From: Vermamoeba vermiformis
Lineage: Eukaryota
Reading direction: 5' to 3'
Assembly (NCBI GenBank): GCA_045837725.1
Contig: JBEWZL010000124.1
Span: 248,001 to 312,000, forward strand
Length of the DNA: 64,000 bases
In this document: piece by piece, positions 1 to 64,000 of the stretch
Numbering within the stretch: the stretch's first letter is position 1
Layout of the letters: each line of letters opens with the position of its first letter
Program-made: the position numbers and the translations under genes
The notes under the pieces: generated by a model
Databases searched by the model: none
Seen by the model: only the letters and a program-made list of their open reading frames with translations
What the model was told of the DNA's origin: nothing

Positions 1-367
1 TTTTCCGAACTTTACTCCGTAGCTAGTTCCAGATTAAATCCGATCTTTTTGGGAAGCAGCTGTAGCTTTTTTAAGAGCAGAAGTGATTATTTTCCAAACT
101 CGAGTTTCAGCCAGGAGATTGAAAAATGGGCTGAAAATTGCCAGATCAATTAACGTTGTTTGTACAGGCACCTGAGACCCTTTTGCCGATTGTAATAAAA
201 TATTGCCCTTATATTCATATTCACAGAAATTTTTCGTGAAACGCAACCGCTCTCGTGCTTCGTGTAAATTACGCGGTTACGAAAAATCGGAAAATGACGC
301 AAACAAAAAATCGACACAACTCGACTGAGGTTAATTATTTGCTTATAGTACGCAACCACAATTGAAA

Positions 368-2433
368 ATGGAAAATACTGCTCATTCAAACACTCGTGCG
401 CAGCATCTAGCGAGTTTTATGCAGCGAGCCACTGCTTACATAGAGGAGGCAAAGAAGCATGAAAGGGAGGAGAAATTTGACGGAGCCATTAGTAATTATA
501 ATAACGCAGTCGATTTATTGGAGATTATTCGAAAGAGTAAGTGAAACACGAATTGTCGGATTTACAAGGCACCACCTAATTTTATTTTATGGAAAAAATA
601 TCGGGTTAATAATATTAACACGTAAATCAGACAAAAAATTACCCAATGTTCCAAACGGAAATTTTTGAAATTTTCATAAAATCGGATCTGACCAAATTTT
701 AGATGAGGCAGACGTCACTAAGGCTACGGAGCTTCAAACTCAAATAGACCACATCAAATTTAGACTGGCTCAGCTTGACGGTGTCAAAGAATTAAATTCA
801 GACTTACTAGCCCCGCTCGCAAGCCTCCCGAACACCTCAGGATCTGGTAATTTCCTAATTACCACATAATATATTTTAAATTTATAAAGCGCCGCATTAT
901 TTAGCAGGCGCCGCCCTCTATACATTTTACTAATATTTAGGTATGTAGACGCAAATGTCTCGTTCCAAGTGGTGTACGAAAGTCGCGGTGTGCAATGCTT
1001 TTTGATCGAAAGTTTCAACGAAGGCAATGAAATTAAGCGAACGGATTTAGCTTCAAATTCGCACTTGGTCATATTAAAACAATCGTAAGTAACAATTATT
1101 GCTACCACTAATCAAAAAGCAATGTGGGATCGGATAACTTACTTTTTACCTTTTTTAGTAACGGACCACTTGGCATCCTTAAAGTCGAAGGAGTAATGGA
1201 TTACCCGTTAACTTCACAAGTCCCGTGCCTCAGCAGCGGCCCTGGCAGATACACTTTCGCATTGCCAATGCAGAACACATTCTTAGGCCTCACTATCACG
1301 TACGACTTTATTATCAAACACCTTACAAAAACTAACGTGCGGTTTACTGCAGAGCCGATGAAAGGAGTATTAAATTGTTCGAATCGATCGTGAGTGACCT
1401 CTGTGTGTTTAAGAAAGTCGTCGATCAGAGCGCTACAACGGACGTGATGGACAACAAGAAAGTCCAAGTAAGGGATATCAATTATTTGAATATACAAACT
1501 ACAGTTATTAACATCTTTCTGTTGCAGATTCGTGAATTGTCTAAGACTGAAAAGGTCGTTAACGCGATTGAAGTCGGTGGAGGTGTGGTGGCACGTGGCA
1601 TTCAATCAGGCGCCTCGTACTTGAAGTCATGGATCGAACAGTAAGTAGGACACATCGAAAGTATACTTTGAACTTATTCATAACGATGTGTCTGTTAGGG
1701 GAGGCAAATATTTGACGAGCAATATCCAGCCTAATGCTGAGCCGTCAAAAGTGCCAGAAGGTGTCAAGACAGGTGTCAACGTCGTGTCAAAAATTTCACC
1801 GGTCGCCGTACAAAGTAAGAACTCTTATTTCATCATTAACGTCGAGCTTAATATTCATATAATGTATTGTTTAGTTTCTACTGCCGCTGTTGAAGGTCTC
1901 GGTTATATTGCCTCGAAAGTTGGTGGCGCAATTCTTTCTTCTCTACCAGCACCTGACGTAAGTGTTATTGCACGTGCTTTTGTCTTTGCAACAATTTTGC
2001 TGATCGTATTTATGTTAGACCGAAGGCAGCGTTGCAATGAATAGTATGGCTCAAGTAGGAAAGGCTTCTATTTCTGCTGTTGGTATGCAAGATCTAGATC
2101 CAAAAAAGAAAATTTATTTTACTAACGAAATTTCATTTAGTCAACGTTTGGGACAGCTTGCTAGTTGCTGGAGAGTCTATATTTGACACGACTAGTGCCA
2201 CCACAAGCGACGTCGTACAAAAAAGGTACGGCGAAGAAGCTGGCGAAGTTTCCAAGAAAAGTTTCGGTGTTGCCTCCGACGTGTTTAAAACAGCCAATAA
2301 CTTTGGAAATATGGGCGTAAGAGCATTGGCTAGACACGCAGTGAAACACTATTTTATTCGTCAAGAGAACGGCGTTATGAAAGAAGTTAGTGTGGATCAA
2401 GCTCCAAAATACATGGTTGAAAGCCAGCTTTAA
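368..2433 (+). CDS. SPG20: Spartin-like protein (N-terminal MIT domain, C-terminal senescence domain), multi-exon
   Basis: MIT-like helix ATAYIEEAKKHEREEKFDGAISNYNNAVDLL; senescence-domain segments (GGGVVARGIQSGASYL, VWDSLLVAGESIFDTTSATTSDVVQKRYGEEAGEV) joined by GT-AG introns. Confidence 0.85.
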
Positions 2434-2528
2434 ACAATAATTGTAAATAAAACTCGAATATTGATACTAAATATTCATTGCGAGTACTACTAGAGTCATT
2501 TGAATGACAAATAAGTTGTGGATCCGAT

Positions 2529-4158
2529 TCAACGATCGACTTTTAATATAGGGATGATTATGGCCACAAAGCTGACTAAAACTGATACAATTATAATAGC
2601 TGAAGCTGTGTAGCGAGGTCGGTCAGGTCTAGAAGACAATTTGGGGCTTGCTGGTTTCGCTTGGGAAGATTCATCGTCTTTGTGCTGTAGATTCCACCTG
2701 CAAAGAAACAAAGTCAATAACTTTGTGATGATCAACCATGCCTTAAGATAAAAACAATTTATGTGTCTTACGTACGTCATTCTCGCCAAAGCATCATCAC
2801 CAATCTCTTGCAACATCTCGTTGAGATTGCCACGAGGATATTGTTTGCACGACACTTCAAAGTACTTCATGTGAAGTTCACTAGCGACCATCTGATTATG
2901 CATTTAATTAGCAAAGTATCTCAAGATAACGAAATTTCACGTCGTCACTCGTTCATTAACCAATGAAGCATGATCAACCATACCTGGGCCTCTTCTTTGG
3001 AGATGGCGCGGTTCTGGTCCATATCGCTCTTCAAACCAACTAAATAAAGCTGCACTTGTGGCATCAACTCACGGAGGTGATGGCACTGCGAGAGCGTTAG
3101 TTCCATGAGCTGGACAAAGCTGGATCTGCTGTCAATAGCAAAGCACAACAAAATCGACTGTGCACCGCGGATATAGGCTGCAGAAATATGTCGAAATCTG
3201 TTGAACTAAAGATCGGTGTTAATCACCATTGAAAATCATATGCATTTTGATCTTTCGCCGGGTAAGGTGACGATGACACTTTGACACTTTGACACGTGTC
3301 ATTATTAAGCTATCCCGCTGACACTTACATAATAGTTGTCCCACTAGTCAATTTTAAATGGTTAGTATCCGTTTTTATATTGTAGCTTTTACGTACGATC
3401 TGCAGCCTAACTGAAATGTCATCGTCGTTCGTAATGTCTTTATGCACCTGGGATCACAATCTGATGAGTTGGTTCGACGAAACTATTCTATTAATGTCAG
3501 CTTACAAAGTCAAGCCATACTTTGTTGGAGCCTATGCTCACATCGTTGCAATATTGGTCATCCTGGATCTAGTTAGTACTGACGAAAAAAATCGTAACTT
3601 ACGATGAGAGTCTGGATTAATGTTGTTTTACCAGCCCCTACCGGACCAAATAAGACCATTTTGATTATGCAAGCATATTCTGGATTGGTCGTTGTAACGG
3701 TAGTGCGTTGTCTTTGTATCCGATCGGAGATCCAGCTGCGTTGGGTTAATTCGAGTAAGACGAATAAAGGCGGGGCATACTATTGTTTAATCTCTTCTTT
3801 AGTTGCTTTTCGATGCGTTGGTCGACTAGTGAAGTACGATATGACGTCTATTTTTGGGTTGGTTATGTTTTTCAAATAAATAAATATTGAATAATTAATT
3901 AAATAAATTGACAGGAGTTTGCAAAAGGTAGACTTTTTCTACGGTAGCAATTAATATTGGCAGAATAGATTTGATTAAATCATTTCTTACTTGATCTAAC
4001 TTACCTTGGTCCCATTTTACGTCATTTATGTTCGCAAGGGATTTTCTGCTTTTAATTTCATTGAAAAACAGCCATGATACGCGCTTGCACGAGATAACGT
4101 CGCGATAATTGGTGACGAAGTTGAGGATGTGGCACCAAATCTCCGTTGGAACGTCCAT
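2529..4158 (-). CDS. F-box / Rab-like GTPase fusion, copy 1, C-terminal TM anchor
   Basis: F-box MDVPTEIWCHILNFVTNYRDVISCKRVS; P-loop GPVGAGKT; LQI-WD; RFRHISAAYIRGA; G4 VGLKSD; G5 FEVSCK; hydrophobic tail ASAIIIVSVLVSFVAIIIPIL. Confidence 0.85.
3274..3301. promoter_or_regulatory. Conserved intronic TGACAC-repeat/palindrome element, candidate splicing enhancer
   Basis: TGACACTTTGACACTTTGACACGTGTCA is identical at 6794-6821 in the homologous intron of copy 3. Confidence 0.5.
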
Positions 4159-4293
4159 TGCAGGTACCGTAGTATATTTATATATCTTATGCATTTAATT
4201 TAATCGAAAAGTACAAAAAAATGAGGAAACGCGGTCGTAAAAGACATTTTCAGGTCATGAAAGAAATTTCGTTGAAATTATCCGATTTTCCGT

Positions 4294-6013
4294 TTACCAT
4301 AAATTAGCGATTGCCACCGCTACTAATACAACAGCAGAGGATATAACCAATGCCAATCCGCTACGAGATTGATTTGATCTCGAGTACGATTCAGATCTTG
4401 ACTTTTTCTTTCGGTTTCTCATTATCTTCATGCAATTTGCTCCATCTGTATTTTAAAGATGAGTATCGATTGTATCAATAAATAAATGTATTTACATCAA
4501 CGTACTAAATTAATTCTCTTACGTCATTCTCGCCAATGCATCTTCACCAATCTCTTGCAACATTTCGTTGAGATTGCCACGAGGATATTGTTTGCACGAC
4601 ACTTCAAAGTACTTCATGTGAAGTTCACTAGCGACCCACTAAATACCAAACTAGCTAAATTTCATGAACGCAAAAGTTGTGTGTACATTCCGGGAAAGGA
4701 TCATAAAAATGCTTGACCGAACGCAGACACTAAAATCATCCATGAAGGAGCTAAGTGCCCGATTGGCTTTTCGTCCCGCTTTGTATTACTCGGATCTGTC
4801 TGTACCTGAGCCTCGTCATATGACACTTCATCAGTTGTCAAATCGTCTTTCAATCCAACGAGGTAAAACTGTTCATGATCCAATCGCATTCGATGTTCAT
4901 AACACAGCGCTAATGTCTCTTCAAGCAATTCAATCAAGCTGGATCTGTCGTTAACGGCGAAACACAACAGAACGACACTAGAACCGCGGAAATATGACGT
5001 GAGAATCAATTTCTTAAACCGCTCGGCCTAATAAAACTTAGATAATGTATAACGAAGGCTAATTTTAGACCTCGTTCAACGTGTCAAATTTGACATTTAA
5101 GTTCGGACCTCAAATGTCAACTTATAACTTACGTGATATGTGTCCCACTAATAAAAAAACATTACTATATATAACTATTATATATACGCGTGGCTTACAA
5201 TTTGAAGCTTCGCTGACACGCCGTCGCTGTTTGTGATGAGTTTTTGGACCTAACAAATGCCGTTAATGAAGTTATTTAAACGCTTGCTAACTTACTATTA
5301 CAAACTCCTCTCGCACTCTAATGCTGCCCAAATATGGCTCGTCTTCGCTGTACCTTCCTTGCTAGAGGTAAAATTTTTAACTGAAGTTCGGATCTAACAA
5401 AAACTTACGGCTATTGTTCGTCTCAACGCAGATTTTCTGACTTTCGAAGGGCCTACGATGACTGATCTTGACTAAAAAGAGATATTCTCCGTCAATATTT
5501 GACTTTCGCTCTTCAGGAGGGCACGAGATCCAACTACAAGGATTGAATTAAACGACTAATCATTTCAATAAGGAAGTGGTTCATACTACTGTTTGATCTC
5601 TTCTTTAGTAGCTCGAGGATAGGTTTTGTTATTGGTAAAATACGCTGCAATCTCTGTTTTAAAGCGGCGAAAGTCAGATCGATTTTCAAATAAAATTAAA
5701 ATAATTCAAATTAAATTAGCAAAACGAATATCATGTATTATAAATTACATTCTTGCCGAATTTATAGTTTAGGAATATTTAAAACGGGCGAATAAGAAAA
5801 ACTTGAAATTGTATTTGCCGACGTACCTTCGTCCAATTGAACGCCTAAAACATTCGAAATAGCTTTCTCGTATTTAATAATACTGTATAACTGTCGAGAT
5901 ATTCGCTTGCAAGATATTAAATCGCGAAAATTGGTTATTAAATTGAGGATGTGGCACCAAATCTCTGTTGGTAATTCGGGAGCGCTTGATTCGTGCTTCG
6001 GGATGCCGTCCAT
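4294..6013 (-). pseudogene. F-box / Rab-like GTPase fusion, copy 2 (frameshifted as given; pseudogene or assembly error)
   Basis: F-box LPTEIWCHILNLI; +1 shift near 5463 before P-loop GPSKVRKS; WDTYH; VGLKDD; FEVSCK; TGA at 4391 precedes an out-of-frame TM tail GLALVISSAVVLVAVAIANLW. Confidence 0.65.
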
Positions 6014-6200
6014 GATCTTACTTCCACTGTTTAATAAATTAATCAATTGAACGTGATTTTGCTAATTTTTGTTGAGGGCTCACAAAAATTTATTTGAACG
6101 AGGTGACGTCTTAGAGGCCTCATTGGAGGTTCTTCCGATCCTGAAAGCAATAGCCGCCAAGTAATAAAGAAAAAAAGGACAAAATCCGTCACGATTTCAT

Positions 6201-7709
6201 TCACACAATGACGCACATTCGTGTCGTGCTTGGTTTTACCACTTCTTCTAGTTCTTGTAGTTTGATCCCTCTACGCCACATTAATAGAAGTGTTAATATA
6301 AGACAGTTAGAAAACAATTAAGGACTTAATTCGATGTTAAGTAAACGTACGTCATTCGTGGCCAATGCATCTTCACCAATCTCTTGCAACATTTCGTTGA
6401 GATTGCCACGAGGATATTGTTTGCACGACACTTCAAAGTACTTCATGTGAAGTTCACCAGCCACCGCCTAAACAGTGAGGTTAAACTTAAGTTTTCATGA
6501 ACGGTGAAAAATGTTCCGTACTTCAGCCTCGTCAACTGACACTGCACGATCTTGCGCCAAATCAGCCTTCAATCCAACGAGATAGAACTCAGGGTGTTCC
6601 ATGACATTTAAGCTGTTAAAACATTGCACGAGTGTTTCTTCGAACAGCTTGATAAAAGTAGATCTGTCGTCGATAGCAAAGCACAACAATACTGCGTTAG
6701 TTCTTTTTAACATAGGTTGACGAGGGAAATACTGAAATCAACTAATATTAGTTCAAGGCTTGAAGACATCAACCAAAACGAAGCTGTCGAAAGTGACACT
6801 TTGACACTTTGACACGTGTCACTCTCAAATTCCATGGCTACTTACCCAGCACGTGTCCCACTGATAAGAAATTTAGAATTATATTACGTTAATCACAGTA
6901 ATGTCATTTGAAACTTACAATTTGAAGGTTTACAGGCACACCGTCTTTGTTCGTTACTCTTCTAACTACCTGGCAATGCTATGTAAACTTCATTGCCGCA
7001 CTTAAATTAAACTTACAAAGTCCGTGCTAGTATCGTAATTGTTGTAACAATCGTACTAATTATGTTAACAGACATTAGTAATTTTTTAGCGGATCCAAAA
7101 AACAAGATTAATCGTACCTGCAGAGTTCGTTTTATCGTCGATTTGCCAACCTTGCATCTATATGGACCCATAATAACTGTTTTGACGAGATACAAATATT
7201 CATCGCCGGATCTGTAGTCGACTAACCGCTTCGTAAGACGGGAGAGCCAACTAAGAGCGCATCAATTACGTCAATAGTTGAAGTTGAATAACAGCTTACA
7301 ATTGCTTGATTTGTCTTTGAGTAGCACAAGGATGCATTGGTCGACTGGCAAAATAGGATGTCACGTCTGTTGATTGAGGTCAGATCCAATTTTCAAATAA
7401 AAAGACGAATTTCCATCCTAATTATTTCATAGATAATTTTTTTAAAACTCGATATAAATTATAATTATGATAATTAATTTAACTCTACAGCTAATCTTGC
7501 AAACTTAATTTCTCGAGAGACTTACTTTGGTCCCATTTCACTCCAAGATACGAAAGAATTATCTTATTTGAAGATTCTCCATAAAATAGTTTCGACACTC
7601 GCTTGCACGAGATGATATCGCGAGGACGAGTCACGAAGTTGAGGATGTGGCACCAAATCTCGTTCGGCAATTCCACTTTACGTTTATTGGGCCAAAGAAA
7701 GTTTAACAT
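6201..7709 (-). CDS. F-box / Rab-like GTPase fusion, copy 3, C-terminal CaaX (CVIV)
   Basis: F-box LPNEIWCHILNFV; P-loop GPYRCKVGKS; WDTCW; VGLKAD; FEVSCK; last exon ends RMCVIV* if one extra base near 6360 is removed. Confidence 0.75.
6794..6821. promoter_or_regulatory. Second copy of the intronic TGACAC element
   Basis: 28/28 identity with 3274-3301. Confidence 0.5.
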
Positions 7710-7837
7710 AGCTATATTACAGCTGTGAGTATGTATTCCACTCGAAAAATAATGCAACTGAGCAGGAGGAAAAAATCACGTGCTGATCAATTTTGGTTCC
7801 GGACGCCAACACTCATTTTCCAATCCTTTTGGACAAG

Positions 7838-10158
7838 ATGAACAATCCCTTGTATTATATAACCATATTTTTATATTTATTCTCAATTTTGAGGACTGCA
7901 ACGGCAGAACAACAACTGTTGCAAAATGTTGAAGGAAGATCTGCACCTACAGTGATGTATATACCGCTAGATGAACGATTTACGACAAGGTATCTATAAT
8001 AAAGATATGTAATGGTGTTTTGAACAATTCAGATTGTTGCGAACTACAGTGCTCGCACGAATATTTTCTCCGATAAATATCCAAACAAATTTTTTAATTA
8101 ATTTAAATGCATATAATCGAGTACTATAATTAATATTGCTTTGTCAGGTTTGCGTTCTTAAATCTAGCCAAAACTACGCCTTACAAAGTGCTGACACCAT
8201 CAATGGATCTGATTTCTCATTTGAAAGTGCCAGCACCGATTCAACAGCTCACTAATTGGATCATGACTAATGTACAACACTCCGATTATGCGGCGATATC
8301 CGCTGAGATGTTTCTGTAAGCTACATCCGTTTGCGAAAATTCGTCTAACAAACATTCATGCCAGTTATGGAGGGCTTATTCAAAGTCGCCGCGACCATTA
8401 GCAATAATACATATGATGATATTAATGCGCGCCTGCAACTGCTAATTGGCATTAAAAAGCAATACCCGAATTTGAAGCTATTTTTGGCAACAGTTGTCAT
8501 GCGCATTCCAGCTTACAACGGAGATTTTGAAGAGCCTTGGTATTGGGCTAACTATGGATATGATCTATACTGCTATTCGTTCTATCAGGACAAGTACGAA
8601 AGTAGATCAAATTCTCATTCAATGCGCTTATTATTTTCCTTATTAGGTATAATATGCTTGGAAATCCAGCGGACCTCAAACAAGCGCAACAATGCGAGTC
8701 TCAAGTGCCTAAACACATCGTCAGAGAATTCTTATGGAGAAGATCTCGTAACTTTAACATTACTCGAGATCTGATTATAGCTCTCGCGCAATCGCCAGCC
8801 AGTACGAATATTCTATACTACTATATAGCTATAATAATAACCTATATTACTAGACAACAGACTATTGGAACAGATGTACATTACTTTGGACGACAATGCT
8901 CGTACGTACCGGAACTTTATCTTATTGAAATGATGCAGCTAGGCTAATCAATTCATTCAAAATAGAATATGGATTTAATATACGTGAAGCAGCACAACGT
9001 CGCGAGTTAGTAACCAAGCTCAATTTAACAAATTTGGTTTACATTTATCCGGGAGCTGACGAGGCACGTGTCATATATTCATGTCTAATAAGGCTATACT
9101 TATATACTATATTAGGTCGGACTTACTATGTTAGGCAAATTATCGACAAATTACGCAAAGTACCAGCCACGCATCCAACTCGTGTTCCGCGATCCAAACA
9201 CGATCTATTACATTCCAAACTACGAAGGTACAGTAGCTATATGTCGCGATTACTATACTAATACGAGTTTTTTATAGGCCAACCAATGATTGAAACGATT
9301 GAGCAGCAGATCCGCGGCGCAGGAGGAGTCATCGTGAATGACACGAACGCTGACATTTTGATGCTGGTCAATAACTTCAGCGAGGAACATCAGCTTGAAG
9401 CACCCAATCAGCCTATGAACCGCAACACTAGCGACTATAGTCCATTTAATACTTGGGTCCATAACAGAGTTCCAGGTCAAGTTGTTGGACTCGCGGATGT
9501 GAGGTAAGAACTGGTCAAAAAAAGCGTATATTGCATCGTAGGGTATAATAAGCTCTTCATATTGCCTCAGATATTCTAATGGCGGTGATCGAATGTTTTA
9601 CTCGTGGATGTTGGAACGGTTACAAGTCGACAATTTAAGAATGCAAGAGTTTGCTTACGCAGGTAAAAAATAACATTATTAAGTAAAATATGGCATGGTC
9701 CTGATATTTTTGATACGTAGGATGGAATACTGACGGCAATAAGCTCGGAACAGTAATTTCAAACTCGATCGTGCTTAGCTTGTTTAACCAAAAAGAGCAA
9801 AATACGTACTTCAATACTCTAAGACTACTAGAGGATATTTATTATCAAGCAATGTTGCGTCAGAACTTGATTGACTATGTTTATCTCACGAGTAAGTAGA
9901 TCGAGACGTTCGATCTAAACGACGCTCGCGCTTTTCTTATTTTTTACTGATGGCTATACTTACTCTATATATTATACAGGTGACTCGCCTAACAATTTGG
10001 CAGTCGATTTAGACTTCTACGAGCATTGGGTTTGGAAAGTACTGTCCGCGAACTACGCATCCATCAACCAGAATTACCAATTAGACTGGACCCTCGATAA
10101 CTGCTACTTCCCTTGGAATAGAACATTTGAGATCGGATTTTTTGCTAGCAATAACTAA
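7838..10158 (+). CDS. Secreted DUF4127-family protein, multi-exon
   Basis: Signal peptide; family motifs YIPLDERF, YGGLIQSR, YPGADEVG, YAGWNTDGN, FPWNRTFE; apparent frameshift near 8390. Confidence 0.75.
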
Positions 10159-10230
10159 GTAAGACAACTAAGCCAATAAAATGCCGATCGAAGTTTCGAA
10201 GACAAAATTTTACTACTTGTTTATTAAAAA

Positions 10231-10267
10231 TTTTTTTTTTTTTTTTTTTTTTTTTTGTTTTTTTTTT
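10231..10267. repeat. Poly(T) tract between convergent genes
   Basis: 37-nt T run with one G. Confidence 0.95.
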
Positions 10268-10317
10268 ATTATTGAATTAACGATAGCTACAAAGATTTAA
10301 ATAATCTATAAGAGATA

Positions 10318-10995
10318 TTACGCGATCGTAGAGTTACTGAATACGCATTGAAATTTGAAATTGGGGAGGTTATTTCGTTTGTCACTAGTCAATGCCGAAT
10401 TACATTTGCCCAGGGGTAATTTGTCGGAGAGAGTACAACTGTAAGGTGAACAACTTTTTTGGGTGCATTGGTACGTGTATATTGCGTTAGCATCGCAATC
10501 TGTTCTCAACCAGAGCTGCCATTTTGCCCCAACGGACGTACAATCCTTATTCCAATAGTATACTTCCTCGGTAAGGCTAAAAAGATATTATTACATTACT
10601 TGCAACAACAACTAACTGCTTCAAAATAGATCCGAAAGTGGTACCATTAAATTTTAAAAATAAATTTCTCTATTAGATGCGTTTGAAAACAAAATTGAAT
10701 TGGATTTTACGTACTCAGTGCAGGCTGAATCGTCGTAATATTGCTGTAAGATCCAATGGTCTTGGGCTTTTAAGTTCACCGGTTCATCGCACGTCGTCAA
10801 ACGAAAGTACGGCCTCTCGGTAGTGCAGCCGGGCGTGCATTCCGTTGTTCTATTCACAACGATTTTTTCTACGTATTCAGGATGGTCGCATCCATAGCCC
10901 ATATAGTAGGTAACCTTTAAATGCAGCTGTCCTTGCGTACAAAGGACCAGATGTACAATTCCAAAATATACAATAACACTTAGTAATTTATTCAT
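10318..10995 (-). CDS. Small secreted cysteine-rich protein, two exons
   Basis: Signal peptide MNKLLSVIVYFGIVHLVLC; many Cys in both exons; intron ~10578-10715. Confidence 0.7.
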
Positions 10996-11851
10996 TTATG
11001 ACTTCACTACCGAGTATGAAATAAATATACCAAGCGTAACTTGCATTATTTGTTAACTTACGCACGTTTTGCTCGCGGACCGATTAACGCTATTTCCGTC
11101 AGGAAGAAGGGAGAAAAAGGTATAATGAGGTTCGAAGTCATGGTCGTGGTGTGCGAAGATAATCTTCAGCGCGAGTAGCGTACAGTTTTCCACGAAATTT
11201 CCATTTTGTAACGGAGGAACATCATTTTGAATGATTCCTATCGGCAACATTGCATTTTAGATAGCTACTATAAGATTAATGATGGATATAAGCACGAGTC
11301 ACAACTCCAATACAAAAAATGTCGGGTCGTGATCTACAACTTAGTGGATCCACCGCGTCTCCTTCAAGCGAAACCCTGCCAATTTTCTCCGTAAGAGTTC
11401 GTTCATTCATAGTGAAGAGGGTACTACCTCCTGAAATGGATCGTGCGATTGAATGCAACAATTAATGTACTGGGAAATGAAACCTAAAAATGCATCGATC
11501 ACGCGCTTACATCCTAATAGAGTTATCAGAAAATTGGATTCGATTTCTATCTTTTTGGCTTTGAAATTTGCTCAATTTTCATTCAATTTGACAGAAAATT
11601 CGGCGCAGTGAATCAGTAGATTTCTTGGTGTTAAGACCATTGATTCATGAGTAAGTTAGTTATATTGCCAAGTTATAATAGTATCTAGAGTAATAAAAAG
11701 AAGCAGATCCGATCAAGTTTATCGCATCCAGTACAAAAAGTTACTCCGAAGTTCGTTTTCTCGAGAACATGATATTACATTTATTTTATTTACACTATAC
11801 AAAATTTTTATCAGTTTTAAGCACCTAAAACGAATCGCGTGACGGTGCCAA

Positions 11852-12670
11852 TTACTTTTCAATTAAACAGTGAGACGAATCTGAGAAGTTGCTCGTCGCA
11901 AGCCCTTTGCAGCGGCCTTCCATTTCGTCCTTCCAAGTGCTAATGGTCTTCTCGGCTTCACGCAAGCCCATTCGCTTGATTTGAGGCAAATGTTGAGCGA
12001 ACTTCAAAATTCGAAGCTTTCTGGATGTGGCTCGTATTCCCAACTCCAGATAGTCCGAGACAATCTCGCTCTTGTTGTACCACAAGTGAAGCAGCTTGAT
12101 AGCGCGATGAATGAGCTCCGCTTCTTCGATATTGAACTTGTTGTAGTTGAAATCGCGTCGCATCCGCATGTTGTCCAACTTGACTTTGAGACCTACGAAC
12201 TCTTCCAAGGTCTCGTTATTGTTCATAATACGACTAGGGACACGGATGCGTTCCAGGAAGTTGAAGTTTTCTTTGAATTTGAGGAACCAGCGATACTGGT
12301 TGTTCGCCGTCAAAGGGATTTCGATCTGGATGACATCCGATGCGGTTGTAGTTCCTTGAGGCAACTCAATAGTCGTCAATACGGCGTAGAACTTGAGGTC
12401 GGTTTGCTTGAAGATTTGATCGACAATGTAGATCTCTTGCGGGCTCGTAGCGTGAGTAACAATGGCGTCAAATCTGCCTTGGACGTGCTTTTGCAAGTCT
12501 TCCATAGAACCAGAAGCGTGCCATGCGCTAGATCCGATGTCTTCATAGTGCGCCATGAGACAGAAGAGCATTTTGCCCTCGCGTGGGTAGCAGTCGTAGA
12601 CTTTAGTTCGTTGATCGTGAGCGCCCAAAGCTTTTAAAGTCCAAACCAAGATCTGCAAAAGTTTCTCCAT
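11852..12670 (-). CDS. Hypothetical 272-aa intronless protein
   Basis: Long ORF with coding-like GC content and a good ATG context; no recognised motif. Confidence 0.65.
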   Translation of the reverse strand: MEKLLQILVWTLKALGAHDQRTKVYDCYPREGKMLFCLMAHYEDIGSSAWHASGSMEDLQKHVQGRFDAIVTHATSPQEIYIVDQIFKQTDLKFYAVLTTIELPQGTTTASDVIQIEIPLTANNQYRWFLKFKENFNFLERIRVPSRIMNNNETLEEFVGLKVKLDNMRMRRDFNYNKFNIEEAELIHRAIKLLHLWYNKSEIVSDYLELGIRATSRKLRILKFAQHLPQIKRMGLREAEKTISTWKDEMEGRCKGLATSNFSDSSHCLIEK

Positions 12671-13961
12671 GGTGGCGATGGCTGTAGTCGATAGATATAT
12701 GCGTAGATACTCTTTTGTTTGCTATTCACAAATTGAAGCAAATTCGGATCCACTTCGTTTGTTGATCGGATTTGTTAGATGAACAACACGTCAAAAGAAT
12801 CTAATAAGATTGAAAGTAGTTAATGAGAATCACTTCTTGTCAATCGATGCAAATTGGTTATTGGAAATGCTCCAGGCTTTTAAATATTCTGACCTAACTA
12901 AAATCACGTGACGGTACCTTGGAAAATTTTTGAAAATTACGCAAAAAAACTCGCACCACGAGACTTCCTTTTATAAACCGGTTTGCCGTTTAGGCAAATC
13001 TTCCATTTTGCAAGCGCTATTTTAAGATCAAGATGAAATTTCGAATAAAATTTCTTTCAATTTGGGTTGAATGCGGTGCTGATAAACTATAAAAGCCTCC
13101 TCGTTATTAACGGCGTGTTATTGACATTTAATGGTCGATATACCTCGTATTTTCCGAAGATACCAGCCATCGCGCGAGTACGAATCAGAATTCTTGATGT
13201 TTTTTCTTCTGGATCCGCTAACAAATACAACTTTCACGAACAAAGCTCTTGACTTCTTCCTATAAATATCAATTGCATATTAGTCATAAGTCCTTGATAA
13301 TCCTGCTGCAATCGTTGTCTATTTAAATGACTGCTATGCCCTATTCACGTACAATTTGATTGTTCCTTCGTATTTTTACGCTATTGATATTTCAGCAAAC
13401 TAAAATTCAATCGTATACTTTTTTTGCTATCGGATGTGGCCGCACTCCTAGGTACACGAATATTTTTTTACCCAAGAAGAAGGATACCACTCATAAATCC
13501 TATAAATAGTAAGTGAATAATGAATGAAAGGTAGACTATGGAGGTACGCAGATTGGTGCTAGAACACTTATCGGATGATTTTTCAATTTTTTGGATTCAG
13601 CTCGCAAAATTGCTTAACAAGCTGTAGCTTTGAAAAAACCGACATAGAACGTACCTAAATTATTATTCGTACTTGCAGTAATTATTGGTGCACGGAAAAC
13701 AACCAATCAAATCCGGATTGCGCTTGACTAGTACTCGCGTAGCTACAATAATTATAGAGACGTACCATTCTTGCTTAGCGCGCATAATTAATTAATCGAA
13801 GGAATTAATGTTTAATAGCCGCGTCATGTTCTCCAATAACAGCACCACGCAAAGATCTTTATCAAGTTCAGAAGTCTACAAAAGATAACGACAATAACAA
13901 CAGGTATTGGTTGAGATATTGAGTTTATTGCGATTACTGTACATTAAGATTTTAGAAAATC

Positions 13962-16071
13962 TTAAGGAGTAGGGTTGGCAAGGTTAACAGAGCCGAGACC
14001 GCAAGAAGTGCCGCACGACGGGTAAGGCAAGACATCAGGAACGATGTTGACTTCAGTGGTCACCTTAAACTCAAACTTCTCGCTGCCGTGACGGCGCTCA
14101 GGCACGTCGTAAGTGAACTCGAGGTAGAAGATGCCGTAGCCTTGAGCAGGGGCCTTACGAGTGGCAGTGTAGACGTCGCCGTGAGCAGCAGTGATCTCGG
14201 TAGCGTTCCAGCCCAAGTTTTGGAGGCAAGAAGGACCAGTGGCAGTGATGCAAGAGAACAAACGGAAGTCACGAGCAGTGGCTCGGAGAGTGTTAGCGGA
14301 CCACATGATGACCTTCTTGGGACGAGTGTGAGAAGTGGCAACAATAGCAGCGTTGGCAGTGCGAGAGGTGGTCTTGTGGAGGGACCAGCGGAGGTCACGA
14401 GGGCCACGCAAGTTGTCAGTAACGATGTGAACAAAGGAGTTGACGGACACGAGCACATCAGTGACGTTGAAGCTGGTAGTGAAACCGTGACCAGCACCAG
14501 GCAAGATACGCAAGTACTTCTCGCCGCGGAGGTCGTTGAAGAAGAAGTTGACAGAGTCAGGTTGGAAGAACTCGTCTTGAGAGGCAGTGATGATGTAAGT
14601 GGGCTTAGCAGTGAACCTGTTGTTGAAGATGATGGGATCGATCAAAGCAGCCAAAGCGTCGAACTCGGGCTTGTTGAAGTAGTTCAAGCTACCAGCAAGG
14701 AACTGCAAGATCAAGTTAGGATCAGATCTTAAATGTGTTGACGCTAGTTACTTACGTAATCGGCAAAAGTCCAAGTCCAACTAAATTAACGACAATTAAC
14801 ATAATTAATCAAATAAGTCAGTTATAGATCGGATCTCTGGACTTACCCGCCAAGGGATCTAAAGGCGGAGTTGAGGTTAGGCTTGATGTTGAGGATGGGC
14901 ATGACGATGGGGATGAAGGCCTCGACACGCTTGTCAATACCAGCGGCCAACCAGGTAGTCCAACCTCTCTTGGATGCACCGGACATGATGAAGGATTTAA
15001 CTTGAGGGATCTCAAGATCTTCGGTAAACTCTTGAATAGCATCCCTAGATTATTCAAGATTAGTTTCTATTGACGGAAGTATTCCTGAATAAAGTCGCCA
15101 AGTCTCTCTTTTGACACGTGACGAGCGGAGATTACCGAGATAAATACGTACATAGCAGCAACAGCAGACTTGACTTGAGGGAATTGCAAGATCCAGTCAG
15201 GGTTGGAGGAAGTGTTAGACAAGAAGTGAGTCCAAGTGAAGGCAATGATAGCGTCTTCAGAGCGTTGAGTGTGAGAAGGATCCGAAGGGAAAACGATGGG
15301 TTGGTTAGGAACTTGCTTCAACACTAATCGAATAAATACGTTAATAAATTGCATATACGATACATGAATAATCTAATCTAGCGAGAAAAAGTTACTTACA
15401 AGCTGTTACTGTTTCAGTTCTTCTGCACAAAAAGTCGACGAGAGGATCCATCGTAGTGGGTGGAGGAGAAGTGTTGCTACCGCCATCAACGTGCAAGAAA
15501 GCAGTCTTGGAAGAGATCTACGCGGAAAGAATTTTAAGTTTAATTGTTGCGGCAACGGTCATTCGTCCCATCTGGCTGACACAGATGAGACAAAAAGTGA
15601 ATTACTTACGTTATCAGGCACGCAAATGGTAAGGTAATGCCACCAAACAGGGCGAGAAGACTCTACGGAGCTTAACCAGGTTTGGGAAGTCAAGTTGAGG
15701 ACCTACGAAGGAAAGTTCGAGGTTAGATGACACTTGTCACAAAGCGGAACGAATTAATTTTTATTCGATTTGATTCGGTCGCGCGATTGGTAACGATCGC
15801 AAGCAATAATATAAGCTCTGTATAATCATGTAATAATAACTAAAATGGTGAATCAAAAGATCCACAAAAATCTTTTTTGGCAATTCAGAAATAGTGGACT
15901 TACATAGACAGTGTAAGCATCAGCTCTGACGGAAGCGAGAACGGTGTAGTCGTACGAGTCATCCTCGGTGTAGACGTACTTCTCCAAAGGAGTTCTGTGT
16001 CTGCGGCCAGCGAAAGATCCGCCGAAGCAAGCAATGCAGAGAATCAAAACAAGCAAAGCCTTGGTGTTCAT
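13962..16071 (-). CDS. PqaA-family (PhoPQ-activated / Dictyostelium AprA-like) secreted alpha/beta-hydrolase-fold protein
   Basis: Signal peptide; TPLEKYV, LTSQTWL, WWHYL, QVPNQP, RSEDAIIAFTW, GASKRGWTTWL, DEFFQPD motifs. Confidence 0.88.
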
Positions 16072-16871
16072 GATTTAAAGGGCAGTGAGTTCAATAAGCT
16101 AGTCTTATTGAATCTAGGGTCGTGTTGTTGATAGGGCGAGAAAAAAAGGGGATTAAATTTTTAAATTCGTCGTCCGTTGCGTTTTTCTACCTTTTTTCAG
16201 CACACATCACGTGACTTGATTTGTGACAGCTGACCTGCATTACGCGTGCAATTAATGTGCGTCGGAGAATATGCGCGACGGGAGCGTGCGATTCATATCG
16301 GAGGGGTGTAATAGTATTATGACAGAACCATTGACACCGGTTGCAGATCCGGCTGGATCGTCTTTTTCGGAATTTGCCTCTTTGGCTTCCAACTTCGCGC
16401 TACGTGCATCCAATAGCAAAAATAGTTCATTACGATAATATAGAATCAAGTGCGATTTCCAACTTCTTGATTCACTACAGATTGCACTAGTTCTCGCGAT
16501 CCTCCGGAACTGACTTCCGCAATAATCAAAAAGGAAATAAAGTTACTCCGAAACTTAAAAAATAACCTTATTATAAAACTTACACATTATTATACGTGGA
16601 CGGAGCAATCAATCGGCGCGGAACCGAAAAGCTTTTCGTTGTGGAAGTGTCAGAAGCGGATGAAAGATGACGGTGCCATTTTGATGAGATTAACGATCTC
16701 GTCTGCTCTTAATATAGCATTCAATGGTAGTTTAGTCTTTGCGTCGGAGCGCGAAAGCGCCATTGCTCTGAGCAACTAAGATAGAGAGCAACAACAGATT
16801 GCAGAAGTACATCCGCAGCCACAAAAGAATTAATTTTTAACTAAAGTTTATAATTGACGTAAATTAAGCTA

Positions 16872-19800
16872 TTAGGTGAGGTTACCGTTATTAGTAAAGC
16901 CAAAATTGTCAATGTAGTAGTTGTTCGTTTGTCCATCCACCTGTCCAACTTGCACCGACAAAATTGTTGCAGCTTCAGTCAATGCGAATTGGCTCGTGGC
17001 AATATTAAATACGTTCCATTTGCCTGCAGTGACTTGCAATGGGATGCTAGGCAAACTAGAGGTCCAACTGCCAGAGTATAATTGGATGTAAAGACCGGTG
17101 ATGTCGCGATCCGCCCAAAAAGCCAAATGCAAGTAGGGCAATGAAGGGTCGATACTAATGCCTTTAATATCGATGATGAACCATTGGATAGCCACACTCG
17201 CGAATTTCATCGAGGAGGTTTCAGAATTAACGACGGTGTTGTCAATCGAGTAAACTGAAAAAAAAATGTTAGAATAACTAATAATAAATCAAAAATAATT
17301 AATTGTATATTTTCATCGATTAATATAGCAGTTAAAACATTGACGTTGACTTACTTTGACTGACAGAACATCCAGCGCACATTTCATCGCGGAAGACGTA
17401 GAAGTACGTCGATGAAAAAAACGCAAAGTCATCGATGTAAATGTTGTTCGTTTGAGAGTTCTGACCCAACGCCAACGAGACAGTTGTGATCTCGCCAGAG
17501 AGCACGAACTGGGACAACGAAATGGTGAATGTGTTCCACTTGCCAGCCTCCATAGCTTGCAAGAATACAGCAGGAGTAGATGAACTCCAATCTCCGCTGT
17601 AGACTTGGATTTTTCCGCCGGTCAAGGGCAGATCCGAGTAGATGGCAACGCGGATCGAGTCGTACACTGACACGTCTTTAGGACACGCGCGGAAATCAAT
17701 AACAAACCACGTGCTTGTTACACCTGTGTAAAGCAATGAAGTGCTGCCAGCGTAAGCTTGTGCTGAGCTAATCTGATAGCCGGACGCTGTCAAAAAGTCA
17801 GTCTCGTGCCGCGCAGTTTTGACTGTTTTTGCTCTTACCAGCTGGTCGCCAAGCAACAGCAAAGTCATCGCGGAATATAAAGAACTCGTTGAGAGTTTGC
17901 TGGTATCTGTGAGGCAAGCCAGCAACGGTCGGTTGATTGAAGACCGGTGTCGTAGTGGGGCATGCAATATTCACACCAAGAGTTGAAGCAGGTGTTACGA
18001 GCACTGAAACTCCGAGAGGATATCTTCCATTGTTGTCACGACCAGTGATAGCCAAGTTCAAAGGCGGGCGGTAGCCAGTCGAGTCGAGGACGGCTAAGTA
18101 AGCCTTATACAAGCCTACTGGCACCGAGCTGCTCGGAAGGGTGAACGAGTTGGATCCGTAGTACGAGTTCAAATCAGGGAACACGTTGGTAATGTCAATA
18201 ATGCTCGTAGTTTGGTAGGTCGTGCTGTCACTAATAAAGTTGGATCCAGTGCACGATGAAATGTCGTAGACCGAGTTACGAAGGGCGCCACCACATCGTT
18301 CAGTCTCATCGCCAGTGCACGATTGAGCGCACTCTGATTCAGCGGCAGTGCCGTAGGTACCATAACTATTGCCACAATAGCATTGATTGCTTCCTTGCAA
18401 GCCTGCGTACTTGAAGCCTTGATTCTTGCAAGTGTTCACGCAGTCTTCAATAGCCAAAGCCGCGGATGTCATTGATGACCCAGAGATGTCACGTGAGCTG
18501 CCGGAGTCAGCGTAGCATCCCAAATATGACACGCACGTGGGTCTGAGTTCGACAACAGTGCTCCAAGGGTCGTAGATTCGGCTAGTGCCTGTGTTTGACA
18601 TGTTCAGTCCAACGAAGAAGCATTCGTTTTGAGCCACGAGAGTTGACACACGGACGGAGTTGACGTTGGCAATGAATCCCATCATACGTCCGAGCTCGGC
18701 AAGGTCAGCAAGTTGTTGCGAAGAGTAGCCACTGCTCGTGACAGGGATGTTTCCGTTGCCAATAGTTGAGAAGTGGTAGTCACGTGCTTCACGTTGAGCT
18801 TCGGCAAAGTCATACGAACTAGCGGGGGAACCAGATGTGAATTCTGCGAATGAAGGAGCGGTTCTCCATCTATGTTGAGCGATGGGCCACGATCTGAAGT
18901 TGTCCCAGTTGTAAACTTGACTGAAAGTGTCAATGCGAATGCCAATGTTCGATGACCTCTTGATGGCGTAACAGGTGCTAACGTCGTCGTTGATATTGAT
19001 GGTCAAGTACAGATTTGGGAATGCATTGGCAACGATGTCAATGTACGCCTGTTTCGTGGCCGTTGAGGCTTCTTTGTCGTTTGTGCAGACAGACGAAGGA
19101 TGCCACTCGCCGTAGTCGCCGATCAATCCAATATCAATCCAGCCCAGGCGCTTGTCGTTGGAGTACTTGCTCGCCAGAGCAGCAAACAAAGCAGTAACAC
19201 GCTCCTTCATGAACGCGTTCTCCCAGTCCGGAACAAACGTGTCTTTTTGGCCGTTGCCGTCAGCATCGCAGTTGAGAGCGCCGCCTTGATTTTGATAAAT
19301 GTACGTAGGAACACCAATGCCTTTAACCCAAGAGTCCAAAATCATCACCCTAAAGCCGAATTTTCCTCCGTTATTAGCTGCCTTCGTGAGCTCATTGTCG
19401 ATGACAGTGAAGTCGTAGACACCTTGAGAGGTCTCAAGGGTGGCCCAGCTCCATCGATTGTATGAATCTTTGAAGGGTGCAATAGATTGACTGATAACGT
19501 TGTAGTCTGATCCAAGCCAGTTGTAGAATCCTCTAAACGGATTGGCTTGAGTTGTGGTCAAGACTGTCGGACGCACTGTGACCTCATCTTCAACACTTCT
19601 TTTGGCACTTTGTTGAATTCTAACCTCAAAAACTATGCCACATAAGTATCGTTAGTGTCTATCTCAATAGTTTATAAGTATTCTTGTATTATTACCTGAG
19701 CAATCATCGCCAGAAAAACCGTCGAAACACGTGCATCGGCCATTGTTTGTGTTGCAAGTTCCACTCGCGCTGCAGTTATTCGGGCACACGAGGTTGCCGT

Positions 19801-20687
19801 TGGTAGTCACAGTCACTGAGCTGAAGTAGAATTGATCGGGCACGAACACGTAGACGTCCGCTGTAATGCAACTTTCATCCGTGTTGACACGAACAGCAAA
19901 AGAGCACACAAGCAACACTGCAAACAGTACTCGGAGTGCAGACTTGTTGATCATAATGACAGAGGGAAGAAGGGTCGCGAGAGTGATGTTCAATAAAAAT
20001 GTCACGAATGATTGACGTTCGGCGGAGGCTGAGACCTGAAAGTGCGATCCAAAATGTCAGTTGTGACACGTAAAGAACATCTGCAGGATTAATTATATAT
20101 TCTAAGAACGTCCATACCTTGCCAGTGTTGCGATCGACAATTAACGTCAGTCCTGTAGCCGAATGTCCGACACTCAGAACGATCGGATCTGGTTCGTCTT
20201 GGGTAGTAGTTATACGCACGAGAAAAGTGATGTTAGACGTTCCCCCTGTTTGGAAGTAAACATTTCCCTGCAATTAAGAGTTTACAACGACTGTTAAATA
20301 ACGTAGTATGAGGTGAAAGTGAGTGTTACTGATGTTTCACACAAATGCACAAATAGTTAAATCGAGTAATAGTACGAATTTACATCAATAATTTACGTTA
20401 ATAATTCATCAATTTAAAAGACCTAAACAATATTTATCTAATCGATTCAACGGGCAATTTTCTGAACGAAATTTGTTGACGTGCAGTAACAGTAAAGTTT
20501 ATAGCTATTTGATTGATAGTATAATGACTTAATAGAGACTTACAGGCACAGTAGATTGCACGTTCAAAGAAGATCCAGGCGAGGCTGTTGTTTGAAGAGT
20601 TTTCTGCGAGTTGACGGTGCATGAACTTGCAGCCCAACAACCAGTCGCAGCAACAAGTAGTACTATTAATAATACTAGTCGCTGCAT
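16872..20687 (-). CDS. Secreted multidomain glycoside hydrolase-like protein (EGF, GH42-like/DUF4832 module, WSC, two CBM-like repeats); 3' end approximate
   Basis: Signal peptide MQRLVLLIVLLVAATGCWA; EGF CPNNCSASGTC..CTCFDGFSGDDC; NPFRGF, WATLE..GVYDF, IDIGLIGDYGEWH; WSC YLGCY..CYCGN..CGG; two GKWN..IDxF.F repeats. Confidence 0.75.
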
Positions 20688-20971
20688 TGTGCTCACTTGC
20701 AGCAGAACAAAATATGAAATGATTGATAGTCCAATTCGGAAAATAATTGCTCGTTACAATTCACAAATTTTCGCTACACGAGTAATGCCGAGGAAATTTA
20801 ACTGACCCCGCGAGAGGATCGCTTAATATTAAAGGGAATAAAAAGAACTAGGAAAGTAATTGTTGCAGATAAAGAGAAGGTTTCTCGCGATCCGAAAATG
20901 ATTGACTGAAAATAATGGAGCCACAGTTACTCCGAAAGTTGTTATATTATTACCTTGTTGTTATATTACAT

Positions 20972-23900
20972 TCATTGAGTGTTATTCTGCGTCGAATCTG
21001 CCGGAGCATCGCTTGCAGAAGTATCGGAAGCGGATGAGCGATGGCGATCTCGCTGCGATGAAATTGAGACTCTCTTCTGCTCCTCTAGTACTAGCTCGCC
21101 AGTAGTGTAATGGTCTCGTGGACTATGGCTGCCCCATTGCGCTGGCTGGCCGCTCAACGATGAAGATCTGCTGGACGGATTTGATCCATTTCCGGATGCG
21201 GATGAGTTCGAAGAATACGATTGGTTCGTTGGTGAGCCCGTAACAGTCGTAATAGTCAGGCAAAGCAAGACTAGGTCGGTTAGACGAAGATCTTGGAGAT
21301 TCAGATCTCGGAGAGCTTGCAGAACGAGGACTAGGTAACTTCTGATTGAACGAAATAGGCATTGTTTCTGGCGCTGATTTTGTTCTTAAATTTTTCGGCA
21401 AGAGCTGTGCGAGCGGATCGTAGTGGAAACTCGATAGAAGTAAATGCAAGTTCGGCAACGTCTCGCGTAATGATCTAGTCTCAAGGTCTTGAGAATGCAA
21501 GAGCTATAGTTAGGAGTGTTAGTAACCGAAAATAAATAAATTTGTAACGAAGCGGATGTGGCTTACTTGTTCTAAATTTTTGTTCAGCAAGAAGACTCCA
21601 TATTCAAAACGAGTCCTATCGACACCCTTAGAATACAAAGGATATTTTCCGTTCAAAGGAGGCGGAGAAATGTCGTCGCGGATCATTGACTTGGAGCACA
21701 TCGGGTACATTTGGTATCGCATCGGGATCTAATCAAAATATATTAGGATTGACCACCTTATCGAACATTATACGTACCTCTAAGTACTTCGATAAAAGAG
21801 ACAGAATATGGCACACGTAGCCTAAAGCAACTGAGACTTGTTCTTCGTCGGATCCTGTCAAATAACACGCTGTCAGAAAAGTGTCTATTTACATCATACA
21901 AATGTACTCGCGAATATTATTGTAGTCGCCGTGTATGATATAATGAATATATTTGACGTACCAGTAAATATGGAGTTAGGCAATGGAATACCGTTAATCG
22001 TGTAGACCAAGCCCATTCCATCATCACGTACTTTGATCACGTACACGCGTTGTAGCTGCATAATACATCTTATAGTGTGGAATCTGATCAATTGCTGCGT
22101 TTTCCAAAGCTTTTCCCTACAAGACAAGCACGTTAATGTAAATTAAAATACACGTGCTGGATCCGTCAGTTCGCCTTTCGATTATAGCAGACGACTTACT
22201 TATCGATATTTAGGTTTGCAAGGTGTTCTTCTAACTCCGCTTTTGACGATCCCAATGCTATCTCGGCTTCTTTTAACAGATCTACTTGGGGCAGTATTGC
22301 GGCCTCTTGTGCGGTAATAGAATCTGATTCTGCACGATAAAACATGTGTTAATACGTCGTAGAGGCCATTAACGATAATCTTTATGGCTCTTTAGGCATG
22401 TATAATAACAATCGTACGCCAGCCAAGTGCCAAAAGATCCGGGTGTCACGCAGATCTAAACTTTGCTTTTCAAAAGAGTGACTAATTTACCTTTAGCTAA
22501 GTGTTGCTTTTGCAATGTAACTTGTTGTGAGAGCTGTTTAAATCGATCCAGATGACTATCGCGCTCTTTAATCTTTTCATAATAATCCGCTTGGTTCTTC
22601 AACTTCTGTTCGATTTGTGCCTTTAATTTTGCAATTTCTTCGTGACACTGCGACAATTCTTTCTTCTTTTGAACGATTCTATACCGCTAGTTAGAACTAA
22701 AACGTCAACGCTGAAATTTCTGGTACATACTCTAATACGGCTGCTCGTGATTGAGAAAGCTTTTTGCTGTTCTCATCGAATAATTTACTAGTAATTGGAA
22801 GGTCTTGGATGAGTCCTCGGGTAGTCTAATGCACGAAATTATTATAATAATTGAAATTTTTGCGTTAATTACCATATCATTGCGCAGATCTTCGGTTATG
22901 TACAGCCCGTCAGTCAGCTCAAATAGCAGTGAATTAGCTGGAAACTCAAAGCCCTATCCAGCGTGTGTCATTATATTATTTAGTTGAAATCCAGCCGCAC
23001 TGTCGTAATCGAAAACAGCTGTTGACAACTTACGTTCGCGCTACCAATGTACTGCAACTTTGACAGATCTATTCGCGATTTCAAGCAAAGCTGATAAGGC
23101 TTTGTCGTGCAGTCCCATACATATACCATAAATACTATGTAACAATGTTATTACTCGATTGCTTTAAACATTTTTTTCGCTGCGAAATACACGTACCATT
23201 CGGATCTCCTTCTAATTTGTACAAATATTTTTCTACAGATATTGAACACCAATGAGGATTCTATAAATAATATGCATTAATAAATATACAAAGTGGTTGA
23301 AAAAATTTAAAATGCTACGAACTACACATCATTCAGATCTACATATGATCTTGCAGCTTCTTTAAAATAATAATAATAAAATTATGTATTAGTTGGGAGG
23401 TATAAATACTGTGCCACTATAAGCAAAAAGCAAAAAGAAATTTGATAGGCAAGTGCATGGTGGTCGCGTCAAGTGATAGATCTACAGCTCATAGAGCGGT
23501 AGGGGGGTTGTGTGACCTGTCCACGATGAATTCACCGCGAACAGGTCGCAAATCGAAGAAAATTCGTATGGTAATCCTAGCGGATCGAAGCACTCCCCGT
23601 ATTCTTTCGAAGATCGATTCTTAAATTTCAGTTGTGAAAGGAAAACGAGGAACCACTTCAACCGGTATGGAATTACTATAGAAATCTCCTTTGATCTGTT
23701 CTTGTTCCATCGAGGAAACGAATCTATTTTGCGCTTCCAAACATGTACTCGTCCAGAAGGTGATTTCACAGTTAATAACATAACGTGCACCAATATCAGC
23801 TTGCCCAAACAATACATTCGATAAAGGGAGTATTTAGAGCCACATAGTTTTGAAGAGAACATTATTTTGGGTCTAATTCTCGACAATTTCTGCTGCGCAA

Positions 23901-24541
23901 AAAAATTGTGGATTTGTGGCTGATACTTTTCGTAGCACGTGCTTCGATCAAAATATCCTCTAGTGTGTTACTTACATTACTACTATATACAACTTCGCCC
24001 ATAAAGAAGGGCTGTTCATCGTGCTCAGGATCGGCTGGATTTGTTCCTTCTGTCAAAAAACATCTATTAATCAATCTTTAATAATTACCGTACCAAAAAA
24101 TATAGTTATACTATATTGATGCTATTTAAACCATTGGCACGATTAAAGAAATTAGAGTAGATTTTTTGGTCGTGTCAAATTGATATTCGGTTTAATATGG
24201 AAGCTCGATTGATTACCTTCATGTAATGTAAAAAATGAATCCATTAATATCTTTGATCCTGCCATCTCAAGGCTTCGTGCCATTATTGACTTAACGTGAC
24301 GCAATCTCCTCTGAAAAAACGAAAATTATTAAATAATGTTAATCATCAATAATTGCGTTTATAATCATAATATTTTTTTTGCCAACATAATATAAATTAA
24401 ACAATTAATTTTAAAGGCATTTTTAACGTAATTGAAGATCGATCGAAAAGTAAATAAGATACTGACCAATTCAGGAGGCAGTAACGCCGGTCCATTCTTT
24501 GGAACACTTATCCTCTTCTTTCCTTCACTGCTTTCATTCAT
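20972..24541 (-). CDS. UVRAG: UVRAG/Vps38 (class III PI3K complex II subunit), multi-exon
   Basis: RRLRHVKSIMARSL N-terminus, coiled coil, ALGYVCH..IPMRY..YPLY..FEYGVFLLNKNLEQL; the Ser-rich tail likely continues through a +1 shift near 21260 (otherwise ends at 21123). Confidence 0.85.
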
Positions 24542-24864
24542 TGTGTACGTACATAAAAAAAGTCTACGAACAACTAAAAATTTGGATCTTGCATTTTACG
24601 CTTGAACTCTCTGCCGCTCCGGAGCGATGAACATTATGACTTTGTCGCCATATTTCGTAATGTTGAAGCAATCGAGCACACCACTACCGTATAAACGTAG
24701 GATTTATAATTCTAAGCTTTTATTATGCTACAAAATAATATTGTTTAATACACATAGTTCAAATTAAATAAGTTTTTTTCTTTTCGCTCGTTACTAGCAT
24801 TTTTTGCCAGCAACTGCTTTGGATTCGCAAAGAAATCTCAAAATTCCGCTACTTAACGTTAAAA

Positions 24865-27124
24865 TTAAGAGCTATCATCACTTCCGCTGCCAGAATCGGA
24901 GTCATCGTCCTTAGAGACCTCAGAACTCTCGTCAGAAGAATCAGGAACCATCAAAGTAGTCGGGGCCTTGGGAGTCTTGGCCTTTTGTTCAGAAGAAGAC
25001 TCGTCGAAGGCAATGACGTTGGCGACCGGCTGACCGTCATTGTGAGTAGGATTGCCCTAAAAAGGAAATAAGATTAGTACAAATCTTCCATACCGCAATG
25101 GTTCTGGCACTAGTAGATGCTGATAAACAAAGCTAACGATGGATACTTACGGTAATGACAATAGGTTTCATGGGCTGTTCGTCGTCAAACTCGGTCAACA
25201 AAGCGCGCTCAGCGGCCTCACTGACACGCAAGACTTTGCCGGCCTTCAAGATGAACCACATACCAATGGACCAGGCAGCACCCCAGCCGATGATAACCAC
25301 GGCCTGGAGGACTTGAATAGCCAGTTGTTGGCCACCTTGCTGTTAACGCGAGTTATTACAAAACTGATTTTTTCAAGGTCTAATGTTGGATCCAAACTTA
25401 CGCCCAAGAACAAACCACCGTGAATAGTGTTTTTGCCATAAGCAGCGTTGATAAGAGGAATATCGGCGAATAAACCAACCGACAAAACACCCCAAAGACC
25501 ACCGCCCAAGTGTACGACTGAAGCGTCGATGGGATCGTCAATTTTAAGTCTGTTTTGATACATGCGCGAGACCCAGAAATAAACCCAAGCGGAGACGACT
25601 AATAATTATAATTAATATTATTGAAAATTAAGCTGAATTGTACGTACAGCCAATAATAACGGCAGCCCAAGGTCGGACGACGGCGCAGGGAGCGGTAATG
25701 CTGACCAATCCGGCCAAAGTAGCGTTCAAAGTGATAGGAAGGTTCCAATCTTGCATGAACAATCGCTAAGAGACGGTAATTAATTAAACTAATAATTCAC
25801 TAACGTTGCATTAATTTCCTTAATATTTTAAATAATTCCTACTTACAGCTAAGGCTAAACCAGTAATACCAGCAATAGCAGGAGATAACGTAGTGTTTAC
25901 AACGACAAGCGAAGAAACCTCGTAAGCTGTAAAATTGAATCAAATTAATTATTTTCTTATTTTAGAAATTGATCCCGCGTTTGTTAATTACCTCCATTAA
26001 TCAAAGCCAAAGTTGAACCACCGTTGAAGCCGTACCAGCCGAACCACAAGATAAAAGTACCCAAGGTCATCAAAGGAATGTTTGAAGGCTCGAACTCCGA
26101 AGCACGACGAGGGTTGAAGCGATCGATACGAGCACCGACGATGATAGCACCTAGAGCAACATTTAATATTGATTCATGTTGCAGAATATAATTGAAAGCT
26201 TACCAGTCAAAGCGCAAATTCCTCCAGTCATGTGCACAACACCACTACCCGCGAAGTCAATGACACCGTTGCCGTAAAGAGGATCGGATCTGAAAGCGCT
26301 TAACCAGCCAGCGGAAGCCCAGCACCCTTAATTAAAAATATTACATCAGTTAAATTGATTATTCATGATTTGCGATTTGTTCGCGACATCTGTGCGCTCG
26401 GTGGATTTCGAAACTTACAGTGAGCAATGAACGGGTAAACAATTGTCGCGCATATGGCGCAAAAGATCAAATAAGCTCTGAAGCGAGTTCTTTCGGCCAT
26501 CGCACCAGATACGATAGTAGTTGAGGCGGCACAGAACGTCCACTAGAGAATTATGAGCTTAGACCAACCGTAAAAATAGGAAATAATTATTGCTAACCTG
26601 GAAGAACCAAATCCAATAAGATCCGGGGGTAGGAGAAGTCTCCCAATCCGTGAACACGAACCATTGAGTGCCGATAAAGCCATTAGGCCTGTCGGGGTGG
26701 TCTCCAAAAGCAATACCATATCCCACTAGCCACCAACTGAGTGCAGTCACGCACGGACCAACGACGTTCTTATTAATAAAATTATTCAGATCTTTAGCCG
26801 TTGCGTAACAATTTTAAAAATAAAAATCGATTTTTAAACAATACCAACCTTGAGCATGATACTAATTTCATGTCTTCTTCGGACACCTCCTGTTTCAACC
26901 ATGACGAAACCAGTTTGCATAACTAACGTCAGGAGGTTAATCCACAGTAACTACGGATTAGTTCGCCAGTACTTACAGAAGACCAAGAAACCGGTTAGCA
27001 GAGTCCATCCTACGTTAATAGACACTTCGTCAGCGGCAATTTTAGACTCGAGTGCGCCTATTCTGTCTTGCAGGCCTGCCACGATACCGGCAAGCTCATC
27101 CAGCGACGTTACATTCAACGCCAT
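24865..27124 (-). CDS. amt: Ammonium transporter (Amt family)
   Basis: [52 protein letters not shown] motifs. Confidence 0.95.
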
Positions 27125-27348
27125 TGTTTGTTCGTACTTTTAATTGATGTGTTTCACAAGTTAGTAGTAAAATAAGTTTTATCATGGAGTGTTCACAAAA
27201 AACAAAATCTTTAGTGATAAAACCGGTCTAATTATGGCAAAGTCAATCTCCCCATACATCTCGACGTTATGTATTTTGCATGCGCCGGCAAACTTTTATA
27301 TTCGAGCACGTTCGATCATAGGAAGACAACAACTGATAAACATCAGCG

Positions 27349-28883
27349 ATGTTGAAGAACCCTGAGGAAAACGTAAGCTCTACACTATCCGCTAATGATT
27401 CCGATTGCTCACGCCCTTGTTTAGCCGATTCGTCCGACGACGATCTTCAAAACAAAGCAGCCCATTAAAAGGTTGAAATTATTCGATAATTTGTTAGTCA
27501 GCTCAAGTGCAGATAGCAAGTTGCGTGTTTGGAATATTAATGATCGAACCGGAGTTCTCGCTCCTGCAGCAACTCTCAAAGGCCACACAGGGCCCGTAAC
27601 AAAGATTAAATTACACGATGGCTTATTATACACTTTAAGCACACGAGACGAAGTATTGCGCTCTTGGGATCTGAAGGTAATCAGGATTATTTAATTTCTG
27701 TCGGATTTATTTAAAAAATCAATATTCTTATAAAATCGTGGTTATTGCGTAAAGTAATTAATTCATATTATGGCATAGACGAACACCCAAGTCAAAGCCT
27801 TCAAAGGCCACAGCAAATACTTAACGTCGTTCGTCATCGACAACAAAGACAACACAATTTACACCTCGTCATTTGATCACCTTATAATTGCATGGGATAT
27901 GAAGGTATGCATAGATATAAGCTATGAACGCAGTAATTTCAAATATAAACATTATATGTGCTCCGGAATCGCTTTACGCCCAATCGGAATTTTTGATCGG
28001 ACTTTGCGACCGGGGTAAATAAATCATTTCTCTGACACCTGTTTATTGCAGACCGGCGAAGCCAAGGGTGCCTTTAAGGGACACGAGGACGGAGTCACAT
28101 CGATCAAGCTCGCAGACGATTTCTTGATTTCATGTTCTGCCGACAAAACCATCCGAATCTGGACAAAGAAGGCAAGTCTCGGAACTCAATTCGCCAAATG
28201 AGAGTCAATATCTAACAAGTTATTATACAGACTGGTCAGTGCACGAAGATATTGCACGGACACAGCAGCTTCATTTTCGGTATGCACGTAGATGGAGGCA
28301 AGATCTACAGTCATTCCCAGGACGGTACAGTGCGTATTTGGAACATTAAGGTAAGTGACTTATTTGGTAATTTTTCGTTGTTCCCTCGCAATAATCCACG
28401 ACTAATCATTGCCGTAATTCTTCAGACCGGAGAGCAAATCCAAACTGTGGAAGTCGGTTACCCAGTTATCAACATGAAGGTCTCAAAGAAAACACTGTTT
28501 ACTCAAGGTGCTAAGCAAGTCAACTCTTTCTCGCTCAAAGGAAAAGAGTCCGATGTTTACGAAGGTCACTCAGCTCCCATCCTTTGCTCGGTGTTTTACA
28601 AGAACTACTTCTTCACGGGAGCCGCCGACGCGACGATTCGTGGTTGGAGCTGGAAGGTAAGTCCATGTCTTAGTGTCGGCGCATTCCTGTGCCATTTTTA
28701 AAGCTCGGAACTAACCCCGATCTGCAGCGAGGAAAACAAGCCCACTTGTTCCGCGGACACGAGGCTGCCGTTAACAGTGTTGTCGTTAAGGATAACTGGT
28801 TGTATTCCGGTGGTCAAGACGGAAGCATTATTCAATGGAAGAACGAAGTTTACATGAAGGAAGAGCACGGTGGATGGGTGTAA
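27349..28883 (+). CDS. WD40-repeat protein
   Basis: About seven GH...WD/WN/WS repeats across exons; GC-AG intron 28172-28230. Confidence 0.88.
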
Positions 28884-29107
28884 CCTGCTGCCTTGATATT
28901 CCCTGTATTATAGTTATTAATTTTGTCTTCGTTTGTGCTATATTTTTTCCTCGCCCTCCTTGTAATAAAGTAAATATTTTTCGAGCTAGGAGAAATTAAT
29001 ATGATCGAGCCCGCCAGTTTTAGATGAGAACAAAATTTTGAATCCTGTGACCGTTTTTTGTCTTTATGTTGACACGAAGCCGACCACATTAGATTTTTAG
29101 AACAAGT

Positions 29108-30551
29108 ATGGCAACCAAAGGTATGTGGTAGTTGGTTTACTAAGTTCGATCGACTGAGCGCATCGACAGAACTTACCGCCTACGAAAAGCGTCGATTGGA
29201 AAATATCAAACGAAATGAAGAGCTATTAGCTCAGCTGGGTATCGATAAAGTCAAAGCTGATATTGCAGTGGAAGATGACGATTCTAATTCAAGGTAATTA
29301 TTATCAGCGTATTATGGATATTTATTTCTCGCGTCAATAGTAAAATTATAACGCCGTATAGATTACATAACATGCAGCTATAATTGATAATTTATTAGTG
29401 TGATTGGCAAAAAGCGAAAGCTTGATCCTTTGGAGAACGGCAAACGCCGAAAGGAGGGTAAGAGATGCGCTGAATAAATTAATTTAATTTGTTATTAATA
29501 TCAAATTAAGCGAGGACGGGAACAATTACAAGCCCTGGTCGAGTTTCTTCGCGGTTACGTGGTTTACCGCCAGATCATCCCGAGGGAATCCAAGAGGAGG
29601 ACGAGATTGAGGCCGAAAAGCTAGCCAGAAAAGTCAACGGCAAATCTGCTCCTAAGAAAAAGAAATCTAAGGCCCATAAGGTAATTTAAGTCGTTTTCTC
29701 GTCGATCGCATCCCTAATTCTTTTAGCCTGACTTCCAAACACTCATTTCTCCTATGGAATATTGGGAAAAGAAGAATAAGAAGCCCAAGATTGTAGTTGA
29801 CGGACATTTCAAAGGCTGGGTCAACCCTGAATACGTCAAAAAGTATAACCTTCCTGCAACTGAGGTTGATTTGAATACAAAGGACGGTGAGTGAAAAATA
29901 TCACTATAGTATGAACCAAGTTTACTTATTCAGCTTAAAGACGATAAAAAGAAAAAGAAGGGAAGCACAGTACGTGTCAGTGCGAAGGATCGGTAAGTTT
30001 CTTTGAGTTGTCCAAGCGGATAACATGCTAATTAGTTATTTATAGTGCTGCTGGACTGTTACACAAAAATCCTAACGCTTATTTCTACCGCCACAACGCT
30101 CCTGGGTAAGTGCACCATTGTTCGTGACTTTGTGAGAAACGCCTTAGGCTTAATATTGTTATTATTAGTGTTTCGCAATCAATGGGCGAATGGTCTGGTG
30201 AAGAATACGAATTATTTGTCTCTATTGTTGAGAAATATGGCGCTGGTGACAGATGGGGTAAGTTCGTGTGCAGATGCCCAGTCATTCGCTACGCGTAGTT
30301 TGGTTCTTATTTGCATTTTATTAATTAATACCTGTATTTTAGGATTATTCTCGAGTTATATTCCTCATCGAGTCGGCTATCAGTGCGCTAATTTCTATCG
30401 TTATTACGTATTGCCAAAAGGAGAGATTGTCGATCCGAACTACTACTTCACACCTGATGGCGAAGTGGTGTATGTGCCACCTAAAGGCAAGACGGGCAGT
30501 ATTGTACGTGTTGTAGAAGAGGAAGAGTCGTCAAGTGCAGCCAACAATTAA
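29108..30551 (+). CDS. Myb/SANT-like nuclear protein
   Basis: N-terminal YEKRRLENIKRNEELLAQLG helix, Lys-rich NLS-like tracts, C-terminal NPNAYFYR..GEWSGEEYELF..WGLFSSYIPHRVGYQCANFY. Confidence 0.7.
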
Positions 30552-30738
30552 TTTAATAATTTGTATTGTAAATAAAGCTTTGTTAAGAATAAGCCATGAT
30601 TTTGAAAGCGACGTTAAGTTAATATTATATGATGCACATGTAAACTGCTTTAAAAGCGGATGCAAGTCAAGCTGTCGGAAATTATGAACATTCAAAAGAC
30701 GTTTTTGATACACTACACCACATGAGGCTATTTTAACA

Positions 30739-33700
30739 ATGTCATCGACGAAAATGGGGAACCAACCGCCAAACGGACAAAGTCAAGATAATACTAGCAA
30801 GCCTGGTAGTGGTCGAACAAGCAAAGATCTGGGACACCGAGATCCAGCTGCAGAAGAAAATTATGGAAATAAAAATGAGCCAATTGAGGAGGAGCCGGAA
30901 GAGGGTTCAATGTTTTCTGGCTTGGATGTGAACGACGGAGATGGCGATCGAGACACCAAGGAAAAAGAGGAAGGGTCAATTTTTAATCAATTATCTGTTG
31001 GTGAAAATACAGAAGATGGAAACGAGAGCTCTATGTTCGAGTATGTATATTTAATTAATGGCAATAATAATTTTCAAACCAAATTTCTATTTTACGAGAT
31101 CGAAGGTCTTGCTCCCTTACGATATTTACTGATGTAATATCATTAAAAAATTAATAATTTGCTAATATTAATTTTTATAGTGGAATGAACGTTGGAGCTG
31201 AAGATGCGTCCAGTCCACGCGGATCTGCCTTCGATTTTATCTCAAAGTCAGACCCAGACGTTGAAATAGAAACAAGCATTATTAGCGAGGAAAATGCCGA
31301 AGAATCAGTTTTTAGCTTTTTAAATAAAGCCAAGGAAGGGGACGAATCATCGAGTGATACTGTAATTACAATCGTAATCATTTCCTAATTAAGAGATCAC
31401 GTGCTAACTATTTGCAGGATGCTGGAGAGTCTGAAGAAGAGACTGTTTCTGTTCCTGTAGTCAATGAAAAGAAGCCTGAGTCCGTCAAAGCCTCGGAGCC
31501 CAAGCAAGATTCGACACCAAAATCTCGTGTCCAAGTTGAGGTGTCAACGCCAGAAAAGACCAGCAACAAGAGCCCTGCGGCAGAAGTGAAGAAAACTACT
31601 GCGCCAAGCACTCCCGTAATGTCTAGCACACCTGCAAAGGCTCAAGAGAAGCAGCCCACGAAGACTGCTCAGACCAACTCTCCCTTCGCGTCACCTGCTA
31701 CGCCTATCAGAGTTTCTGTATTCGAAGCTAACAGTCCTGAAGCCGAATTAGAATATCAATTGAGCGAATTAAGTGACAGTTTGAACGAGTACGCGACACG
31801 CTTGCAAGGAGTGGGTCAGAAGTTATTGCTCGCAGCCAACACTCGTAAAGAGTTACTTTCTAAGATTATGAAGGTATTATACAGACCTACCAACCGAAGT
31901 TAATCTAATGTATTGATTTAGACACAACGCGCAATGAAAGATGTTGAAAAAGCGGAGAGCAAAGCGTCAAAGGAAGAACTCTACGAGGAGGCTGCGGAAC
32001 TGAGTCTAAAGGCACAAAGCATGAAAGAAGACATTGCAAATTTCGAGTCGCAAATTAGCGATCAAGAAGACTTGATTATTGATTTGGAACTCGAGAAGAA
32101 GACCATTGTGCGCGAAGAGTTGAAGCTGCGAAAAGCTCAGCAAGCCAAGTTGACTACATTAGAGGTACGTCTTAGTATAATATATCCCTCTAATAGTAGT
32201 TCTTACGGTTCATTTAGAGCAAGCATTCATCGCTTCTGAAGCAGTACTTGGAGAAGACCAAGAGCCAACGTGCCGACCACGAGGACAAGATTAAGTCTAT
32301 CACTGATAGCATTAAGAAGGGCTTGAGGTACGCAGTAAATATATGCTGCAATTAACAGTTTCTAACATGCCTTTGTGTAGCCACATTGAGCTTGACGAGA
32401 AGATTCTGAAGGAGAAAGAGTCACGCATGAACGAGTCTATCGAGCAGCAAACAAAACCGTTCCTTGACGAGCGAAACACTTGGGCTGATAAAAAGACAAA
32501 AGTTCAAGCTGAGATCGAAGAGTTGATGGAGAAGCTGAAAGCCAAGCAACAAGAAGAGAAAGAAATCGATTCGAACATGCAATCGGTGGAAGACAAGATT
32601 ACCTACGTTAAATCTAGGTTCCAAAAAGAGCTCGACAAGTTGGAGAGCGAGTGGAGTTCTATCAAAGAGCAGCGTGATCAGTTTGAGAAGGACAAGGTAC
32701 GTGTACTCGAGCGGCGGAGTTTAGGTTAATTTTGACGTTTTGCACAGCTGGCTCTTGAAGTCGAAAAGAAGCGTTGGGAACAAGACTTCCAGCAGATTGA
32801 AACAAAAGAAAAGCAGCAGAAGAATCTGTTCCAGAAGATTCAACAAGAAGGCTCGAAGAACACTGCTGCCATTTCAACTCTCGAGCATTTGAGTGCTCCT
32901 AATCGCACTAACGGAACCACATTGGTGATGCCATTGACTAAGATCAAGTCCTCTGCTAGCGGTGGTCAATCAACCGAAAAACTTCGTGCTGAGTTGGTCG
33001 AACAAGAGACTGCTATTAAGGAGTTGGCAGCTCAAGTCTTGGCCTCGCAAAAGCAAATTATCTCGTTGAAGCAAGGCATCGCTGCTATTAACAACGATAT
33101 CTTGCCTAATTTGGAAAAGAACAAGAAGGTTGCTGTTGCTGGCAGACAGTTCAAAGAGGCCAGTCAGTTCCAAAAGGAGATCAAGGACGCCAATACAGAG
33201 CTCGCTGAAAAAGAAGCCTCGTTAAAAGAGTTGGAGCAATCCGTCACTGTTATGAACGATGAGCTCGCACAACGCGAGGAGCAATTGCGTGGCACATCTG
33301 AGAACTTGGCCAAGGTCGAGAGCGAAGTTGACATGAAGCTTATTGAAGAGTTCAGCGCGGCTATTAGAACCCTGCGGGCTGATTTGAAGTACGTAACTGC
33401 CTTATCCTGTTTAGCAGAGGCAATCTAACGTACGTTTTGCAGGGAAAAGAAATACAAAGACAAGACCGAAGAGCAGTTCATGCGTGTTGAGCTCGAGGCG
33501 TTGAAGGTCCAATTGATCAACATTAAGTTGAAGCATGACATGCCCACAGAAGAAGACGAGAAGCCCGAGAAAGAAGACGTTCCTGAGCCTAAGGAAGAAG
33601 AGAAGCCCGTGCCAAAGTCACCTGTCGTCGAAGAAAAGGAACCTGAAGCTGAGGTTGTCGCTGAACTTGAAAGCACGAGCCTCATCCCGACCGAGAATGT

Positions 33701-34260
33701 GTGGAGCAAAGACGATGCAGCCGTTGAAAGTAGCACCATTGAGATTGCCGATGAAGAGACTGTCGAAGATAAGAAGGAAGAAGTAGAGCCTCAGGCTGAA
33801 GAGACCGGTGCGGATCCAGCTGTTGATCCGGATCAAACTGTCGAGGGTGAGAATAAGGACGATGTCGAAGTCACTATTGAAGAAGGAGAAGGCGGATCAA
33901 GCTTGTTTGATGGTCTTGCCGTTGACGCTGAAGAAGAGAACGTCGAGCCACAGCCGGCACAAGAAGAGGATCCCGAGGCCAAACGACAAAAGTTACTTGA
34001 CGAGAAGAATAAGGAACTCGAGGGTTATAGACAACAACTTCAGGACTTGGAAGCCAAGCTAGAAGATGTTTGTGCGCGAAATGAATACGAAGAAGCATGT
34101 AAGTACCTTCGTTCAGCCTTCACTTTACAACACTAGATCTACTTCCGAAATAATCACAACGGACACTAATATTTATATCATTATAGACATCATCGATACC
34201 GAGATAAAAGAAGTAAATACGAAGATTGAAGCAGTTCAGGCTGAAATCCAGGCGATCTAG
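30739..34260 (+). CDS. Large acidic coiled-coil protein with UVR-like motifs
   Basis: E/K-rich heptads over several exons; motifs KEELYEEAAEL, AGRQFKEASQF, RNEYEEA. Confidence 0.75.
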
Positions 34261-34742
34261 GATCGCCTTGTTCACTGAACTGGATCCGCTTCGATTGTAC
34301 AAAATAAGATCAGTTCATCGCACAATTAATTATAATATATAACATTATCGAACTGTAAATAAACGGATCTACTACTTGCATGAGATACAAGCGCACTAAT
34401 GTCAACTACATCCAAAACGTTACCTCCAAATATTATGCAGTTGAAGCTATTGAATGTGCCTCGTATTTTCTATTTGTGTCATATTATGTTACTTTAGCAA
34501 GTTGAGCTGCTTCAATTGTTTCGCGTTCGATCCAGCTGATTTTTCGTGATGGAAATCAGGGTTTATTTGGCATTAGAAAATATTGTACCGATAGTATATT
34601 ACATCGTGAATAGCTAGAACGTTATATATAGTGGTGACGAAGCGATTCTATCAATTGTTTTGAAATCTGGCACAAAAAAATTATGAGCCTAAAAAATACA
34701 TGCATAATTAAATTAAATATTAATTACCTCTTGACACATCAT

Positions 34743-35159
34743 TTAAAGTCGCTTAGCACAGTCATTGAAAATTTCCTTTTGTTTAGCGCACTTTGAAAGG
34801 CTAATTCCTTGGACATCCAAACATTCCGCGTAGTTATCAAATTGTTCGCCGCATTTTGATTGCAAAACCTTCAACCTAAATAAAATAATTAATAAAAAAT
34901 CAAACGGATATTTTTAGTGATTTTTGAAAATATTTTTGGATTTGGTAAAAATATTAGTATCTTTCTATTAATCAATCGAATCGTACATTTTAGCTCCACA
35001 AGCAGACAATTCATTGCCAAGCTTATAGCAAGCAGCGGGGTCTTGGTCCTTGGCTTTGCATCTCATAAAAGCGTCTGATGCAGATTGGCACTTTTGGTTC
35101 AAATAATCGTGAGAGGCCAACAAATAAGCACTTGATACGAATCTAAGGTCGTCACCCAT
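34743..35159 (-). CDS. NDUFA8: NADH dehydrogenase subunit NDUFA8-like (four CX9C motifs)
   Basis: CQSASDAFMRC, DPAACYKLGNELSAC, CGEQFDNYAEC, CAKQKEIFNDC; one intron. Confidence 0.85.
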
Positions 35160-35564
35160 TGTGTTATATTATTTTAATAAAGACGTTGGTTGTCTCTTGA
35201 GTAAACAAAACAAATAAAAATTTAGATCTCGCTTCTGTCAAATCTTATCAACACGCAAAGAGGACTAAGCACAAAGTAGCAATATATTAATTTCGAGGAA
35301 TTAATTGCAAATTAATTCAGTAGCTCTGGGATTGTGTTGGTTGTCCTACGGCGAATCTGGTAAGGCAAACCATTACATTATTCAATCCTGAACTTCATAA
35401 CCACTACCGAGGTAACAATTCATACTATTCAGTCTCAAGTGGTCTCGTTGTGTTGCGATCCATTTGTGAAATTTCAAAAACTAGTCGTTGCGTGCAAAAA
35501 CAATTTTCTGCGAAGTCTTTCTTAGTTGAATTTACTTTTATTATACACCACACTAGTCGTGCAA

Positions 35565-37816
35565 ATGGGTATTACCGGTCTTGCGAAGCTAATCGCCGAT
35601 AATTGTCCGAAGGCGATCAAGGAAGGACAGATCAAGCACTATTTTGGCCGCAAGATTGCTATTGACGCGTCTATGTCGCTTTATCAATTTTTAATTGCAG
35701 TGCGGCCTGACGATATGAATGCATATACTTTGATGAACGAGTCTGGTGAACAAACAAGGTAATTATTTTTTGATAATTTCACGATCCTCTTAGAAATCAA
35801 TTTTGAACGTCACAACGATCATAATAATAATCATAACAATATTTATAACGAAATATTTATACACCTTTTATTATTCAGTCATCTTCAAGGCATGTTTTAC
35901 CGCACAATCCGTATGATCGACAATGGAATCAAGCCAATCTTTGTTTTTGATGGCAAGGCGCCTACTTTGAAGACAGGCGAGGTATGTATTGATATTATTA
36001 TGCGAGGCTTCAAATCCTCACCTCTGATCGTGCAAAACTTTTTTGAATTTTGGCGGGATCCTGCTAACTCTTCGACAGCTCGCCAAACGTACCAAGAAGC
36101 GTGCCGAAGCTACCGCCGAGTTGACAGAGGCTAAAGAAGAAGGTTAGTAGCATTGATCAAGCTTGACGATCGAATTTATTCTCAACTTTTCTCGCATCTT
36201 GCAGGTGACAAGGAGGCAGTTGCTAAATTGAATAAGAGAACTGTGCGCGTTACTTCTAAGCATAATGACGAAGCTAAGAAGCTTTTGAGACTTATGGGCG
36301 TCCCTGTCGTTGAGGTAAATTATTTAGTGATTTTTGAACCGGATCCTTTTTGCCTGTTCTTTGAGATTTGTGGCTTAATTATATTATTATATAGTCTCCT
36401 ACTGAAGCTGAGGCTCAATGCGTCGAGTTGGTCAAGCACAACTTGGCTTATGCTGTCGGATCTGAAGATATGGATACCCTGACCCTTGGCGCTCCTAAAT
36501 TGTTGAGGTATGTCATCTAAATATGCCTACTAGCGACTATTATACGAGATCTAATGTTATATTAGACATCTGACTTACTCTGAGCAACGAAAGATGCCGA
36601 TCTTCGAAATTCATTTGGATAAAGTTCTTCAAGGCCTTGAATTGAGCATGGATTCTGTAAGTAACACATTATAGCTTATTATCGTATATTTAACAATCCT
36701 CGCTTTATTTTTTGTAACGGATCCTAACCGAGATCTTCAGTTTATTGACTTGTGTATTCTGTTGGGCTGCGATTACTGCGATACTATTCGTGGTATTGGT
36801 CCTAAGAGAGCATTACAATTGATTAAGCAATATGGAGACATCGAGACTATTTTGAAGCACCTCGATACCAAGAAATACACCGTGCCCGATAACTTTCCTT
36901 ATAAGGAAGTCCGTGAGCTGTTTAAGGCCCCTGATGTTAAGAAAGGTGCTGATATTGCTAGCGAAGTAAGTTAACTATGTTTACTGGACCGAAGAGAATA
37001 GTCGTCGGATCTGCTCTGTTCAGTGGACAGTTTCTCATTTCCTTATTTAGATTAAATGGACTGACCCTGATGAGGCTGGTCTGATCGAGTTCTTGTGCAA
37101 AGAAAAAGGTTTCAGCGAGGATCGTGTTAAGTCTGGTACGTTATATTATGCCACTAAGTGCACACCAGACACGGGTTCAATTTTTTTAATGTTTGGATCT
37201 ACCCACTTTGAGCCTCCCAATCTTAGTCATAAATACTAATGTCGTTAATATAAAGGTATTACTAAGTTAAAGAAGGCCAAGGGAGCCGTTCAAGGTCGCA
37301 TTACATCGTTTTTCAAGACTCCTGAGCCCGAGGCACCCGCACCAAAGGGCAAGGGCGCAAAGGGTGCAGCTGCTAAAGGCGCGAAGGGCAACGCAAATGT
37401 CAAAAAAGAAATCAAGCAGGAAGAAAAGAAAGAGGAAGAGGATGAATTTACACCTACTAAGCCTGAAGATTTCAAGCGCGTATTTTTAGGCGATGATGAC
37501 CATATGGAAGAAGACGAAGATGAAGACCCTGATGCTCATACTACGAACACCAACACTAACAATAATAACGAGAGCAGCGGATCCGTTGAGGTTAAGAAGG
37601 AAGTCGTCGTTAAAGAAGAGGAGAAGCCTAAAGAGATTCATCCATTTTTCAAGAACAATAGCAAGAAGGTAAAGTTTTAGTAGTGTATGGCACCATAGAT
37701 CTACTATTATAGTAATATATTTCATCGATTGCTGACCGTTATTTTAGAGACCAGCACCTGAGTCCGATGAAGATGAAGGCGATACTCGCGAGACTAAGAA
37801 GAAAAAGACTACTTAA
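35565..37816 (+). CDS. FEN1: Flap endonuclease 1
   Basis: [59 protein letters not shown] box QGRITSFF. Confidence 0.97.
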
Positions 37817-37899
37817 ATGAAGTGTTTGCTTGTTATGTCGAGTACTGTGAATCGTTTGTTTTAATAGTAAATAGACTTTTATTTTGCGTAACTTATGCA

Positions 37900-38111
37900 G
37901 TGCACGATCAATGTTGTGTGCCAGGCAGCGGATTACTTCGTTCCTTGAGGAGAGGGAATTGGGGGAAATGCTTGGCCCTGTGGCAGTTCCAACAGCTCCG
38001 ACCAGTGTGCCCGTCAAAGCTCAACCTCCCTCGGCAAAAACTTCAAGTGCCGCTAAAGTGGCTGCTATTACGGCGTCTACTTGCTTGTCACTCCTGTTTT
38101 TAGTTTGGTAA
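37900..38111 (+). pseudogene. 3' remnant of the Kelch-EGF gene
   Basis: PVAVPTAPTSVPVKAQ...CLSLLFLVW matches the C-terminus of the 59278-60911 gene; EGF portion eroded; no 5' part. Confidence 0.8.
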
Positions 38112-38563
38112 TTCGAAAGAATAAAAGAGTTTAGGTCGAGCGAGTTGGGTTTATCAGAATATTCATACATCATTGACTCAGTTAATAACTAAGAGCAAAG
38201 CGATCAATGCCAACGAAGCAATGTTCATTCCAGCACTTGATGTTACGCTTGTTGGACCAGCCGAAGAAGCACTTGGTTGATTGTCTGGTTGATTCCCTGG
38301 TTGATTTTCGCCTGCAATTCCCGATCCAGGAGGATTGACACGGGGATTGTAAGGAGCCATACTAATGATACGTATTATTAATACAAGCGGCCTGACGTAC
38401 ATTAAATGTCGAAGCGTACCTGAAAGTTGGATCTGATTGATAGTCTGCTGGTAAAACCTGTGCAGCACTACTGGTGGACAACCATTGCCAAGCAGAGTAG
38501 GCCTCGTTGTCTTCAGGGAAGCTAACTTGATACATGACTAACGTCATAATGCCGAGTTGATTT
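37900..38563. repeat. Left arm of an inverted segmental duplication (partner ~58818-59520)
   Basis: Reverse-complement match including GTGGCAGTTCCAACAGCTCCGACCAGTGTGCCCGTCAAAGCTCAA, the intergenic spacer and the last intron. Confidence 0.9.
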
Positions 38564-40438
38564 AGCGTGCCATCACTGAACTGCAGTACGTCGTGATTGG
38601 TTGCGACTTGAATTTGTTGAAGATCTTTCCACGTGGTGAAGTACGTTGTGCCATTGGCGTAGTAGAGATTGTACGCGACACCGTTCTTTGGATTGAAGTC
38701 TGGACTGTGTGTGAATCTTCCAACGTTCCAGTTTCTCGACCATTGGAGATACTTGAGTGCCAACTCATTGCCTTGTCTCGCTGCGATGGACAAAGTACTC
38801 GCAAAGTAGTCTAACTGCCAAGGAGGAATGATAAAGTCGGAGCCGGAAGCATATGAGAATGACAAGATGACACCGTATGTCTCGCCTGTCTTGCTCTGCC
38901 AGTCAGCTGTTTGATTGTTCAGCCACGACAAGTTGTTGAATACCATCTTGTCGTAGTAAGCACGCATGATTGAGTCGTCAGGGCTAATGTACGATGACAA
39001 GATCACTTCACGAAGTCCCCATGCAGTACCACGGAGCTGATTGCCGTTCACTAGAAGACCAAGCTCTGTTTTACCATTCGCATTTCTGTTTGTTGGATAA
39101 TACGCAACACCAACCCATGCGGCGATAGCTTCCATGCGATCAAGGTAGTATCTGCTGCCTGTGACCAAGTACGGGACATAGGCCATGCTGGGAAAGTGTG
39201 CAGTATCAAGATTCCAGGCTTTATCTTCTGAGAACTGAGTCGGGCACACCAAGTAAGGGCTGCAGCGGCGGTCAAGGAAAATAAAAGGGTAGTCAAACAC
39301 ATTCAACCAGCGCGACTCGTTCTTGGCAAACATGTTTAGGGGAGTTGAACCAGCAGCGTCACCCCAGCTCAGCATGTATCTTCGTGCAGCATCGTGTTGT
39401 GAGACGATCCACGCTGCTGTCCATAACGGGAACGGACCAATATCTGCGCGACCACCAGTCATTGGCATGTACTGTGTGATGCCATTAGGGAGACAAAGGC
39501 TTGCCCCAATTAGCGTCTGTCATTCGGTTCGTGATGTCATTGACCAACGCTTGTGAGATGCCCATTGAGACGTTGTAAGGATGAATGGCATTCGATTGAA
39601 TCAGTGCCAAAACATCGTACTGGACATTGACTTGCGGGACTTGGTCTGAGTGATAGACGTGGTGCCATGTTTGGTATTGGAACTGCGTGAGGTTCGTGTT
39701 GCTGTAGAAGGATCTGTCCGCCAGCTGAGATAGTGACAGCGTACATCAAGGTACTGCCATTCGCAGACATTGCAATGTCGTTCAAGAACTGCATGTCAAC
39801 AGAGTACGAGTTGTCGGAGAACAAAGTGACATCGAACGCCAAACGGAATGAGCTCACAACTGGCACAACGAATCTAGCTTGCGTGGCGAGTGGTCCTTGG
39901 AGCCAGTACGACGCTGTTTTGGCAGAGAGTGCGTCTGAAAGTGCTTTGGAGACATCGAGGTTGACAGCTTGAGTCACGGGTTGAGTGAGCGACAACGAAA
40001 CAGTCACAGAAGAGGACGGAAAGTTGACCAAATCGACAACAGAGCCCATATTCGATGCAGCGTTGGTGGTCAGCATGAATGACTGCGATTCACCAGCTTG
40101 CAAAGTTGGTTGTTTTGCAATCAAAACTGCGTGCTTGACCGAGCCATCAGCGTGCGTGGCTTTGACATTGACTTGCACTGGCATTGTCGTTGAGCCAACT
40201 GCTGCAAGGACCACTGAAGAAGAGGCTGTTTTCAGTTGTCCAACGCTGAACGGTTGCGCAAAAACAATGTGTTGTGCAGGCAAGGATTGATTGGTGGGAT
40301 TCTGAAGGATGAAGCCGACCACATCCGTTGCGGAACTGACTTGAGGCACGGCAGGAGCGAAGATAACTTGAGCTCGCACCAGTTGTACAAGCGAACGAAT
40401 GTCAATAACAGCGTCAAGCGACTCTTTGAGCGTCGATT
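38178..40438 (-). CDS. Bacterial-type PcRGLX/YetA-like (putative polysaccharide-lyase fold) surface protein with GPI-like tail; start approximate, two +1 shifts
   Basis: FAQPF..G, ATHADGSVKHAVL, WLQGPL, YMPMTGGRADIG, DTAHFPSMAYVPYLVTG, QLRGTAWGLR; S/T/P linker and hydrophobic end; shifts near 39710 and 39490. Confidence 0.6.
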
Positions 40439-40684
40439 GTGGCTTGGTTTTGTATTGATTATTAATATTTTTTTTTTTATAATCAGAGGTTTATTTGGGA
40501 GGATCCTGGTCGCTAGGCGATGAGGGGCCTAGGACGCGAGGTAATGAATTTGCATAATTTAGAATATTTAATAATAACAAAGTCAAGTAAAATAGAAAAA
40601 TCTTTACAAGTCAGTACGCGGAGCTAGATTATACAAGATTATGCTCAATTAAAGTGTATTATCTACATTTACGTTTCATATAAG

Positions 40685-42816
40685 TTAAGTTCTGCTGTTC
40701 AATTCAACAACTACTCTGTCTGGCTTGACGAGGGCTTGGCTGCCGCTGGGCCATTGAATTTCTTTCGTTTTGAACTCAAAGTGACGCAACAACGAGGCTA
40801 AGAACACCATTTGTTCGATCAACGAGAATTGATTGCCAATGCTGCCGTAGAAATTAGAATCCATCACGAGCTCTGAGAATTTTTTTTGACGTCTCATGTC
40901 TTACCAAGCACGGCTCTTCAAGGAGAAAGGCAAATAAGCAAATGGGTGTTGTTTCAAGTGATGTTCATCGCCTTCAGTCGACAACCAGTTCTCTTTCAAG
41001 AATCGATCAGGGTTGAATACTTCAGGCTCGTGCCAAAACTCGGGCAGGTGATGGATGGTTTCGTGAGCAAGACCGATGCGGCACTAATGAATAGATTAAT
41101 ACCAAACATATGGTTATGGTACATAGGTCCCGGGCCCTATATAATATAATGCATTATAATCTAATCTACTTACTCCCTTGGGAAGCATCACGCCGTCAAA
41201 TTCGGTGTCTTCAGCGACATATCGCGTGGCAATCAAAGCAGCAGGAGGGTTGATGCGAAGTCCTTCTTTGATGACACACGACAAGTATTGGAGCTAAATA
41301 TAGATCAATAAGAATAACGTGATTCGTTCGTGAAAAATTTTCTTTGTGGATAAACTGTACCTCTTTCAACATCTCGTGCTTAATAGGACGACCTTGAATG
41401 ACTCGTTCGACTTCCTCGCGTGCTTTTTGTTGGACTTGAGGGTAGTTTCCCAAGTAGTAGAATTGCCAGGCTAATGCAGAAGCTGGAAAATTGTTGCAGA
41501 TCAGCACCGCATCCAAAAGTATGTTCGGAAATTTTGCCAAAAGTAGGCAAGATTTTATAAAATTTAATAAGGACTTACCAGTAGTTTCATGCCCAGCCAA
41601 GAAGAAAATGAAAATGTTTGATACGAGGGCTTGCAGATCCATCTTCGGTTCGGCATCCAACATCATATCAACAATATCATAGTGCTCCTTAGTAGGCTTA
41701 GTGCCGAGTCTCTTTTGCTCCATTTTCTCGGAAATAATTCCCTCGCACATGCTGCGCAAGTCTTTGACGGCGTCGTACAATTTGAATTGAAGTTTAAGAC
41801 CAAGTTTCATTTCAAGCTTCATAATATTAATATCAATATAATGCCCAAGCATGAGATAGATTAATTCATGCAAAGTTTTTGCTGGATCGCGTTTAGAAAA
41901 AACTTACCAAACTTAAGATTAAGTTTGTGGGCTTAGAGAAGTAGCTAACAATACGGTTGTACGAGGTAAAATGATCTTCGCCTTCACCCGAAAGAGAATT
42001 GAAGTCATGACCGAACACGGTGTCACCTGAATTAATGCAAAGGTTAAACAGGGTCTCGAGCGACAAATGTGTTCTGAAAATTAGCTTAATATCGTGGCGG
42101 AAATATGGTGGTTGGTAAAATTATGCTTACCGAGTACGTCTAAAGTAAATTTATGCATCCAATCAGTAATCGCTACGTCTTTGTTCGGGAGATTTTTCCA
42201 GATTTGCATTAACTGCTCTGTTTTGTTGTAAAAGGAAGGGACGAATTCCTTAATAGTATCAAAATGGAACGCGGGGTTAATAGCTTTGCGCTGTTGCCTA
42301 GAAGTAATTTAACATCAGCTCGAGATCGTAGAAACTTAAATTACGATCCGTATTTAAGGACGAAAAAGATTGCATTGCTTCTTGAATAATACTTACTTCC
42401 ACTCATCTCCGTTCAATTGAACTAAGTTCTTCGAGAACAGATCCTTCATGGCTTCTGAGATGATTGAAAAATCTGCTTTTGGAAACAACTCCGGATTGGA
42501 TAGTAAAAACTGGAAAATTAGATCAATAAATAAATTAGAAAATTAATAATTAAATAGTAGGGTGCTATCCGCTTACCTTTGCTGACTCGGGATGCGTTGC
42601 GTAGATAAAATCAATCCCCAGAAGTCTGTGGCGAATCCATTTGGACTTTGTCTGCAGAGTTAATTGCAGAATGTCTTTACGCAATGTGTGTCTTCTGGTA
42701 AACGAGGCTAATCCGTCGAATCCAGGGATGTGCGCGACTTTGGGTGATGGCCGCGTCAAATAGAAAGCTGCTAAACCAATCGCCACAATAAATAACGCTA
42801 ATACTTGTATGAACAT
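40685..42816 (-). CDS. Cytochrome P450
   Basis: N-terminal TM, AGHETT, EGLR, PDRF, heme motif PFSLKSRAC-IG (Cys codon split by an intron). Confidence 0.95.
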
Positions 42817-43146
42817 GGTTGTGTTCTATTGCGTAACGAGTAATTAAATGAACCAGCTGTGTAAATTAATTTGCCGGTCGTAATAATTAATTGTTACGCC
42901 ATCACGTGATCACATAGGACCTAACGCGAGCGTTGCTGTTCATTGTGAATTATACGACATCCAGTTTATACAACAACGACAGCATCAGTAGTAGTAAGAA
43001 ATGTACTGAACCAAATCTGGTGTTTCCGGTCAAATTCAGCGTCAACGCTGTTTATGATTTTAAGAGGCAGATTTTATTATCGATAAATATGCGTGAGTGA
43101 CAATAATTTAATTGTTCGTTATTTTTATGTACAAAGTGGTTGTAGT

Positions 43147-44609
43147 TCAAATTAATTTCGAGATCTTATTCGGTGTCGATTTTTCTTCGTTCTCGCGTTT
43201 TCTTTTTCTCGTAATAACATCATTATCATTACTGAAAGGAGCTGGGGCAGTACTAGGTATTAGCCTGCGAGGTTTCCGGCGAGAACTTAGTTTTGGATCA
43301 GGATCTGTTTTGAGTCCCGTAAGTTCTGGGATCGGTTGCTCTTCCACGAAGAAGCTCGGACGATACTGATAGGTTGCGTAATATCTATTTGTCAATTTTA
43401 ATTAATTATTCGCAGCGCGAGTACGAAAAAAGAACTACGTACGAATTTAAAAAGCCAAATATTTGAGCGGCGTACATGACGACATCATTGGAATAGCCTG
43501 CTCTTTCTAAGAAAGAAACAATAGGGCCACCCATACAATCGTACGGATTAATTAAAGGCAATAATTTCTTGAACGAATCCAATCCGACGGAGGCGTTTAG
43601 GGCATGCTCGCCGACAAATGTAGTTCTTCCTTTGAGCTCGACAATTGTATTATACATTTGTTGCGAGTTTTCCCTAAAAGGCAATGACAGTACCACGAAC
43701 TCTAAGCTCGGGCACATTACCGCTAAATTTTCAATGCTCGAATCCACGAGCATTACTGTTCGTGCAAAACTGAGTCTTCGTAACTTCTTGAGTGGTGCGA
43801 ATATTCTTTGAGTCATTGTTGGCACTGACTCGCCAAGATACAATTCTTCCAAATTAGGAAGTCCCTTCGGAACAATTGTTAGCGGACTTGTATTGCCTTA
43901 TAAGCTTATTATATATGCATCTTCGAACTTACCGAAGTTATAGTGGTAAATGTAGTAGGCGAAAACTCTAGTTTTGTGTCGCTTAGGTTCAACAATGTGA
44001 GATCTCGGCACGCGGGAATGGATGCGATCTTGAATTGTTCGACTTTCTTAGCGGAGCTTTCCGTATAAGATACTTTGAGGACTAATCTTCGTAACGATCT
44101 TATTTGCAGTAGAGCTGCAAAGATATCGCTGATATTTGGACCGTCGAGAATTGTCACGTGCAGATCTACAACGCACGTGCAATATTTGAACAAAAAATGC
44201 ACCAGGCCGTTAGTGCGCGTAATTGCTATAGATCGCCATATATGCCAGTCCTTATACGTAGCCAAGTTGAAAGCTAATGCTGAGGGGATTGCTGAGTATT
44301 CGACCTGGGTCCAGCAACTTGGATTGTAGATCAAGCACGCCCATTTCCTCGAAACCTACAAACGATAATAATGTCAGTTAGTTACGTAATATGACTTCTC
44401 TACAGTGTGTTATATAGTAGTGCTGATATTGCTACAGATCTGAGGTTAAATATTGTGCTTAAAACTTACCAGCGATAAGTAAATCCGTTCAGGCAATGAG
44501 AAGTACGAGAATATAGCAAACCACAAGTCATCTGCGAGATAATTCATATAATGAGTGTATATGTGGTGTTTAATCTGCTAGGGAATTACTATTAAACAAA
44601 AATCTCCAT
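43147..44609 (-). CDS. F-box/LRR protein
   Basis: DLWFAIFSYFSLPERIYLSLVSRKW followed by LxxLxL repeats. Confidence 0.75.
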
Positions 44610-45287
44610 CGGTGGATCTAACAATTATGAACACACTAATTCACATGTACTTGAATTTTGGTCGCTTACTTCTTGCTGAGGACTTTAAATTCACTCAGAT
44701 TCGTACTTTTCTGAATAAGCACAATTTAATATGACGCGTCATTTGGTCGCCGATCCGTTTTTTTCTCGCCATTTATGCTGTCGGATCTTCTTTCACCTAA
44801 AAATAACCAAATTGGCACTGAGGTTTATTAAAAACAATTCGTATATTAAAGTAATTACTATGGATGACAATATAAGATACTAACGCTGTCGGAAAAGCTT
44901 ACGTACGGTTTTGACACATGCACTTGTGGCGCCACCAAAACTTGCAGATCGACGTCAAAACGGCCATTCTGCTATGAATAGCCAATTAATCGAAGCAGGG
45001 AGTACGGAGGAGTGAAAGATGTTTCCATTTTTTTTCGGGATCCGAAGTACATACTTTTTAAGCGGATCTACAATTGCTTCCAGAAACGTCGGTCAAGCTG
45101 CACCCTATCAACTTCAAACATCATTAATACTCTAGTAATTAAATTATACGGTCTACGTACAGTTTGTTAGCGTATGTGGTTTGGGGTTACTACGAGAGGG
45201 TCCGGATCTGTAGTGCGGAGTCCAAATTTCGGTGATCCAATACCTGTTTATTATTATGTACATTTTGAAATTGAAGGGATTTCCATA

Positions 45288-48200
45288 TTAATATTCCTTC
45301 GTGTCAAAGCGCTGTCCTGTTACTGGATCGACATTTTTGTCTGCATTCTTCGTGTAGCACATGTAATGGATTACCGTGCCATTAGGATATGACGCAAATA
45401 CCCTATATAAAAGATATTAGTTTCATTTGCACAAAGAGTTGCGCAGATCTTGGGATCGGGATCAGTAGATGTGACTTACGTTTCACCAATTCGTTTATCG
45501 CAAATAGGGCAGATAGTATCATCATTAATACGAATCACGCGGCTTTGTAGCTTGATAAGTTCTCGCTTGACTTTGACAGTTTCAGCTTTTGAAATGTTGT
45601 GAACCACGAGGTTGTCGCGACGTTTTTGGTGCATTTGACGCAAGACATTCTCGAAGAAAGGATATAGCTGGCTCATAGGCGTGTCCTCGGGCAATAAATC
45701 GAGTGCTTTAGGCGTGTCAATGTGCTGGTAATGTTTGTTCAGCAAGTCGAATGCAGCCTCGTGCAGGGCACTGATGTTCACACTGTCCAGCGATGGCTTT
45801 TGCGATCCAAAGCTAGATTTACATTACATTAGTATAGGCTTGGCGAGTATAATATAATAATAGTATTGACATACCTGCCAGGGTTCGAGGTCTCGGCGGC
45901 TTCAGGCTTCAAGTAGGTACGCAGCAAGGCCAAGTAAACATCTTTAGATTCTTCCTTATCTGGATTATAATGCTTGTCGCAGTATCTCTCGGCACCACTG
46001 AAGTCGCGAAGGTTATATACGTATTCGCGCAACGCCATTTCGTGTTGTTTCAACTTTGAAAAGCAGATCGCGCGTTCATCGTACAATTCTTCCGATGTGA
46101 ATTGAGAGAAGTACTTGGAGAGCATTTGTGCCGCTGAATAGAAATTAGAGTCCTCCAAAAAGTCCAAAAGTTTCGTTCGGGCAGGTCCAAGTGGTGCAGG
46201 TTCCAATCCAGCGGTAACTTTTTCTTTTAATTCTAAGAATTTCAATTAGAATATTAATTGAAACCACCTAATGCGCTGAATACTTACTATCTTTCATAGA
46301 CTTCTTCAAGGCAATAACGCGTTCAAAATATTGAGTCACCAATTCGTTATGGAAGTCAACGTTGTCAGAATCCAATTCTTCAATCACGTATTCCAAAAAT
46401 GGAATAATTTGATCGGGACAAACGCTCTTTAAGTGCATCACGACGCGTTCTTGCGGCAATGTTTCTTCAGGTTTGCGATCCGCAGTAAAAATCTCCAAGG
46501 CTTCGATTGGATCCGCCTTGAGCACCCAAATAGAGAACTCTAGAACGAGATCTAAGTTGCTCTTGCCGAGTTCTTTCAAGTAATTGATCGTCGGTCTCGT
46601 GCCCGAAAGTTCATTGTTCTCCCAATTTGCAACTCTATGATAATATTACAGCAATTAGAACATGACCACTGTACGTGAAGACGATGAAATGAAAACCACT
46701 TACTTTTGCAATAATTCTAAGGCATCGCGATGCATCTTCTTACTTTTGTATAGAAGAATCAAATCGGCAAATTTCTACGGGCATTAAGTTAGTACTCGGA
46801 AGTAGTCCTATTGAGCAAGATAAGACGTACCTGTGAAGCAAGCAAGACACGCTCGCATTCTTTCAAATGACAGTGGTTGGGAAGACGTAAAAGAGATTGC
46901 GCCAATTTGCCCTTGGTCGTTTTAACATAGGCTTTTAGCAATGCTGTATCGATGACTGTTGGAGCGTCCTAAAAATAGAATTATTTAATTATTAGCAAGA
47001 TATTATTATATACTGAATTTACTATTAGAATCTTACCGTTGTGACGGACCATTCTTTTTGTGGCCCATGATCAGGTTCGTTTTTAACACGTTTTTGACCC
47101 AAATACGTGATCAAGGCACTGAGAGCTTTGTCGAGACCGGCGCCTGTCAGCTCGGGTATCTCAATAGGATACGTGTACTTGGCTCGCAGCTCTGCGGGTA
47201 ACATTGTTGGGTACAAGCCGATAACGGCGAGCGGATCCACCTTGTTGCAAAAATTAGATGTGATCCAGTCCGGGCAAGATCTGGTATTCAACTTACGTTC
47301 TCTGAATAGAAGTACTCCATAGCACGACTATATTGACCGAGGTGGAACTGATGGTAAGCATATAATACACGAATTTGTTTGAGTTTCTCTTCCTTGTTGT
47401 CCAGATCTTGCGGCTCCAAGTTCTCAGCCAAGATGAGAGCCTCTTCGTATTCTTTGTCGCGCAATAACTCATCGACTTGTTGGTTCAATGACAGTGGTTG
47501 AAGTCGCCACACTTGCGTCTTGCTAGCCACGTAAACTGGTTGACCGCTCTTTGGTTTGCCACCTTTCACTGAAAAGTTCCTTATTTAGTATATACTACCA
47601 AAAAATAGCTTTAAAGCTCTATTTTCGTAATTGACTTACCGTTTGCAACTGAAATATAAGTGGCGCCTAAAACAGGAATAGATTGCACGAGAGATTGAGT
47701 TTTGAACGACAATCGAACTTCAACTCCTTTCGATAATACGGCTACTACATATGGGAATGCATATGCTATCAATAAATATTAATGTTAGTATTACTGTTTA
47801 TCAAAGAGATCCGGATCCTCGATCCAAGTGTATTCACGTACCAATACCCAGAGGCACTTCACTCCAAGTGAGACCGTATTTCTTGGTAATTTTGCCGTCA
47901 TATCCGACAAACACACTAATTTGGTCTCGATTCAACAAGATTTGTTGGTCGCCCAATGGTACCGCCATCGGGGTGCCTTTGCCGACTGAGAACAGTTCAG
48001 ACATGGCACCAGTACTCAAGTTGATCATGTTGTATTCTTTCTTGAAGCCAACGCACAGCGATTGATCGCACCAAACAATTGATTTGACGCTGTCGGGCAC
48101 AGAAAATTCCTTCAAAAAGTTGCGGTTAGAATGATGTAATAAAATCGTCTCTAATTTGCATAAATGCGCAAATAATAATAGCAATTATAGGTGATATTAT

Positions 48201-49104
48201 ATATAATAAGGTAGGGTGAGCTTACTTTGATTTCGCGGAACTCGTTGCCAGCCCACTGATAAATGATCAATTTTCGACTCATCGCGACGCACAATCGGAG
48301 TTGTCCACCACTTCTATCCTCGCAATAAAATCTGCAGCCACGTGTTTTGGCGAGTTGTGTGATCATTTGGCACGTGGCCAGTGAATTGACTTGCACGATA
48401 CTGTCTACAAGAAAAAAAATTATGATTATGACCAACGTCCTCGTGGTATAACAATAATATATTGATAATTTTGATGTTATATATGATCTATTAATAAGGC
48501 TAGAGTTGTTGTTTGTGAAGACTTACCAGCAACACTGATAATGATACCCTGCTCCTCGACAGTTGTGATTTGTGTAATGGGCTTTCTAGCGAATGATTTC
48601 TGCGAGACTTTTAAAGATGGAGAATAGGTCTTCTTGCCTATAATATATATTAATATAACGTGCATATGTGATTTTCTAATAGTATGGCAATATTACCATT
48701 GACCTCTTTCGTAACGATATCATAAATCAGCAGATGACCTTCGCTCGTGCCAACGGCAAGCATATTACCTAAAAATAAATAAATATTTTAATAAGAAAGT
48801 TATTTTTGCAAGATCTAGGAGAATCAACGAGCAAAAATTAGATTGGACGATCTGAAGTCAATTTCGCTCCTTTAATATTAAAAATATTTTCGTGTGCTCT
48901 ACTTACCAAAAGTATCGATGCATTCGATGCGCAATGGCAATTTATCGATTAAAGTAATTAAATCGAATGCTATGTGACTCTGTATCAATTGTAAAAATTA
49001 GTTGACAGCCAGAATCTCGTGCAATATTAGTCATATTTGTATTAATTTCGGAGAATAAATTTTTTGCTATCAGATCAATTAATTCTATTGATTTTGCCTA
49101 CCAT
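45288..49104 (-). CDS. VPS39: Vps39/Vam6 (HOPS subunit)
   Basis: MSHIAFDLITLIDKLPLRIECID start, CNH domain, IDTALLKAY, FHNELV, LLPEDTP, C-terminal CPICDKRIG..FASYPNGTVIHYMC. Confidence 0.93.
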
Positions 49105-49351
49105 CTGTTATTTTTTTTTGCTTGTCACTTGCTTGTCATGAGTTAAATAAATAAATAATACACACTGCTATAGTATTATATTGTATGACCAGAATAAAAG
49201 TCCTTTGGTTCCTAGAGCGAAACAGAAAATATTTGAACGGATCTTTTTCTTTCTACTTTTCCATTCAACTCAATAAATCAATAACAGCTACGCGGATGTT
49301 GATAAACGTAGCATAATAATACGTAGATTGTAAAATAGAAAGATAAACAAA

Positions 49352-51384
49352 ATGCAAGAAGGAGCAGGTATGATTTTGGTGCATTTTGATCTAGATCAAT
49401 GTAGCCCACATTTCATTGAACAATTAAACTAATTCGTGGCATTTTTTTCAGTATATCAACGACGAGAAGGTCATCATAGTAATAATTCAACATTTTTTGT
49501 ATTATATACGAATATTTTTTTCGCTGCAACATCCATTTCAATTCTGTTTGCATCGATGGCTCCTTATATATTAAAGGTACGCATAAACACGATTTTTCAT
49601 AATATTATAGGCTGTTTTCGACGCTAAAGGCTCGAGTCACAATTGAAACACGATCGAGCCTGTCATTTCAATTTAGCTTATTTTTTCGTGCATTTGTGAG
49701 GTGCATCATATTAATGCCATTTATTTATAGCTTAAAGGAACTCATTCCATCCTTACATATTGTTTCGTCGTGTACACTACTGGCGAAGCATTGCTAGGGC
49801 AGTCATTACACGTGCTCAGGTAAGAATTGAAATTAATTCTTTTGGCATATAGTATGACAAATAACTCATTCTATATTCGCAGAGATAAACAAATTAAATG
49901 GCCGCTGCTCTCGTTCCTTTTTCTGGGCTTGATTGCGGCCGGTTTATGGTTAATGCCGTACATCTTACAAGCCTATGGCATCGGTACTTTTGTATGGATA
50001 TTAATTATCTCTCGATTTGTTGCCGGTTTAGGACGCGGTACGTACCAGCACATGACGACGGAAAAATTATAAGAAATTTCGTATTTTTGTAGCGCATCAA
50101 AACCAATATTTTTGTATTAATATTGCTTATTATTATCGAAGGTGGTCAAACTGAAGTCGAGCGCACTCTCGTAGCACGATATATTTCAGTCAACGAGCGT
50201 AAACGAGTCATGCGCCATATGTCCATTGCTGTGGCCTTGGGTTATATTGCAGGGCCTGGTAAGTACTATTAATACATCAAATATCTACTATTAATTAGTA
50301 GTAATCTAATGGTGTATTTTTCTAGCTTTGGGCTTGGCCTCGCACCACGCATCCGAGAGCGAATTCTTTCAAAGCGTGATTGACTTCAACGTCCTAACAG
50401 CACCTGGTTACTTCCAAGGCCTGATGGTATTGTTGAGCATGTTCTTTTTCCTCATTACTTTTCGTGAACGAGAGGCTGTACTTCCTGCACCAGCCTTCCC
50501 CGGATCTCAACTTCAAACCTCTAATATGGGTACGTAAAGATGGTTATAAGCATTTATATGCCTTTATACTAATGTAAGTATAGACCGAGAGGGTGTTCAT
50601 TTCATTGAAACGCAAACAGGTGTGCGGATCAACATTATGATGATCTTCGTGCTGCTGTTCATCTTCTTCATCAACAACTTGTCGTTTGTGCTGACTGAGA
50701 CGATCATTAGACCCATCTCATTGGACTACTTCAAGATCGGCTATGATGACAGCAACTTGTTGTTCATTTGTGTCGGCATACTCAACCTGTTTGCGGTGCT
50801 CCTGCTCGAGTTCATTTCTGAGAAAATCAATTCCAGAATATTAGTAGCATTCAGCTTGGCGATGCAAATAGCAGGATACTTTTGTTTAGTTGGTAAGTTC
50901 CACCAGAACTATATGAGAGTTGTGCTAACCACGTGTAACAGATTGGGAAGGAGAACTGCCCCTGAACCGTTTTCTCATTGGCTACGGTCTAGTAACACTT
51001 GGATTCCCCATTACAAGGATATCAATCCTAGCATTGTATCATCATATGCTACAGCATGTGTCAGACGTAAGTTCCCAATCCAGCTTTTGCGATCTGATCT
51101 AACAGACGTGTCTTTAGCGAAGTCTAACGAGCTGGATCGTACTGAGTGGTATAAGTTCGCGAATATTAGGACCGTTTTGGATGATCCACGGTTACTACGA
51201 CAGCGGCATTAGAACGGTGTTCTTAGGCACTGCGATCATGTTTGGCGTGGCGTTTGTGGTGTTAATAAGCACGTGGGTATACTTGACTCCATTCAAGGCC
51301 GACGGTCTCGAGAATATTGATGATGAGAAGGAGCGGCTAATGGATGATGACGATTTGTCGCCCAACAACAAAGTGATGCCATAA
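49352..51384 (+). CDS. MFS transporter (MFSD8/CLN7-like)
   Basis: SRFVAGLGRG, LGYIAGPALG, TAPGY motifs; many TM segments; C-terminal acidic dileucine-like EKERLM. Confidence 0.8.
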
Positions 51385-51488
51385 AAACAAAAATTAAAAC
51401 TGTAAAATAAATGATTTAAAAAATTATTCTTTGAGTGAGTGCACAACGCTCACGTTAATTTTTTAATACGTCCAACTCTGTAAGCAAT

Positions 51489-53367
51489 ATGGTAAGAAGA
51501 AATGTCATGGTTTTTAGCGCGTTGGCCTGTCTAATAAAAGTTTTATACCCAAATCCGGATTTAGTTCGGGTGCTTTTCCTCCATAAATTTTCATTGAATA
51601 ATAAAAAATTACGGGTTATTTACGTATAATAAAATCAAATTTACGAAGAAAGATTTTTGACGTCAACGAATTAATCTTTATTTTCTGCAGGAAACACCAA
51701 ATAATGCACATAGACTTCTCATTATCAATTCGCAAGGAGACTTCAATATGATACACGAAGGGATTATCAATGTTTTACCCGACTGTTCTTATCAATTAGG
51801 CAACCTGAAGAAACTGGATGTGTACATTACCTTATTCGATGAAGAACGGGGGATAGATACAAAGTGCAATTTGCTCAAGGACAATACCACAATTGAAACA
51901 CTCAAAGTCCAGGCAGTATTCGACACGAACCTAAGTGCGAAGTTTATTGGCGTTTTGCGATCCATGACTCGATTGCGCTCATTGGCCCTTCACATTGCCG
52001 GTATTACAGACTATCCTGCAGAATTATTAGCGAATGAAATATGTGCATGCAAAGGAATCGAAGAGTTGATTATTAAAGACGCAACTTGTTGGACAGAAAC
52101 GGCTCCTGGTCGCGACATTAAGAACCTGCTCAAAGGGTTAGATAAATGCCCAAATCTATCAAAAATCTCATTAGAAGTCCATTCTGACGATGCTATGTTG
52201 GCGTTGGGTGGTTTGATACGATCACTTAAACCATTAAAAGAAGTACACCTCGTATTGAAAGGGCCGTTCAGCGGTGAAGCATTAATGTCGGTCTTTAACA
52301 CGACTATTCAACTATCAGTAGGTATAGAGAGTATAGTTGGTGCGAGCGACGAACATTACGTAAGCATCTTAAACGCACTACAGTCGACTACAAAGTTGAG
52401 AGAGCTGCGTTTGCTAGAAGTTACTTTAGACCAAGAAATGCAGAAAGCAGTGTCTGACGTATTGACGAAATGTCATTTTCTGAGAAATTTGGAGCTTTCT
52501 AGCCCTTCACTACAGATTGTGCATGATAGTTTAATCGATGCGTTGCAAAAGAGAACGTTGCCGCTTGAACAATTCAACTGCTCTTACTTAGCGATGGACA
52601 CCAACTTCAATAGAGCAATAGAATCACTAAGAAACGCAACATTTTATCGGTGTCATTTTAAAGAGCAAGAGTCTTTTTGTGCCGCAGTAGCAGATAACAG
52701 AACGATTGAAACTTTAGCATTGATCGATCTTAAGCTATCGGAAAAACAATGCACAGCGATACAACACCTGCTACGGACAAATTCGACACTGAAAGAGCTC
52801 AATTTAAAAAATCAGCACGTAGCAGCAAAAGGAGCGGTAGATATTTGTCGTGGACTGCAAGCGAACAATTCACTCTTGCGATTTCATATGCCTGGAAATA
52901 TGCTTGGATTTGTAGCGTTCGAAGCGTGCAATGAAATGTTGCAAGTGAATGACACGCTCGAAGAGCTGTCAATCAATTACGTGTTCTCTGATCGCGAGCT
53001 GAAAGAGATTTGCAACGGCTTGAAATTGAACAAGTCTCTGACGTCCCTCCATTTCTACAAAAAACCGGATCTGGACTATGGATCAGTATTCGCGGAACTT
53101 CTCGAGGAAAATCACGTGCTGAGGAGTGTCACTTATGGCGAGATAAAACTGAAGCTGTCAAGTGAACAAATGGACAAATATTTGGAAAGAAATCAAGCAA
53201 TTTGCGAAGCGACGAAAAAGGACATGATTATTTTGTTTTGTAATATTCGAAGAAGCACCGAAGCATTGCAACTATTTCCTGTTGAGATCTGGCTGCAAAT
53301 ATTTAAACCCCTTCGGCTACTTGGCTGTGGATATTATGAAACGGCTAAATTTACATTATTGCAATAA
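51489..53367 (+). CDS. RNI-like leucine-rich-repeat protein with C-terminal F-box-like motif
   Basis: ATG-only first exon, then a long exon from 51691; NSTLKELNL/NNSLLRF/NDTLEEL/NKSLTSL repeats; LQLFPVEIWLQIF near the end. Confidence 0.8.
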
Positions 53368-53450
53368 ATAAAAATAAAGGTTGCTTGCACGTGACGCGTT
53401 TTTTGGCCAGATCGCTGCAACAAATAATTTTTCAATTGGAGAGGAATACC

Positions 53451-56288
53451 ATGGCAGATGAAAAAGTAATCACTATTGTTGAGGATGGGGTTGGATGTAA
53501 TTGATAATGACATTGGTCCCGACGGCCAATCGAAGGTTGTTACAGAGTTGTGGCAAACCCTCTCTGGACTACAGGCACGAGGCACATTTGCTTGCAGTGG
53601 ACAAGTAAATATTGCACTTCCAGGTAAAAATAGCTATATCTTACGGGGTTTAGTGGTAAATTACTTGTTCTTTTCTTCGAAAATATTGTATAATATTATT
53701 CATCGATAGTGCTAAATTCATTCTCGATAAAAACGTAATTACTAATCGTATAAAGTAATAATAAGATATTATTAATTAATTTTTTCATTTATTTGGCGAT
53801 TGCACAATTTTATTTTGCTCATCTGTTGACAATCTCTTTCTCAGGCCTCAGTATTGACGGCTATGGCGAAGCTGGTTTTCCTTTAAGAGATCATGAAGCA
53901 AATCAACTTATATCCCTTTGTCAACAAGCGTCTACTGCTCGAGGAGTGGATTTGGCAATTGACAGCTCAGTTGGCCATTGGCAATTAGGTACCGGAAAAT
54001 ACTAAATTAAAACTAATATATGATACTAATCGTAATTGGTAGAGCCTTCGAACTTTCGGTTGATGAACAAGGAGTTCGCGCGGCAGATCGACTCGCTCGC
54101 GGTCACTGTTGCCGAAGAACTTGGTTTAGGTCCTCGTCCCTTTAATATTGCTGCTCAATTATCCAAGTTGTTACTCGAAACAAGTGGTTGCAAGCCATAC
54201 AATGACTACGATAACAACAAACAAGAAGGCAAATTCGCGTCATTGGTGGTCACACTACCGAGCATTTGTGAAGGTGGTGAGGTCATTGTGCATCATCAAA
54301 GCATGACCAAGACGTTCAAAGCAGAAAATTCCGCTTATTCTGCGAATTACGTGGCGTACTTTTCGAACTGCAAACACGATCTACTACCGCCGACATCAGG
54401 CTATCGATTGTCCCTCATCTATAATCTCGTTAGTCTTAACAATGACCCGTTGCCGCAGCCTGCGAGTACTGACGCGATAATTAAAGCAATGGACTGTATT
54501 CACAGATGGACCAACTTGCCCACTCCCCCTTCAAAGGCACGTGCACGACTAATAACCAATAATAGTATTAACCTTCCCATTGGTAGGCTGCATTTATAAT
54601 AGAACACAAACATACACCTGACGGAGTACCGTTTCAAGCGCTCAAATATCGCGACAAAGACATTGCGCGTATTTTGCATGAAACAACGCAAGGAACAAAT
54701 TTGGAGCTCTACGTGGCGTTGCTTGCAAACATTACCGATGGATATAAGCGCAGATCAGAAAGCTTCAAAATTCATTCATTGATCAACGCTCGTGACGGTG
54801 ATCGGATCGACGTAAAAATACCCGTTGAACAGTCAGGTAGTTACTGAGTATCACGCTACGACATAATTGCAATTTGCTAATTTGATCAATTATTAGAGGT
54901 ATTCCCGCCCGAATATTTTAATGATAAGACCGCGGATGTAGTCAAAAAAGATACAAACCCAACAAATTACAGGAGGAAACCCAAAAAATTACTATTTTAT
55001 GCGGTTGCCCTGGTGCTACTGTCTAGAGATAAGCTTATTGACATCATTGGCACAGGTGACAAGAAAAGTTGTATGAAATACATTGTGTCGTTGGTGGCGA
55101 AGAACCTCGAAATCAAATCGAGGGATGCGGCAGAGTGGCAATCTTGCCACAAAATAGCGCGACTACTCTTGGAAAGGAATGGTTGTAACTTCAAGCCAAA
55201 CTCTAGTTTCTTAGACGCTTTGCTCGCACTTGGCGATGTCCAACTAGTACGAACTTATCTCGACACACTGGTTCCCTATCATTCTGATTTCCACGACGAG
55301 TTACCACAATTTTGCACTGTCATTGAGCAATGTTTGATCAAGTTTGGATGGGAGTCCCTTGCCACAACAATTTATACCTTTCTGACCAAATGTACGTACG
55401 AACCTATTTTTAGCCAAATTAACGCATGTACAGGGTTGCCATTGGAAGATGCCGTACAGTTTACTTTAACGCGCGGCACGACATTCAAAAACGACGAAAA
55501 GGCGTATGAACTGTTGCGGTCTGTTGCTAAGAATTTGATTAAAAAGAAGACCAAGGAATTTTCTCATAACAATAGAATAGTTTTCATCGAGTTAGCAAAA
55601 CTTGCAATAACTATTGTTCCAACACTATTACCTGACGTAAGGACGATGAAATGTTCAGAGTCAGTTCATAAGTACTAATTTCTCTAACAGGTCTTTAAGC
55701 TAATATGCGATCGCTTTACAAATGTCTACCGAGATTTAGTGCCCATTTTGAAAAGTCTTTGGCAACAAATACCAACTATTGCAGACAACACGGTATTTGT
55801 TCGGCATACCCAGAAAGCCATTGTGTCTCTTCGCAATCAAATTGCGGTTGCTCGGGCACGGTTAGATAATTGGAGTTTTTACTCTGATCGTCGTTGCATC
55901 TGTGACGCTTGTAACCAGGTATAAGTTGTGCATTAATAGTGCGGCAATCAAAAACGAAGATGTTAACACTTTCTCGTAGGTTTCGCAGTTCTTACGCGAT
56001 CCTGTGAAAATGGAGTTCGAATATATAGGTGACAGTCGGGAGCATGTCGAGTGGCATTTGGAAACTTTGCGCGAGAACAAACTCATTTCAATCAGTACAA
56101 CTACTCCTTACACCCTAGTGATAACCAAGGTCAACAAAGAAGCGGATGCAGCTCGCAACGGTGCAGTGAAGATTCAAGCAGAAGTCGATGAATTAATGAA
56201 TATGATTAGAGTTAATAATGACGACCCGGCCGAGCAAGAAAGACCTACTAAACGACAAAAAGTTGGGCACGAGAATGGTCATATCTGA
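53451..56288 (+). CDS. 2OG-Fe(II) oxygenase-superfamily protein, paralog 1
   Basis: FACSG, PGLSIDG..FPL, FASLVVTLPS..GGE, TSGYRL.L.YNL; C-terminal CxCxxC and NLS RPTKRQK; start needs a +1 correction or lies at 53485. Confidence 0.75.
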
Positions 56289-56593
56289 TTGATCTAAAGC
56301 ACGTGACAGCTCGGGCTAACAAATGACTTTTGGTTGTGTAAGCGAACATAGCAGACGAAGGCTAACTATTCCCGATCTTAATCCAACGCAACTTGAAAAC
56401 AGATTTAGGGCGGCAGAAAGTGATAGACATAGCCCATAGTTATTTCTCTTTTTACAGAGTTGACTGCACGACGTCGCACGACGAAGAACGAGCGGAAAAT
56501 CGACCAACGATAAACTCCACTTAAACGCGAACGGAGCACAAAAAATTTAAAATGCCTCGATGAACACAATTAAAGCCCTTTGATAGAAGCACC

Positions 56594-58591
56594 ATGGACG
56601 ATGACGGCATATTCTCTGGGTCGCCAAATGACTGCACTGAGGACCTCCATGACGTCAGCTCTCCAGTCTTGACCTTGTGGAACGTTATCTCGAGACTAAA
56701 AGTACCCGGAGCATTTGCGTATGGCGGACAATTATGTCCTGTGCTTCCAGGTAAATCTTGCTAAGGATCAGGAAATTAATTATTAGAAAATTTAAAAAAT
56801 AGTTAAGCGCACTTTTATGCTTTAAAATTGCTGCTTGCATGAAAGAATATCGACAAAAATCAAACGCTAATTTTTTGACCAATTGAAAACAGAATTTTTT
56901 TTGCGCCTCGATCTGTATTTCTTGTCTAAAATATTAATTAGTCGCTCGCCAGGCCTGTGTTTGAATGAATACGGAGAAGTGAGCTTTCCTTTTAAAGAAA
57001 ACGAAGCTAAGCAAATAATTCTCCTATGTCAACCTGCATCCGCCTGTGATGACTCGAAAACATGGCAGATGGGTACGCACTATAATCAATAAATATTATT
57101 AACCCATTGGTTGTGCTAACGTTGTATTAGACCCGTCGATGTTTCAGCTGCTGAACTCCGATTTCGTTCATCAGATCGACTCTCTCGTGGTCACTGTTGC
57201 CGAAGAACTAGGCTTGGCTCCATCAGCGAAAGTTGCTGCTAAGTTATCCAAATTACTGCTTTACGAGCCAGGTGGAGCATTCGTGCCTCACAAAGACACT
57301 GAGAAGGCTCAAGGCATGTTCGCGTCGTTGGTGATAACGCTGCCGAGCATCTTCACAGGTGGTGAGCTCGTTGTGCAACATCAAGGCATGACAAAGACGT
57401 TCAAGCCAGATAAACCAGCATATAACACGAGCTACACTGCATTTTTCACCGAGTGCAAGAGCGAAATGCAATCCGTGACGTCAGGATATCGATTGGATCT
57501 CGTGTACGACATGGTCAGTCTTGGCAGCGATGCACCGCCACAGCCAACAAGCTGCGAGTCAATTTTTCAAGCAATAGACTCTATAACCAAGTGGACTGAT
57601 CTAGGCACGCCGTCACAGGTAACATAATGAGACCTCTAATGAACTTCAATAACGAACCTTCCTGCTCAGGCTGTGTTTGTATTGCAGCAGAAATATACGC
57701 CTGCAGAGCTGTCTCTTGAATCGTTGAAAGGCAAAGATAAAGCGATGATGCAAGTGTTACAAGAAGCGATCAGAGGCAGAGAGTTGATGCTCTTCGTTCG
57801 CACCACATGTTGCAAGTTATAACGGCTGAGTTAATTAAATCTCGAGCTCCAGCAGAGTATCGCTTATTGTCACGACAAACCATCGGTGATTTGGCACGTG
57901 TAGCAGCTGTCGTTGATCCAGCACTGCATGCGGACGTAAGTTACGCAAAACAATATAATATACTAATAGCACCTAGCTCCTCGGTACTTACCCGTCAATC
58001 AGATCTTCAAGTATTTGTATACTCGCTACGCAAACGTAGATTCAGAGTTCGTGCCAATCTTGAAACTGCTTCATGAACAAGTCCCAAGCATCACCCAACG
58101 GCCTGAATTCATTAACATAGCCACGCAATGCATTAACTTCCTCAAAAATCGTGTTACTGCTGCACTGGCACGTGCCGATGATTGGAGCGTAACTGGCAAA
58201 GTTAATTGCAATTGCGGACCTTGTACGCAGGTAAGGAGCATGCGTTTAAATCGTTCTTATGATTCTTAATAATATGCCATTGTAGGTGAACTTTTTCTTG
58301 CAAAGTCCAAAGTTGCTGGAACACCGCTACAAAGCAGCAGAGCGCGCACGAAGTCACGTGTCACAAATGATCTACGCGACAAAGTTGCCAAACCACGGCA
58401 TTCTAGAGGTCACCACTGAAACTAGTGGTGCAAGTCATGCGTTGGTCATTCGCAAAACAGCGAAAGAACTCGATGTGGCCAAACAAACTGCAGTACAGGA
58501 TGAACTGACGATTGCAGAGTTGACAGGAATGATGACACTCGACGCGTCAGAACGAGCGGCTAAACGGCAGAAACTTGATGATAATAACTAA
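56594..58591 (+). CDS. 2OG-Fe(II) oxygenase-superfamily protein, paralog 2 (internally deleted, possibly pseudogene)
   Basis: KLLLYEPGGAFVPHKDTEKAQGMFASLVITLPS, VTSGYRL; lacks the central region of paralog 1 at ~57800 with a frame break; CNCGPC; AAKRQK. Confidence 0.7.
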
Positions 58592-58817
58592 TGCCTATTC
58601 TCGGCCTTAAAGCATTGGGACACGTGTTCCTACAAAGTTCAATTGGCCCGATGCTCCAGGTCACCATTATCACGCGCAAACAAAAGAGGGGGCATATCAT
58701 TCACATCAGCTGGCAGTTGCTCGGCGCTCCTTCCCTAGCCATCGATCCATTCAGCTAGCACGGCTGATCTCGAGGACGTTTTCAGCGAGTGGAAGAGCTT
58801 TTTAATTCAATTTGCCA

Positions 58818-59212
58818 ACCAACTCGGTATTATGACGTTGGTCATATATCAAGTTAGCTTCCCTGAAGACACCGAGGCCTATTCTGCTTGGCAATGGCTG
58901 TCGACTAGTGGTGCGCCACAAACTTTCCCTGCGAACTATCAATCAGATCCAACTTTCAGGTAACTTTATATCCAATAATTACTTTTAGTAAAACTTGCAT
59001 TAATCATACGTATCATTAGTATGGCTCCTTACGCTCCCCGTGTCAATCCTCCTGGATCGGGAATTGCAGGCGAAAATCAACCAAGTGCTTCGACTGTTCC
59101 AACAAGCGCAAATCAGCCAAGTGCTGCGGCTGGTCCAACAAGCGTAACATCAAGTGCTGGAATGAACATTGCGTCGTTGGCATTGATCGCTTTGCTCTTA
59201 GTTATTAACTGA
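58818..59212 (+). pseudogene. 3' remnant of the PcRGLX-like gene
   Basis: NQLGIMTLV.YQVSFPED.EAYSAWQWLSTS...YQSDPTFR, retained intron, identical SAGMNIASLALIALLLVIN end; no upstream part. Confidence 0.85.
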
Positions 59213-59520
59213 GTCTACGATGTATTAATACTTGTAAAGCCAACTCGGTCAAACCTAAACTCTTTTATTCTTTCGAATTACCAAACTAACAACAGGAGTG
59301 ACAGGCAAGTGGCCACTGTAATAGCAATCGCGTTAGCGGCACTTGAAGTTGTTGCAGAGGGAGTTTGAGCTTTGACGGGCACACTGGTCGGAGCTGTTGG
59401 AACTGCCACAGGAGCCAAAGAGCATGTTTTGCCGTCACCAATGTAACCACTCTTGCACGTGCAAGTGAACAAGAAGTAATCCGCTGCCTGGCACTCCGCA
59501 TTGACGTCACAATCTTGCAC
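58818..59520. repeat. Right arm of the inverted segmental duplication
   Basis: Reverse complement of ~37900-38563. Confidence 0.9.
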
Positions 59521-60911
59521 AGTCGTGACACAGGGATCTTGTGGGATTAACCAAATGTCCGCGAGATAGGGGTTCATGATGGATTGTCCGCCCATCACTA
59601 GTAAGTTTCCCTTATTGTTAATGCCTACTGAACCTCCGGGATAATAACGAGATCCGAATGTGCTGCCTTCAGTGCGGTAGTTGGTGTAAGAATTGTTGAT
59701 CTTACTGCCGTTAGCATCGCCGTAGACGTGCTTCCACAGCTTGCTGGTCGTGTTGAACAACCAAAAGTCGGTAAACCACTTGTCATACTTTGGATTAATT
59801 CCAGTTCCAATCATCAACGTACCGTCTTTGCGGTCAATCAAAACCGTTCCGTCACGTGCCGCGGGATAATTATTAACGTCAAACTCATCGGGGACAGCGA
59901 CAGATCCGGTGGTACTGAACGAAGATTCGTTGCCCCATTCGACACGCCATTCTAAAGTATTGGTGTCAAACGACCACAAGTCACCCCAGTCCAACTGCTC
60001 GTTGAAACCTTCAGGCTGCGAGCCATAGCCACCAAAGATCCATACCCGATCGTTGCTATCAATGTCCGCTCCTGCAGCCCAGCGACCATTCCAATAGTTG
60101 TTTGCGAAGTCAATGGTTTTAAGTGTATTCAACTCGCCCCACATCCAAGTCCACATCATCGAAGTAGTATTGAAGTGCCAAACTGAGTTGAAGGTGATGC
60201 TATAGAAGCCTCCAAGCACCCATAAATTGTTTTTAGAATCTACGACCATCGCGGCACCAGACAGAGAGCCTGGGTAGTTCTCGATCGAAGGGATGCCTTT
60301 TCCGACCGAAACTGCTTCTTTAATTGAGTCGTTGGCTGTAAGGTAGGTGAACTGAAGCGAAGTAGTATTGAATAACCAGAACAAGTTTTTGGGCGCATCG
60401 TCGTTTCCGTAAATCCAGATGTTGTCGTGGCGATCAATAGCAGATGCAGGCCACGTAACTCCACCAATAAAAGCATTAGGATCTTGTATTCCAACTTCAC
60501 CTTTAACACGGTAATTATTTTGATAATCTGATACGCCAGAAACCCAACGGTAAAGATCAGTCTTTGGATCGTAATTCCAAACCTGATTGACCCAATAATT
60601 GCCATAACCGCCGATAATCCATACTAAACCTTTAGAGTCTACTTGAATAATAGGGCCAAAAGCGCGACCACTGGCTCCAATGGTGACGTTAGTCCATTCT
60701 CCTTTTGGTGGACTAGCTGGCGGTTCGTCTGGTTTCAACGATTAATATTTATTAACATATAATAATGTTTAACTTATTATTTAATAATAATAATTTGCTA
60801 AATTTTAACTGTCTTACCTGTGTCTGGATTTAGAGGCGAAAGCCAAATTGGAGAAATAGCCGTACACGAGACAGCAAATAGTGCTATCAACAATACTTTA
60901 TCCGCATACAT
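59278..60911 (-). CDS. Kelch-repeat beta-propeller + EGF surface protein with GPI-like tail
   Basis: Signal peptide MYADKVLLIALFAVSCTA; WIIGGYG/WVLGG/WIFGGYG repeats; EGF CDVNAEC..CTCKSGYIGDGKTC; S/T/P stalk and hydrophobic end. Confidence 0.88.
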
Positions 60912-61137
60912 CTCGTGGTGTTGTAGAATTGCCAAAATTTGTTTTGAATGGCAACGGCCAAAAAATCGCTTGGCTCCCAAAATAGTCTTTTTTAACTCCG
61001 GTTCTCTCCAGCTTCAGATGGTTTTGCACGGAATAGGAGCATTTACATTATGATATTTGGTGATCAAATATAGAATAAGAGATTTTGCAAAGAGGAGGAA
61101 TTCGAATTTGTCCAGATCCGAAAACAGTTTTCGTTCA

Positions 61138-63412
61138 TTAACTAATATCTCGTACAATATAACTGAGAAGCGTCAAGTATGATAGCAGTAAAATAGATGC
61201 AACGACTGATGATTGCAACAGCGAATTAGCACGAGAGGTGATAGCAGGAACAACGTTTGGTTCGTCAAAGTGGTTGCTCGATCCTTCCTTCTCGGTGTTT
61301 GTTCTTGTGCCACGCACTTCAGTCACTGTCAAACCTGGTGATATTTGCTTGACATTGCTCTCCACCGTGACGGGATCATTGACATATTCTTTTGCCTTTT
61401 GAATCACATCGCTCAACTGACCCGGATCAACTACGAAAAAGTTAGAACAATGGTCTGCGCTGTATTAATACCCGATATATCATACCCGATATAGTTACAG
61501 TTATCTCACAGTTGCTCACGTTATTCTGGCTCGTACATGTTACGCTTATGTTGACACTTCCTACTGTTACATTCAGCTGACCTGCAATCACGTCTTTCAA
61601 TCCGGAGATATCCGTGTCGTTCAAACTAGTAGGAGATGTGACTGTGATGACGATAGTGACAGCTGTAATACGTTAATATCAATAGGTATGTTAAGTATTG
61701 ACTTACAATTCGGGCACAAGCTCGAAGTGTCAGCGATGTCAACCGAAATAGTGTAACTTGACAAGATCCAATCAACATTAGCATTGATATCAGTCACAAG
61801 CACACTGTTAGGGAACAAAGAACTGCGGCCGGGCGTAAACACTGTCGGTTGACCACGGTCCTAAAGTACTGTCAGTACAATAATGGAATACAACATTTTT
61901 TGGACAACTTGCCATTGCACCTGGAGTGAATTTGTTCAGTTCGCCAATAGGCACAGACAACGTTTCACTATTGCGGTTGGTGTAGCTGAAGTAAGCACGG
62001 TAATGGCTCGCGTTGAGTTGTGCGTAGCAGTCAAGAATAGGAATGACCCCTGAATTAACCACTGTGGCTGGTACAACGATCGGTGCGATTGGAGCAATAG
62101 GCGTGGGACCTACGAGTGAAAAGTTTAAGGAATACGTCAGTCACCCTTTGCCAATCAGACTCACTAGCAATGTGAATGACGTAAACAGTGTTGAGCCAAA
62201 TAACGTTGTTCGAGAAGCCAGTCTCAAAGACACCAAGTGCGAATCGGTAATAGCCAGGCACAGCACTCGTTAAATTGACTATCGCCAAGAATGTCTGACT
62301 ACGGGAAGCTAAGTGTCACGTTTGTGAATTCGCTGACAGCAATGGCATTTGTCTTGTCGTAGAGAGGATAGACCAAGAACTGTAGTTCCCCCGATGTCAA
62401 TCCAATGCCATTGCCAGCAAGCTCGAGGCTTAGGTACGTGTTTCCATCAGATTCTAGCAGACCAAAAGACACGCTTGGGTTGCTAACTATGATGCGGGCA
62501 GGAGGTGCCAGAGGTGCGGTCAGCATATCAATAGTAACTCCGGCTCCAGGACCAGGTAACACGACACCATTGGAACCCCACGAATAAGCGCGAATGTAAT
62601 CGATTTCCATCGTCACTGGGAACGGGGTCGTGCGAGTCTGGTGGACCGGCCCAGTCACCTCCAACAGCCAAGTTGGCCGAGATGTACATAGGCGTGTTGA
62701 CGAATGCAAGTGGCATTAGCGTCGAATACCAATAAGTCATCAATGTACCAGTAGATCCGATCGGGAGTCCATTGGATGCCGTACTTGTGAAAATTTCCAT
62801 CGGCCAAGCTTGCATTTTGAACGGTGCCAGTAGTCGGACCAGTATTATTGCAGTATCGTGCAAAATGAGCAGTATAAGGCGCGTCCAATGTGAATTGAAT
62901 GTCCATGCCGTTAGTTCCTGAATTGCAAAGTTAGCTGCATCCGTTAAAATTAATTGACAGGTCGATAATTAAATCATTTCTGTGTGACAATTTAACATTA
63001 CTATTAGAGTAATAATGTTACCTATGAGGGTATCTTGCGGGAGAAGACTAAATGCAGCACGAAGACCTCTTGCTGTTGGCCATCTGGCTCGAAACTCGTA
63101 ATATCCAAATGTTTGAGTCCAACGGTCCTTCGTCGTAATTACTCCCGAAGTATATATTTGAGAACCCGCTTGGGTTTTACTGGCTATGATTCGTAAAGAA
63201 GTTGAAGTGAAATTGAACGCATCCGGCGAGTAAGTTTGAAGTTCGTTGTTACCAACTGGATCCGGCGACCAATGAAAGACTGGAATCCACGACGAGCCTA
63301 GCTGAGTTTGCCCATTAAACTCTTCTGAGAATGTTTGTGTCCATCCCGCAGCGGCAAATTGAATAGAGACTACGGAGATAAATAAAATAAATAAGCTAGC
63401 TCTTGCCGTCAT
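61138..63412 (-). CDS. Secreted GH16 (laminarinase-like) multidomain surface protein, catalytic motif degenerate; several +1 shifts
   Basis: Signal peptide; FSEEFNG, NNELQTY, YTSG, GYYEFRAR, FHKYGIQWTPD, NLAVGGDWAG, MEIDYIRAY; downstream PILDC..AYFSY.N.N..DRGQPTVF domain; hydrophobic C-terminus. Confidence 0.8.
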
Positions 63413-64000
63413 CCTTTGCTCCTTAATTTAAGTTAAAACAATTGTGTCGACGAGCAAATTATTTGATTGAGACTCTTTTGTCACATAGAACTCATTTTTT
63501 GTCCAGAATGATCGGTTGACACGCGTCAAATGAGAATTTTCGATAATTAAATTAAATGCTCGAACTCATAACCGTTTACTATTACGATCTTACCTTTTGT
63601 GTGGTGGAACGGAATTGCATCTGGCCGAAACTTCGGAGCAGATTAACTTTGACTATCTGCCAAGTTGCGTGGCTGTCTTCGATCTTCTGCAACTACAACA
63701 TGCACTTGTTCGATCGAAATTAGTCAGATCCGCCCAAAAGTATGGCTTCCTTGTGTAACAGGACAAAAGTATTTTTTCTGCAGTTTCCGTTTGGCTTCTT
63801 TTGTTGAATTTATAAACCAACCAGCGCAATACAAGTAGAAGATGAATACGTTGAGGTCATTTCTACAACGGTCTGTTACCCGTAGATGTTTGACAATCAG
63901 AAGATGCGCACCTGGTTCAAAAAGTATTTTTAGCGGTCACAGAGCTCAATTAAAAAATACGAAAAAATGTTATCCGTCATTTGTTAATATTACAGAGCCG

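Follow-up and report, generated by a model that had tools for sequence, protein, structure and literature searches.

What do three successive genes that join an F-box to a small-GTPase domain encode, and could their products act as membrane-anchored receptors for a ubiquitin ligase? In the 64-kb stretch of DNA analyzed here (the window), there are three paralogous F-box/GTPase genes, A, B, and C, lying head to tail on the minus strand at 2529-7709. The stop codon of copy C marks one edge of the locus (2529), and the ATG that starts copy A marks the other (7709). A preliminary description had reported a three-copy array over the same span, and all of the motifs that it quoted are present. HMMs of exons 1, 3, 7, and 8 were searched against the six-frame translation, and no more than these three copies were found in the window. 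The host genome is that of an intron-rich eukaryote.

Gene models and splicing

All copies have the same nine-exon layout, in which the F-box exon is followed by a short linker, then by a Ras/Rab-family GTPase domain spread over six exons, and finally by a C-terminal tail exon. One GTPase exon in each copy is a micro-exon of 15 nt. The models are as follows.

Gene A, 6046..7709, minus strand: exons 7709-7526, 7366-7300, 7250-7118, 7055-7017, 6969-6919, 6860-6846, 6731-6522, 6467-6351, and provisional 6270-6046
Gene B, 4294..6013, minus strand: exons 6013-5827, 5653-5587, 5533-5409, 5361-5296, 5249-5199, 5147-5133, 5027-4806, 4638-4523, and 4445-4294
Gene C (copy 1 of the preliminary description), 2529..4158, minus strand: exons 4158-4005, 3847-3781, 3735-3603, 3562-3506, 3447-3397, 3343-3329, 3205-2984, 2891-2776, and 2697-2529

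Exon phases are identical across A, B, and C, and all eight introns of copy C have GT..AG borders, as do those of copy A. By coordinates alone, the coding sequence of gene C is uninterrupted (984 nt, 327 aa), with an in-frame ATG upstream at 4194 as an alternative start. The gene A model has an open frame of 347 aa, including its provisional last exon, which leaves 32 nt to the ATG of B. As assembled, gene B has two frameshifts; with an X placed at both breaks, the read-through is 332 aa. In copy C, a conserved element follows closely after the micro-exon, within intron 6 (3274..3293, minus strand), and A has an identical copy of it at 6794-6813. These are two exact matches in the window, against 0.01 expected by chance.

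Splicing was examined in one public run from a related organism, X5, which is presumed to be RNA and whose pieces differ from the window by 0 to 15 letters per 134 to 218 nt. Its intron-less contigs join exons at the predicted GT-AG borders at 20 to 21 of the 24 junctions. All three genes are present and spliced, with summed depths of about 4 to 47.

Gene A, joints in X5: 7526/7366, 7300/7250, 7118/7055, ~7017/6969, and ~6522/6467
Gene B, joints in X5: 5827/5653, 5587/5533, 5409/5361, 5296/5249, 5199/micro-exon/5027, and 4806/4638
Gene C, joints in X5: 4005/3847, 3781/3735, ~3603/3562, ~3506/3447, and 3397/micro-exon/3205

The last junction of B is backed by a loose end at 4523 and a contig record at 4287-4445. 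X5 gave no cover over exons 8 and 9 of C or over the tail exon of A (depth 0 over 6040-6226). A 702-nt contig of gene C spans exon 1 to exon 7, so it carries the F-box and GTPase exons together. Therefore, these exons form one spliced message in the related organism, as the preliminary description had proposed.

Both extra bases of copy B are left out in X5, the T at 5465 at a depth of 12.9 and the T at 4395 at a depth of 4.0. They sit within the same 7-mer, which suggests that they are assembly errors. In three RNA-seq runs that carry the window's species label, 144 reads were placed and all 144 lay only partly on the stretch, so these are evidently from other paralogues. 

F-box, GTPase domain, and C-terminal tail

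Pfam models were run on single exons, with cut-offs of 24.3 bits for PF12937, 20.5 bits for PF00646, and 21.6 bits for Ras (PF00071). The F-box exons scored as follows.

7526..7709, minus strand: F-box exon of A, PF12937 30.6 bits and PF00646 21.4 bits, both above the cut-offs
5827..6013, minus strand: F-box exon of B, PF12937 28.2 bits and PF00646 21.9 bits, both above the cut-offs
4005..4158, minus strand: F-box exon of C, PF12937 20.5 bits (below the cut-off) and PF00646 15.6 bits

By the curated cut-offs, A and B are predicted members of the F-box family, whereas C falls below. An F-box had been claimed for every copy, and the HMMs bear this out for two. The F-box exon of C aligns without gaps to those of A and B, and the PxEIWCHILN and ISCKR motifs are found in all three.

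The following exons carry the diagnostic parts of the GTPase domain.

7118..7250, minus strand: exon 3 of A, P-loop GPYRCKVGKS with a two-residue insertion (6 nt relative to B and C)
5409..5533, minus strand: exon 3 of B, P-loop GPSKVRKS, in which Arg takes the place of the second Gly; with the extra T at 5465, the frame breaks just upstream of the P-loop
3603..3735, minus strand: exon 3 of C, linker end and canonical P-loop GPVGAGKT; P-loop NTPase family matches at E values of 0.0015 to 0.18
6846..6860, minus strand: micro-exon of A, 15 nt encoding WDTCW; visible in X5 in loose ends at 6919 and 6732
5133..5147, minus strand: micro-exon of B, 15 nt encoding WDTYH; X5 has 15 letters between 5027 and 5199
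3329..3343, minus strand: micro-exon of C, 15 nt encoding WDNYY where switch II has WDTAG; the X5 contig has 15 letters between 3205 and 3397
6522..6731, minus strand: exon 7 of A, Ras 30.4 bits; switch II region with a four-residue deletion
4806..5027, minus strand: exon 7 of B, Ras 28.2 bits, scored on 4796-5027; joined in X5 at 4806/4638
2984..3205, minus strand: exon 7 of C, Ras 49.0 bits, profile positions 59-128; a switch II/interswitch remnant (RFR..YIRG), beta4-alpha3-beta5, and LKSD (G4)
2776..2891, minus strand: exon 8 of C, beta6, SCK as G5, and alpha5; counterparts at 4523-4638 (B) and 6351-6467 (A)

Exon 7 is above the Ras cut-off in all three copies. The motifs Y-x4-K-x-V-x2-G, LQIWD, GLKxD, and EVSCK are present in A, B, and C, and RF...YxRG in B and C only. 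Rab1, Ypt1, Sec4, Rab3, and Rab8 are the closest solved relatives of the family profile among the best matches listed. In PDB searches with that profile and with a model of P0017, a relative considered below, Rab1, Rab3, Rab8, and Sec4 gave the best matches (maximum Z of 25.8, with an rmsd of 1.8 across 170 residues). By HMM score and nearest structures, the domain belongs to the Ras superfamily and to the Rabs.

However, an intact G1-G5 set was sought in the alignment of the copies and was not found. DxxGQ is absent from all three, so that both the glycine that contacts the gamma-phosphate and the catalytic glutamine are missing; a canonical G1 is present only in C. G4 is LKxD rather than NKxD in every copy, G5 is SCK, and no switch-I threonine is evident. 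The Rab-type GTPase of the preliminary description is thus recognizable by its nearest structures but has lost DxxGQ throughout and has an aberrant P-loop in A and B. On sequence grounds, the GTPase part is derived from a Rab and is not an ordinary Rab. Judged by motif loss alone, the G domain of the window copies is probably that of a pseudo-GTPase. In copy C, the P-loop is intact and the G4 Asp and SCK are preserved, so this copy may still bind nucleotide.

The tail exons encode the following hydrophobic segments.

2544..2600, minus strand: hydrophobic segment of C, 19-residue Kyte-Doolittle mean of 3.11, followed by four residues and the stop
4300..4356, minus strand: hydrophobic segment of B, Kyte-Doolittle mean of 2.58, with one residue after it; reading it in frame requires ignoring the extra T at 4395

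The tail of A is weakly hydrophobic (Kyte-Doolittle mean of 1.70, with 31 residues after it), and its exon is provisional. A tail-anchored topology is predicted from a single hydrophobic segment lying no more than about 30 residues from the C terminus and no N-terminal signal, the N termini being F-boxes. The putative anchor, which had been ascribed to every copy, is clear in C, present in B if read through, and doubtful in A. No C-terminal cysteine prenylation motif was found at the ends of A, B, and C, which are hydrophobic tails. No SOCS box was seen at the C-terminal end of C, whose exons 8 and 9 match no Pfam family at E values up to 1.

Relatives and age of the array

The exon 7 profile matched 278 proteins. 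Two of the best 150, P0017 and P0026, also match the HMM of the window F-box exons (E values of 2.7e-11 and 2.9e-6, respectively), with PF00646 scores of 20.3 and 20.2 bits, just below the 20.5-bit cut-off. Both are full length, collinear with the spliced models, and align to them end to end; C and P0017 are 32% identical over residues 1-283 of 327. The relatives retain a canonical P-loop and DTAGQ or, in P0026, DTAGA, in which the catalytic glutamine is replaced. They end in CaaX motifs (CNVM in P0017 and CSVM in P0026). Their Ras Pfam scores are 107 to 122 bits, compared with 28 to 49 bits on one exon of the window copies.

In a tree of the G domain only (80 rows), A, B, and C group together with an SH-aLRT of 97, and with P0017 and P0026 with an SH-aLRT of 99. 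We conclude that A, B, and C are old paralogues of a small eukaryotic family without an earlier name, with an F-box, a helical linker of about 50 residues, and a Rab1/8-like G domain. The family profile was also used to fetch 79 prokaryotic loci, and in these no ORF joins the family F-box to a GTPase. The tblastn matches in those loci start at query residue 57 or later, mostly at about 82 to 151, which is the G domain.

Between copies, pN is 0.32 to 0.36 and pS is 0.65 to 0.69 (294 to 315 codons). These silent sites are saturated, and the array is therefore old. Together with the splicing of all three copies in a related organism, this contradicts the suggestion that tandem expansion and divergence are under way. 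The genes have been maintained over a long time and are not a recent expansion. Exon 8 is nearly identical in DNA across copies (pS of 0.10 to 0.19, compared with 0.47 to 0.92 elsewhere), whereas the switch I and II regions hold indels and the bulk of the divergence. Among the exon differences between the window and X5 that were listed, 19 of 27 are synonymous (14/17 in B, 5/8 in C, and 0/2 in A), and there are 13 further differences. Purifying selection on the three genes is shown.

Possible functions and known systems

Our best reading, to which we give a probability of roughly 0.55, is that the window genes encode SCF-type receptors that are anchored in a membrane and bind partners through a pseudo-GTPase module. 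The CaaX lipid anchor of the relatives, taken as the ancestral type, would have given way to a transmembrane tail anchor. The G domain would have decayed, with the switch II glycine and glutamine lost in all three copies, NKxD turned into LKxD, and the P-loop left intact only in C. The F-box would bind Skp1 and so bring in a Cul1-type ligase, while the tail would hold the protein at a cytosol-facing membrane. There, the GTPase fold, having presumably stopped switching, could serve as a fixed binding module that offers partners for ubiquitylation, like the atypical GTPase domain of FBXO4. The switch regions, the most variable between copies, might set the specificity of each one.

Other explanations were weighed against this reading. 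That the genes are functionless, decaying relics might be supposed from the two assembly frameshifts of B, the P-loop, switch, and tail defects of A, and the finding of no reads fully on the genes in the three species-labeled runs. We consider this very improbable: all three genes are spliced in X5, synonymous changes dominate between organisms (most of all in B), and frames and exon phases have been kept across saturated silent divergence. The shared 7-mer also suggests that the frameshifts of B are assembly errors. At least copy C might instead be a GTP-locked working switch that binds GTP without hydrolyzing it and, like a Q-to-L Rab, constitutively draws the ancestral Rab's effectors to the ligase. 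It keeps GPVGAGKT, the Asp of LKSD, and SCK, and the relative P0026 already has DTAGA. However, the DxxG glycine is missing from all three copies, no switch-I threonine is evident, and the P-loops of A and B are aberrant, so this seems quite unlikely.

A non-SCF role, in which the proteins bind Skp1 but not Cul1 and regulate or sequester Rab regulators (a GEF, GAP, or effector) at the membrane without ubiquitylation, would fit the architecture equally well. Nothing specific points away from Cul1, and SCF assembly is usual among F-box proteins with a canonical LPxEIW..IL core, which makes this role unlikely. Even so, yeast has a non-SCF F-box protein, Roy1, which according to the cited part of PMC3084679 works together with Skp1 and has a Rab5-like GTPase as its target. 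The G domain might also be an integrated decoy. A Rab1/8-like domain would mimic a host Rab targeted by pathogens, effectors of intracellular bacteria or viruses would be ubiquitylated via the F-box, and the variable switches would reflect an arms race. The closeness to Rab1/8/35-type Rabs, the indels and divergence of switches I and II, the existence of additional expressed paralogues, and the Rab-like and F-box proteins encoded by Legionella (in the cited part of 10.1101/350777) are consistent with this. However, no pathogen or binding partner is in evidence, the saturated silent sites preclude measuring positive selection, and change between the window and X5 is mostly synonymous rather than fast protein change. 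The family F-box was found in none of the 79 prokaryotic loci. On balance, we doubt the decoy explanation strongly.

A broader scheme extends the preferred reading of a membrane-anchored receptor, and we offer it as speculation that is less probable than not by a good distance. A protist lineage would have converted a prenylated, nucleotide-cycling F-box/Rab1-like protein into tail-anchored pseudo-Rab ligase receptors. Their hypervariable switch faces would catch the cell's own regulators or pathogen effectors for destruction at membrane sites, and the members would be co-regulated via one exon that is nearly invariant in DNA. If true, the FBXO4 principle would have been reinvented independently on the basis of a Rab, with the flavor of an integrated decoy.

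The window genes had been presented as a missing Cul1 counterpart to RhoBTB and Rab40. However, precedents for linking a GTPase fold to a ubiquitin ligase are known: FBXO4 and, in the cited parts of their sources, F-box/ARF fusions (PMC8358228) and Legionella F-box/Rab proteins (10.1101/350777). FBXO4 (Fbx4) is described in the cited part of PMC7086354 as an animal SCF receptor in which the F-box and a helical linker are followed, at the C terminus, by an atypical domain of small-GTPase fold that binds the substrate TRF1. The window genes have the same order of parts, but their G domain is still plainly Rab-like. An ESM Atlas feature search with P0017 returned two FBXO4 clusters (0.80 and 0.78), as a lead only. 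In the PDB searches by sequence and structure, the best matches (60, 50, and 50 rows) did not include FBXO4, and a PDB search with the N-terminal 95 residues of P0017 matched no F-box chain. FBXO4 is not known to carry a membrane anchor. Rab40 (a Rab with a SOCS box, Cul5) and RhoBTB (a Rho with a BTB domain, Cul3) also join a Ras-superfamily domain to a cullin-adaptor motif, and the top three feature matches of P0017 are Rab40 clusters (0.80 to 0.81). Here, however, the adaptor is an N-terminal F-box rather than a C-terminal SOCS box or BTB domain. Rab40 has retained a working GTPase and prenylation.

FBXL2 and Legionella AnkB are prenylated F-box proteins with a C-terminal CaaX motif that act as membrane-attached SCF receptors. 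P0017 and P0026 share this ending, whereas the window copies have a putative transmembrane tail instead; the substrate-binding parts of FBXL2 and AnkB are LRR or ankyrin repeats, unlike those of the window genes. In the cited part of Gomez-Valero et al. (bioRxiv 10.1101/350777), Legionella Rab-domain effectors carry F-box, U-box, or ankyrin domains. Some thus combine a Rab-like domain and an F-box in one protein, as here, but they are bacterial. The cited part of Vargova et al. (2021, PMC8358228) describes lineage-specific ARF-family proteins of protists fused with F-box or BTB domains and small GTPases drawn repeatedly into ubiquitin circuits. Those fusions have ARF-family domains, whereas the domain in the window genes is Rab-like.

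The gene array and its domains

The DNA of the window is eukaryotic, with approximately 40% G+C and short GT-AG introns. Three paralogous F-box/Rab-like fusion genes (A, B, and C) lie head-to-tail on the minus strand at 2529-7709. Their models were built by reading three frames and then joining exons by coordinates, and they share a nine-exon plan. HMMs of exons 1, 3, 7, and 8 found exactly three copies in the 64 kb, A, B, and C only. The model of A leaves 32 nt ahead of the ATG of B.

Genes of the array
7709-6046, minus strand: gene A; frame open, 347 aa; last exon provisional
6013-4294, minus strand: gene B; frame broken twice as assembled
4158-2529, minus strand: gene C; frame intact, 327 codons; GT..AG at all 8 introns

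Exon plan common to A, B, and C
Exon 1: F-box
Exon 2: linker; 67 nt in all three genes
Exon 3: end of linker and P-loop
Exons 4 and 5: switch I region and beta2-beta3
Exon 6: 15-nt micro-exon encoding W-D and three further residues
Exon 7: from the switch II remnant to G4
Exon 8: beta6, G5, and alpha5
Exon 9: tail

Domains were scanned with Pfam exon by exon, using single exons rather than spliced proteins. For the N terminus, described previously as an F-box, exon 1 of A and B exceeded the cut-off for F-box-like PF12937 (30.6 and 28.2 bits; cut-off, 24.3), but exon 1 of C fell below it (20.5 bits). The GTPase assignment held in all three copies, with exon 7 matching Ras PF00071 at 30.4 (A), 28.2 (B), and 49.0 bits (C) against a cut-off of 21.6. 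Exon 3 of C gave weak matches to many P-loop NTPase families, and its exons 8 and 9 had no Pfam family match. All of the motifs quoted in the preliminary description were found when the copies were aligned.

Neighboring ORFs have WSC, Kelch plus EGF, P450, LRR, and 2OG-oxygenase similarities. They include the following.

Other open reading frames
17798-19651 and 59278-60741, minus strand: two large ORFs, each in a single exon; one has WSC (66.4 bits), the other Kelch repeats, EGF (34.7 bits), and a hydrophobic segment at its C terminus
51661-53367, plus strand: open frame of 568 residues containing leucine-rich repeats (LRR_14, 24.1 bits, below cut-off); by eye its end resembles an F-box core (..FPVEIWLQIF..), with no Pfam F-box at E <= 0.001
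54036-55678 and 57103-57627, plus strand: ORFs with clearly similar starts, probably another tandem gene pair; the second has a weak 2OG-Fe(II) oxygenase match (PF13640, 20.9 bits, below cut-off)

Expression and history of the copies

The splicing evidence comes from X5, a single public run (coded organism B, presumed RNA), whose contigs lack introns at the predicted positions. Segments omitted from these contigs are bordered by CT..AC on the plus strand, corresponding to GT..AG in gene orientation. Matched junctions numbered six of eight in C, seven of eight plus one partial in B, and seven of eight in A (20-21 of 24 in total), with two of those in A resting on loose ends that hold the micro-exon. 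A single 702-nt contig runs from the F-box exon of C (4165-4005) to exon 7 (3205-2988), with the 15-nt micro-exon included, which places F-box and GTPase exons on one transcript, as the preliminary description had proposed. Joints that lack introns at canonical borders have hardly any explanation other than spliced RNA. X5 comes from a relative and from a sample other than that of the window, and its pieces have 0-15 letter differences per 134-218 nt. Its depth is zero at 2487-2860 (exon 9 and part of exon 8 of C), 6040-6226 (putative exon 9 of A), and 7723-7900.

RNA-seq runs under the species label of the window (X14, X15, and X16) placed 43, 41, and 60 reads, all of them partial, with approximately 46-48% of each read on the stretch. 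Their matching parts fall in the best-conserved segments (exon 8, 23 nt of F-box core near 5946-5977, and 6652-6692), beyond which the reads run into unrelated sequence. Therefore, these reads come from further expressed paralogues, not from A, B, or C. No RNA run was among the sequencing runs listed for the stretch. The minor fractions matched in water and aquifer metagenomes are uninformative about habitat.

The X5 contig for A departs from the window upstream of approximately 7660 (7659-7709; loose end at 7661) into G+C-rich sequence. Possible reasons are a different N terminus or 5' exon in the relative's A, or a chimeric contig joined through the conserved F-box core. Separately, the intron directly 3' of the micro-exon holds an exact 20-nt element on the minus strand in C (3274-3293) and A (6794-6813), with a degenerate version in B. 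It occurs twice in the window versus 0.01 times expected, is repeat-like (two and a half GTGTCAAA units), and adjoins a CACGTG palindrome. It was also seen with other flanks in 16 reads of X16. One possible role for this element is to enhance splicing of the micro-exon.

Pairs of copies, compared over 294-315 codons, have a saturated pS of 0.65-0.69 and a pN of 0.32-0.36, and 19 of 27 listed exon differences between the window and X5 are synonymous (13 more lie beyond those listed). By these comparisons, A, B, and C are old duplicates under purifying selection. The array had been described as expanding in tandem; silent sites are saturated between copies, so it is not a young, expanding array. 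Exon 8 (2776-2891, 4523-4638, and 6351-6467, minus strand) is approximately 97% identical in DNA among the copies, with pS of 0.10-0.19 and pN of 0.03-0.05, whereas silent sites are saturated in all other exons. The near-identical tract starts approximately 10 nt into the exon and stops at the donor, and the flanking introns are unalignable. It was also seen in reads of other, unlinked paralogues. Gene conversion explains the joint fall of pS and pN, but it does not account for the exon-bounded extent of the tract or its presence in paralogues elsewhere.

Compared with A and C, B has one extra base directly ahead of the P-loop. X5 contigs are one base shorter at 5465 (depth, 12.9) and at 4395 (depth, 4.0), and reading B through with X at both breaks gives a 332-residue frame that ends in a tail anchor. 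At both sites the extra base is a T within an identical 7-mer, CAAGA[T]C, and 14 of 17 listed exon differences between the window and X5 in B are synonymous. We therefore lean, at somewhat better than even odds, toward assembly error over a very recent pseudogene. The CAAGA[T]C insertions may be a systematic error, possibly affecting other genes of the assembly.

Relatives and loss of GTPase motifs

In word-indexed searches among longer proteins, C exon 7 and A exon 1 yielded eight and four candidates, respectively, none significant. A HMMER scan with the three exon-7 peptides found 278 proteins at E <= 0.001, including the window's own ORF (P0001). Among the best 150 of these 278, the F-box exon HMM matched two, P0017 (292 aa; E 2.7e-11) and P0026 (301 aa; E 2.9e-6). 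Pfam was run on ten candidates with N-terminal extensions. P0017 scored 122 bits for Ras and 20.3 for F-box, and P0026 scored 107 and 20.2, both just missing the F-box cut-off of 20.5. A third protein, P0089, had Ras at 164 bits and F-box-like at 24.6, above cut-off. Alignment of the spliced models to P0017 and P0026 is collinear, starting at the F-box, passing through the linker with its common ...IxxYW... stretch, and finishing where the G domain (the Rab-like GTPase part) ends. Identity to P0017 is 32% for C (residues 1-283) and 34% for A (residues 13-294).

In a maximum-likelihood tree of 80 rows, built from G domains only, with the F-box left out, A, B, and C form a clade (SH-aLRT, 97). 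Together with P0017 and P0026 they form another (SH-aLRT, 99), which excludes 74 other Rab-like rows and P0089. Therefore, these five proteins constitute a distinct F-box/Rab-like family with a fusion of one origin. P0089 looks like a separate case.

P0017 is on a single 2,858-nt JGI contig and is labeled "small GTP-binding protein." Of 1,946 candidates searched with it, 1,434 matched at E <= 1e-5, its nearest relatives being ordinary Rabs (29-43% identity). No further F-box/Rab protein appeared among the 120 rows listed, PF00646 and PF12937 being absent from their precomputed Pfam lists. The solved sequences nearest to the family profile are Rab1A/B, Ypt1, Sec4, Rab3, and Rab8. The AlphaFold model of P0017 (mean pLDDT, 78.6; G domain mostly 82-98) superposes on Rab8, Rab4, Rab3C, and Rab6, with TM up to 0.92 of target and Z up to 25.8. 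Residues 1-90 (F-box and linker) have pLDDT of 51-71, so the model is of little use for the N-terminal half.

Metagenome scans yielded 411 pattern stretches with P0017, none of them confirmed, and seven weak loci (29-40% identity) with the exon-7 alignment. A prokaryote scan found 79 loci, mostly in Asgard archaea, with several in Legionellales-type and other Gammaproteobacteria and others in further bacteria. These matches are to the G domain, beginning at query residue 57 or later and mostly at approximately 82-151 or later. None of the 296 ORFs (at least 120 aa) in these loci combined the family F-box with a GTPase, and the best F-box E-value, 0.039, was in an ORF without a GTPase. We conclude that the family is real, expressed, conserved, and rare.

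Motifs and C-terminal ends of family members
P-loop: P0017, GPPHTGKS; P0026, GPSGVGKS; C, GPVGAGKT; B, GPSKVRKS; A, GPYRCKVGKS (2-residue insert)
Switch II: P0017, WDTAGQ; P0026, WDTAGA; C, WDNYYF; B, WDTYHA; A, WDTCWY (plus 4-residue deletion)
G4: P0017, TKAD; P0026, LKVD; C, LKSD; B, LKDD; A, LKAD
G5: A, B, and C, SCK
C-terminal end: P0017, CNVM, and P0026, CSVM (CaaX prenylation boxes); C and B, hydrophobic tail; A, weakly hydrophobic, unverified

The family alignment shows no evident switch-I Thr in any member. The gamma-phosphate-sensing glycine and the catalytic glutamine are absent from A, B, and C alike, and of the window copies C alone has a canonical P-loop. The C-terminal membrane anchor proposed earlier is predicted in C (19-residue stretch, Kyte-Doolittle mean 3.11, then 4 residues) and in B when read through (19 residues, mean 2.58, then 1 residue), but it is weak in A, where the provisional last exon uses another frame than its homologues (mean 1.70, then 31 residues). 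Within the family there is an apparent series from a canonical GTPase (P0017), through a form lacking the catalytic Gln (P0026), to the motif-dead, predicted transmembrane-anchored proteins of the window. This makes it a natural series in which to ask how a molecular switch turns into a static module for binding, and how one kind of membrane attachment gives way to another.

A putative membrane-anchored adaptor

The most economical reading of these sequences is that A, B, and C would be membrane-anchored F-box adaptors in which the Rab-derived domain serves as a fixed binding module. The F-box core is canonical. Through its tail, the protein would sit on a membrane facing the cytosol, and the very hydrophobic segment of C suggests an ER or endomembrane route. 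Rabs bind partners through the switch I and II face, and it is at this face that the paralogues are most divergent, with indels.

Less probably, the domain could be a decoy for pathogen effectors, the protein might be a non-SCF partner of Skp1, copy C could be a GTP-locked form, or A, B, and C might be decaying genes.

No eukaryotic F-box/Rab family or tail-anchored Rab-like protein was found in the literature, the coverage of which was incomplete for subscription journals, supplements, and figures. FBXO4 was absent among the rows listed for the profile and N terminus against PDB and for structure searches with the P0017 model, an absence that speaks neither for nor against homology. Small-GTPase folds are wired to cullin ligases in Rab40-Cul5 and RhoBTB-Cul3. 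The preliminary description presented the genes as a Cul1 counterpart of these, but FBXO4 is already a Cul1-linked GTPase adaptor: it is an SCF receptor that uses an atypical GTPase fold (PMC7086354) in just the manner proposed for A, B, and C. ARF-family/F-box fusions (PMC8358228) and Legionella Rab/F-box effectors (bioRxiv 10.1101/350777) have also been described. The practical gain is modest: the function is inferred, and FBXO4 had already established the principle. The family adds a Rab-based case to the theme of Rab40-Cul5, RhoBTB-Cul3, FBXO4-Cul1, and the ARF/F-box proteins.

Follow-up and report, generated by a model that had tools for sequence, protein, structure and literature searches.

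Rab40 proteins combine a Rab domain with a SOCS box and form a Cullin5 ligase, in which the GTPase domain is described as bringing the targets. Rab40 retains its GTPase motifs and prenylation. In FBXO4, an F-box is followed by an atypical small-GTPase domain, which is described as an SCF substrate-recognition module and not as a switch (PMC7086354). TbFRP of Euglenozoa contains FYVE, F-box and Ras-like GTPase domains, a combination that its authors call unique to Euglenozoa, and they tie the F-box to the rapid turnover of TbFRP itself (PMC3593210). Finally, pseudoGTPases such as AAGAB (class i) are presented as proteins that keep the fold, lose G-motif residues and serve in protein-protein binding, class i members lacking nucleotide binding as well as hydrolysis (PMC12490416).

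The locus analyzed here lies in a 64-kb stretch of Vermamoeba vermiformis DNA (the window) and contains three related gene copies. These share with FBXO4 the order of F-box and GTPase-like domain, but they are clearly Rab-like by sequence, carry a predicted membrane anchor and have relatives with canonical G motifs. As in Rab40, one protein combines a Rab domain with a cullin-adaptor motif; however, this motif is a C-terminal SOCS box in Rab40 and an N-terminal F-box (Cul1 type) in the three copies. TbFRP was the sole published F-box and small-GTPase fusion found in literature searches by architecture. It differs in that its N-terminal FYVE domain binds membranes through PI3P and in that it has no transmembrane tail, whereas a scan of exons 1 and 3 of the three copies gave no FYVE match. 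As in pseudoGTPases, the fold is kept and G-motif residues are lost, and the class of copy 1 may differ from that of copies 2 and 3.

The whole is best explained by three tandem paralogs from a lineage-restricted family with an N-terminal F-box, a linker of about 60 residues and a Rab-like G domain. By analogy, their most likely function would be that of membrane-anchored SCF substrate receptors, the pseudo-GTPase domain acting as the binding module. We give this reading a probability of about 0.55.

Gene structure, F-boxes and tails

The three genes are arranged in tandem on the minus strand, each with 9 exons, and all 24 introns of the three models are GT..AG.

2529-4158, minus: copy 1 gene, 9 exons, clean 329-aa ORF (F-box, linker, Rab-like domain, hydrophobic tail)
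4158-4005, 3847-3781, 3735-3603, 3568-3506, 3447-3397, minus: copy 1 exons 1-5; all 8 copy 1 introns GT..AG
3343-3329, 3205-2984, 2891-2776, 2697-2529, minus: copy 1 exons 6-9
About 4297-6013, minus: copy 2 gene, same 9-exon layout as copies 1 and 3, out of frame in the assembly
6013-5827, 5653-5587, 5533-5409, 5361-5302, 5249-5199, minus: copy 2 exons 1-5
5147-5133, 5027-4806, 4638-4523, 4445-..., minus: copy 2 exons 6-9
6043-7709, minus: copy 3 gene, 9 exons, 347-aa ORF
7709-7526, 7366-7300, 7250-7118, 7055-7017, 6969-6919, minus: copy 3 exons 1-5
6860-6846, 6731-6522, 6467-6351, 6270-6043, minus: copy 3 exons 6-9

RNA evidence was provided by the spliced contigs of two runs, X5 and X6, from a closely related organism. 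These contigs contained the joints from exon 1 to exon 7 in copy 1, where RNA coverage stops before E7-E8 and E8-E9, and from exon 1 to exon 8 in copies 2 and 3. For copy 3, E8-E9 was absent among the joints listed.

7526-7709, minus: F-box, copy 3 exon 1 (ELPNEIWCHILNFV...), Pfam F-box-like
5827-6013 (copy 2) and 4005-4158 (copy 1), minus: equivalent exons, Pfam F-box-like

Exon 1 matched the F-box-like family (PF12937) with 30.6 bits in copy 3 and 28.2 bits in copy 2, both above the cut-off of 24.3. Copy 1 scored below it (20.5 bits) but still has the invariant P-EIWCHILN core. Neither the N-terminal F-box nor the Rab-like character of the GTPase domain nor the hydrophobic tail appears in the original prediction made for this DNA.

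2529-2697, minus: copy 1 exon 9, a polar stretch, then AIIIVSVLVSFVAIIIPIL, then KVDR and the stop; predicted tail anchor
6043-6270 (copy 3) and 4297-4443 (copy 2, transmembrane stretch in another frame), minus: equivalent tails

The Kyte-Doolittle maximum over 19 residues was 3.11 in copy 1, 2.58 in copy 2 (other frame) and 1.7 in copy 3. The latter stretch is therefore marginal, and the exon 9 model of copy 3 has no joint among those listed. The tails end in ...PILKVDR and ...KITFN, without a C-terminal Cys prenylation motif, and no Pfam family, SOCS box included, was found in the three tails at E<=1.

The Rab-like domain, its motifs and its relatives

By sequence, the GTPase fold is recognizable and Rab-like. 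Exon 7 of copies 1 to 3 matched Pfam Ras (PF00071, cut-off 21.6) with 49.0, 27.7 and 30.4 bits (E-values 6.4e-13, 2.3e-6 and 3.4e-7) over profile positions 59-128 or 68-128. Among solved proteins, those closest to the exon-7 profile were Rabs (48 sequences at E<=1e-3), with Rab39B, Rab1a, Sec4, Rab9 and Rab43 at the top (E about 1e-5). P-loop family matches were weak and confined to copy 1. The motifs are distributed over exons 3 to 8, of which exon 6 is a micro-exon of 15 nt.

3603-3735, minus: copy 1 exon 3, linker and P-loop GPVGAGKT
5409-5533 (copy 2, GPSKVRKS, only without base 5465) and 7118-7250 (copy 3, GPYRCKVGKS), minus: equivalent P-loop exons
3506-3568, minus: copy 1 exon 4, switch-I region IQDDQYCNDVSIGSNKVWLDF, no Thr
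5302-5361 (copy 2, no Thr) and 7017-7055 (copy 3, 13 aa, YDTSTDF), minus: equivalent switch-I exons
3329-3343, minus: copy 1 micro-exon, WDNYY, at the G3 position; contig letters within joint 3205|3397, X5 depth 20.1, X6 depth 5.2
5133-5147, minus: copy 2 micro-exon, WDTYH; identical 15 letters within 5027|5199, X5 depth 8; X6 loose ends match
6846-6860, minus: copy 3 micro-exon, WDTCW; letters within 6732|6919, X6 depth 11.1; X5 loose ends match
2984-3205, minus: copy 1 exon 7, switch II to G4 (LKSD), matching Pfam Ras and Rab relatives
4806-5027 (copy 2) and 6522-6731 (copy 3), minus: equivalent exons 7
2776-2891, minus: copy 1 exon 8, G5 (SCK) and last helix, near-identical nucleotides across the three copies
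4523-4638 (copy 2) and 6351-6467 (copy 3), minus: equivalent exons 8

Together with the following residue, the micro-exons read WDNYY-F, WDTYH-A and WDTCW-Y. The original prediction was that DxxGQ is lost in all three paralogs; this is correct for the Gly and the Gln, but the Asp is kept throughout. The F, A or Y that it placed at the catalytic Gln indeed opens the next exon and aligns with the Gln of DTAGQ in Pfam Ras and Rab alignments. In Ras, the amide of Gly60 contacts the gamma-phosphate. The switch-I Thr is missing from copy 1, as had been proposed, and also from exon 4 of copy 2, which had been overlooked; copy 3 has a Thr within its shortened YDTSTDF, in an uncertain register. The P-loop fits GxxxxGK[S/T] in copy 1 and not in copies 2 and 3. 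The GK to RK change in copy 2 was recovered (in frame only without base 5465), and so was the 2-residue insertion in copy 3. G4 reads LKSD, LKDD or LKAD; the reported conservation of this region thus applies to its Lys and Asp, whereas Leu stands in for the Asn of NKxD. G5 reads SCK, compared with SAK in competent small GTPases. At the level of motifs, a pseudo-GTPase is compatible with the loss of Gly60 and Gln61, the missing switch-I Thr in copies 1 and 2 and the altered P-loops of copies 2 and 3, and we infer a loss of GTP hydrolysis.

A profile search against 1.84 billion representatives returned 278 matches at E<=1e-3. Two uncharacterized metagenome proteins, P0017 and P0026, aligned over their full length and have F-box, linker and Rab-like domain arranged as in the three copies; their F-boxes score just under the Pfam cut-off, and a MKYFE.S.KQ block is common to them and the three copies. 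They differ from the latter by a canonical WDTAGQ or WDTAGA, a canonical P-loop (GxxxxGKS) and a CaaX-like end (CNVM or CSVM); the C-terminal ends of database relatives were CNVM, CSVM, CLIQ or CSIL. Since F-box/Rab relatives keep WDTAGQ or WDTAGA and the CaaX end, the three copies are derived. P0089 combines F-box-like and Ras domains with GLKSD, and P0029 is degenerate in a different manner, with WDTPDC. P0036 repeats the exon-7 stretch of P0026 and continues past EAE with a read-on that suggests the same intron position as here. The sole source name among these relatives was 'small GTP-binding protein'.

The best PDB sequences for P0017 were Rab30, Rab43 and Rab10 (E about 1e-26), and the top Foldseek matches were Rabs throughout. 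FBXO4 was absent from the best 60 of 904 PDB sequence matches for P0017 and from the Foldseek matches listed out of at least 500, the N-terminal half of the model having a pLDDT of about 55; the F-box profile matched no F-box chain in the PDB. Among Atlas neighbours of P0017, FBXO4 clusters scored 0.78-0.80 and the nearest Rab40 0.80-0.81, scores that the tool grades as leads only.

Proposed function and alternatives

In the proposed mechanism, the G domain would have become a pseudo-GTPase by replacement of Gly60 with Tyr, His or Trp, of Gln61 with Phe, Ala or Tyr and of the NKxD Asn with Leu, the G3 Asp being kept, and a C-terminal hydrophobic anchor would have taken the place of the relatives' prenylation motif. 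The F-box is predicted to dock on Skp1-Cul1 and the tail to fix the protein at the membrane. Given the N-terminal F-box, the Rab-like domain would bind the substrates of an SCF ligase, serving as a constitutive protein-binding module devoid of switch. Membrane-associated partners may thus be presented for ubiquitylation, by analogy with FBXO4 and its atypical small-GTPase domain and with Rab40 and Cullin5.

Alternatively, at least copy 1 might bind GTP without hydrolysis, as a constitutively 'on' membrane Rab-like protein whose F-box controls its own turnover, as the TbFRP authors propose for their protein (PMC3593210). Copy 1 keeps a canonical P-loop, an xKxD G4 and the SCK G5, and may therefore still bind GTP as a locked switch; moreover, the LKxD relatives P0089, P0104 and P0044 are otherwise canonical. 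However, the P-loop is disrupted in copies 2 (Arg for the second Gly) and 3, the residue at the Gly60 position is bulky in all copies, and copies 1 and 2 are without the switch-I Thr (residue roles are those of textbook Ras). We consider this explanation possible but rather unlikely.

The substrate-receptor reading was also compared with decay, in which the motif losses would reflect early pseudogenization of a redundant tandem array with no selected function. Two frame breaks in copy 2 within the window are in favor of decay.

5465, minus: first frame break, extra base in copy 2 exon 3 relative to the RNA contigs

In copy 2, exon 3 has 125 nt instead of the 133 nt of copies 1 and 3, which results in a stop in exon 4 and makes the P-loop frame unreachable in the assembly. 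Base 5465 is left out at full depth in the RNA contigs (X5 12.9/12.9, X6 20/20), and its absence restores the frame of exon 3. The second break lies in exon 9, between about 4392 and 4410, and the hydrophobic tail is in a different frame from that set by exon 8. Decay would also be consistent with two raw RNA runs that carry the name of the window's species and gave just 10 and 31 partial reads, none clearly from the three genes. 

Between paralogs, pS was 0.45-1.09 outside exon 8, apart from a single pair at the 5 codons of the micro-exon. This saturation of synonymous sites indicates an old duplication and means that dN/dS is not estimable. Despite this age, the ORFs of copies 1 and 3 are intact over 9 exons. 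In the related organism, all three copies give correctly spliced transcripts and copy 2 has its exon 3 in frame, and the 15 exonic differences listed relative to that organism comprise 9 synonymous and 6 non-synonymous changes, which points to purifying selection. Furthermore, conservation extends to the F-box core, to exon 8 and to the micro-exon's W and D. Altogether, decay appears improbable.

Divergence of the switch exons is about equal to that of the linker, P-loop and exon-7 regions. Exon 8 is the exception, with a nucleotide identity of 87-95% and a pS of 0.14-0.24 against saturation elsewhere, and its near-identity ends at the exon borders. The switch surface had been proposed to be a recognition site under diversification. 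The N-terminal F-box lends support to the first part, but diversification was not borne out, since saturation blocks dN/dS and the switch exons do not exceed most of the others in divergence.

Micro-exon inclusion and the downstream intron

The G3 position is carried by a constitutively included 15-nt exon. The three AG/GT-flanked exons were recovered in both the genome and the RNA contigs, as predicted, with a single synonymous letter difference in the contigs for copy 1. All begin with TGGGAC and lie between an AG and the donor GTAAGT, which is found in 3/3 micro-exons versus 6/21 other exons. The pattern AG-TGGGAY-N9-GT occurs three times on both strands of the window, each time at a micro-exon, while in 200 shuffled sequences it averaged 0.13 occurrences and never exceeded 1. 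The micro-exon preserves the frame (phase 0 on both sides in all copies), as had been noted. In the intervals from E5 to E7, no other exon encodes DTAG or AGQ, whichever frame is read; thus, other splicing does not restore WDTAGQ there.

Alternative skipping, suggested earlier, would make the micro-exon a regulated cassette, with the intronic hairpin as regulator and isoforms without the strand-3/switch-II junction; its length and phase, like the conserved structured element that all three copies have in the intron after it, are compatible with this, but every X5 and X6 contig across the three joints includes it, no skipped joint is among those listed at the 3% threshold (rare forms can be lost from contigs) and skipping would remove the Trp-Asp pair that is conserved where strand 3 ends, so that we regard such regulation as very improbable.

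3270-3301, minus: palindromic TGACA/TGTCA motif and hairpin, copy 1 long intron just 3' of the micro-exon
6787-6834 (copy 3) and 5090-5120 (copy 2), minus: equivalent intron elements

The introns 3' of the micro-exons are 123, 114 and 105 nt long, versus 53, 58 and 51 nt upstream, with fold z-scores of -1.76, -1.82 and -4.57. Recognition of the micro-exon is probably aided by the perfect GTAAGT donor and by this hairpin-forming element of a downstream intron that is unusually long. More speculatively, and with little confidence, the substrate receptors might be membrane-anchored 'Rab-bait' ligase receptors, nucleotide-independent Rab look-alikes whose differing switch surfaces trap readers of Rab switches for SCF destruction, inclusion of the 15-nt module at the start of switch II depending on the conserved hairpin. 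If so, the prey would be effectors, GAPs, GEFs or Rab-targeting effectors of intracellular bacteria.

GTGTCAAAGTGTCA occurs four times in the window (0.69 expected), exclusively in two of the introns downstream of micro-exons. The partial raw reads labelled with the window's species matched exon 8 and the intron motif, their flanks being foreign.

Gene structure and micro-exon inclusion

Gene models were derived from three-frame translation and the window sequence, after which every exon border was checked. They resolve region 2529-7709 into three genes arranged head-to-tail on the minus strand (copy 1, 2529-4158; copy 2, about 4297-6013; copy 3, 6043-7709). Each copy has nine exons (E1-E9), and the introns, 34-173 nt long, are of the GT..AG type in 24/24 cases. 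Exon 6 is a micro-exon placed at the G3 position, where canonical Rab-like GTPases have WDTAG:

3343-3329, minus strand: micro-exon of copy 1, 15 nt, phase 0 on both sides, encoding WDNYY
5147-5133, minus strand: micro-exon of copy 2, 15 nt, phase 0 on both sides, encoding WDTYH
6860-6846, minus strand: micro-exon of copy 3, 15 nt, phase 0 on both sides, encoding WDTCW

Across both strands of the window, AG-TGGGAY-N9-GT is found three times, each time at a micro-exon (mean of 0.13 in 200 shuffles). Upstream of copy 1, a multi-exon plus-strand gene (361-2433) is convergent with it, the 3' ends lying about 100 nt apart; its N-terminus resembles an MIT-type helical domain, by eye only.

In the run index no RNA run was listed as containing the window itself, and small shares fell in water and aquifer metagenome runs. 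X5 and X6 are two runs, presumed to be RNA, of another organism related to that of the window. Their contigs are spliced and therefore derive from RNA. They display the joints 3205|3397, 5027|5199 and 6732|6919, each enclosing the 15 letters of the micro-exon; these letters equal those of the window in copies 2 and 3, and differ in copy 1 by one synonymous change (TAT to TAC). The micro-exons were thus borne out exactly where the original prediction had placed them, both by the gene models and by these contigs, which confirm the joints of E1-E7 in copy 1 and of E1-E8 in copies 2 and 3. The suggestion that the micro-exon could be skipped found no support: all joints listed at the three sites at a 3% threshold include it, in contigs that drop rare forms and that hold six more joints beyond those listed. 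In X14 and X16, raw RNA runs labelled Vermamoeba vermiformis, only partial reads were recovered (10 and 31, respectively; 95-99% likeness). They cover exon 8 and a motif of an intron, flanked by foreign sequence, indicating that they come from other loci. Copies 1-3 look silent in these samples, or else the species label does not match the strain of the window.

The donor following the micro-exon is GTAAGT in 3/3 copies, versus 6/21 of the other donors. The preceding intron measures 51-58 nt and the following one 123, 105 and 114 nt, the second longest in each gene. Starting about 12-30 nt past the donor, this longer intron contains a palindromic TGACA/TGTCA element able to form a hairpin:

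3270-3301: TGACA/TGTCA element of copy 1, in the long intron after the micro-exon
5090-5120: TGACA/TGTCA element of copy 2, same intron
6787-6834: TGACA/TGTCA element of copy 3, same intron

An identical 22-nt run, GTGTCAAAGTGTCAAAGTGTCA, lies within the element of copies 1 and 3 and has no further occurrence in the window (4 matches where 0.69 were expected), and the copy 2 element is a 12-bp hairpin. Fold z-scores for the three whole introns were -1.76, -1.82 and -4.57. Other transcripts contain the motif too, at loose ends and, in one well-covered X16 transcript, internally (16 reads with common flanks). As a hypothesis only, the element may act in exon definition.

Domain composition and state of the GTPase motifs

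Exon 1 encodes an F-box, scoring 30.6 bits in copy 3, 28.2 in copy 2 and 20.5 in copy 1 against Pfam F-box-like (cut-off 24.3), with the core P-EIWCHILN invariant in all copies. Exon 7 matches Pfam Ras (E 6e-13 to 2e-6), and the nearest solved sequences are Rabs. Its first residue is F, A and Y in copies 1, 2 and 3. In copies 1 and 2, residue 2 falls on Ras profile position 59 (the copy 3 alignment starts from residue 7, at position 68). Since the ERF of Rabs aligns there, the first residue replaces the catalytic Gln.

GTPase motifs in the three copies
G1: GPVGAGKT, canonical (copy 1); GPSKVRKS (copy 2); GPYRCKVGKS (copy 3)
G2, exon 4: no Thr (copies 1 and 2); shortened, YDTSTDF (copy 3)
G3: Asp kept in all; Gly to Tyr and Gln to Phe (copy 1); Gly to His and Gln to Ala (copy 2); Gly to Trp and Gln to Tyr (copy 3)
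G4: LKSD (copy 1); LKDD (copy 2); LKAD (copy 3)
G5: SCK (copies 1, 2 and 3)

The proposed loss of DxxGQ was therefore overstated: Gly and Gln are gone from every copy, but Asp is retained. Similarly, the G4/G5 region is conserved in part, the Asn of NKxD having been lost. The switch-I Thr is indeed missing from exon 4 of copy 1, and likewise from that of copy 2.

The predicted RK in the copy 2 P-loop is present in the letters GPSKVRKS, but these are located in the other frame of the window. Exon 3 of copy 2 has 125 nt, versus 133 nt in copies 1 and 3, and its frame then meets a stop in exon 4. Base 5465 is left out at full depth in the X5 and X6 contigs, and dropping it restores ...LVKTVIVGPSKVRKS..., which matches LVKTVIMGP of copy 3. 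A second break affects exon 9 (about 4392-4410), where the exon 8 frame stops after WSKLHEDNEKPKEKVKI and a tail anchor of typical form (...GLALVISSAVVLVAVAIANLW, followed by a stop) sits in another frame. These breaks are due either to errors of the assembly or to copy 2 being a pseudogene in this strain.

A Pfam scan of the tails detected no family, and they have no Cys motif. A hydrophobic stretch lies near their end, with Kyte-Doolittle maxima of 3.11 in copy 1, 2.58 in copy 2 (in the other frame) and 1.7 in copy 3. Judging from these sequences, it is reasonable to read copies 1-3 as pseudo-GTPases.

Relatives of the family and divergence among the copies

A profile built from exon 7 of all three copies, run against 1.84 billion representatives, returned 278 matches at E<=1e-3. 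Two uncharacterised proteins, P0017 (292 aa) and P0026 (301 aa), align to the window proteins from the F-box through the end. They match Pfam Ras (E 2e-35 and 1e-30), with F-box matches slightly below the cut-off, retain GxxxxGKS as well as WDTAGQ or WDTAGA, and carry CNVM or CSVM at the C-terminus. A third relative, P0089, combines F-box-like and Ras with WDTAGQ and GLKSD, and the G3 of P0029 reads WDTPDC. Short ORF fragments from further relatives begin with (Q)QERF or QHEKY. In P0027, LDTAG is followed by 16 odd-looking residues and then QHEKY, which suggests that an intron follows the Gly codon there, as it does in copies 1-3. Since the relatives keep canonical motifs and CaaX-like ends, copies 1-3 are derived within an F-box/Rab family, the rest of which, from their motifs, resemble working, prenylated GTPases. 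If true, the series from WDTAGQ/CaaX relatives to switch-dead, transmembrane-anchored forms could show a molecular switch becoming a fixed recognition module.

Other searches gave little more. P0017 had 1269 homologs at E<=1e-10; among the 120 listed, all others cover 52-77% of it, corresponding to the GTPase part, and carry no useful name. A word-based search with exon 7 of copy 1, restricted to longer proteins, gave no match. Seven metagenome loci found with the exon 7 profile were rejected as family members, tblastn showing them to be divergent GTPases, Rho-like or of other kinds, that lack an F-box. For P0017, AlphaFold gave a model with a mean pLDDT of 66 (about 55 in the N-terminal half), and a Foldseek search with this model pointed again to Rab and nothing further.

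Synonymous sites between paralogs are saturated (pS 0.45-1.09) in all exons except exon 8 (0.14-0.24), one pair over the five micro-exon codons excepted. The regional dN/dS test originally proposed is therefore not feasible on copies 1-3.

Amino-acid identity among the copies
Exon 1: 46-64%
Exon 3: 30-47%
Exon 4: 14-62%
Exon 7: 44-49%
Exon 8: 85-95%

A diversifying switch surface is not supported by these values, as the switch exons are no outliers in divergence and it is exon 8 that stands out, as conserved. The companion idea, that this surface serves as a recognition module, is strengthened by the F-box. Exon 8 (2776-2891, 4523-4638 and 6351-6467; ...ELHMKYFEVSCKQYPRGNLNEMLQEIG...) shows 87-95% nucleotide identity among the copies, ending at the exon borders. 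This suggests gene conversion limited to the only part that has remained similar enough, or else a constraint at the RNA level. Because X14 and X16 reads match exon 8 with foreign flanks, further family members elsewhere share it. Between the window and the related organism, 15 of 17 assessed differences (16 from the contig comparison table plus one micro-exon letter) are exonic, 9 being synonymous and 6 non-synonymous among the differences listed; this list is partial, including 3 of the 8 differences in the exon 3 piece of copy 1.

Comparison with known systems and neighbouring genes

In three precedents a small-GTPase fold is coupled to a cullin ligase or to an F-box: FBXO4, in which an atypical small-GTPase domain recognises the substrates of an SCF ligase (PMC7086354), Rab40, which with its SOCS box forms Cullin5 ligases, and TbFRP, a FYVE, F-box and GTPase protein of Euglenozoa whose combination is called unique by its authors (PMC3593210). 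PseudoGTPases acting as binding modules are established (PMC12490416). TbFRP was the sole architecture related to F-box/Rab fusions in the main papers searched, and these gave no small GTPase with a micro-exon at its G3 motif. Unlike TbFRP, copies 1-3 have no FYVE domain detectable by Pfam in exons 1 and 3, and unlike Rab40 they have no Pfam SOCS box in their tails. FBXO4 showed no sequence or fold link to copies 1-3 or P0017 in a search of the F-box profile against the PDB, among the best 60 of 904 PDB matches of P0017, or among the Foldseek matches listed. By analogy, copies 1-3 may work like these proteins, yet they would fall outside all three families. What is new is an F-box joined to a Rab-like, putative pseudo-GTPase domain and a putative transmembrane tail, together with the G3 micro-exon and a family in which canonical members can be seen to grade into degenerate ones. 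If this reading is true, it would represent a third, independent wiring of the small-GTPase fold to a cullin ligase, beside FBXO4 and Rab40. The micro-exon also provides a clean, RNA-verified case of a five-codon exon bearing a catalytic motif, and the intron after it offers a candidate helper element.

Several other genes were observed in the window. An intronless 617-aa ORF with a WSC domain (17801-19651, minus strand) shares 97% identity with a single unnamed protein in the databases. Bacterial DUF4832/GH42-like clusters are the nearest neighbours of its N-terminal region (Atlas 0.87, Atlas neighbours counting as leads only), and the gene could be of bacterial type, within a eukaryotic genome. 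The ORF at 13965-14747 (minus strand) matches Pfam PhoPQ_related (E 1.8e-27), a mostly bacterial family, in a stretch whose G+C of 0.46 is above the rest of the window. An ORF with Kelch repeats, an EGF domain and a hydrophobic C-terminal end (59281-60741, minus strand) and a cytochrome P450 exon (41214-41903, minus strand) are ordinary neighbours. Finally, a single-exon leucine-rich-repeat ORF of 568 aa (51661-53364, plus strand) has an end, ...LQLFPVEIWLQIFKPL..., that resembles the F-box core of copies 1-3, by eye only.
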